A stretch of 64,000 bases of DNA, from contig CP086569.2 of the NCBI GenBank assembly GCA_009914755.4, forward strand, positions 23,904,001-23,968,000. Direction: 5' to 3'. The position numbers and the translations under genes are program-made. The notes beneath the pieces were generated by a model, which ran no database searches, had not been told where the DNA came from, and saw only the letters and a program-made list of their open reading frames with translations. The number at the start of each line of letters is the position of its first letter. Position 1 is the stretch's first letter. Origin of the DNA: the human T2T-CHM13v2.0 reference genome, Homo sapiens. Below are positions 1 to 64,000 of the stretch, piece by piece.

Positions 1-537
1 CCAGATGACAATTGTCTGTGTTTAACAAAACATCCAGAGTAGTTACAGTCAGAAAGATGATTGACAAAAATTTTGGTTATGTCTATGGTTTGCAATAACT
101 TAACATAACAGCATTAATTGTGGTTGACAGCATATATGTCAGACATTAGAATTTTAGAAATTCCATACAATTTAGGAACATGTATTAGTATTATTCATGA
201 AAATGCCATCTAAAGAATATTGAAAACCATTTTTGGGATTCCTTGTAACTAAACACGTTGTATGATCCTGTATAAAGCTCTCGTGGATACTCCAGGCACC
301 CTCTTTAGCATTCAAAAACCAGGAATTAGGAAAGACCATTTTGTAATCAAAGTTTGATTTTGAGAAGGATATTACATGTTAGGAGTTTGAAATGCTTGAT
401 GTTATAAAATAAAATTCCAGATTACCATAAATTATTTATTTAACGAAAATAATGACCTATAAATAAAAAAGCAGAAACTTTTACATTATTTAAAAATTTT
501 CCTTCAGAGCAGATTAGTGCCTTAAGAGTACTTTTTG

Positions 538-598
538 TGCTTTCATTTCAATGCTCAATTTACAAAAAAACAAAAAACAAAAACAAAAAAACATATAA
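538..598. repeat. A-rich simple repeat (CAAAA/CAAAAA)n
   Basis: Direct reading: caaaaaaacaaaaaacaaaaacaaaaaaa tract. Confidence 0.8.
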
Positions 599-2335
599 TA
601 TCCTCTTGAATTTAATTGATATTCACACACAGAATTTCTTGGAAAGATTTATTTTTACAATTCTTCCATAACTTGTTTGAACTTTCAGCTTTATCATCTG
701 TAATTCAAAACGGTTGTTTGATCCTAGGCAAGAATTTATATTTGCATGCCTTCTTATAATGTTGTATTAAAAACACATTTTACCGTCCTTACACACCTTG
801 TCTGGAAATGTACTTCCAGTGGTTTCAATTACATATTATCACGGTAAATTTTAGCAATTTTAACTTTAATGTAAAGCCAGGTAAATTGTCCTAATTATGT
901 GCTAGGAGCAGCCATAATTAAGGGTGTGTTTAGTTCCATTTTTCCTCAGGCTTGACCAATTGTGAAGCAAAGTTGAACTGTTTTCAAAAACCAAAAAAGC
1001 AGTTATAACCTTAAAACATTCAGCAAACCTAGTATCTGACCTGCATAATTTAGTCCACCTACTCACATATTGATGACATTTGTGTTTTACTGATAATCTT
1101 AAGGCTGTTTTTATTTCTCAAGCATTAAAGTCATGTGAACTAAAACATACACATCTTTCATCTTTCCTTCAAAAATATTTGATCCAAGTGCTTATCATTT
1201 TTTCAGTAAATTTATTGGAGCTCTTTTACACACATACAGGCAGAAGAAAAACCCAGTACCTATAAGATTTTAAATCTGCCAATTTCCTGATTGAATTACT
1301 GGCCTCTCATGCATCCATTTTTTTCTTTGCTTGTGTCCCCTTCCTTGACATTTCCATGGCTCCACCTCCTTTTCCCAGTGCGCGTGTGGGCATTACTCAG
1401 AGAGAAACAGTCAGGAAAGGGCCGATTTTATCTGAAATCAGCAGTTCAATTTATCAGCCTTTAGGCTGTTTTAGGCTTAAAAGTGGAGTTTTGGCCAGGA
1501 CTCTTGACTGTCTCCTGTCTCTATTACTCAAAATGAGAAAAGGTCCCTTGGCTATCTCTGGTCTCTATCACTTTACATGAAAAAAGAACAGTTTATTTAA
1601 CAAATGAGGTAGAGAATACTGAATACTCAAACAAAAAAACAATTTTTGAACCTTACCACAAGGATGAACTTAAAATGAAACAGGACTTATTTTTATAGCT
1701 GTTGTAAATAATTTTTTTCTTGAACTTTTCTTTCAGATGGCTCATTCTTGGCATGTAAACATGCTCCTAATTTTGTATGTGAATTTGATATAACGCCACT
1801 TTACTGAATTTCTTTATTAATTCTCAAGATTCTTAGTGTACTATTTAGTTCTGCTATATAAAAAATTGTATGATCTGTGATCAGAGACAATCTGAATTTC
1901 TCCTTTTTCATTTGGATGTCTTTTATTTCTTTCTCTTGCAAAATGATCAGGCTGAGAATTCCAGTACTCTGTTGAATGAAAGTGGTAAAAGTAGACATCA
2001 TTGTCTTGTTCCAGATCTCAAAAGAAAAACTTTCCTATTTTCCTGTTCAGTGTGATATCAGCTAATGAATTTCATATTTTGCCTTAATTGTATTCAGGTA
2101 GATACCATCTATACCTAATTTCTTCTGTTGTTTTAATCACAAAGGCATGTTAGATTTTTCCAAATACTTTTTTTGCATCTAGAATAAAAAATAAAGGTGC
2201 CTAGCAGTAAAACTAATTAAGAAATAAACACTGTCTACACTGTAAATCATAAAACACTTATAAAGAAAGTAAGACATGAAAAGTTTGAGAGATATTTTTG
2301 CTCATTAGTTATAAAACATATTGTTAAAATGGCTT

Positions 2336-3236
2336 TGCCACTCAAGGGCATCTACAGATTCAATGCAAACTCTATAAAATACCAAATGACATTTTTTTCA
2401 CAGAAATGGAAAAAACAGGCCAAAAATTCATAGAAAACAAAAGAAAACCTCTCCAAATAGCCAAAGTAATCCTATGAAAAAAGAACAACCTGAAAGCATC
2501 AAAGCACCTGACTTTAAAATATCCTACAAAGCTACAACAAGCAAAAGAGCATGACACTGGCATAGAAAACAGACACATAGACCAAAGTATGCAGCGATCC
2601 CAATAGTAAATTCAGAAACCTAGGGCCAAGTAATTTTTAAGCTGTTTGGAATATGCACTTAAGAAACGACAATCTTTTCAATGAATGGTGCTAGGAAAAT
2701 TGATTATTTAAATGAATATAACTAGATGTCAACTGGTTACCTACCATATTAAAACAACTTAATTATATATAATTAGAAGACTTAAAGGTACAACTCAATC
2801 TTAAAAACTATTTGAATAAAACATAGGGAAATGATTTACAAAATAGGACAGGAAGAAAATGTAAATAAGAACTCAAAAGCATAGGCAACAAAAGCAAAAG
2901 CAGGCAAGTGAATTTAACAGAATCTAAAAAATATCACATAGCAAAAATAAATTAATAGAGTAGAGACAACTTACAGTGTGGGAGGATATATTTGCAAAAT
3001 ATACATACGACAAGGGATAATCACACAAAATATATAACAAACACAAAAGCAAAAATAACCAGAATTTAGTAATACATGAGAGACCTTAAGTGAAATTTCT
3101 CCAAGGAAGACATACAAATGGCCAAGTACCTGCAAAGATGGTCAACACTATTAATTATTAGAAAAATGCAAATTAAAGCCACAATAAGATACCAGATTAC
3201 TCCAGTTCAGATGGATATAATCAGAAATAATACGTT
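2336..3236 (+). mobile_element. LINE-1 fragment (old L1M/L1PB-like), ORF2 C-terminal region into the 3' UTR, truncated at its 3' side by the tandem array
   Basis: The plus-strand translation contains LINE-1 ORF2 C-terminal motifs (LFNKWCWENW-like: ...[37 protein letters not shown]-like: MAKYLQRWSTLLIIRKMQIKATIRYQITPVQMDII). The frame is broken by stops. Confidence 0.75.
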
Positions 3237-4990
3237 AATACGTTCCTGCCACTTTCAACAGGAGGCATTGTGACATATCTCTGGGCCTATTATTTAGGTG
3301 ATATGACTCTCCTCTTCTGCCTGGAAACTGCCTACAAGGGCCATTGTGCCACAGAGTTAGGCGTAGCCCCAAAGTTATGTGACATTTCTGCCAGGAACTT
3401 GCCTGAAAAGAGAATATTGGAATATTTCTGCCTCGGCATTTAGGTTATATGGCTGTCATGCCTGTTTCATTACCACAGAGTAAATTTTGACATATGCCTT
3501 GGCACAGCTCACAGGCATCATAATGACTCTGATATGCGGACCCCAGAAACAGGAGTTAATTTGACTTTTGTAACTTGCTCTAGAAACACGAGTGATGTCT
3601 TGGATCTCTTTCTGGTAAAAAGGCCACAGAAGATTATAACAGCCTCAGATATTTTATAAAGCCCATGACTTGTACAGAGAGTGTCTTAACAAAACCCAGA
3701 AGGATGAAATTGTAAGTTTCACATGCACACCCACCTTAAAGTAAGGACTGTCAGATCTCACATTGTCACTCATGAAAACAGGACATGTGTGGTATTATAA
3801 ATCTCATCTCTGGTATGTTCTACCAGTGTGAATGTGATACAAATATTTGCAAGCATCTGTGTGATTTGACCCTCTAGATTGGTTTCAGCCCACATAAGGG
3901 ATTGTGATCTCTACCTGGGCCAACTTCTAGATGATATGACTCTCCTCCCTTGGATGTCCTCTCAGGATTGTGACATATCACTGGATGTAAAACCCAGGTG
4001 ATGTTACAGCTTCTAGAGGATGTGACCATCCTGCCTTTGCCATTCTCTAAGGATTGTGAAATATTACCAGATCTAACACCCAGATGATGTTACATTCTTG
4101 CCTGCGCCATTTCCGCAGACATCATTGTAACATATCACTGTGTCCACCACTTAGGAAATGTAACTCTCCTCTCTGGAAAGGACCCTGAACACAGCAGGTG
4201 GTAGTAACATATTGCTAGGCCCAGGCACACAAGTGACGGTACTCTTTTGCCAGGGCTGTGTTTTAAACAGGGCATTGTGACATATCTTTGGGCATATTAC
4301 CGAGGTGATGTGACTCAAAGCTTGGGCCTCACCCACGTAAGGCACTGTGACATAAAAGTTGAACCTACACCAAGGTGATGTAACTCTTTCACCTTGATTC
4401 TATCCTAAGGGAGCCTTGCAACATATCTCAGGACCCAACACCCGGGTGATGTGGTTCTTCTGCTTGGTTTCTGTCTATGTCTTATACTGTGACGTATACC
4501 TAAAGAAGAACCTAGGTGATAAGACTCTCCTTTTCTGCCTGAGTCCTGCCTAATGGGGACACTGGGACATATCTCTGAGGCCATAACCTAACTGACATGA
4601 CTCTCTTTCCCTGCCTGGGCCTTTCAAATGGTGGAATTGTGACATATTGCTGAGCACAGCATTTAGGTCATGTGACTCTCCTGTTTTTATCTGAACCGTG
4701 CCCACAAAGAAAAATTTTGACGATTTGCACACAGAGGATGTTACACTTCTGCTACGACACTGAATAAAGAGGGAATTATTGCATACTGGTGGGCCCAGCA
4801 GCCTGATGATGCTACTGTCCTGCCTGTGCCAGAGCCACAGAGGGTATTTTGACATATCTTCGTCCCATTCTGTAGGTGTTTTAGCTCTTATCCCTTGGCT
4901 AACTTTTTCTACATGTGGAATTGAGTGATACTGCTGGACGCAGCACCCAGTTAATGGCCATTTGGCCACCTTCAAACCACACTGAGACGG
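3237..4990. repeat. Unclassified degenerate tandem repeat array, unit about 65-85 bp (mean about 72 bp), about 24 units
   Basis: A recurring unit of the form (c/g)ATTGTGACATATCtctgggcc...TAGGTGATgTGACTCTCCTcttctGCCTGg. Anchor copies of the ATTGTGACATATC-like core occur near 3267, 3340, 3899, 3965, 4051, 4128, 4212, 4274, 4340, 4415, 4483, 4558, 4634, 4718, 4783, 4846 and 4915. Copies are roughly 70-85% similar. Confidence 0.7.
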
Positions 4991-5589
4991 AAGCTCGGCT
5001 TTTGTGCAGTCCAGCAGTACAGAGAAACAGCAACCCAAAGTGTTGGGTTGGGGTTGCTTCTTCCCAGAGACCAAAGCATACCACCTCCTCCGCTATCCTA
5101 GTGTGGGAAGGAGGGTCAGGATGCACATGCATCAAGCACCCAGTGCCCAGCAATCACTACCACAGGCAGCAGGGAGATGAGGCAGAAAGGGTGAGGAAAG
5201 TAGCAGTTGGAATGTGTGTGTGCAGAAAAGCTACTAACCCTCTTATTTCAGCCACAGTTAGCTCACTGCAAGCAACAGAAATCCACTCTGGGAAACCTAA
5301 GCCAAAAGGAAGATAAACTGAAGAACCAGAAGACAGAAAGGGAAGAAGGGGGATGGTGGCAGAAGGTACTTTGTGGGAGAGATGGATCTTTCTCAAACCT
5401 TTTATCCCTGCCTGTTATTTAATCATGATTGGGTTCTTTGGGAAGAGGGTACGGCTGGCCAGGGGAGAGCAGGATACCGTGAGTGGTAGCTTCCAGGCAT
5501 CTGTCTACCAACACAGGGGAAGGAAGCACGTCCCTCAAAGAAAGCCAGGATGCTGGCACCAGAAAAAGGGCGAAGGATGCTGAGCATGG

Positions 5590-5725
5590 GGAGGACAGAG
5601 ATGTCTCTTCTCTCTTTGGGACTGTATCTTGTCACCTGTAAAATGGGGGAAAACTGTGGCTACATTGTGAAAATTTAATGAGATAAAACAGCACAGTGTG
5701 GCTTATGGGAAGTCCCTAATATATA
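5590..5725 (+). mobile_element. MIR SINE fragment
   Basis: The core ...cacctgtaaaatgggggaaaactgtggctacattgtgaaaatttaatgagataaaacagcacagtgtg... resembles the MIR consensus (ctgtaaaatggg...attaaatgagataat...agcacagtgcctggc). Confidence 0.45.
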
Positions 5726-7084
5726 ATAATTTTAAATAATTGTAGCTAAATAATTTTAGCTTATCATCTTAATTTTTGATTCAGCTCTCTCTGAATTTTA
5801 CATCCTAGCACAGATCAATGATCTTGCAACTCCAACCACACCATTTTGCAATTCTGAACCTCTACCTAGAGAAAGCAGTGGATCTTTATACATTCGACAC
5901 AGCCCTTCCCTCTAGAGTAATAAAAAATAAACCTAGTTTTGCATAAGTCTTTTTCTGTAGGCTGGGTCTCTGGAGTAAGTGAACCCCATGGCCAATCCAT
6001 CTGAAGTCAAGGTTAATAGGGCCGTGATACTAAAGATGTGGTATTAAAGATCTCCTTCTGGTACCGCATTCTTTATGATGCATGGCCAATTACCCACTAA
6101 GGAAGATACTGCAGCCGTAGCAATTTTATCCCAAAAGCATGTCATTTTATTTTTATTCCCACTGACAAGCACATACCTCTTTAAATAAAAAAAAAAAGAA
6201 AACGAAAGTGACTATTGCTCAAACTTACATTTTGCCCACACATTTTTCAACTCTTGGGATTGTATATTCCAGTCCGGATATGGGCACTAACCAAGCCTTT
6301 CCTGATGGATGGGCTTGGCTGTTTTCTCCATGGTTTCTTGGCTCAAATTTTTGGCAAATTACATGTTTTTGCTTAGTTTTTGGGCAAAACTAGATGTTTC
6401 TGTGGCTTTGCAGTTTTTCTCCACCAAAAGCATGAAATTTGACCAATTATTTACTGATAGAGTTATGGAAAGATGAAGCTGTGGCAGATTTCAAGTTTCA
6501 AAATCCATCTCTGGTTAATTTGTTTGAAATAATTGACTATAGGATATGGTAGATATCAATTATATGACAAACCTTTTAGGTTTTGTTTAATGTTAAAAAT
6601 AAAGTGATAATGCTGGCCTTAGCATATTAATTAATGACTTTCGTTTTCATCCTAAGAACAATGGGAGCACATTAATCTTTGGCAGAAGATAAAGTGACCA
6701 GATTTGTGTTTTAACAGGTCTCTGTAGCTATTGAAAATGGACTGGAGAAGACGAATTGGAGTGAGAAGAGAGTGACAGAATCAGATAAAAATGTGCCATG
6801 TTACTATGAGCAGGAGATGAGGCAGCCTCAACCAATATGGTGCAGAGAGAAGAAAATCACTTGAGAGAATGGATTAAACTGGGTGGTTAGCAAAGAGAAC
6901 TGAATCGAAAATTATGATAGTAAGCTAAATAATTTTACACACAAAAAGGCAGAGTTGCATTCACAATTAGTCTCTTCAGACTGAATATTACAGCCAAATT
7001 ATAACAATTGGTGTTGCAATCACTTCCCTTGGGTTTGTATCCAAGGTTAAGAATGTCAGCATCCAGAGGTCCAAATTCTTCTTC

Positions 7085-7103
7085 TTTTTTTTTTTTTTTT
7101 TTT
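7085..7103. repeat. poly(T) tract
   Basis: Direct reading. Confidence 0.9.
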
Positions 7104-8465
7104 GAGAGGCCCAGAGGCCCAAATTCTTAATGTTTTTAGATGATAAAGTTTATTCAAGGTAGACTGTCTGTGTTGAATAATTTAGCCTCTTACAAATTTC
7201 AAGAAAAAATCTATTGTCCCTCTTCTCCACCACAGACACACTTTAATTGAACATTAAGCATATTTATTAAAGAAACATTCTCTTTTGCTTTTTCTCCCAA
7301 GAGAGATGGTGTTCTTACTCAGAGTTATAAGTGTCAGAATAAAGAATGCCCATGAGGTTGAATTGTATGATGCTACGGTAAAGTGAAATAAACATTCTCA
7401 AAAACATGATTATGACTTACAAACAAACAAACAAAAACCAACAAACAACTTTCTGTCGAGGAATTACGCTTTTGGGACAGAAACTTTCCTTTAAATTTGA
7501 ACAGCTGCATGCCGACAAAGAATATGAAAAAGGCACAACACACCGATTATGAAAACATGACTACACTTTAAGAGAACACAGAATTTTTCAGATCCATCTT
7601 AAATCTCAGGAGTTCTAGACCGAGACAGGAATGAGTGCTCTTGTTGCTAAAATCACTCTGATGTGCTTCTTGTTAAACAATTCACTCAGCAACATTACAG
7701 ATTAGCACACACACACAAAAATTGTTTGTAGGTGAAAAATTGTTTGGAAAAGGACACCTTATTAGCCATGTTATCTACTTACAAATAAAAGCCGATTTTT
7801 GGCTCTCCTGAATGAAAAGAAGGGTAATTGGAGGATATCTGGGGCTTACTAACTTGATTTTAGGCCAGGGGTGTCCCAGAATCAGGGAGCTCCTGAAGAG
7901 GGGCCTTGTCATAGGAACTACCTGATCTGAGCTTCTCCTCAGTCCGAGATGTACCAAGGCCACTGCTTGCCCCGTGTTTACAGGATTCAGAGTCTTCAGG
8001 GAAAGTTGAGCCCAAGTGGTAGAGTCTTCTTCCCCAGCTGTGTTCTCACCTCCCAAAGCCCCACACAATGGAAAATCCCTCAAGAGGAGGCAGTCACAGA
8101 GAGAAGTGGAGGCCAGGTGGCCTCCAAATGATCAATGTCATACAGGGCTCCTGTCTGCTCTACGGCCACCTCTCAAGTTGTTCTTTCCTAGGTTCCTTCT
8201 TAAATTTGATAGATTTATCCAAAACAGGTATGAATTCAGATCCTACCAATTTAATATTGCAAGAACTCACCCAGGGGAAGGAATAGAGCTTAACAGTAAT
8301 GTTGAAAAAGAAAAAGGAAATTTTTAATAAACAAAAGGTATCAATAAAATGGAGGACTCTTTATCTACTTAATTAACTGTTTGGTGACCCTGATGAATTT
8401 AATGATACTCAAACCACCTAAGTAAGTGAGCTACTGGGACTGAAATTTTGGCTCTCTCTCTCTCT

Positions 8466-8757
8466 TTCTTTTTTTTAGAGAGGGTCTTGCTCTGTCATCC
8501 AGGCTGGAGTGCAGTGACATGATCAAATCTCACTGCAGCCTCCAAATCTCAGGCTCCAGCAATCCTCTCATCTCAGCCTCTCAGATAGTCAGGACTACAG
8601 GTACATGCCACCATATCTGGCAATTTTTTAATTTTTATTTTTTGTAGAGACAGGGGCTCACTGTGTTGCCCTGGCTCAAACTTCTAGCCTCAAGTTATCT
8701 TTCCATCACAGTCACCCATAGTACTGGGATTACTGGCACGATCCCCTGTGCCTGGCC
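8466..8757 (-). mobile_element. Alu SINE (AluS-like), minus orientation
   Basis: T-run then agagagggtcttgctctgtcatccaggctggagtgcagtg...ctgggattactggcacg..cctggcc, which is the reverse complement of the Alu consensus. Most CpGs are decayed. Confidence 0.85.
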
Positions 8758-9011
8758 TTTCTTTGTTAAAATTCGCCTCTAAGTGGCAGCCCTTGAAATG
8801 TATTTCTAAACTGCTGTGAACAATTAAGTTTGATTTTTTTAAAAAAGTAAGAAGAAACCCGATTATTCAGACCTTGCACTAATTCAGGCTTTCCTTCCTA
8901 CCAACCAGCCCCTTTTAAGATGGTCTCATGAGTTATTAGCATCTTCATCAATGTGTCAACAAGAATGACTACCTACATCTGCACAACAGTTTTCAAGATA
9001 TTTCCATGGTT

Positions 9012-10577
9012 ATTATTCTCTTATCTGGCCCCACCCACATCCTGCTGATTGGTCCATTTTAGAGAGAGCCGATTGGTCTGTTTTACAGAGCGCTGAATGG
9101 TCTGTTTTGACAGGGTGCTGACTGGTGCATTTACAATCCCTGAGCTAGACAAAGAGGTTCTCCACATCCCCACTAGATTAGCTACATAGAGAGTGTCGAT
9201 TGGTGTATTTACAAATCCTGAGCTAGACACAGAGTGCTGATTGGTGCATTTACAAACCTTGAGCTAGATACAGGGAGCCAACTGGTGCATTCACAATCCC
9301 TTAGCTAGACATAAAGATTCCCCAAGTCCCCACCAGATTAGCTAGACACAGAGCTCTGATTGCTACACTTACAAACCTTTAGCTAGACACAGAGTGCTGA
9401 CTGGTGCATTCACAATCCCTTAGCTTGACATAAAGGTTCTCCAAGTCCCCACTAGATTAGCTAGATACAGAGTGCCAATTGGTGCATCCACTAACCCTGA
9501 GCTAGACACAGTGTGCTGATTGGTGTGTTTACAAACCTTGAGCTAGATACAGAGTGCTGATTGGTGTATTCACAATCCCTTAGCTAGACATAAAGATTCT
9601 CCAAGTCCCCACCAGATTAGCCAGATACAGAGTGCCGGTTGGTACATCCACAAATCCTGAGCTAGACAGAGGGTGCTGATTGGTGTGTTCACAAACCTTG
9701 AGCTAGATACAGAGTGCTGATTGGTGTATTCACAATCCCTTAGCTAGACATAAAGACTCTCCAAGTCCCCACCAGATTAGCTAGATACAGAGTGCCGGTT
9801 GGTGCATCCACAAACCCTGAGCTAGACACAGGGCGCTGATTGGTGTGTTCACAAACCTTGAGCTAGACACAGCGTGCTGATTGGTGCACTCACAATCCCT
9901 TAGCTAGACACAGAGGTTCTCCAAGTCCCCACTAGACTCAGGAGCCCAGCTGGCCTCACCCAGTGGATCTTATACCAGGGCCACAGGTGGAGCTGCCCGC
10001 CAGTCACTCACCGTGCGCCTGCACTCCTCAGCCCTTGGGCGGCCGATGGGACCAGGCACCATGGAGTAGGGGGTGGCGCTCGTCCAGGAGGCTCAGGCCA
10101 TGCAGGAGCCCATGGCGGTTGGGGGAGACTCAGGCATGGTGGGCTGCAGGTCCCAAGCCCTGCCCCGTGGGGAGGCAGCTAAGGCCGGGTGAGAAATCCA
10201 GCACAGCGCTGGTGGGTCAGCACTGCTGGGGGACCCGGCACACCCTCTGCAGCTGCTGGCCTGGGTACTAAGTCCCTCACTGCCTGGGGCTGGCAGGGCT
10301 GGCCGGCCACTGCAAGTGCAGGGATCAGCAAGCCCACACCCACCCAGAACTCTAGCTGGCCCACAAGCACTGCACGCAGCCCTGGCTCCCACCCCTGCCT
10401 CTCCCTCCACACCTCCCCGCAAGCTGAGGGAGCTGGCTCCGGCCTCGGCCAGCCCACACAAGGGCTCCCATGGTGCAGTGGAAGGCTGAAGGGCTCCTCA
10501 AGCATGGCCAGAATGGGCGCTGAGGCTGAGGAGGCACCGAGAGTGAGCCAGGGCTGTCAGCATGCTGTCACCTCTCA
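9012..10577 (-). mobile_element. LTR12 (ERV9 LTR), the 3' LTR of the provirus. It lacks about 420 bp of R-U5, including the AATAAA and the terminal ...CCGGACACA.
   Basis: Homology to the other LTR starts at ttattctcttatctggccccacccacatcctgctgattggtcc (compare 16606-16660). The minus-strand 5' end is TGAGAGGTGACAGC at 10577, preceded by the purine-rich ctgccaggggggat. The segment matching 16176-16605 of the other LTR is absent, and 8758-9011 is unique non-LTR DNA. Confidence 0.85.
9030..9900 (-). promoter_or_regulatory. ERV9 U3 enhancer-type tandem repeats (about 40-bp units, about 20 units) carrying CCAAT boxes (gctgattgg on the plus strand) and GATA-like motifs
   Basis: Repeating tgagctagacacagagtgctgattggtgcatttacaaacct / ...tcacaatcccttagctagacataaag... 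units. A hand count gives about 11 intact ATTGG/CCAAT copies. The ERV9 U3 repeats are an established NF-Y/GATA-binding enhancer. Confidence 0.6.
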
Positions 10578-10993
10578 ATCCCCCCTGGCAGTTTTGGAGA
10601 GTCACTGCTGCCAAAGAGTCTATTTGGGATTATAAAGTAAGAACAGATTTCGCTATTTCTTGCAAACTGTCTGAGATATCCTTGGAGAGTGTGTGGTAGT
10701 AGGATAATGAAGTAGATAAACCACATATTCTGGTTCCTGTAGCCATAGCCATTCCTAACCCTTTAAGGAGGGGTATTAGTTGTATGGCTCTGCACTGACA
10801 GACTTGAGCTTTGAGGGGTACTGATAAGGTCTGATTTCCTGGGGCAATGATAATGTTGGGACTTAGACTAAGGTGCAGGTGCCTGTCAAGTTAGTGGGGA
10901 GGCAGATACAGGTCGTTGTTCCACATAAGAAGAATCTGCCTTGTCTGGGTAGACAGAACTTAACCCTGGCTTTTAAAGGAATAGTGTACACTG

Positions 10994-11205
10994 TTTTTTT
11001 TTCTTTACTATTTCTTTCTCTCTCTTTCTCTCTTCAACTCCTTCTTTGTCTCTTCCTCTCTTTTTAACTCTCTCTTTGACTTTCTGTGTCTGTCCCTCTT
11101 TCTCTCTGACTCCTTCTCTTTGTCCCTCTGTTCCTTCCTCTCTCTCTCTCTTTCTCTGACTTTCTTTTTCTCTCCTTCTTGCTGGTCTTTCCCTACCTCT
11201 GCCAG
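10994..11205. repeat. CT-rich (polypyrimidine on plus) low-complexity tract inside the provirus, where IN/env would be expected
   Basis: Direct reading: tttctttctctctctttctctcttcaactccttctttgtctcttcctctc... Confidence 0.8.
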
Positions 11206-11271
11206 TCACTCATGCTGCTGTTCTCCCCTCTTCTTCCCATTTTGATGGCTTTGGCAGTGTAAGAGTGCCAC

Positions 11272-11574
11272 CTACTTGTGTTTTTGCATTGCATGCAATA
11301 ATTCTATAATTTCCTTGTGGCATTTAACAGGGGTTCCCCCAGAGGTTAGGAACTCCCTCTCTTTCCATATTGCAGCATGGGCATGTAGGATTAGATAAGC
11401 ATATTTGCTATCTGTATACACATTTATTCTTTTTCCCTTTCCCAGTTCTAAGGCTCGGGTAAGTGCCACTAGTGCTGCTAACTGGGCACTGGTCCCTGGG
11501 GGAAGAGGCTTACTTTCAAGTATGGATACATCACTAACTATGGCATAACCTGCCCTTCGTATCCCATTCTCCAT
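11272..11574 (-). pseudogene. HERV9 pol remnant: RNase H domain
   Basis: The minus ORF reads ...LPPGTSAQLAALVALTRALELGKGKRINVYTDSKYAYLILHAHAAIWKEREFLTSGGTPVKCHKEIIELL. It is collinear with MLV RNase H ([38 protein letters not shown]...[20 protein letters not shown]). Confidence 0.8.
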
Positions 11575-11640
11575 AAATGAACTTCCGTCGGTATATAGGT
11601 TAAGGTCAGGATTAGTTAAAGGGACTTCTAAGAGATCATC

Positions 11641-11913
11641 TCAGGCGGCAAAAGTCTGGACTATAATTTGTTGGCAGTCATGCTCGATTGGTTCCCCATC
11701 CTCTGGGAGAAAAGTGGCAGGGTTGAGGGCCATGCACATGAGTATTTGAAGCGCCAGTCCCTCAAGGAGTAGCACCTGGTATCTAAGTAGGTGGTTGTCT
11801 GATAGCCACAAACTTCCTTTGGCACCTAGTATGCCATTTACATCATGAGTAGTCCAGACAGTGAGATCCTTTCCTTGTATTATTTTGATAGCCTCTGACA
11901 CTAAGACGGCCAC
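11641..11913 (-). pseudogene. HERV9 pol remnant: RT connection/tether region
   Basis: The minus ORF reads ...HLLRYQVLLLEGLALQILMCMALNPATFLPEDGEPIEHDCQQII. It resembles MLV ...[38 protein letters not shown]..IL. Confidence 0.7.
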
Positions 11914-12445
11914 TGCTGCAGCTACCCTTAAACAGTGAGGGCAGCCTTTTGCTACTACATCAATTTCCTTACCTAGGTATGCCCCTGGTTGTGGGGTTGT
12001 CCCACGAGTCTGAGTAATGACTCCAAGAGCTATCCTAGCTCTCTTTGTGAAGTATAAAGAGAAGTTTTGTCCTGTGGGAAGGCTTAAAGCTGGAGCTTCT
12101 ACTAGGGCCTGCTTTAAGGTTTTGAAGGCTGTTTCTGCCTCTGGTTCCCATTCTACTAGATGAGTATTTGCCTTCTGGGTTTCCTTGATTAGAGTATAGA
12201 GGGGCCTGGCTATCTTGTTGCATCTGGGGATCCACAGTCGGCAAAAGCCAGTAATTCCAAGGAACCCCGCAACTGTTTTAATGTTTTAGGGTGGGGATAA
12301 GCCAGTAGAGGCTGTATTCATTCCTTGCTGAGGGCCCTGGTCCCTCTGGCTAAGATTAGGCCTAGATATTTGACCTGCTCTAGGCAAAGCTGGGCCTTCG
12401 ACCTAGACACCTTGTACCCTTGATTAGCTAGAAAGTTCAAGAGAT

Positions 12446-12909
12446 CTAGAGTAGCCTGCTGGCATGAGGCTTCCAAACTGGTAGCCAAAATAAATCATCC
12501 ACATACCAAAGGACCAGAGTGCCTGGACTTGAGAAGTGGCCAAGATCTTGGGCCAGTGCCTGATCAAACAGGTGAGGGCTATCCCTAAACCCTTGGGGCA
12601 AGACCGTCCATGTTAAGTTGGGACATGTGGTTTGTGGGATCCTCAAAGGCAAAGAGGAACTGGGAGTCAGAGTGCAGGGGAATACAGAAGAAGGCATCCT
12701 TGAGGTCCAGAAGCATGAACCATTTTGCTTCCTCTGGTATTTGAGAGCAGGGTATCGGGGTTGGGTACAACTGGATATAGAGGAATTACTGCCTCATTGA
12801 TGAGTCTAAGATCTTGCACTAGTCTCCACTGACCGTTTGCTTTTCCTACTCCTAGGATTGGGGTGTTGCAGGGATGGCTGCATTTCCTTACTGAGCCTTG
12901 AGCTTTCAA
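12446..12909 (-). pseudogene. HERV9 pol remnant: reverse transcriptase (fingers/palm) in overlapping frames, which shows frameshifts
   Basis: The minus ORFs contain [28 protein letters not shown] (MLV [28 protein letters not shown]), [29 protein letters not shown] ([31 protein letters not shown]) and [11 protein letters not shown] (the YVDD catalytic motif). Confidence 0.85.
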
Positions 12910-12943
12910 ATGTTTAACAATATTCTGTAGCCCTTTATTAGCT

Positions 12944-13210
12944 TCAGGCCTTAAGGGATAGTCTTTGATAAGGAAAAGTGGTGGGATCTTTTAAACTGAT
13001 TTGGACTGGGTGGGCATTTTTTGCCCTTCCAAATTGTCCTTCCAATGCCCAGACTTCAGGGTTGATTCCCTCCTCAAGTAGGGGACAACAAATGGGTAAG
13101 TTCTTCCCCATATTCATGTAGATAATAGCTCCAGCCTTGGCTAATATACCCCTCCCTAATAAGGGTGTGGGACTTTCAGGCATAACAAGAAAGGGATGTG
13201 AAAAGACCAA
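12944..13210 (-). pseudogene. HERV9 pro remnant: protease C-terminal part and start of RT
   Basis: The minus ORF contains PLLGRGILAKAGAII, which resembles the gammaretroviral protease LLGRD(L/N)L motif. It lies immediately upstream of the RT on the minus strand. Confidence 0.55.
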
Positions 13211-13961
13211 AGTCTCCCAATTACAACTCAGGAGGTGGGAGAAATACCTGGTAACAGGTTGTCCCAGGATTCCTCAGATGGTAACGGACCTTGAGGACAG
13301 TCGTCCAGGACCAGAGATTAACACTGAGAATGCCGCACCAGTGTCCAGGATGAAGTCAATTTCCGGGCCCTCAATAGTTAAACATACCCGGGGCTCAGTG
13401 TGGGTGATGGCATGAGCTGGTGCTTGCCCGGGGCACCCTCAGTCCTGTTGTTGGATTATCTGGTTGGGGGCTTCTGACCCAGGAAAACTTCATCCTCTGG
13501 GGCAGTGCACCTTCCAGTGATTGTCTCAGTGTAGTGGACATGGACGAGGGGGCAGCTTGTTTCTCATTGGACAATCTTTTTTAACGTGTCCTAGTAAGCC
13601 ACACTGATAACAAGCCCTACCAGGTGATTGGACTGCTCCATTTTCTGTCCTCTCTGAATCACCAAGGTTTGTTTATCTCAGGGCCAGGACTAAGGCTGCA
13701 GCCTTTCTCTGACCTCGCTTTTCCTTTTGGGCCTGTTCCTCTTGGTCCCTATTATAGAACGACGAGGTTTGCCAGGTTTAATAATGCCTCTAGATTTTGT
13801 TCAGGGCCCAGGGCTTGCTTTTGGAGCTTTCTCCTGATAGCTGTGGCTGATTGGGTAATAAATTTATCTTTTAGAATCAATTGACCCTCGAGGGATTCAG
13901 GCGAGAGGGGAGTATATATTCTTAAGACCTCTCGTAGCTGCTCGAGGAAGGCAGAAGGATT

Positions 13962-14643
13962 TTATTCCTTTCCCTGTGTTATGGTGGACATCACTGAATA
14001 ATTCATGGGCTTTTTTCTAATCCTCCGTAGTCCCTCTAGAACACAGGTCAACAGATGTTTACAACTCCAGTCCCCATGATCTGAGTCAAGGTCCCAGTGG
14101 GGATCCATACTGGGGATGGCTTGCTGACCAGTAGGGAATTTGTGCCTTTCTTCAGCTGTCATTCTATCATTTACTGACTAAGATACCAGGTATCTCCAAA
14201 CTCTCAGGCTGCAGCTAAAGCCACATTCTTTTCATTAAAGACCAGGGTTTGATCTAAGAGTAGCATGACATCTCTCCAAGCGAGGTCAAAGGTTTGCCCT
14301 AGACCCTGTAGGACATCTACGTACCTATCAGGATCATCTGAAAACTTCCCCAGGTCTGCCTTGATCTGCTTTAAATCAGAGAGGGAGAAGGGGACATGCA
14401 CCTGGGTTGGGCCAAGTTCTCTGCCCCCTACAGCTTGAAGGGGACATAACCGATTGCCTGGGGGGCGGGTTGTGGTCCTCTGGAGATTTCTTTGCTTATT
14501 TCCTTCTGGGCAGGGGAGATTAGAGGAGGATTATCATTCATAGGAAGGGGAGCTATAGGGAGGCTAGGATATGGGGGTAAGCTGAGAGGTCCTCCTGTGG
14601 GATGTAAATTGTAAGCTTTGCATAGTTGTGTATTCTCCCTCAA
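13962..14643 (-). pseudogene. HERV9 gag remnants: three ORF fragments, including a PPPY-type late domain
   Basis: The minus ORFs are 14428-14643 (...GGPLSLPPYPSLPIAPLP...), 14204-14401 and 13962-14162. They lie between the leader and PR in the order expected for gag. The assignment is by position and composition. Apart from the PPPY-like motif there is no strong motif. Confidence 0.55.
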
Positions 14644-14949
14644 TGAAAAGAAAGCTTGGACATAAGGTATTTCACTCCATTTGCCTTCCCTCTTACAGAA
14701 AAGGTCAGGATGCAGGATAGTATTGTAATTTCTACTTCCCTCACGTGGCCATTTTTCCCCATCAAAGAGGGAATATTGGGACCAAGCCGTAGTGCAGAAA
14801 AAAAATGAGCCACCTCTTTTTCAGGGTTTGTGGGTTAAATTGGTCCCAATGGTTTAGCATGCATTTCAAGGGTGAGCCTGTTGATGCCTGAGTGTTTCCC
14901 ATCTGAAAGACAAAACCGCCTGCGGTTTTGGTTTGTTTTGTTTCTCCCC

Positions 14950-15266
14950 CTGCCCTAGAACCCGCAACGGTCCCTGGACCCTGCTGATCAGAATAGTTGC
15001 ACTCACCAACGCATCAGCAGAAACAACCCCTGCCCAGGAACCCACAATGGTCCCTGGACCCTGCTGGTCAGAATAGTTGTGCTCACCGACGCTGCAGCGG
15101 AAACACTAGCTTTCCTTCCAGACCACATGGAGGACTGAGGAAGGTCGGTCCTTACCGATGCATTCTCAAAAACCTGCACCCTTGCCTGTCCTCCTAGACC
15201 ACAAAGAGGACAGACTGAGAAAAATCGGATTTAGTGGCCCTTACCGACACATTCTTAAAAACCTGT
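14950..15266 (-). repeat. Two adjacent tandem duplications (about 78 bp x2 and about 80 bp x2) in the proviral 5' leader
   Basis: ctgccctagaacccgcaacggtccctggaccctgctgatcagaatagttgcactcaccaacgcatcagcagaaacaac is followed by a near copy. ...ccttaccgatgcattctcaaaaacctg... is then followed by ...ccttaccgacacattcttaaaaacctg... Confidence 0.6.
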
Positions 15267-16154
15267 TAGAGTCCTAAGCATTCACCTTTTAGTGTTGGGA
15301 CTTTACCCCTGTCCTATACAGATGTTATGCCCCAAAAATGAAGTGGAGGGCCATACCCTGAGGGAGGGAGGGGATCTCCAGGGTGGAAGAGTGACACATT
15401 TTGTCCTCACTTACATGAATAGGAAGGATACAATTTCTGAGGCTCCCCATATCCTAGCTTCAGGAATAGTTTTTGTTAGGCCTATTAGTCGGAGGAGGGA
15501 TCCTAAAATTCCAGGTAGTCCCCACTACGACAGGGCTTTGGGCAAAAGTTATGTCTTTCTGATTGGTGAGCCCAGGTGCCTGAAGAAAGTAACAGAGTCC
15601 TGGACTTTATACTAGAAATCATTCTTATAGGAGAAACTAGAAAAGCACCAGAGACAGGTAACAATTTTTAGAAGGAGGACTAACCTCAGAGAAGAGAGTC
15701 AAGAGGAAGTTTGTGTGGCAAGCATTTGGACACAGAGGGCAAGGGTCAGGGATAGATAAGATAGATGGGTGAGTCTCGCTTGGGCGACATGCCTTTGAGA
15801 GTTCCACTCATGGCCGTAGGGTCAACCAACGTGTTGTCGGGACCCCGGAGCTGAATGGCTTTCCTCTCTGTTGACCCTCGGCTGAGCCCAGAAGTACAGG
15901 AAAAGCAGAAGCTTGTTCTAGGCAAACCAACGCTCCCAACTCCGAAGAGCTGGGGGTTGTTAGAGAGCCCATTTCCAGAAAGCCTGACACCCGTGTCTTT
16001 AGTCCGGTGGCCACACTAGTCGCTTTTAGCTGGCCGACAGGTGCCCGATATTTAACCCCCGAATTCTAAGGAAAATAGGATAGAATAGCAAGTGAAAGGG
16101 GTCTGATGGTACTCACTGCTTGGTGACAGGCGACAGTCTCACCGCTTGGCGATA

Positions 16155-16172
16155 GTCCCTTCGTGGTCACCA
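16155..16172 (-). other. Primer-binding site, tRNA-Arg type (minus strand TGGTGACCACGAAGGGAC)
   Basis: Plus gtcccttcgtggtcacca lies 3 nt inside the LTR end (minus ...CCGGACACA ttt TGGTGACCACGAAGGGAC). It is complementary to a ...GTCCCTTCGTGGTCGCCA-type tRNA-Arg 3' end with one mismatch. This is the PBS type of ERV9. Confidence 0.7.
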
Positions 16173-16529
16173 AAATGTGTCCGGAATTGGTGGGTTCTTG
16201 GTCTCACTGACTTCAAGAATGAAGCCGTGGACCCTTGTGGTGAGTGTTACAGTTCTTAAAGGCAGCATGTCCGGAGATTTTCCCTTCTGGTGTGCGGATG
16301 TGTTTGGAGTTTCTTCCTTCTGGTGGGTTTGTGGTCTCGCTGGCTGATGAGTGAAGCTGCAGACTTTCGCGGTGAGTGTTACAGCACTTAAGGCAGCACG
16401 TCTGGAGTTGTTCGTTCCTCCCAGTGGGTTCATGGTCTCGCTGGCTTCAGGAGTGAAGCTCCAGACCTTTGCAGTGAGTGTCACAGCTCATAAAGGCAGT
16501 GTGGACCCAAAGAGTGAGCAGTAGCAAGA

Positions 16530-16535
16530 TTTATT
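16530..16535 (-). promoter_or_regulatory. AATAAA polyadenylation signal of the 5' LTR (minus strand). The corresponding part is missing from the 3' LTR.
   Basis: Plus tttatt within gcaagatttattgcaaagagc, which on the minus strand reads GCTCTTTGCAATAAATCTTGC. Confidence 0.6.
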
Positions 16536-16649
16536 GCAAAGAGCAAAAGAACAAAGCTTCCACAGAGTGGAAGGGGACCCGAGCAGGTTGCCACTGTGGG
16601 CTCAGGCAGCCTGCTTTTATTCTGTTATCTGACCCCACCCACATCCTGC

Positions 16650-17235
16650 TGATTGGTCCATTTTAGAGAGAGCCGATTGGTCTGTTTTACAGAGAGCCAA
16701 TTGGTCTGTTTTACAGAGAGCTGATTGGTCTGTTTTGACAGGGTGCCGATTGGTGCATTTACAATCCCTGAGCTAGACGCAAATGTTCTCCACCTCCCCA
16801 CTAGATTAGCTAGATACAGAGTGTCGATTGGTGTATTTACAAACCCTGAGCTAGACACAGAGTGCTGATTGGTGCATTTACAAACCTTGAGCTAGATACA
16901 GAGTGCCGACTGGTGCATTCACAATCCCTTAGCTAGACATAAAGATTTTCCAAGTCCCCACCAGATTAGCTAGATACAGAGCTCTGATTTGGTGCATTTA
17001 CAAACCTTGAGCTAGACACAGAGTGTGGACTGGTGCAGTCACAATCCCTTAGCTGGACATAAAGATGCTCCAAGTCCCCACCAGATTAGCTAGATACAGA
17101 GTGTCGGTTGGTGCATCCACAAACCCTGAGCTAGACAAAGGGTGCTGACTGGTGTGTTCACAAACCTTGAGCTAGACACAGAGTGCTCATTGGTGCACTC
17201 ACAATCCCTTAGCTAGACACAAAGGTTCTCCAAGT
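16650..17235 (-). promoter_or_regulatory. ERV9 U3 tandem enhancer repeats of the 5' LTR (about 14 units, fewer than in the 3' LTR)
   Basis: The same about 40-bp units as 9030-9900. A hand count gives about 8 intact ATTGG copies. The array is about 580 bp here and about 870 bp in the 3' LTR. Confidence 0.6.
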
Positions 17236-17407
17236 CCCCACTAGATTCAGGAGCCCAGCTGGCCTCACCCAGTGGATTTCACACCGGGAGGCAGGTGGAG
17301 CTGCCCACCAGTCCCTCACCATGCACCCACACTCCTCAGCCCTTGAGTGGTCAATGGGACCGGGTGCCCTTGAACAGGGGGCGGTGCTCACTGGGGAGGC
17401 TCAGGCC

Positions 17408-17525
17408 AGGCAGGAACCCATGGTGGGGAGGGGGGGTGATGGCGGGGACTGAGGGGGGTGGCAGGAGGGATTGGGTGGGTGGGAGCGGTTGGGGGGGGCG
17501 GTTTTGTGAGGACAGCGGCGGAGGG
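17408..17525 (-). repeat. G-rich (plus) or C-rich (LTR sense strand) insertion of about 115 bp, present only in the 5' LTR
   Basis: gggagggggggtgatggcggggactgaggggggtggcaggagggattgggtgggtgggagcggttggggggggcggttttgtgaggacagcggcggagggcgggcggcggtacgggtg. It lies between cccatggtgg and agcctcaggcatgg. In the 3' LTR (10111-10135) these two motifs are nearly adjacent. Confidence 0.75.
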
Positions 17526-18181
17526 CGGGCGGCGGTACGGGTGTGGAGCCTCAGGCATGGGGGGCTGCACGTCTGGAGCCCTACCGCACGGGGAGGCAGC
17601 TAAGGCCCGGCGAGAAATCGAGGGCAGCACCAGTGGGCCAGCCGTGCTGGGGGACCCGGTGCACCCTCACAGCTGCTGGCCTGGGTGCTAAGCACCTCAC
17701 TGCCTGGGTACAGCAGGGCCGTCTGGCTGGCTGCTCCGAGTGCGGGCCTGCCAAGCCCACACCCACCCGGAACTCAAGCGGGCCCGCAAGCGCCGGGAGC
17801 AGCCCCGGATCCCCCCGCCGTGCCTCCCCCTCCATACCTCCCACAAGCGGAGGGAGCCGCCTCCAGCCTCGGCCAGCCCAGAGAAGAGCTCCCATGGTGC
17901 AGCGGCAGGCTGAAGGGCTCCTCAAGTGCAGCCAGAATGAGCACTGGGGCCGGGGAGGCACCGCGAGCAAGCGAGGGCTGCCAGCACGCTGTCACCTCTC
18001 ACTAAGACAGAGATTCTCAAGTTTTTCCAGTTCACAGCTCCCCTAGTATCTCTATAATTTTTTCATGGCACATACAGGTCAAAATAAATACCCCAAAATT
18101 TGTTTATGAATTAGTCAGGCCCAAATAATTTACCAATTATTTATGTCCTGAAAACACAGTGGCCACTTCAGGAAAAAATAA

Positions 18182-18552
<371 letters not shown>

Positions 18553-18703
18553 ACAATTTCTTAATAATGTGAGGTGTGTGCCTGTTGGGCACTGAACAAT
18601 TACTCAGACCTTGGACTCAGATTGGATACTGCCATTCTCATTTCCTATTTCACGTTGATTTTTTTCACAATGCGTCTTTTTTATCATAGCAACTGTCTGA
18701 AAC

Positions 18704-18753
18704 TCAGATACTGTGCAAAACCATCAAAACCAGTGTTTTTGCACAGTATCTGA
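18704..18753. repeat. Perfect 17-bp inverted repeat with a 16-nt spacer (hairpin-capable)
   Basis: tcagatactgtgcaaaa-ccatcaaaaccagtgtt-ttttgcacagtatctga. The right arm is the exact reverse complement of the left arm. Confidence 0.85.
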
Positions 18754-21479
18754 CGGATGTTAATGAGTTTCCTTCAAAAGTCTAAACTACCTTGCAGTGT
18801 TCTGATGTGTTCACTGAGGCACCTCAGAGAGCCTCAGCAACAATTTGAGAACCATGGCATACAAGTCACCATGCTATGTCTAGATATGGCTGTGCTGGAG
18901 GAGTAATGCCTTCTAACCTGCCTAGCAGTCACTTCCTCTGTCCTTTACAGGCTCCTGTGTCATGCCAGGAGGACAAAGGGCTGATGATTTGACCAGCAGT
19001 TTCCTGGCTACCATTCCTCAGCCAGGAGGAACCAAGCTTCCCAACATGAAGCAAAACCAAACCCATTTAAAAAGTAAAGGTGATGATGGTAGGCTCCTGC
19101 ATGTTTTCTGAAATTACCTATATTCCTCTCATCCTGTGCTCACAGGCATGTGACATAGGTAAGACTGAAAACTGGATTGAATTGTGAGGAAAGAACAAGT
19201 TTTCCCCAGCTCCCAAGCACGTCCCATCTGAATACTGGAAACTATGTGTAAATCTTAAACAGCAGGGTGTGGAGGAGAATCCGTTCAAATTAGAGTCGAA
19301 TGTTATGAAGACATCCCAGGATCCTCCTGGGGAAGGAGATCTGAACCATCAGGCACCTGAAGAACTGCTTGGTGGCGAGGTAGTGTCGAGGCATTTCAGT
19401 GTGGTTAGTGCTACACATAGCCTCTATGCAGATGGGTGAGAAGCCTGATTGTCTTTGACTAAGACTGAATTTGGTTCCACTTCAAACTCTTATTCTACTG
19501 CATGGTAGAAATGAAATAGCAGGCAGTTCAGGCTTTCCCATGATGTTACACAAAACAATATGAAATTGCTGCTATTTGATCATTTCTAAACTATAAAAAT
19601 TGCAACTACATATGGCCCAGATGATAATTTGTCTCCATCACTCCCAGGGTTTGTGACAGTCATGATCCCAGGGGCCACCTGGTTTCCATCACCACCCACT
19701 CTGTTGTGCCTCCGAGATGTCCTTGCTCTCCTATGCTCTCCATCACTGGTCCACGAAGACCTCATCTGCCTTAGCCCCATCAGCCAGGGCTTTCTGAGGC
19801 TGGAGTGAATCATCTCAGCAATTCCCACATCTCCCTTGGGTGCTGCTATGAAAGGTCTGTGACAGGAATGAGGCACAGTCCCTTTTCTCAGTGACATTTA
19901 CCAACAGCCAAACTCTCGTGGTCCCTAGTCTCTGTTCTCTCCCGCTCTCTGGAGTGAGAAGAACCAGTTCTTCCAACTTTATTTACTCTTCCAAGTCAAA
20001 TGCTTCTGGCATCAACTTAGTACCTGAACTGTAAGGGTCAGGGTTTTAAGCTCCTGCATCTCAAACCTTTGGTGTGGAAACAGAAAACATGAGTTTCTCT
20101 TCATATTCCCCAGCATCCCTCCTTTTAGACAGCAGATACCTCCCAGTGTAGCTCCAATGGGAGAAAGCCCTTGGGGTGAAAATAGTGAGGAAATCAGGAC
20201 CCGCGCATCACCTTGGTGTGCAGTGGGTGTCTGGCTCCTCTCATGCCTGGGTCTTGTCCAGGTGTGTGGGATGCTCCTGACAGGGAAAGTCCTGACCTCT
20301 CATTTCCAAGCTGTGTAACCCTGGGCAAGCCACTGACCTCTCTCCAAACATCAGTTTCCTCAGGCCCTCAGAGTTAGAAAACATACTGCCAGCAGGCCCA
20401 AGGCTCATCCTGTATGGTCAAATACAGTCAAGCAGAGAGAGAAAAATCTTCTGGATTCAATGCAAATGCAACAACTTCCTGTTGCATTAGGAGTAGCAAG
20501 ACTGGCTGGCTTTCTAAAAGCTTAGAGATATTATTTTTGAAGCTATCTGTGTATACTTTATTCCCTTTCATACATACCCCTCCTGGCTGACCCAAATGAA
20601 AAAAGATACGAAACTCGTTTCTGGCCCGGCTCTTGCCTGCTCAGATGGAATGTGTGGTGATACGCCCATTTTTCCGCTCAGCTGTATTCCTGTTTATTCC
20701 TGTGAACACATGGTCTCTGTAATTGGCAATAATTTTTTTCTTTGGGATATTTACCTTCCTTTTGTGGGACAGCCCAGATTCTTGGGTGGATTCGTTTCCC
20801 ACTGAATTACCAGAAAAGGGCACAATGTGATTGGGAGAACTACGTGGAAGAAAGCTCAGCTCCCAGGCCGTCACACAAGCAACTCTGTGCTCCCATCTAT
20901 GTCAGAGCCTGGGGACTATGAGGAGATTGCAACGGAACATCCTGTCCCCTCCACCAACATTCTTTCCCCACGAAGCAGTGGCATTTTCTTTTGTGTTCTC
21001 ACACAATTCAGACTAGGTGGAGTAGCCTGTACGGAATGACTGGAATGACCCTACTGAGCAGAAGTGTTCCCCTTCTCCCTTGCCAAAACTGTGGGCTGAG
21101 AGAGAACCCGCCTGATAGCCCCCTGCTTTGGAGGTGTTTCTGCGGTGGTCCTTTTAAAAAGGGTGTATTCGGGGCATGGGTTGAAACACCAAGCAAGTGT
21201 AAATCACAGGCTTCACACACTTGCCTTTTGGGAGGCAGGTCAGCTCCAACCTGCAGCAGCTGAGAAAGAATACATAGGGGTCCTTGAGGACAGAGAGCTT
21301 TGTTGATGACCAGCCTTAGGGTATAGGAGAAAGAGAAAGGCCGGAGCAGCCACAGCCACTTCTCTGTGCCCAGCAGTGTAGCCACCCGCCTAGCAATGCT
21401 CCAGCCATGCAGAATGGGCCTGCCTCCTCTCTGCCTTGTCCTGAGGATGGAGATATCTCTGACCTGGAGGTCCTAGGAC

Positions 21480-21625
21480 CTCACTTCCTAAATGTGTGAC
21501 CCTAGATAAGTTGCTTAACCTCTACCGGAACCTCAATTTCATCATCTGTAAAACAAGAATAATCAACCCACCTACCTCATAGGGTTGTTTTGATACTTAA
21601 ATGAGACAAAGCATGTGTCTAAGGG
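21480..21625 (+). mobile_element. MIR SINE fragment
   Basis: ...gataagttgcttaacctctaccggaacctcaatttcatcatctgtaaaacaagaataatcaacccacctacctcatagggttgttttgatacttaaatgagacaaagcatgtg... matches the MIR core. Confidence 0.5.
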
Positions 21626-23279
21626 TTTTCTGATTCGTAAAACACCACAGGTGTATAAGGATTGTTTTCCTGACTTATCTTAGGACCTTTTGAAAGAGAC
21701 CTTCAATAAGAGACCTTCAATAAGTTCTCTAAGTTCAACCTCTACTATGCACAATCCTGAAAGGTCGTCTACCCTCTGCTTGAATCCTTGCTATTATGGG
21801 AAACTTACTACCTTTCTTTGAGGAAAAACTCACTACCACAAAGCCCTATGACTTGAGCTTCCTCTGGTTAAATCACAGCCATCTCACATAAGCTCCAGAG
21901 TAAATGGGAAGGGAGAACCTGACTCATCCAGCAATAGCAGAAAGATCATCACGTAGATTGTGTTGTTCTGCTATTTACAGATATTTGTGAAAAACCTGAA
22001 GTCAGTGTCATTCATCTTCCCTTTTGAAGGTTAAGTGTGTTTGTTTTTGTTTTTGTGACCAGAAATACATTAAAATTGGATTAGGAGCCATGTGCAGAAA
22101 AATTCACTGATGCTCAGTGCAGTGTATTCATTGTATAAACATGGAATAAAATGTTTGTCCCAAGATTATTTCACTTTGTCCACTTAGAAAGATTTCCTGT
22201 GACTTGCATAAATGTGGAAGAAAGCGTCTTCATTTCTTTTTAGCCAGGATCATTTGATGACATTTTGAAATGTCAGGGAGACTCTTAACTTAAATCTGAC
22301 CTACAAAGGGCCATTGAGAACAGTGAAGTGTGCCCCCAAAGCCAAAAACTTTGTATAGCTTTAATTTCAGTACAGAGGTAAATCGACTTCTGCTTTTGGA
22401 TTTAAGATTTGGCAAGCATGTGAAATTAAGTATCACTAAGGGGGACTTTTTACAGAGGGAAGCTAGGAGATTATGAGTGTTAGGGCTTACAGATTTAATC
22501 TGCAATTAGCATAAACATGCAAAGGTCACCCTAAAGAGATGCATGCCCCTGTGATCTGTAGGGGTAGCTGTCAGAAGTAGAGAGAAACGGCAAACAGAGT
22601 TTTGCAAACAAATGTGTGGTGGGGATTCAGGTTTTCATGTACGTGTTGCATCTGTGGCCTAGAAGATATCAGACACATGGCCTAGGAGAAATCAAGGGTG
22701 AGAAGTCACCAGCCCACAGAGAAGATATCACTAACCTTGAGGCTAACAGAAGTAAATGACAGCTTGTGGCAGCAGCTGTTGGTCACCAACTCAACAGTGA
22801 TTACCTCCTTCTTCTTTGTTAACAGAAAATGATTTCTGTTCAGGAACTGAGCAGCAGATAGTTTTTAGAATCTGGACCCCATTGAAGTTTCAAGGTGTCA
22901 ACCTTGATTAGTCTGTGTCCAAAATTGTAGTTCTGTGTCCCTTGTTAGTGATTGGTTTACGATGGGGCATGTGCCACAATTCTGATCAATGAGAAGTCTG
23001 CTAGAGGTACTTCTAGAAGAGTTTTCCTTACTTTTAAAAAAGAAGAAACCAAAGAGACTTTCTGTTTCTGTCATTTGGATGTTGCTGGGAGATAATGTGA
23101 TGCTTGGAGCTGTTGCGGCCATTTTGCAACCATGAGGGGAGGACCCTGAGGCAAAGGCAACATGCTTAGGGTAACAGAATAGGAACATTGACAAATCTAG
23201 ACTCCGTATTAGGTTGATGTGCTAAACCAATCAGTGCCAGTACTGCCTCCCTGTAGACTTATTACCTGGTCACTCACAG

Positions 23280-23460
23280 ATGAGACTATGGAGTCAGACT
23301 TCCTAGGTTCAAATTCCAACTTTACCACTTACCAGCTGTGTGACTTTGGACTTCTCTGTGCCTCATATTTCTGATTTGTGTACCTACCCTGTAGTATTCT
23401 TGTTAGAATTAAATGAATTAATACGTGGACAGTGCTAGAACCATACCTGATCACTCAAAC
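23280..23460 (+). mobile_element. MIR SINE fragment
   Basis: ...gactatggagtcagacttcctaggttcaaattccaactttaccacttaccagctgtgtgactttggacttctctgtgcctca...ttgttagaattaaatgaattaatacgtggacagtgctagaac... is MIR-like. Confidence 0.5.
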
Positions 23461-23624
23461 ATTTAACATTCTTTCATCATTTAAGCCATTTTGAGTTGCA
23501 TCTTCTAGTTGTTGCTTTTGAAAGTATCCTATGTAACACAGCAACTTTCGGTTAATGTTTTCCTGTCAGAAAGTTAGGAAACTAACAACAAAAACACAAA
23601 CCATCCCTTAAACAGTGGAAAAAG

Positions 23625-24390
23625 GACTTGAGTGGATATTTCTCCAAAGAAGAGAGGCCATGGCCCACAAACACATGAAAACATTCTCAGCATCATTCAT
23701 CATTAGGGAAATGCAAATAAAAAGGAGGCACCACTGTACACCCATTAGGATGGTAATGACTTTTTAAAAAGAAAACAGAAAACAGCAAGTATTGGTGAGG
23801 ATGTGGAGAAACTGGAATTTGTATATTGCTGGTGGGAATGTAATATGGTTCAGCCACTGCAGGAAACAGTTGGTGGTTCCTCAGATGACTCAACACAGAA
23901 TTATCACAGGACCCTGCAATTCCACTCCCAGGCGTCTGTACCCAAAAGAATTGAAAACAGGGATGCAAGTACATGCATACACATGTTGATAGCAGCACAG
24001 CAGCCAAAAGGTGGAAGCAAACCACATGTCCATTGATGGATGAATGGATAAATAAATTGTGATATATACATACAGTCGAATAACATTCAGCCATAATAAA
24101 TTAGAAAAAATGATGGGAAATGAGAAAAATATCCCATTTACAAAAGCAACCAAAATCACAGAATACTCAGAATCAAACACAGAAGAAATACAAAACGGCC
24201 TAAGGACACGGAAGAAGACATGAAATGAAGGGAAACATCACACACGTGAATGAGCAGGCTCAGGCCTGACAAGATATCAATTATTTCCCAGTCACCCTGT
24301 GAATTTAATCAATCTTTAATTTTTTAACTTAGCAAACTGATTTTTAAATTCTACTCAAAGAATACATTTGTAAAAGCAACTGAATTAATT
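23625..24390 (+). mobile_element. LINE-1 3' fragment (old L1M/L1PB-like): ORF2 C-terminus and 3' UTR
   Basis: The plus translation gives MAHKHMKTFSASFIIREMQIKRRHHCTPIRM...WWECNMVQPLQETVGGSSDDSTQNYHRTLQFHSQASVPKRIENRDASTCIHMLIAA..., which matches the L1 ORF2 C-terminal region. The 3' boundary is uncertain. Confidence 0.6.
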
Positions 24391-24404
24391 TTTTTAAAGG
24401 AGCC

Positions 24405-24530
24405 AGGTGTGGTGGTATGAGCCTGTAGTCCCAGCTACTCTGGAGCCTGAGCTGAGATAGAAAGGTTGCTTGAGCCCAGAAGTTTAAGACCAGCCTGGAC
24501 AACACAGTGAGACCCCATTTAAAAAATTAA
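24405..24530 (+). mobile_element. Alu monomer-like fragment (FRAM/FLAM or truncated Alu)
   Basis: ggagccaggtgtggtggtatgagcctgtagtcccagctactctggagcctgagctgagatagaaaggttgcttgagcccagaagtttaagaccagcctggacaacacagtgagaccccat. Confidence 0.5.
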
Positions 24531-25775
24531 AGGGGATAGCTCTTACTAGATAGTAAGATATATTTTAAAATTACTATAATTTAGGAATTTGATACCAACA
24601 TAGGAATGAGAAAATTGATTACCGAACCAGAAATCAGAATTTGTCATATACTGATTGGTATTTGCAATCGGTAGGAAAAGGAAAGATTAATTAAATAGTC
24701 CGGGAACAACTGCCTTGAAACTAATATACTAAAATAAATTCCACGTGGATTAAACACAAAAATAAAACCGCAATAGAACTCAAAGAAAATATAAGTAAAT
24801 ATTTTCCCATTTATCAGAACCCATCCACATGGTTCAATTCAACTGCAGGGGAGGTTTGAAAACGTGTGTGGTTTTTTGGGAGGCACTCACTGTTATTGTC
24901 ATAGATACATAACCTATTTCTAGGGATGAGGGAAAGGACAAAACAAAGGATTGAAACTGAAGGGCTTTCTGCCTATCCTCATGTTTATCAAAAAAATTCC
25001 AATACCCAAAATACACCATCCCACAATTATAATTGGTTGCATAGGCAAAGCTTCTCTTTCTCGTTTGATGATCCTAGTATATCTCTATAAGGACCACATC
25101 TTGGCTGATATTCCAGCTGCACATTGGAATTACATCTGTTCTCATTCTCATATTAATAATGAAGCTTGATTAATAAATTACAAGGGCTAACTCTGGAGCT
25201 ATTGGTTCAAAATTCCTTGCCAGTGAGGAAAACAAAAGAACAACTGTATTTTAAGAATAGATCCACCATAATAACATGCTGATGGTCAAAACTGATCAGG
25301 CAGTCTGGATGAAGCCTCACACCTTCCTACACTTTGCAAAAGAAGTAGCAGGTAAGGAAGGACTAGCCTGAGCTCCTGTTCAGCCCTGGGGAGGGAGCAG
25401 GTATGATGGAGCTGGCAATGTGGTCATTCCTGCTGTGCTCAGCCAATTTGCTTGAACTTCAAACAGAAGTGTTAACTTCACGGTGTGCAAGTTCATCCAT
25501 CCTCTGCTTTTGTCCTCCTTGGAGGCTTTCAGTGGCACATGTTGGGGGAAGAAAAGGCACTTGTTCTCTTCTCAATTGTACAGAGCAGCTGATCAGTGTC
25601 TGCACGAATTCCTGAACAAAGAACATATTTCAGACCTTCTTATTGCTTGCTTATTTAATTTAACAGATGTCAGTTGTGACACACACATACGACTTTCTCC
25701 CTAGGCAATGGATTATGGCAAATTTCATTTTATGCCTGGCATGAAAGCCATGCAATATTGGGTATTGAAAGGACT

Positions 25776-25799
25776 TTTTTTTTTTTTTTTTTTTTTTGA
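25776..25799. repeat. poly(T) tract
   Basis: Direct reading. Confidence 0.9.
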
Positions 25800-26183
25800 G
25801 AGACAGAAAGAGGGGAAAACCTGTTGTGCCTTAAAATCCCTAGTAATGCAAGAAAACCAATTTCCACAAAGGCATTGTCCTGGAAAGCTTTGTTGGTTTA
25901 TGTCACTACCTAATGGGAATGTGTCAGATTACACAAGGGCTGTTGTGTCAGGTCACACATCCTGTCACAATGAACACACTGGTGGTGTGTGGGTGGGAAT
26001 GCAATTTATGGGGATGCCTGCGCTGGATGAGATGTTATCTTCACATTCTGTGTCTACTTCTAGTTATTTAACCTTGGCCAAGTCCCTCAACGCCTCTTAA
26101 CTCAAGGATCCTCACCTAAAGGAGGGTTCTGGATGCCAGCTTTGTGAGATTGTTGACAGAACTAGGAAAAGGTGTACTTAACT

Positions 26184-26385
26184 GGGCTAGGTGGCTCATG
26201 CCTGCAATCCCAATGCTTTAGGAGGCTGAAGCAGGAGGATCACTTGAGGCCAGGAGTTAGAGACCAGCCTGGGCAAGATGGCAAGATCTCATTTCTTCAA
26301 AATAGAAATTAAAAAATTAGCTGGGTGTGGTGGTGTTAGCATGTATTATACACCATACCTGGGTAACAGAGAGACTCTTTCAGGG
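26184..26385 (+). mobile_element. Alu SINE with an internal deletion. Its 3' tail has expanded into the (GGAA)n array.
   Basis: ggctaggtggctcatgcctgcaatcccaatgctttaggaggctgaagcaggaggatcacttgaggccaggagttagagaccagcctgggcaagatggcaagatctc...ttagctgggtgtggtggtg...cctgggtaacagagagactc, then purine repeats. Confidence 0.65.
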
Positions 26386-26582
26386 AAGAAAAGAAAAAAG
26401 AGAAGAGAGAAGGAGGAAGGAAGGAGAGAAAGGAAGGAAAGAAGGAAGGAAGGAAGGAGGGAACAAAGGAAGGAAGGGAGGGATGGAGGGAGGAAGGAAG
26501 AGAAGGGAAGAAGGAAGGAAAGAAGGAAGGAAGGAAGGAAGGAAGGAAGGAAGGAAGGAAGGAAGGAAGGAAGGAAGGCAGG
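26383..26582. repeat. (GGAA)n / (AAGG)n microsatellite, about 200 bp. The last about 70 bp are pure.
   Basis: Direct reading: ...ggaaggaaggaaggaaggaaggaaggaagg.... It sits at the tail of the Alu at 26184. Confidence 0.9.
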
Positions 26583-27419
26583 CATGTATTTTAAACTGAG
26601 GCATAGCCCAAAGCTCGTAAACTCAGGGTTCTGTCAGTCCATGTAGTAAAATCATGAAGCCCTACATATTTTTTCTTCTTTTGGTATAAGTTTCGGTTTC
26701 AGAGGTATGTTTTTTGACACAAGTAAAACTTCCAGCATGGAAATAAACTGCAGTCAATGGCTGCCCTGGAAGTTGGAGAGGTGATAGGAAACTGCATTGA
26801 ACTGGACTGCATTGAACTGGTTTGAGTGGCTGCATTGAACAGGACAACACTTATCTGGTCTCAGGTGGATGACTGCTGTCAGCCCAGAATGGCCAGGATG
26901 TGTGGCAAGATCTTTCTGTTTACCAAAATCAACCAACCACTTGGGATATCCTGCTTGTAAATGCTGGCCCAATTTTTTAAACACTACAGGGGCTAAAGAA
27001 ATTATCCCTGGGGACCAGGTTCAGCTTGTGGATCTCAGCTGGCGCTCTGCTGCTCATTGCTATAGACTTGCAAGAAGGTGGGTGCTAGGTGTGGAGCCTA
27101 TGCTATCTGGGGTACTCTATAAGTGGGGAAGGGGGGCTCAATGCTCCATGTCTGTGGGGAGGTTAGTGGGAATCTAGAGACAGAATCAGGATTGGGGACC
27201 TGAATTACTATGTTACTGGCCTGACACCAGAGGCTCAGCCTGGTAGAGGCCTACGTAAGGCCTTCCCTGGTCGTCAATCCTCCTTCCTCGCCACCATGTG
27301 TTTCTCTCCTCTTCCTTGGGACAGCTCTCCCTGAAGCCTCCAGGCTTCCCTTATGAGATCCCCCCAAGAGCTAAACAGTTCCTGGAGACCACTGAGAAGA
27401 CTGCCAGACTGAGAGTCAG

Positions 27420-27600
27420 ACTTGTGGATACATACTTACTGTTTGGCCTTGAGCGGGAACCTCCATCCCTCTGAGTCTTTGTTTCCTCATTTGTAAAGTG
27501 AGGAGGAAGAGAAAAGCCTTTCCCAGCTTCTCAGGATGGCACCCGGGTACAGATCATAGAGATGATGCATGAGGCATGCTTTGTGAACTTGAAAGTGCTG
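27420..27600 (+). mobile_element. MIR SINE fragment
   Basis: ...ccatccctctgagtctttgtttcctcatttgtaaagtgaggag...gtgctgagcagtacttggtc matches the MIR core. Confidence 0.45.
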
Positions 27601-27808
27601 AGCAGTACTTGGTCATTTTAAAACAATGACATCTTCTTTGAATAATTCTTAAATCCTGGTACAGAATTAAGAAAGGATCATCTATTCAATTAGTCAACTA
27701 TTTGTTCAAGAAATATGTACTGAGCCTTCCATTATGTGCCAGGTACTTCTAAGCAATAACTAAGACAGACATGGATTGCCTGTCATGAAATGTCAATTCT
27801 AGAGTAGG

Positions 27809-27992
27809 AGGCAGAGAATAGGGAAGAAAGGACGGGAGGAGGGAAGAAAGGAAAGAAGGACGTGAGAAGGAAAGGAAGGGAAGGAGAGAAGGACAGAAGA
27901 AATGAGGGAGGGAGGGAGGAAATGAAGGAAAGAGGGGAGAAGAGAAGGAGGGGAGAAGGGGAGGAGGGAGGGACGGAGTGAAGGAAAGAAGC
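27809..27992. repeat. Purine-rich GGAA/GGGA-type low-complexity repeat, imperfect
   Basis: Direct reading: gggaagaaaggacgggaggagggaagaaaggaaagaagg...gggagggagggaggaaatgaagg... Confidence 0.8.
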
Positions 27993-29685
27993 CAGCTTAA
28001 AATTGGCCATGATGAGTATTTATACTACTAACATTGGAAAACTCAGTAAATCAGGGTTCTTCCTGCAGGCTGACTTTTAAATATTTGCCGTAACTACTGA
28101 AGCCAGAGGTTACAGTGAGGAGCCAGAGGAGGATTCTGAGTACAGGAGAAACACAATTTGCTACTCATTTTATCCATTTTTCAAAGGATCCTCTTCACCA
28201 TGTACAGAATAGACTGGAGCCAGGCACAGTAGCAGCGGGAGTTACCAGCCTAGAAGGCTGTGAAATAACCCAGGCATGAGATGCAAGGGGCTTCGGTTGG
28301 ACTAGCAATGGAGTAGCCAGACATGGATGGTTGGGATATGATGGGGGGCAAGGCTGACAGCGTTCATTTGTGGATTGGCTGTGAGGTAAAGATAGAGACA
28401 GCTAGTGAATTGTACAGAAACACTCTGTTCATGAGGAGCTTACAGTTTAGTGGCAGAAACAAAGCAGGCAGTCAGCTAGGACTTTCACAGATATTTATTT
28501 ATACTGGCTTTCAACGACATATAACACAGGGAAACCTAGCCACATTTGGAAATGAAATGTCATTTGAGCTTTGTTATGGTGAGGTATGATACAATCACAC
28601 ACCCATGGAGGTATTTACATATAATTTCCTCCACACCTGATTTGGTTCTGCAAACACCCCAGGCCCTATACATGTCATTCGCTAGTAATGTGCTGCGTCA
28701 AGGAGGCGTCAGAACCGTGTGAGCTTTCACACATTATCTACCCACCCAACTTCTGGGTTTTGCCTATTCTGTCAGGGTCCTCTGTGAGCTGCTGGGGTAA
28801 TGGGCAAAGGGTGGAGATGCAAATGAAAATAGAAATGCTGAGTGAACAGGTTATCTAGTGGAAAGAGGGTGCCAAAGGAAGCAGGGTAGCTAGTGTGAGT
28901 GGACTGTTTGATACAGAGTGTGGGAAAGAGTAAGATCTGGAGATGCCCGGATGAGGGGAGTCTTGAGGAAGGAAATGAATGATGAGTTTCTTCAGGGCTG
29001 ATGATAGGTTATGTCATTCAACCCATTCTGCAATGACCACCATGTGACTTTGCTCCTAATAAATAAGCAAATTATATTTCCCCACCCCTTGATATGGGGT
29101 TTGGCCATATCACTTGCTTTGGCTGAAAGACTGAGATGAATGGGAGTGACAGGGAACTCCTTATGAGATTTCTTCTTTAAAGGCTTTCCACATTTGCCAT
29201 TGTCATCTGCCATTGTTTGCCACAGGAGGAGAATGAGAGACACACGCTGCAGAGCCAGCCTAGCTAAGCCCTGCCTCGGTCAGCCAAAAAGCAGCTGACC
29301 TGCAGACATGTGAGCAATTATAAATGGTCATTGCTTTATCCTGCCGAGTCTTGAGGAGGTGTTTGCACAGCAACAGCTGACTGATGCAGGGACTTACAGT
29401 GTGTCCCACAGTGTAGTTTGGCTTTTCCTCATTTGGTGTAAGTAGGGACTTCAGTTACTTCTAAATGCTTTCCAAGTGGTTGATTACTATTTATTTTGGT
29501 AGTATTGAAAGTGTCTTTGCAAAAATTCTATCAGTGAGAAAAATTATAACAGTAAGCTGAGCTAACTAGTTACACGTAGTTAGACAGGCATGACTGGGGC
29601 AAGAGAGAGATCTTTCCTCTCCTACCAGGAATGTTAGGTGATAGTTTGAGAACTATCACACTGTCTCTGAAAAAAAGATAATTTG

Positions 29686-29991
29686 GGGGTCTAGGCACAG
29701 TGGTTCACACCTATAATCCCAACACTTTGGGAGGCAGAGACCAACAGATAGCTTGACCCCAGGAATTCAAGACCAGCCTAAGCAACAAGGCAAATCCTGT
29801 CTCTACAAAAAATACAGAAATTAGCCAGGTGTGGTGGCACACACCCGTAGTCCTGGCTACTCAGGAGGCTAAGGTGGGAGGATCAATTGAGCCCTGGAGG
29901 TTGAGGTTGCAGTGAACCATGATTGCCCCACTGCACGACACCTGGGGTGACAGAGCAAGACCTTGCCTCAAAAAAAAAAAAAAAAAAAAAA
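29686..29991 (+). mobile_element. Alu SINE (AluS-like) with a poly(A) tail of about 21 bp
   Basis: ggtctaggcacagtggttcacacctataatcccaacactttgggaggcagag...gcaacaaggcaaatcctgtctctacaaaaaatacagaaattagccaggtgtggtggcacacacccgtagtcctggctactcaggaggctaag...cagagcaagaccttgcctcaaaaaaa. Confidence 0.9.
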
Positions 29992-30124
29992 GCTTTTGTT
30001 ACCATAGGTAGTTAGGCAGACATGAGCAGGGAAGGAGAGGGCCCTCTTCACCAGGAATGTCAGGCGACCATAAGGTGATAGTGAGGTGGTTGTTAAACTG
30101 TCTCTAAAATAATAATTGGTTGCA

Positions 30125-30660
30125 GCCAGCGCCAGGGAAACGCAGTCTCCCAATAGATAGAAAACACCTGAAACTGATGATCAGCAGCTTCCTGATTAGA
30201 TGGCAGGAGTTGGGTGAGTGAACTCAAGCATGCACACTAAGAGGCAAAATGGTGGAATTAACTGGTACCTCACCTTCCTTAGGGAATACTCAACCGGTAA
30301 GGGAAAAATGTTTCAAGGCGGCCTGAATACAACTTTAGTAAACACACTGCACACGTGGCCCCTCCTAAGTGCTGGCAGGCCACCCCAAGGGAAGGATCAG
30401 GGGAGAAGGGCACAATCACCCCAGAAGCATAAAAACCCAAGTCAACGGTCAAACCTTGCACTTGATCTCTCAAGTCACCCGCTTGCCCCTCTTCCAAGCG
30501 TACTTCACTTCCTTTCATTCTTGCTCTAAAACTTCTTAATAAACTTTCACTCCTTCCCTTAAGCTTGCCTCAGTTTCTCCCTCTGCCTTATTCCCTTTGG
30601 TTGAATTCTTTCTTCTGAAGGAGGTAAGAATTGAGGTTGCTGCAGTCTTGTGTGGATTCA
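30125..30660 (+). mobile_element. Putative solo LTR of unknown ERV family. This is a low-confidence call.
   Basis: It has an LTR-like layout. There is an internal AATAAA (cttaataaactttcactcc) about 100 bp before a ...tgtggattcaccact end. The segment is GC-moderate and bounded by AT-rich DNA. It has no recognisable consensus match by eye. Confidence 0.3.
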
Positions 30661-30720
30661 CCACTGATAACAGTTAAAATGGTAAATTTTATGTTATGTA
30701 TATTTTATCACAATAAAAAT
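30640..30720 (+). mobile_element. L1 3'-terminal fragment (L1M-type end)
   Basis: cagttaaaatggtaaattttatgttatgtatattttatcacaataaaaa matches the L1M 3' terminus ...gttaagatggtaaattttatgttatgtgtattttaccacaat. Confidence 0.55.
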
Positions 30721-31302
30721 TACCAAATAAGAGATAATTGGCTATTTAAACATAAATAATAACCATGTATTATAGGGGTTATGACTTATATAAATTGGAA
30801 GACAAAAACAATAACATAAAGGCTGGTGGGGGGAGAAATAGAAGTATACCCATTTGAGGATATCATACCACATATGAAGAGGTATAGTATCCCTCAAAAT
30901 ATATCGTGATAAGAAAAGATGTATGCTACCACTAAAATAATAAAACAAAGAGTTAAAGCTAATAAGTCTATAAAGGAGATAAAAATAGATCATAAAAATA
31001 CTCAACTAATTCAAATCAATCCAGTTAATCTAAATTAATCCAATTAATCTAAAATAAGACAGAGAGGGAGGAAAAAAGGAACAAAGAACAGGTGGAACAA
31101 ATAAGAAACAAATGCCAATGTGATAGAGTGAAAGTTAGCCATTACAGATAAAAAGTTTAAATAAAAATAGTCCAATTAGCCCCATTAAAAGGCAGACTGT
31201 CAGATTGGATAAAAATGCAAGACAACTTTGTGCTGCCTGCAAGAGATGCACTTTAAAATATAAAGACACAAATGGGTTAAAAGTGAAAAAAAATTTTTTT
31301 TT

Positions 31303-31400
31303 CTTGAGGCCAGGCTGTTCTCAAACTCCTGCGCTCAGGATCCACCTGCCCCAGCCTCCCAAAGTACCGGCATTACAGGCATGAGCCACGGGGCCTGGCC
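31303..31400 (-). mobile_element. Partial Alu (left monomer), minus orientation
   Basis: gaggccaggctgttctcaaactcctgcgctcaggatccacctgccccagcctcccaaagtaccggcattacaggcatgagccacggggcctggcc. Confidence 0.65.
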
Positions 31401-31782
31401 AAATAGTCTAAGTTTTGACAAGGGTATGCCATTGCTGACACTGGCCAAGAGGAAGCTGGAGTGGCTGAGCAGTTTTCTGAGAGCCAAAACCCAACTCTGT
31501 GTGTGAGTTTTCAGCCACTACAAAGGCCTTACCACAAGTTTGTTCCATGGGTCCTCCCCACCGGCCTCGGTGCACAACCAGAACCAGAGCACACAGTCCC
31601 CTAGGGGAGTTGTATCAAAGACTCACGTCCCCCCGCACTTATGTTCTTACACATACCTGCATTCCCAGCCCAGATACGTCCATGCAGAGGTCCCCGGATC
31701 AGGAGGGTCCTGGCAGAGGTCTTTCTTGGCTGCCTCTACTAGACACCAACTTCTTGAGGGTAACCTGAAAAACATGCTTTTC

Positions 31783-31980
31783 TCTCTTCTTCTTCTTCTT
31801 CCTCCTCTTCTTCTTCTTCTGCTTCTTCTTCTTCTTCCTCTTCTCCTTCTTCTTCTTCCTCTTCCGCTTCCTTCTCTTCTTCTTCCCCTTCTTCCTCTTC
31901 TTCTTCTTCTTTTTTCTTTTCTTCTCATTCTCCTCCTCCTCCTCCTCCCCCTCCCTCCTCCTCCTCCTCTTCTTCTTCTT
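31783..31980. repeat. (CTT)n/(CCT)n polypyrimidine microsatellite (GAA/GGA on the other strand), about 200 bp, followed by about 23 T
   Basis: Direct reading: cttcttcttcttcctcctcttcttcttcttctgcttcttc...ctcctcctcctcctccccctccctcctcctcctcc. It is contiguous with the Alu 3' fragment at 32004-32085 (minus strand), so it is an expanded Alu tail. Confidence 0.9.
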
Positions 31981-32003
31981 TTTTTTTTTTTTTTTTTTTT
32001 TTT

Positions 32004-32085
32004 GAGACTGAGTCTCATGCTGTCGCTTAGGATGGAGTGCAGTGGCGCGATCTCGGCTCACTGCAACAACCTCCGCCTCCGCGGT
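32004..32085 (-). mobile_element. Alu 3'-end fragment, minus orientation. Its tail is the poly(T) plus the (CTT)n array.
   Basis: gagactgagtctcatgctgtcgcttaggatggagtgcagtggcgcgatctcggctcactgcaacaacctccgcctccgcgg. Confidence 0.7.
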
Positions 32086-33357
32086 CCTCAGTATTAAGTA
32101 TCTTCCACTCCTAGCCTTCCCCAAACTCCCACCCTTCACCACAGGGTCCATAAATTCCCAGCAACAGCGAAATAGCAGGAGGCTCATGTTCGGCAGTCCG
32201 TCTCGCTAAGCAGGGAGATGATCATCCCCATACCCCAAACTCCCCTCCTCTGAGCTGCTCCATGGGGGAAAACATGGAACATTCTGGGAGCTGGCACTTC
32301 TTCCTTTTTTGCTTCTTGCTTATACTGTTGCATAAGTGAATAAAGTCTTGATGGTTTCTTTTTTTTTTTTCTTTTTAAGTTTGGCCGTTTTCTTAACTGA
32401 CCACGTTAAAACCTGGCAGCTCAGCTCTCTCTCCAGCTGAGCCCTCGACAGAGGCTATATTAATATACTAAAAGAAGTAAATCTTAGAGTGAAAAATGTT
32501 ACCGTAGGCAGAGAGTCATTTCAGCATGACAAATTGGTCAGTTAATGAAAATGTGACAATCCTAAGGGTTTAGGTACTTCATAACAGTGCTTCAAATACA
32601 TGAGGCAAAAACTAATAGATTGTAAGGAGAAATAAACACATCCATAATTGTAGCTGGGAATTTCAATAATCCTTTCTCGATAATTAATAGAACAAGTGGA
32701 CAGAAAATCAGCAAGGATATAACAGATTTGAACAATACTATCAAACAACTCCTAATTGACATTTTTACAACACTCCATCCAATGGCAGCAGAATATATAT
32801 TATTTTCAAGTACACATGGGCCATTTACAAAGACCAACTACATTCTGAGCCATAAAACCATTCTCAATATACGTAAAAAGATTCAAGTCATACAAATATG
32901 TTCTTTGACCACAGTGAAATTAAATTAGAAATCAATAGAAGAGGGATAACTGAAAAATACCCAAATATCTAGAAACTAAATAACATGCTTCTAAATAACT
33001 CACAGTTCAAAGAAGAAATCAAAAGGGAAATTACAAAATATTCTGAGGTGAGTGAAAATGAAAATACAGTATATAAGAATTTGTAGGATGCCACTAATGT
33101 TTGGCATCTAATACTAATACTAATGGAACTGTATAACACCAAATACCTATTTTACAAAAAAAAAAAAAAATGATTCAAGGCAATGACCTCAGGATCCATC
33201 ACAAGAAATAAATAATAAAAACAAGAGTGCACATTAAACTCAAAGGAAGCAGACAGTAGGAAATAATAAAGATCAAAAGAGAAATCAATAAAATAGAAGA
33301 CAAAAATAGAGAAAATCAACAAAAACAAAGTTGGTTTCTTGACAAGAAAAATAAAAT

Positions 33358-33669
33358 GGAGTTGGGCACACTGGCTCATGCCTGAAATCCCAACACTTTG
33401 GAAGGCCAGGGCAGGTGGATCACCTGAGGTCAGGAGTTCTAAATGAGCCTGACCAATATGGTGAGACACCATCTCTACTGAAAAATGCAAAAATTAGCTG
33501 GGCTTGGTGGTGCACACCTGTAATCCCAACTACTCAGGATGTTGACGCAGGAGAATTGCCTGAACCCAGGAGGCGGAGGTTGCCCCATTGAGCCGAGATC
33601 AACCCATTGCACTGCAGCCTGGGCAACAAGACTGAATCTCCATCTCAGAGAGGAAAAAAAAAAAAAAAA
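33358..33669 (+). mobile_element. Alu SINE inserted in the L1
   Basis: ggagttgggcacactggctcatgcctgaaatcccaacactttggaaggccagggcaggtggatcacctgaggtcaggagttc...gcctgggcaacaagactgaatctccatctcagagaggaaaaaaaa. Confidence 0.9.
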
Positions 33670-33880
33670 CAAAGCAAAAGAAAATGGATAAATCTCAAGA
33701 TAGATTGATTAGGAAAAAGGAGAGATCAAAATTTTTCACATTAGGAATGAGAGAATGGGTATCAGTGGTTTCTAAGATATTAAAAAGTATAAAAAGGGAA
33801 TATCACTTGTAAAATTTTATGCCCATAAATTTTACAATGGAAATGAAATTAACAAATGTCCTAAAACATATAAAATATCA

Positions 33881-34245
<365 letters not shown>

Positions 34246-34771
34246 AAAAATAAATGTAAAAATTTTCAATTTGTAGTTAGAAATCTTCCCACAAAGGAGA
34301 TTTGAGACCCAGATAGCTTTGCCAGTGAATTCTGCCAAACATTTAATGAAGAAATAATACCAATTCTATACAAACTATCCCAGAGAACTTATGAGGCAGG
34401 GAATATTTGTAAGAGACCAGAATTACCATGGCACAAAAACCTTACTAAGATGTTAACAAAAAAGCAAACTATAGGCCAAGATTCTTCATGAATATAGAAG
34501 AAAAAAATTAAAATTTTAGCAAGCTGAATTCAAAATCTATAAAAAGAATACAATATCATGATAAATTGGGATTTTACTTCCTAGGAATTCAGGATGATTT
34601 TACACTGAAAATAAATCAGTACAATTCTCCATGTTAGCAAAGAGATAAATCACATGATCATCTCAAAAGACACAGAAAAAGCAGGTAACAAAAATCTAAC
34701 ATGTATTATTAAATAAAAACTTTCAGCAAACTAAGCATAGAAAAGCATTTCCTCAAACTGATAAAGGGCAT

Positions 34772-35325
34772 CTGTGATGGTTAATACTGAGTATTAACTT
34801 GACTAGCTTGAAGGATGCGAAGTAGTGTTCCTGGGTGTGTCTGTGAGGGTGTTGCCAAAGGAGATTAACATTTGAGTCAGTAGACTGGGAGAGGCAGACC
34901 CACCCTCATTCTGGGTGGCCACAATCTAATCAGCTGCCAGCACAGCTAGAATAAAGCAGGCAGAAGAACATGGAAGAACTAGACTTGCTGAGCCTTCCGG
35001 CTTTCATCTTTCTCCTGTGCTGGATGCTTCCTGCCCTCAAACATCGGAGTGCATGTTTTTCAGCTTTTGGAGTCTCAGGCTTGATGCCAGTGGTTTGCTA
35101 AGGGCTCTCAGGCCTTCGGCCACAGACTGAAGGCGGCACTGTTGGCTTCCCTATTTTTGAGGTTTTGGGGCTTGGACTGGGCTTTCTTGCTCGTCAGCTT
35201 GTAGACGGCCTATCATGGGATTTCACCTTGTGATCATGTGAGTCAATACTCCTTAATAAATTCCCTTTCATATACACATCTCTCCTATTAGTTCTGTTCC
35301 TCTGGAGACTCCTGAATAATACAGC
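34772..35325 (+). mobile_element. ERVL-MaLR solo LTR (MST/THE1-like) inserted in the L1
   Basis: It starts tgtgatggttaatactgagtattaacttgactagcttgaagg. Inside it has ...tctaatcagctgccagcacagctagaataaagcaggcagaag...ccttcggccacagactgaaggcggcactg... It ends ...gtcaatactccttaataaattccc...tctggagactcctgaataatacag. This is the typical MaLR TGT...ACA layout with its poly(A) signal. Confidence 0.6.
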
Positions 35326-36126
35326 ATCTATGAAAAATCTATAGCTAAAAACTTACTTCATGATAAAAGACTGAATGCATTTCCTCTGTGATCAGGACTA
35401 AGACAAGGATGTCTGCTCTCACCACTTGTATTCAACCTTGTGCTGGAGATACTGGAACATATAATCAGACATGAAAAAAATGCATCCAGAATGGAAGAAA
35501 TAAAACTGTCTTTATATATAGCCAACATGACTATCTATCTAGAAAATCTAATAGAAACACAAAAAAGTTAGAAGTAATAATTGATTTTAGCTAAGGTTTT
35601 AGGATAAAATATCAATAAAAAATCAACTGTATTTCTACAGACTAGCAAAGAACAATCACAAGTTGAAATTTTAAAAATACTTTGAATAACATAAAAATAT
35701 GAAATACATAGGGATAAATCTGACATAAAATGTGAAAGATGTGTACACTATAAACTATAATACATTGCCAAAAGAAATTAAGGACCTATATAAATGGAGA
35801 GATAGACCATGTTTATGGATTAAAAGACTCATTATTATTAATATGCCAATTATCTCCAAATTATGGATTCAATGGAATCACAATCAAAACCCTAGCAGAC
35901 ATTTTATAGAAATTGACAAGCTGACTCTAAGATTAATGTGGAAATGAAAAGGAACCATACTAGACAAAACAATTTGGGAAAAGAAGAACTAGGCGGATTA
36001 ACACTGTCTCACGTCAAGACTTATTACTAAGCTACAGTAACCAAAATAGTGGGTATTGACATCACAATAGACAAGGGATATCATTAAAAAATATAGAGAG
36101 CCCAGAAAGAGACCTAAATATATATG

Positions 36127-36127
<1 letters not shown>

Positions 36128-36171
<44 letters not shown>

Positions 36172-36198
36172 TGTCTGTCTGTCTGTGTGTTTGTGTTT
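36128..36198. repeat. (GT)n about 21 units, followed by (CTGT)4
   Basis: Direct reading. Confidence 0.9.
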
Positions 36199-37056
36199 AC
36201 AAATGTGCAAATGTAATTAAGTGGAGAAAGGACAGTCTTTTCAACAAATGGTGCTAGAATAATTGGTTACCATATGCAAAATCCATACTTCACACTATAC
36301 CTAGAAATGAACTGAAAAATGGGTCACAGGCCTAAGTTAGAAACCAAAAACGATAACATTTCTAAAAGAAAATCTTTGTGACTTTGCACTGGGCAAAGAT
36401 TTCTTAGCTGTAACACCAAAAGCATGATCCATAAAAGAACAAACTGATAAACTGGATTTCATCAAAATTCAAAACTTCTGTTCTTCAGATGATGCTACTA
36501 AGAGAATGAGAAAACAAGCCAGACTGGGAGAAAATATTTGCACAGAATATGTCTGATAACAACCTTCATCCAGAATGTATAAAGTACTCTCAAAATCGAG
36601 TTAGAAAAACAATAAAACAATGGGCAAAATACTTGAACAGATACTTCCACAAAGAAGATACAGGGATGGGAAATAAGCATATGAAAAGATGTTCAAAATC
36701 ATTAGTAGTTAGGAAAATACAAGTTAAAAGCATTATATGCCTACCACAATAGCTAAATTTAAAAAGATTGACAATACCAAATGTTGTCAAGGAGGTGGAG
36801 GAATTAGAACTGATATACTGTTGGAAACGAAAAATGGAAAACCTGCAGTTTCTTAAAAAGTCAGACGTATTCCTGCTATGTGATCCAGCACTTGTATATC
36901 CAAGAGAACTAAAAGCGTATCATAAAGTGACTCATATATAAATGTTTATAGCAGCTTTATTTGTAAAAGTCTCACACTGAAAACAACCCAAATGTCCATA
37001 ACAGGTAACTAGATAAAGAAATGTTGGTGTATTCATACAATGAAATACTATTCAGC

Positions 37057-37082
37057 AAAAAAAAAAAAAAAAAAAAAAAAAA
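37057..37082. repeat. poly(A) tract inside the L1 3' region
   Basis: Direct reading. Confidence 0.85.
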
Positions 37083-37442
37083 GGTCTATGGATACATACA
37101 ACAATATGAATGAATGTTAAAGTAATTATGCTGAATAAAAGAAGCCACACCAAAATAAACTACTTATTGTATTATTACATTGGTATATGCCTCTAGACAA
37201 TTAAAACCAATCTGTATGACAGAAAGGAGATCAGTGGTTGCCTGAGAAGAGGGTACATGGAGAGAGACAGGAAGGAGAGATTACAAAGGAGCACAAGGAT
37301 ACCTTTTGGGATGATGTTTATGTTCACTATATTGATCGGCTTCATGGGTATATACGTATGTCAAAACTTATCAAATTGTACACTAGATACATATGCTGTT
37401 TATTTTATGTCACTTATACTTCAAAATGCTGTTAAAACTCTC

Positions 37443-37798
37443 ACCAAATTAGGTATGCAAGGAATGTTCCTCAACAGAATAAATGCCATATTGGACAAGC
37501 CCACAGCCAACATCATACCCAATGGTAAAAAGCAGAAAGCTTTTCTTCTATGATCAGGAACAAGGGTGCCCACACTCACCACTTCTATTGTGCATAGTAC
37601 CACAAGTGCTACCTAGAGCAGTTAGGCAAGAAAAAGAAATAAAAAATATCCAAATCAGAAAGGAAGAAGCAAAATTGTCTCCGTAGATGACATGACCTTG
37701 TATACAGAAACTCCACCAAAAAACTGTTAGACCTAAAAAGAGAATTCAGTAAAGTTCCAGAATACCAAAATCAACATTAAAATTGAATTGCAATTCTT

Positions 37799-37829
<31 letters not shown>

Positions 37830-38590
37830 ACTTTAAGTTTTAGGGTACATGTGCACAACGTGCAGGTTTGTTACATATGTATACATGTGCCATGTTGGTG
37901 TGCTGCACCCATTAACTCCAACAATGATAGACTGGATTAAGAAAATGTGGCACATATACACCATGGAATACTATGCAGCCATAAAAAATGATGAGTTCAT
38001 GTCCTTTGTAGAGACATGGATGAAGCTGGAAACCATCATTCTCAGCAAACTATCGCAAGGACAAAAAACCAAACACCGCACGTTCTCAATCACTGGTGGG
38101 AATTGAACAATGAATTGCACTTCTATACAGCACCAACAAATTATCTGAAAAAGAAAGAAAGAAAACAATCCTACTTACAATAGCAACAAGCACAATAAAA
38201 TTACTTAGGAATACATTTAACCAAGAAGTTTAAATATCAGCATATAAAACACTGAGAAAATAAATTGAAGATGACACAAATAAAAAGAAAGACATCACAT
38301 GTTCATGTATCAGAATTAATATTATTAAAATATCCATACTACCCAAGGTGATCTATAGGTTCATTGCAAACTCTATCAAAATTCCAATGGCAGCATTCTT
38401 CACAGATAGAGAAAAAATAATTCTAAGATTCATATGGAACCACAAAAAAACCTGACCAAAGCAATCTTGAGAAAGAAGAGCGAAGCTGGAGGCATCACAT
38501 TTCCTGATTTCAAACTATGTTACAAAGCTATGTTAATCTAAAGAGTATGGTACTGGCATAAAAACAAACACATAGACTAATAGAACATCA
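37443..38590 (+). mobile_element. Second L1 ORF2 fragment (L1PA/L1PB-like), RT to C-terminal region. It is split by the L1PA insertion at 37801-38110.
   Basis: The plus translation gives [72 protein letters not shown]. After the insertion the same frame continues as ...LYTNN-like / [34 protein letters not shown] ([26 protein letters not shown]). Confidence 0.7.
37801..38110 (-). mobile_element. Young L1PA-family insertion, 5'-truncated and 5'-inverted (twin-priming architecture), with a (TAA)n tail and a target-site duplication of about 13-15 bp
   Basis: 37801-37830 is (att)n, which is a (TAA)n tail on the minus strand. 37830-37918 is the reverse complement of the extreme L1PA 3' end (ttttagggtacatgtgcacaacgtgcaggtttgttacatatgtatacatgtgccatgttggtgtgctgcacccattaactc). 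37919-38110 is the plus-oriented L1PA 3' UTR segment (gatagactggattaagaaaatgtggcacatatacaccatggaatactatgcagccataaaaaatgatgagttcatgtcctttgtagagacatggatgaagctggaaaccatcattctcagcaaactatcgcaaggacaaaaaaccaaacaccgcacgttctcaatcactggtgggaattgaacaatga). It is flanked by gaattgcaattctttc (37784-37800) and gaattgcacttctatac (38110-38126). Confidence 0.75.
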
Positions 38591-39084
38591 TGAGTTTGAA
38601 TGGTACAGGTCCACTTATATGTGAATTTTCTTCTGTTTCTGTCACATCTGAGACAGCAAGACCAATCCTCCTCTTCCTTCTCTTCCTCAGTCTACCCAAT
38701 AGGAACACAAGGAGTATGAAGACCTCTCCGCTTTGACTTAAGGAATAGTAAATATATTTTCTTTTCCTTATGATTTTCTTAATAACACCATCTTTTCTAT
38801 AGTTTACTTTAGCGTACAAATACAGTATATAATACATATACAAAATACATGTTAATCAAGTGTTTACGTTATTGGTAAGGCTATTGGTCAATAGTAGGCT
38901 ATTAGTAGTTAAGCTTTTGGAGAATCAAGTTTTAAGGCCAAGGTAATTCAAGGCCCAGTCTGGGAAACATAGTGAGACCCCATGCCTTAAGAAAAAGTTA
39001 TATGCTGATTTGCGACTATGCAGGGGTCAGTGCTCAAACTCCACGCTGTTCAAGGGTCAACAGTGTATTATATGCAGAATATAA

Positions 39085-39262
39085 GAGAGTTGAACTCATC
39101 AAAACATAGAGTACCATGGCAGTTGCCAGGGAATGGCGGTGGGGGAAATGGGTAGATTTTGACCAAAGGGGACAAACTTTCAGTTATAAGATGAGCAATT
39201 TCTGAGAATCTAATGTATAGCATGGGTGATAATGTATGTATTAATTAATTTGATTGTAGTAA
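39085..39262 (+). mobile_element. L1 3'-terminal fragment (L1M-type)
   Basis: catggcagttgccagggaatggcggtgggggaaatgggtagattttgaccaaaggggacaaactttcagttataagatgagcaatttctgagaatctaatgtatagcatgggtgataa... matches the L1M 3' end motif atggtggttgccaggggctggggggagggggaaatggggagt...gggtacagagtttcagttttgcaagatgaaaag. Confidence 0.55.
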
Positions 39263-39302
39263 TTATACAATGTATTAGGTTGGTGCAAACTAATTGCACC
39301 AA
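39263..39302. mobile_element. MADE1/Hsmar1-type MITE remnant. It is an internally deleted palindrome that keeps both terminal inverted repeats.
   Basis: ttaggttggtgcaaactaattgcaccaacctaat. The MADE1 termini are TTAGGTTGGTGCAAAAGTAATTGCGG...CCGCAATTACTTTTGCACCAACCTAA. Confidence 0.6.
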
Positions 39303-41910
39303 CCTAATTTAGGCATATCAAATAATTGCATTGTACACCTTGAGTATATACGCTCTTTGTCAATTAAATAAATAAAAATAAAAATGGTCAGATGAGTTTA
39401 ATAATTAAGAATCTGAAAGAGGGAAAAGTCAGTTAGAATTTTGCTTGTAGTTACAGAATAGAGCCAAATATGTAAAATTTCCCTGTTCAATTAAAAATCA
39501 CTAAAAAACTAACACTAATATGAATGTATGCTAATTCTGCAATGGTTTTGTACAGTGTGGTCATCTACAAGTTCAAATGCTACACAAGTATTCAAAAAAT
39601 CATTGGGAAAGTGTTTCTAGTCTAATGCTAAGTGAGTAAAGGAGACTGAAAAATTGTGCCTAAACCTATGGGTGACAACTTTCCTTCTCACTATTAAAAC
39701 TTGTTTCGAGCAATACTTTGTAATAAAATAGGAATGGAAACATTTTAAGGCTATTAACTTTTAATCAATGACTTAAAGACAGTCACTTATTTTTTTTTCT
39801 AAACTATTCAAAACCTAAACAGGTGGTATGGAGGAAAGACCTGCACTTTTTGAGGAGTTTGAATAATCAGGCAATTGACCACATCAAACAAATTAATCTC
39901 TAGGGAGAGGCTGAAAATCCCTTCTCCAAAATGCTTGAAACCAGAAGTGTTTCGGATTTGGCGGTTTTTTTGTTTGTTTGTTTTTGATTTTGATTTTGGA
40001 ATATTTGCATATATATAATGAGATATCTGGGAGTGAGACCCAAATCTAAACATGGAATTCATTTATGTTTCATATATACCTTAGGCACATAGTCTGAAAG
40101 TAATTTTATACAACACCTTAAATAATTTTGTCTATGAAACAATGTTTTTGTACACTGAACCATCTGAAAGCAAAGGTTTCACTATCTCATATTAGCACTG
40201 AAAAACTTTCAGATTCAGGGGCATTTCTGGATTTGGGATTTTTGTATTAGGATGCACACATCCTGTACTGATTTTAAAAGAAGGCTTTCCTGGGAATGAT
40301 GCAGCCCAATAGAAATGGCAACTACCATTAAAAGCAAAAAGCTAGATTGAAATATTATCAGAATAAGTTGCCACATCACTCATTATTCACTAAAACACTT
40401 CTATTCAAAAGGCCCAATTTTTGTAGATTCCTGAAGTAGGACTTGACACCAGGTATCACAAATTTACAAACTTACCACTTCAGCGTTTTAAAACTTTCTT
40501 ACCAGGATCCCTGGTCTTCTGGGTGCCATGGAAACTCCAACTAGAAAAGAAAATGAAATTCCCTTCGGCTGGAAACTGTTCGTGTCATTCCTGAGCCCCC
40601 CTAGGTGTCTGTTGTAGATTATATAAGCTGCAGTTCGCAAATGCACTTTGCATTTGTTCCACAAACCCTGTTGAATGCTTGTTTTGTAGGAGGTTCCACA
40701 TGCTGGGCAAAGAAGAATGAATAAAACACAGTCTCTGCCCTGGAAGAATTTACAAAGAAATAGTGGTACTACAGGTGCTGTGGAACAGCACAGAGTGTGT
40801 AAATGTTAGCTTAATGGTATCTTTCTAACATCAAACTTTTTTATTTCTTCTGTTTTCACACTCTCATTGCAAAAAACTCAAACAATTCAGAAAAGAATAA
40901 AGAAGAAAATTTAAAACTCTTTGAAATCCTACCATCAAGTAATAAGCATTGCTAACATTTGATGAACATCTTTCTTAAGCATTCATGTACTAAAAAAATG
41001 AGAATTACACCCTAAACGCTATTTTTATAAACTCAGTGCTATTTTTCAACATTCCTTTTCCTAATCAGGAGCATGTAGTAGATCTCATGAGATGCTGCAT
41101 CTTTTTCTTAATGTGATGTCAGCTATTATCATTTATATGCATTGGCCTGTCATAAAAGTCTGCAGAATCTAACTAAAGCCACCTAGGTTCATTCACCTCT
41201 ACCTTATCTTGCAGGTGCTGCCTCTTGTCCCAGTGTGGAAGGAACCCTGACCTTGCAATTGAAAGGCCTTGCTTCTGGTGCTGACCACGTTCTGACCCTC
41301 AGCCATCCCTTAAACCTCCCTAAGTTCCAATGTTCTCTTCTGTAAAACGAGGGTTGTAAATATTTGCCCTGCCTGCCTTCTTCCCACTGGCTATTCCCTC
41401 TGCCAAAAACTGGGCTACTTGACCTCCAGGAAGCTTGCATATGTGTCACTCTTTATTCTCCTTATCATCTTTCTCCTTCACTAGAACATAAAGCACTACA
41501 AGGGCAAACATTTTTGTATGCTTTGTTTCCCGATATTTCTGTCTAGAACAATGTCTAGTGTAGTAGATGACAAACAAATGCTTGCTGAATTAATTGGACA
41601 GAGCTGAACAGAGAATGGGAGGTGGGAAGACTGCCTCGCCACACAACTCTGGGGGAATCCTTCACATTGTAGTCCATGTGATGGCATCTCCTGGAAGTGT
41701 GCAACTGCACAGGCTTCACAGCTGTGCGGCAACCCCAACAACAACCGTGGAAGTACTCTGTCAAAGAGTATGAATTATTAAATAAAAATATTTTTTCTAG
41801 TAATGAAAAAATGTGAAAACAAATAAAGGAAAAAAATCATCTCAAATTCTTCAACCTAGTGATAATATCTTCGTTAGTATTTGCTGAACATCCTTCTAGA
41901 CACTTCTCTA

Positions 41911-41916
<6 letters not shown>

Positions 41917-41961
<45 letters not shown>

Positions 41962-41968
41962 ATCTTCA
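41917..41968. repeat. (AT)n about 26 units
   Basis: Direct reading. Confidence 0.9.
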
Positions 41969-43149
41969 TTTTGCATAAGTGACATCATACCATAAATGCT
42001 ATACTAGTATCTGCTTTTGTTTTTGCCCAATAGTATATTATAATCAGCTCTCTTTGTCAGTAAATACAAATCCATATCATCTCTGTAAACCAGGGGTCTG
42101 CAAATTAAGGCTCATAAGCCAATTCCACCTGGGTTTTGTGTTTTTTTTTTTTTTGGTAAATTAACAAAGTTTTATTGGAACATGAATGTGCTGATTCCTT
42201 TATGTACTATCTATGCCCATTGCTGTGCTACAATAGCAGAATCGATTATTTCTGACAGACACCATATGGCCCACAAATCTACAATACTTACTATCTATTC
42301 TTTTCCAGAAAAGTTTACCAGCCCTGCTTCGTAGCTGAGTATTAAATGGTATGAAAATACTCTATTTGAATTATTCCTCTATCAGAACATATTTACCTTG
42401 TTCCAATTTTTGTTGATAAATACGTCGTATACACATCTTTCAACTCATATCCAGTACATCACCTTGAGATAACTTCCTAGAAGTGGATTGGCTGGGCCAG
42501 ACATGAACTCTATAAAGGTTCTTGATACACATGATTAAAATGCCCATGGCATGGAACCCTCATCTATTTCTGTGCTTTTGTATTTTCTGTGTGTATTTCA
42601 GTTTTGTTTAGTTGGCTCAAGTAAAATTAGTTCCTTTTGAAAACGTTCAGCTTGTATGAACTCAACTAAGGGTACCAGGAATTTCCATCCGCAACCCAGC
42701 CAGGAGTTTGCCAGAGGCCAGGAGAGCTCCTGTCCAGGCAGCTCCAAAGAGGCCAGGGGTCTGGTGAGGAATGGAGAAGAGCACGACTGAAAACTTAGAA
42801 GAGAGCAGCCAGGGACTGATGCCAGATCCGTTGACCCTGTCAAAAGATCTGAACTCTGCCCCACATTTGTCCTTTTGACCCCATCGAGTTAACCAGGAGT
42901 TTAGCCATCCATGCTCCACACAACTGTAGCTTTTCTTCTTCTTCTGTGCACCTATAACTCTGTCTCATTAGATTGCTCTGAAGTTTGTTATTGATTATCT
43001 AGGAAATAAATACAACCAACTTTTTGCCTATTTCCCAATTGTTACGGCTGGTAGAAATAATCAGCATAAAATAAAACTGACAACAGATGATACCACACAT
43101 GGCAACAATGCTATTGGTTAAAAATGGAAAGAAGGCTCGCATCCTTTTG

Positions 43150-43520
43150 ATAAAATGCATTCAAATTTTATTTTTTGTTTTTGTTTTTATTTTTTATTTC
43201 GATAGCTTTAGGGGTGCACGTGGTTTTTTGTTACATGGATGAATTGTATAGTGGTGAAGTCTGAAATTTTAGTGCACCCATCACCTGAGTAGTGTATATC
43301 GTACCCAATATGCAGCTTTTAGCCCTCATGCCTCACCCACCTTCTCCCCCTTTTGATTCTCTGATGTCCATTGTATAACTCTGAATGTCTTTGTGTCCTT
43401 ATAGCTTAGCTCTCACTTATAACTGAGAACACATGGTTTCTGCATCTCCATTCTTAAGTTACTTCATTTGGAATAATGGCCTCCAGTTACACCCAAGTTG
43501 CTGCAAAAGACATTTTCTTT
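43150..43520 (-). mobile_element. L1 3'-end fragment in minus orientation (T-rich tail on plus at 43167-43200)
   Basis: tttcgatagctttaggggtgcacgtggttttttgttacatggatgaattgtatagtggtgaagtctgaaattttagtgcacccatcacctgagtagtgtatatcgtacccaat...ataactgagaacacatggtttctgcatctccattcttaagttacttcatttggaataatggcctccagttacacccaagttgctgcaaaagacat is collinear with the reverse complement of the L1 ORF2 end/3' UTR (gagtgagaacatgcggtgtttggttttt...catccatgtccctacaaaggacatgaactcatc). Confidence 0.6.
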
Positions 43521-45094
43521 ACATTTAGACTTGCAAAATTTGATGTCAGAGAGATTTGGATTTGGAAAACAAAAGCAAAAATTGCAGTGGTTGAAACTAA
43601 ATAAGGAAAAATTAATGTGATACAAAAAAACTGATCAATGAATCTAATTTGTGTAAAAACAATGAAAATAAGGAAAGAATTGCAGTGAAAAGAAAGTTCA
43701 GTGAAATAAAATTAAACACAGCAAACATGGAAACTGGCTTTGCTGCATGGTACAGAATACAATCAAGGGATTAAATTGGCTTGAGATTGTGCTGGAAAAT
43801 ATTTTCTTGATGGAAAGCCACCTATGTTGGGGATGAAATTTCTTTAAACCGACAGCTAGACAAATAACTTTCTACTCATTATTGGACTTCTATAGTCAAT
43901 TTTTCACAAGAATGTTGGAGTCTCTGAAATCACTAAAGCCCCAGTAAAAAGGAAAATGGAATCTCCTATCAGTTGCTGTATGTAGAACCTCTTTTGTAAG
44001 CAAGTGGCAGCCAATGTTAACACTTCTCACACTGACCTTAACAATTCTTAGAATATTAAAAAAATTCTGCACAGAAATTAAGTATTATGTACTTATTTCT
44101 AACAATTCCAAGGAGGTAAACATTATTGTACAATTTCAAAGTCTTTTTTATAGTGTACATTTAATAGCAAATAAGAGAATATTTTACAATTTGATTACAT
44201 AATTTTACTTGTGAGTTTTGTAGGGTTTATGGGCCATATTATTTTTTACCCATCTACTATACTTATTTAATAGGCTTCTGGAGAGGATTTTATAATGTTA
44301 CACTAGTTAGTCTTATTTTTATTAGAATATGCTTTTTACTGAAGATTTCCTATATCAAAGAAACAAAGGAGAAAAATAAAATACAAAAATTAGAAATCAG
44401 CCATAGCCTCTATGGAGTGCAGTCACCAAAGTGCCAATTCCAGAGGCAAAGTATTTTTGTTTTATTTATATTGTTATGGCTCATGTGGTGACTTCATTTA
44501 AAGACACTGTTCCCAAAGCTGAATTATGTATGAAAGCAAATACGGGAGACAGGAAGCAGGGAAGGAAAAGAGTAAAATCAAGAAAGCAACATCTCAAATA
44601 CCATGAATGATCCCGTTACTTTTTCCCCCTCATCAAGATCGACTCAAGGCCTGGGCTGCACAATACTGAGAAAGACCAATTAAAAACTAAATTGTCTGAA
44701 ATGACTGTGGTCACACAGGTGAAATTTTGTTTTCTTAAGAGAAAAAAGAAATTTGTCAGCTTCTTGAGGGCAGAAAAATATTGTTGTAGATCTCTATGTT
44801 GCCAACACTTAGTATAGAGCTAGTATAGTTATTTTTGAATAAATGAATGGGTAAGAAAAAAATAACGCACAAATGAAAATATGTCATTATTTAAATACTT
44901 GGGACTTGTCGGTCTAGTCTTGCTCAGTGGTTCTCAGTGGTTCTCAATATTGACTGCACATTACAATCATTTCGAGAGTTATTTTTTCTTCACTTTTTAC
45001 TATGTATTATATACAGAGAAGTACACATTTCTAGGGGAGCTTTTAGAAACTGCTAATGACCCCTATAATGGTTTAAATTTAAGATACTGACAAT

Positions 45095-46060
<966 letters not shown>

Positions 46061-46689
46061 CCCAGACTCCACCTCAGACCAATTAAAATTAGAATCTCTA
46101 ATGGAATCCAGACATTGGACCTATTTAAAAGAGCTTCCTGAGTAGTCTGATGTGTAGGAAGAGTTGAGAACTAGTGGCCTTAACTTTAAGAGAATATTGG
46201 GGAGAAAATAAAACAACAAAATAATTTTTTAAAGAGTGACTATGAAGGATCATGGATGATTTTTATTTTCTTCTTTAAGCTACTCTTTATTTTTGGATCT
46301 TTTTCCATCATGAATTATGTGCATAATTTTAAAAGACAGTGTTATTTTATTTATTTACCTATTCTACTCCTCTCATCCTCTCCAATTTTGCCCTCTCATT
46401 CATTTTGGTTCAGATAAGCCATTATCTGACATTCGTTCATCCAAAGCTGATTAACCATCCTTTTATGCAAAGGACTGTCTTAGGAATTGAAGGTGCAAAA
46501 AAGAACAAACAAATCTGCTCCAGGCAATCAAAGGCATAGGAGACAAAGATGTACACATTTATTTTTAAAAGAACCTCCAAATATTATAGTAGCACAAAGA
46601 TGACAAGAGATAAGAATATGTTAATTTATTCTTGTGTGTTTCCAGAAAATGCGTGGAAATTTCTTTAAAAACTTAAAATGCACCTAACA

Positions 46690-47235
46690 TAGGACCTTGC
46701 TGTTCAATTCCTGGGTCTTTGCCCAAAAGAAATAAAAGCATACATCTACACAAAGACTTACACACTAATGTTAGTAGCACCTTTGTTTGCAATAGCCCCA
46801 AACGTGAAATAGCCCAAATGACCATCAGTATAAGAACGGATACACAAATTGTGTAAAATCTTTATTATGAAATACTACTCAGCAATAAAAAGGAAGAAAC
46901 TATTGATACATGCAACAACACAGACGAATCTAAAAATCATTATGAGAAATGAGAGAATTCACAGACTAAAGGGTATATACTGTATGATTCCATTTATATA
47001 AACTTCTAGAAAGCTTGAAGTAATTCATAGTGACAGAAAACAGATTATTAGTTGAGGGTGGGTTGGGGAATGAATTACAATGAGATGATGGGAATGTTTC
47101 TTATCTTCACTGTTGTGATGGTTTCACAGTTGTATACATATGTCAAAACTCAGCAAGGTGTACAATTTTAATATGTGCAGTTTATGTACAGTAATTATAT
47201 TGCAATGAACCTGTTAAAATTAAAAGGAGGAAGGA
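46690..47235 (+). mobile_element. L1 3'-end fragment (L1M-like)
   Basis: ...acatctacacaaagacttacacactaatgttagtagcacctttgtttgcaatagccccaaacgtgaaatagcccaaatgaccatcagtataagaacggatacacaaattgtg...tactgtatgattccatttatataaacttctagaaagc...gttgagggtgggttggggaatgaattacaatgagatgatgggaatgtttc...cacagttgtatacatatgtcaaaactcagcaaggtgtacaattttaatatg. Confidence 0.7.
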
Positions 47236-47699
47236 AAAAATAGTGAAACCAACAAGGCTGTGAATGGGCCTGAATGAGACCCATGGCATCCAGTTGGTAT
47301 CCTTGCTAACAACAAGGAACCATCTTGTGGGTCTGGACTAGGGAGAAGAATCTGGTGACTTCCTCAACTTTAGAGTCTGTTACTAATAGGAGAAGCAGCC
47401 AGTGGAGAGGAGGACACTTGGGATGGGGCTTTGAACCTTGGGTTCAAAGAAGAACTTGGGTTCTTCTTTGAACCTTGAGAAGAACCTGCATGGATGACAG
47501 ACATATCAAGAAAACATGGGGCAGAGTCCCAGCACTTCCTTGTCTCACTGATTGTTTGGATTAAGCTAAAGTGATTTCAATCACTATTCAACAAACAAAA
47601 AGGTACCAAGACCTTTCAGTGGGGGAAAGAATTGTCTTTAATGATGCTGGGACAACTGAATATCCAAATGCAAAAGAAGAAAGTCGAGACCCTACTTCA

Positions 47700-59311: not shown

Positions 59312-62300
59312 GCGTTTACTTAGGATTGGCCCACAGCTACATCCATACTGGACAGATGTTTTTAACTCTAAATGCAATGTTGAATTGTCTATTATTTCTT
59401 TGCTATGCAGATTATCTTGCATGAGCATTCAAAAACATGTTTATAGTTTGAACTTCTTATGTCTATTGTTTTCTACTACAAAATGTACTGTCTACAGATG
59501 GAAAGTTCTGTCTTTGGTGAGTGGCAAGGAATTGCTCACAACAATCAGTTACATACAGAGACATACTACACATGTTGGGAAGGGATAGATTACACTTATC
59601 AAAATATGTACAGGAGCAATCCTTATCTAGGGATTCCAAATGATCATACTCAATAGCTGGCCCATTCACAAGACTTGGTCAATGTAAAATACTGCTACTT
59701 TTTTCTCCCTTATGTTTCCCCACTTTCTCTATTGGCATCTTTGTGAAAGCAAGGTGGCACGCTGCCTTATCGTTGCTGCTCCTCATTACCCTCAACTGAC
59801 AGCAAGGAAAGCAGGCAAGGCGATTAAGCAATGTGGCAGCCCATTTTTATCAGTTTACCTTTAAAAAAAAGCCAAGAAAAATTTAGTGAAGAGGGGGCTA
59901 GAGGTGCTTTATAACGAGAGGGAAATGCTGTGGAGTATTTATTTTTAAGAGTCAATGACTTCCTTGCCAGACAGGTACTACCAATTCTGAAGTTATTTTG
60001 AATTAAAGGTAATCTGATTTTAGAAAAAGAAAAAAACCAACATGCAGAATACACTTAAGGAAGTGACCAACCTTTTTAGAGCTGCTTGATTTCACCATAA
60101 CTTGAACTTTTTACAAAAAAGTGCTTAACTGTTATTTTTCAATTCCAAAGATTTTTGTGGTAATAATTTAATAGGAAACTAGAAACAAGCTGGTGTAAAG
60201 CAACTATCTTAAACCATATGTAGTCTAGTTTTGGGGTCTGAAAATACTGAAAACCTACTAGCTTGATCAGCTAGAACCAAATATTCTGGATAATCGTTAG
60301 TATGTACATAACCATAAATATATGCATATATAGACACATATGTACACATATATACACATAGGCACATAAAAGAATTACTAATTTTTTGCCTATTATTGGA
60401 CACTAAACATCACAATTTAATCTTTGGTGATGCAGAAAGCACTGTTTGCTATCCTGCGTATCCTTGGAGTCAACTTTCTGGTTATGAATCAGCAAGCTTA
60501 CTAACTAATGAAATACAAGAGTGTCTGAGGAGTTTCCTCTCCACTGGACTCAGCTTATAGAACTGAGTACTAACACTAAAGCTAGAAGAAGCGGTACTGA
60601 TTTTTTTTTTTATGGTATCCACAGGAAGTACCTGCAATATAAAAAAATTAAGCTCCCTTAGGCAACTGCAATACCCCGAAATAAATGATCTAGAGACTAG
60701 GCCCAAAGTGTACAGTAGACAAAATGCTTCATAGGGTCCAAAATGTGAGGGACCTTAGCCGTGAGATAGCAGAGTCGGATGTGTTCATCAGCATTCCTAG
60801 TCTGCACTGCTGTTGATGCACCTCTTAAACTTATCTTTGTACCTACATTTGCTTTTATGGGCTAACTCAGACAGATTAGTATACTGAACTTTATACTTCT
60901 GCATTTTAAGAATCTAAAGCTTGTTATACGAATTTAAACCTTGTTACACAGTTCCCACGCAACTCCCCACCATTTTACATTATTACATCGGAAAGCCAAA
61001 AACACATTTGAAGAAAAAAAGTTTATTTTTATTCATTTATGCAAAGACAGTATCAGCAATAGGTAGTAGGAACATTTTTCTCAGTTTAGAATTAATTTTC
61101 CATTTTGAAAGGGACTTAATATCTTCTTTACCTTACTCTATTAAATACTTCAACAAAGACAAAAATTTATTCCTTTACTTTTCCTTAAGGTCATATCGGA
61201 ATAATTAGAATTAACTCTTTAGAATGTAGGTATCATTTACAGAAATCTGGAGATTTAATCACAGAATGATGTATGTCGGAATGTTAAAAGCACTAAAAAA
61301 ACTATGGATAATTTTTTAATGGACAAAGTCATGGTGCTTTCAATTTCTGAGGTGTAATAAAGCCTTCTTGGGAATTCTAAAGTTTAAAGACTGTATCCTT
61401 CGGATTCCGAATGAAAATTTTGAGAAATCATAGACCCCAGTGGGCATTAGTAATATGGCCCATAGTAACGACATTAACTTAGAGTCTCCACGTTTTAGGG
61501 AAGAAGCCATTGAAAGAAGGGCCAGAAAGCCACTTTAAACACATGTCCATGGCAGATCAAATGATACTGATACAAATGTTTCCCTTAGAAAGGTATTATA
61601 TCCCATTGCTACCATTCCACGGCTTGGCCTTTGAACTGCTCATACAGCTACTTCCATTCTTTACATCACCAGTTCTAAGAGCAAACCTCCTGAAAGACTA
61701 GTAAAAGAGGCTGGGAAAACAAGACTGTGAGTATAGCAAAAGGGCTCTGGTGCTCTAGCTGTGTGGTCACAATATAAAATGAGGACACTACCTAATCTAG
61801 AAACAACATGCCTCTTCTGGACATATTTTATTTTACAGAAGGAAATATAACAGGCTAAAAAACAAAAATAAAAATCTATTTATAGCAAGTAACTAATACT
61901 TCAATGTTTTTATAAAAACAATTCCTTTCAGATACTCCGATTAACCTTTGAGTGACATAAAAAAGCTGCAGCGTTCTTTAATACCAGTATTTTGCAAATT
62001 TCACATACAGCCATTAAGTTTAGCATTTCAAGGAACAATTTTTTTTATAAAAAAGAATGGTAACTCATTGAGAAGGTTATATACCCAGTAAAGTTTAGTT
62101 TGTCTTGGATTCTTTAAAAAATTAGGCCCAGAATTTTAGTTATCCTAACTACTATCCCAATCAAATTGGACATACATATGTGGATTCTAGATAAAAGATA
62201 AAATACTTTGAATAAACATTATGACTCACTGATTGGACTGTTTGCTTAGAATCTGTTTTACTGGGTTTGGATAAGACTTCAATAAAGCTAACTATACATT

Positions 62301-63909
62301 GAGTTCCACTGATTAAAAATGCAGTTTTAAAAATTCTGCTTTTGAGGTAAATTTCTAGATAAATCATAAATGCAAAGCTCAATACTGAAATATTGTACTG
62401 TTCACAGGTACTTCTTGGAGAAGTGAAATGCTTGTGTTCAGACTATCAAAATTGTTAGCTTTCAAATCAGGTTTTAAAAACTTTTTTGAAAGTCAGTATT
62501 TGCTTTTAAACACTTAAAATGCAAGTTTCAATTTTTTAAAAATCCTTGCAGATAAATCTTAACATTCTTTCAGTCTCGATTATTTGTTACTTTAAACTAT
62601 ATATTAAACACAGAACCAGGTTCTAAATAAACATCTAATGAAGAACAGTTTCAGTGTTAAGATAAAACTAGAGAGTCTAATAATACAAGTTATACAGAAA
62701 GTTTCAGTGTGATTTACCAAAATTCAGAATTTCTGTAATAGTGGAAAACTTTTAGCTTAATATTCAAAACCAGCAACTTCCCATGAAACTAGATAGCTGA
62801 GAGGATCCAACAGATTTAAATACTGCCAAACTTCTTCTAAAGCGATGCACTCTTTTACCCTGGAAAAGACAGAAATAGTCCTTTTATTTTACTGAAAATT
62901 TCTGATGACTACTATGGATCTGAAAGTTGTCAAAACTTAAACCATTTGTTTTGGGTTTAAACATTATAAATAATGAGAAAAAAAGATGATTCTTTTCAGG
63001 AAGCATATTTGAACACTGGGATAACAAATGTACCAAGATGGCTAGTTTTATTAAACAGTTAAAAAAAGAAATCAATAATTAAATAAAACAAATTCCAGTA
63101 AACTGAGAAATAAAAGGACTTAAACTCAGTATCATTTTATGTACTTCTTAGTTAATAATTTTGCAGTAATGTCCCAAAGACAGCTGGTAGAAAATGTAAT
63201 TGTAAAGAATACTTTTTTCACTAATTGAACTGCATTTAATACCAACTACAGCTTGCGAACTGCTCTCCAATCTGAAATTTCGTGTTTTTAGATTAAAATA
63301 TGTAAGTTTTGGCATTTGAAGAACATATCATTAACCTGTGAAGACATATCATTCTTTAGAAAGGAAGATAAAACTTTAAAATACATGCAAAACTTTCTTT
63401 TCACTCTATGTTGCCTGCAGACGTGCAGAGAGAAGTGAGAGGTCTTACAAGGAGGAATGGGAATGAGTGAACGAGTAATAACATTTCCTTTTCTACAAAG
63501 CTGTGCCCTTTTTTTAAGACTTCAGTTTCATTTTCATATAAATAAAAGTGGCTTCTGGAAGTTACCTCATCTGTCAAAAGAGTGATAATCAATTTAGGTT
63601 AAAATCTAGAAAACTGGTCACCAACATGTATATTCAGAGGTCATGTAGGAAACAAGATTGTGAAAGGGCTAGATAACTAAGACAATGAAGAGAAATCGGC
63701 TATGGAAATTGTAAATACATTCAAAAATATCTCAGGCATTCTAATTCAATATAACAACGTGCAGTCAATTAAAATAGGTCTAAATGTCAGACAACTGCAG
63801 GATGCCAACTTCTGATTCCTCTCCCAAATAAGCAGAAAACTCTGGAAGTTTCAAAGCGAGTCTTTTGTCTACCACCAGGTGAGAACTCAAGTTTAAAAAA
63901 ATATTTTCT

Positions 63910-64000
63910 GGGCTGGACATGGTGGCATACGCCTGTAATCCCAGCACTTTGGGAGGCTGAGGCAGGAGGATCACTTGAGCCCAGGAGTTCAAGACGAGCC
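63910..64000 (+). mobile_element. Alu SINE 5' part, truncated by the window end
   Basis: gggctggacatggtggcatacgcctgtaatcccagcactttgggaggctgaggcaggaggatcacttgagcccaggagttcaagacgagcc. Confidence 0.85.

What the first reader, a model, noticed from the sequence alone, without database searches (positions are those of the whole stretch)
9012..18001. HERV9 provirus whose two LTRs differ strongly from each other
The two LTRs of a provirus are identical at integration. Here they differ in four ways. (a) The 3' LTR lacks the terminal R-U5 of about 420 bp, including the AATAAA. (b) The U3 CCAAT-repeat arrays differ in length, about 870 bp against about 580 bp. (c) Only the 5' LTR carries a G-rich insertion of about 115 bp. 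(d) In the U3-proximal 200 bp the point substitutions appear by eye to be above 10%. This exceeds what neutral decay of an ERV9 insertion would normally give. It suggests unequal exchange within the repeat arrays plus gene conversion or recombination with another ERV9/LTR12 subfamily copy, followed by a flank deletion.
Basis: partly seen in the sequence, partly recalled or inferred. Interest (0 to 1): 0.55.

Follow-up and report, generated by a model that had tools for sequence, protein, structure and literature searches.

The report
Old, decayed HERV9 provirus; unequal LTRs

Summary
The provirus lies on the minus strand. The 5' LTR is 16176-18001 and the 3' LTR is 9013-10577.

- **Truncation:** the 3' LTR stops inside its TATA box and lacks about 441 bp of R-U5, including AATAAA.
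- **Arrays:** the U3 repeat arrays are about 889 and 594 bp. The 3' LTR has exactly two extra 160-bp modules, and the 5' LTR has one extra 24-bp unit.
- **G-rich tract:** it is 126 nt in the 5' LTR and 13 nt in the 3' LTR.
- **Substitutions:** the first 200 bp of U3 differ by 13.8%.

The claim that this exceeds neutral decay and needs input from another subfamily is not supported. Over 1230 orthologous sites the LTRs differ by 11.1%. Canonical HERV9 proviruses average 10.3 ± 3.6%. The excess sits in the CpG-rich unique U3, where CpG-context sites differ by 53% and other sites by 8.8%. Private changes are balanced (56 against 55) and scattered. The two LTRs group together among 54 other LTR12 copies. 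The G-rich tract is an indel hotspot that has also expanded in other copies.

Independent human-derived assemblies reproduce the unique U3 of both LTRs. The truncation junction could not be verified independently. Overall this is an ordinary, already known kind of element.

The parts
16176..18001 (-). Complete 5' LTR (LTR12-type: U3-R-U5, TG...CA ends)
   Evidence: Reading of the sequence. Full-length homology to other LTR12 copies, with R-U5 91-92% identical to L089 and L052. Independent contigs L173-L178 are 100% identical over 17205-18260.
17424..17549 (-). C-rich (G-rich on + strand) 126-nt tract, expanded from a tract of about 13 nt; present only in the 5' LTR
   Evidence: Most other LTR12 copies have 13 nt here. 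Independent expansions are 23 nt (L121), about 32 nt (L151) and 46-53 nt (L103/L092). The + strand carries 12 G-runs of 3 or more.
16617..17247 (-). 5' LTR U3 repeat array plus promoter-proximal end. GTGGGG-anchored modules are spaced 160/120/160, with four 24-bp units.
16530..16535 (-). AATAAA poly(A) signal in R of the 5' LTR (absent from the 3' LTR)
16155..16172 (-). Primer binding site TGGTGACCACGAAGGGAC. It matches the HERV9 PBS tggcgaccacgaagggac at 17 of 18 positions; the mismatch is a CpG transition.
   Evidence: PBS sequence quoted in PMC4724089.
11229..16059 (-). Leader-gag-pro-pol (RT, RNase H, start of IN), degenerate with many stops. About 94% identical to a reference ERV9 contig.
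   Evidence: BLAST to L085 and L120. Pfam hits: Gag_p30, RVT_1, RT_RNaseH_2, RNase_H.
10961..11228 (-). 268-nt AG-rich low-complexity filler at the site of a deletion of about 2.57 kb (integrase plus env SU)
   Evidence: The junction at 10960/61 is identical in five independent contigs.
10587..10960 (-). Remnant of env TM (up to the LQN motif before the immunosuppressive domain)
   Evidence: Pfam TLV_coat E = 9e-8. 91.6% identical to L085 7250-7631.
10578..10586 (-). Polypurine tract remnant AGGGGGGAT. About 508 nt between TM and the PPT are deleted at an AGGGG microhomology.
   Evidence: The canonical context TTTAGAGGGGGGAT|TGAGAGG is seen in 11 other proviral 3' ends, against GCCAGGGGGGAT|TGAGAGG here.
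9013..10577 (-). 3' LTR, U3 only, truncated inside the TATA box. It lacks about 441 nt of R-U5.
9448..9767 (-). The two 160-bp array modules that have no counterpart in the 5' LTR
   Evidence: Anchor spacing is 160/119/160/160/160 against 160/120/160. Orthologous modules are 90.8-95.6% identical. The extra modules are 93% identical to each other and about 91-92% to their neighbours.

Best explanation
A single, old HERV9 (ERV9) provirus integrated in antisense orientation relative to the window, with identical LTR12-type LTRs. It has since decayed in place by four ordinary processes.

1. Point substitution dominated by deamination of methylated CpG in the very CpG-rich unique part of U3, about 640 nt long.
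2. In-register gain or loss of whole repeat modules in the U3 tandem array, by replication slippage or unequal exchange. This accounts for two 160-bp modules and one 24-bp unit.
3. Stepwise expansion of a short C-rich tract that is an indel hotspot in LTR12 generally.
4. Deletions: two internal ones, plus one terminal deletion that removed R-U5 of the 3' LTR and probably some flanking DNA.

Shown here: the anatomy, the distribution of differences, the grouping of the two LTRs, and the hotspot behaviour in other copies. Inferred: the order and mechanism of the events, and that the truncation is a deletion.
For: **Proviral order.** The order 5'LTR-PBS-gag-RT-RNaseH-(gap)-TM-PPT-3'LTR is shown by Pfam hits and collinearity with ERV9 contigs L085 and L120.

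**Divergence is average.** It is 11.1% over 1230 orthologous sites (K2P 0.121). Canonical HERV9 chains average 10.3 ± 3.6%.

**CpG effect.**
- In unique U3, CpG-context sites differ by 53% and other sites by 8.8%.
- Of 53 inferred ancestral CpGs, 10 survive in the 3' LTR and 20 in the 5' LTR. Only 1 survives in both, consistent with independent decay in the two LTRs.
- Both retention values lie within the range seen in the older solitary copies.

**Clock-like behaviour.**
- There are 56 changes private to the 3' LTR, 55 private to the 5' LTR, and 28 derived states shared by both.
- Terminal branches rank 8th and 5th of 56, so neither LTR is an outlier.

**Same lineage.**
- In the all-sites NJ tree the two LTRs are sisters. 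With CpG masked they form a clade of three with L112.
- In the promoter-proximal array they are closer to each other than to the closest outside copy, L067. There are 31 mismatches in 436 nt between the LTRs and about 43 in 435 nt between the 3' LTR and L067.

**Arrays.** They are collinear (160/119-120/160) and differ by whole modules. Array length varies from 170 to 604 bp among other copies. The literature gives 5-17 repeats of about 41 nt (PMC11853044).

**C-tract.** It has expanded independently in L121, L151 and L103/L092.

**Methylation.** LTR12 is CpG-rich and stays methylated in primordial germ cells (PMC11853044).
Against: - Bootstrap support for the two LTRs as strict sisters is weak: 47/100 with all sites and 28/100 with CpG masked.
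- No substitution or indel is exclusive to the pair among the 56 sequences. The data therefore show the same lineage, not the same integration event.
- The target-site duplication cannot be checked because the 3' end is deleted.
- At non-CpG sites the 5' LTR has about twice as many private changes (31 against 17, p about 0.04). It nevertheless keeps twice as many CpGs (20 against 10, Fisher p = 0.05). This mild asymmetry is not explained by a simple clock.
- The 3' LTR has one cluster of private changes at U3 250-278 (run test p = 0.018).
Confidence: 0.8

Rival explanations
1. Chimeric provirus. Two different ERV9 proviruses of the same subfamily, lying nearby in the same orientation, were fused by a deletion or ectopic recombination. 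One possible join is the 10960/61 breakpoint. In that case the two LTRs were never a pair.
For: There are internal breakpoints with filler sequence. Sister bootstrap support is weak. No synapomorphies are exclusive to the pair. The target-site duplication is untestable.
Against: - Both LTRs share the module order 160/119-120/160, which no other sampled copy shows.
- In the array and promoter region they are closer to each other than to any other copy.
- Private changes are balanced, with 28 shared derived states.
- Both sides of the internal breakpoint show similar divergence from the reference ERV9, 93.9% and 91.6%.
- A single decaying provirus explains everything with fewer events.
Confidence: 0.1
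2. One LTR was partly overwritten by gene conversion or recombination with a copy of another LTR12 subfamily, which raised the divergence above neutral expectation.
For: Unique U3 is only 84% identical, with many small indels. The 5' LTR keeps more CpGs and has more non-CpG private changes. L121 shares a short GT(T)ACCGCCGCC motif with the start of the 5' LTR tract.
Against: - Total divergence is average for HERV9.
- The differences are scattered. They are either private to one LTR or lie at recurrently decaying CpG sites.
- The run test finds no tract where the 5' LTR carries another lineage's derived states. The only significant cluster is a set of changes private to the 3' LTR, at a place where the 5' LTR has the majority state.
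- The two LTRs cluster together.
- None of the 54 other copies carries the 126-nt tract.
Confidence: 0.05
3. Assembly artefact. The missing R-U5, the array lengths or the G-rich tract result from misassembly of repetitive sequence.
For: Tandem arrays and GC-rich tracts are prone to assembly errors. No independent contig spans the 9013 junction or a complete array.
Against: Ten independent contigs reproduce 17205-18260, including the tract, at 99.6-100% identity. Five reproduce about 9880-11270 exactly. The array difference is an exact number of whole modules with diverged sequence, not a collapsed or duplicated identical copy.
Confidence: 0.03

Closest known systems
HERV9 / ERV9 proviruses with LTR12-family LTRs (class I, gamma-like; HERVW9 supergroup of Vargiu et al. 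2016, PMC4724089)
   Same: LTR12-type LTRs beginning TGAGAGGTGACAG and ending CA. A U3 with 41-nt CCAAT/GATA/GTGGGGA repeats. The HERV9 PBS. gag-pol-env of the gamma type. 92-94% identity to other ERV9 internal sequences. LTR-LTR divergence at the family mean.
   Different: Nothing in kind. This copy has lost integrase, most of env, the TM-to-PPT segment, and R-U5 of the 3' LTR.
Variable U3 enhancer arrays of LTR12 (5-17 repeats of about 41 nt, subtypes 1-4; review PMC11853044)
   Same: Same unit types and the same 160-bp and 119-bp higher-order modules as other copies. Copy number differs by whole modules.
   Different: The 3' LTR array, about 889 bp or about 20 units, is longer than any of about 50 sampled copies (the longest is 604 bp). 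It also exceeds the quoted range of 5-17. The short-read assemblies used for comparison may under-represent long arrays.
Truncated LTR12 copies lacking their own transcription start site (for example the LTR12F upstream of HERV-K102, described in PMC11853044)
   Same: A U3-only LTR12 fragment that retains the repeat array but lacks the TSS, R and U5.
   Different: Here the truncated copy is the 3' LTR of a provirus. No enhancer activity was tested.
Inter-element recombination between HERV proviruses (Hughes and Coffin type; cited from my own knowledge)
   Same: It would also give a provirus whose two LTRs are not a pair.
   Different: That class is diagnosed by mismatched target-site duplications and LTRs that fall in different clades. 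Here the duplications cannot be tested, and the LTRs fall in the same clade.

Membership tests
HERV9/ERV9 provirus | LTR12-type LTRs (TG...CA ends; U3 with tandem repeats of about 41 nt carrying CCAAT, GATA and GTGGGGA motifs) | tested here: met
   Homology to more than 100 LTR12 copies recovered from human-contaminated metagenome contigs.
HERV9/ERV9 provirus | Family-specific primer binding site (tggcgaccacgaagggac) | tested here: met
   TGGTGACCACGAAGGGAC at 16155-16172 (-), 17 of 18 positions. Reference sequence quoted from PMC4724089.
HERV9/ERV9 provirus | Gamma-like gag-pro-pol-env in proviral order between the LTRs | tested here: met
   Pfam hits Gag_p30, RVT_1, RT_RNaseH_2, RNase_H and TLV_coat, in order, on the minus strand. 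Integrase and SU are deleted.
HERV9/ERV9 provirus | Nucleotide homology of the internal region to other ERV9 internal sequences | tested here: met
   92-94% over about 3.8 kb to L085 and L120, which end in the canonical ERV9 PPT followed by LTR12.
Single intact integration event (paired LTRs) | Matching 4-5-bp target-site duplication at both ends | not testable with these tools
   The 3' end of the provirus is deleted. Only the 5' flank ...CTTAG|TGAGAGG is available.
Single intact integration event (paired LTRs) | The two LTRs are each other's closest relatives | tested here: inconclusive
   Sisters in the all-sites NJ tree, and a clade of three with L112 when CpG is masked. Bootstrap support is only 47 and 28 of 100. 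They are closest to each other in the array and promoter region. No synapomorphy is exclusive to the pair.
Named LTR12 subfamily (LTR12, 12_, 12B-12F) | Best match to a Repbase/Dfam subfamily consensus | not testable with these tools
   No consensus library is available here. Both LTRs carry the 5' extension of about 640 nt that PMC11853044 describes for LTR12C, D and E. Both fall outside the young, CpG-rich cluster of LTR12 copies.
Gene-conversion or recombinant LTR | A contiguous tract carrying the derived states of another lineage | tested here: not met
   Run test. There is no tract for the 5' LTR. The single cluster (U3 250-278) consists of changes private to the 3' LTR.

The most novel reading that the evidence does not exclude
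The two LTRs may have had different germline chromatin histories. The intact 5' LTR keeps twice as many ancestral CpGs (20 against 10 of 53). It has about twice as many non-CpG private substitutions (31 against 17). It also carries a 126-nt G-quadruplex-prone expansion. This pattern could mean the 5' LTR was hypomethylated and transcribed in the germline, protecting its CpGs but exposing it to transcription-associated mutation. The promoterless 3' LTR would have stayed methylated and lost its CpGs. Both asymmetries are only borderline significant (p about 0.04-0.05) and could be chance.
Probability: 0.1. Interest if true: 0.3.

Novelty: already known. Interest (0 to 1): 0.08.

Why it matters
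It matters little beyond annotation. This is a worked example of why raw LTR-LTR divergence in CpG-rich, repeat-bearing LTRs such as LTR12 overstates both age and apparent anomaly. In the same provirus the CpG-rich unique U3 gives about 16% and the CpG-poor arrays give 4-7%. Dating or recombination calls on ERV9 should therefore partition CpG sites and exclude the arrays and the C-tract hotspot. The truncated 3' LTR keeps a very long CCAAT/GATA array of about 20 units without a promoter. It could only act as an enhancer, and that was not tested.

Tried and rejected
- **Genome-contig scan:** a scan of bacterial and archaeal genome contigs with a 17-mer gave 47 loci. All but one (L020) were chance matches.
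- **Viral-contig scan:** no matches.
- **L105:** it first looked like an orthologue or paralogue that retains env where the window has a deletion. Its mismatches cluster at 10457-10513 and in the last 110 nt (10850-10944) before it leaves the window sequence. I therefore treat it as a probable chimeric short-read assembly and not as evidence.
- **L168 and L169:** they seemed to show an R-U5 attached to the 3' LTR. Their mismatches are confined to the array and pol ends, while 9880-11270 is identical. These are again chimeric joins to other ERV9 copies.
- **The 9013 junction:** exact-ORF look-ups for four ORFs at or next to the junction found nothing. No fetched locus contains the junction or the flank.
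- **Polarity of the two extra 160-bp modules:** I tried to decide between gain in the 3' LTR and loss from the 5' LTR using module identities. They are as diverged from each other as orthologous modules are, so this stays unresolved.
- **Exclusive synapomorphies:** I looked for substitutions or indels shared only by the LTR pair. There are none, so this gives no information either way.
- **Other searches:** an Rfam scan of the window found nothing. No gene that would identify the locus was found.
- **Subfamily naming:** not possible without Dfam/RepeatMasker.


Full report
**What is there**

The window is primate (human-type) DNA with Alu elements on both sides of the feature. The feature is a provirus on the minus strand.

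- **5' end.** Reading the minus strand from 18001, the sequence starts TGAGAGGTGACAG. More than 100 other LTR12 copies recovered here start the same way.
- **5' LTR.** It runs through a unique CpG-rich U3 of about 750 nt, a tandem array, a TATA-like GAATAAAAG, an AATAAA at 16530-16535, and U5, ending ...CA at 16176.
- **Primer binding site.** Three T residues follow the LTR, then TGGTGACCACGAAGGGAC at 16155-16172. This matches 17 of 18 positions of the HERV9 primer binding site quoted by Vargiu et al. (PMC4724089).
- **Internal region.** It gives Pfam hits in proviral order: Gag_p30, RVT_1, RT_RNaseH_2, RNase_H and TLV_coat. It is 92-94% identical over about 3.8 kb to two long ERV9 contigs, L085 and L120.
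- **Internal deletions.** Relative to L085, about 2.57 kb (integrase and env SU) is replaced by a 268-nt AG-rich filler at 10961-11228. A further 508 nt between the TM region and the polypurine tract is missing, so the usual TTTAGAGGGGGGAT|TGAGAGG junction reads GCCAGGGGGGAT|TGAGAGG.
- **3' LTR.** It runs from 10577 down to 9013.

**Checking the four observations**

(a) Homology between the LTRs ends at 9013, which corresponds to 16617, inside the TATA-like box. The 441 nt corresponding to 16176-16616, including AATAAA, are absent. No R-U5-like sequence lies anywhere else in the window.

(b) The arrays measure 889 bp in the 3' LTR and 594 bp in the 5' LTR, from the end of unique U3 to the promoter landmark.

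(c) The tract between CCATGCCTGAG and CCATGGG is 126 nt in the 5' LTR (17424-17549) and 13 nt in the 3' LTR.

(d) The first 200 nt of U3 differ by 13.8%, and the whole unique U3 by 15.8% with 15-16 gap events.

All four observations are confirmed.

Ten independent human-derived contigs reproduce 17205-18260, including the G-rich tract and the 5' flank, at 99.6-100% identity. Five others reproduce about 9880-11270 exactly. The junction at 9013 could not be checked in an independent assembly.

**Is the divergence abnormal?**

Over all 1230 orthologous positions (unique U3, the distal module, and the proximal array plus promoter), the LTRs differ at 11.1% of sites, K2P 0.121.

Vargiu et al. report LTR divergence for HERV9 in their supplementary file 5:
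- Canonical chains: 10.3 ± 3.6%, range 0.9-18.5, n = 82.
- Non-canonical chains: 21.7 ± 15.4%, n = 92.

They also give 11.5 ± 7.2% for a set of 16 recombinant HERV9 chains with two LTR12. This provirus is therefore average.

The divergence is very uneven, in the way that CpG decay predicts:
- Unique U3 has 15.8% mismatches. CpG-context sites differ by 53% and all other sites by 8.8%.
- The CpG-poor array modules differ by 4.1% and 7.1%.
- Of 53 inferred ancestral CpGs, the 3' LTR keeps 10 and the 5' LTR keeps 20. Only one is kept in both, which fits independent decay in the two LTRs.
- Retention in the other copies ranges from 0.19 to 0.94. The two LTRs, at 0.19 and 0.38, sit among the low-retention, older copies.

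The LTR12 review (PMC11853044) notes that LTR12 is unusually CpG-rich and stays methylated even in primordial germ cells.

**Same lineage or foreign input?**

One scan of metagenome contigs with a CpG-free 19-mer from U3 returned 120 human-contaminant contigs. Fifty-three of these cover the whole unique U3 and, together with L020 from the genome-contig scan, gave the 54 comparison copies.

- **Tree.** In a 56-sequence NJ tree the two LTRs are sisters with all sites. With CpG columns masked they form a clade of three with L112. They lie away from the large cluster of young, CpG-rich copies. Bootstrap support for strict sisterhood is weak, at 47 and 28 of 100.
- **Relative rates.** Against the majority consensus, the 3' LTR has 56 private changes and the 5' LTR has 55, with 28 derived states shared by both.
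- **Branch lengths.** The terminal branches rank 8th and 5th of 56, so several solitary LTR12 copies are as decayed or more so.
- **Site by site.** The 121 differences are spread along the LTR. Thirty-seven are private to the 5' LTR and 22 to the 3' LTR. Fifty-three lie at sites where both states recur among copies, mostly C/T and G/A at CpGs.
- **Run test.** A GENECONV-style test found no tract where either LTR carries another lineage's derived states. The one significant cluster (U3 250-278, p = 0.018) is a clump of changes private to the 3' LTR, at a place where the 5' LTR has the majority state.
- **Array and promoter region.** The two LTRs show 31 mismatches in 436 nt. The closest outside copy, L067, shows about 43 in 435 nt against the 3' LTR.
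- **Exclusive states.** No state is exclusive to the pair. This is expected if the provirus was a faithful copy of its source, and it means the sequence data alone cannot prove a single integration.

**The arrays**

GTGGGG-type anchors are spaced 160/119/160/160/160 in the 3' LTR and 160/120/160 in the 5' LTR, reading along the + strand. The 3' LTR therefore has exactly two more 160-bp modules (9448-9767). The 5' LTR has four promoter-proximal 24-bp units against three.

Orthologous modules are 90.8-95.6% identical. The two extra modules are 93% identical to each other and about 91-92% identical to their neighbours. They are therefore about as old as the integration. Whether the 3' LTR gained them early or the 5' LTR lost them cannot be decided.

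Module number varies widely among other copies, from 170 to 604 bp. The literature gives 5-17 units of about 41 nt.

**The G-rich tract**

In the provirus orientation this is a C-rich tract. It is 13 nt long (CCTCCCACCCCCT) in most copies. It is 23 nt in L121, about 32 nt in L151, 46-53 nt in L103/L092, and 126 nt in the 5' LTR.

The 5' LTR tract still contains the CCCCCAACCG found in the 3' LTR. It also contains a degenerate copy of the neighbouring CTGAGTC...CGCCATGG motif. It is therefore a local, stepwise expansion of a family-wide indel hotspot, not imported sequence. None of the 54 other copies carries the expanded tract.

**The truncation**

The 3' LTR ends inside its TATA box and abuts unique sequence (8746-9012), with an Alu further out. 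The simplest reading is a deletion that removed R-U5, the target-site duplication, and an unknown amount of flank. Neither the mechanism nor the date can be determined here.

**Conclusion**

Array slippage and a terminal deletion are supported. The claims of divergence above neutral expectation and of input from another subfamily are not.

The best explanation is a single old HERV9 provirus decaying in place (confidence 0.8). A chimera of two proviruses of the same subfamily cannot be formally excluded, because the target-site duplication is gone (0.1).

Two mild asymmetries remain. The 5' LTR keeps more CpGs, yet it has more non-CpG private changes. Both are borderline (p about 0.04-0.05) and may be chance.

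This is an already known kind of element and of low interest.

Noticed in passing
L020:7079-8000 (CAVXBB010000006.1, a 144.6-kb contig of an 'uncultured Acidobacteriaceae' MAG): A species-representative bacterial MAG contig carries a human LTR12 with an AT-rich, human-like flank. This probably reflects human contamination or a chimeric contig in the MAG.
   Followed up: partly
L105, L168, L169, L171, L172 (human gut and other metagenome contigs): Short-read metagenome contigs that carry this locus match the window exactly across their central part. They switch to other ERV9 copies in the array and pol parts at their ends; L105 also has a small internal cluster at 10457-10513. They are chimeric assemblies and could be mistaken for paralogues or orthologues.
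   Followed up: yes
window 10961-11228: A 268-nt TC-rich (+ strand) low-complexity filler sits exactly where about 2.57 kb of integrase and env SU is missing. Its origin is unknown; it could be a microsatellite expansion at a deletion junction.
   Followed up: partly
window 10578-10600: A second internal deletion of about 508 nt joins the env TM 'LQN' region directly to the polypurine tract at an AGGGG microhomology.
   Followed up: partly
window 14947-15105: An 80-bp tandem duplication (2 copies, 86% match) lies between the PBS and the gag p30 hit, upstream of it. It is absent from the reference ERV9 contigs L085 and L120.
   Followed up: no
window 9040-9936: The 3' LTR array, about 889 bp or about 20 units of 41 nt, is longer than in any of about 50 sampled LTR12 copies. 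It also exceeds the 5-17 units quoted in the literature. Short-read contigs may collapse long arrays, so the comparison is biased.
   Followed up: partly
window 17424-17549: The expanded tract is 60% G on the + strand, with 12 runs of three or more G. It would be strongly prone to forming G-quadruplexes on the strand antisense to the provirus.
   Followed up: no
window about 31540-32190: A long CTT/AAG-rich low-complexity tract produces poly-Leu and poly-Lys/Arg/Glu ORFs of 162-185 aa on opposite strands. These are almost certainly not genes.
   Followed up: no
window 8500-8745 and 18230-18550: Alu elements flank the provirus on both sides. The one at 18230 is preceded by a long poly-T run.
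   Followed up: no
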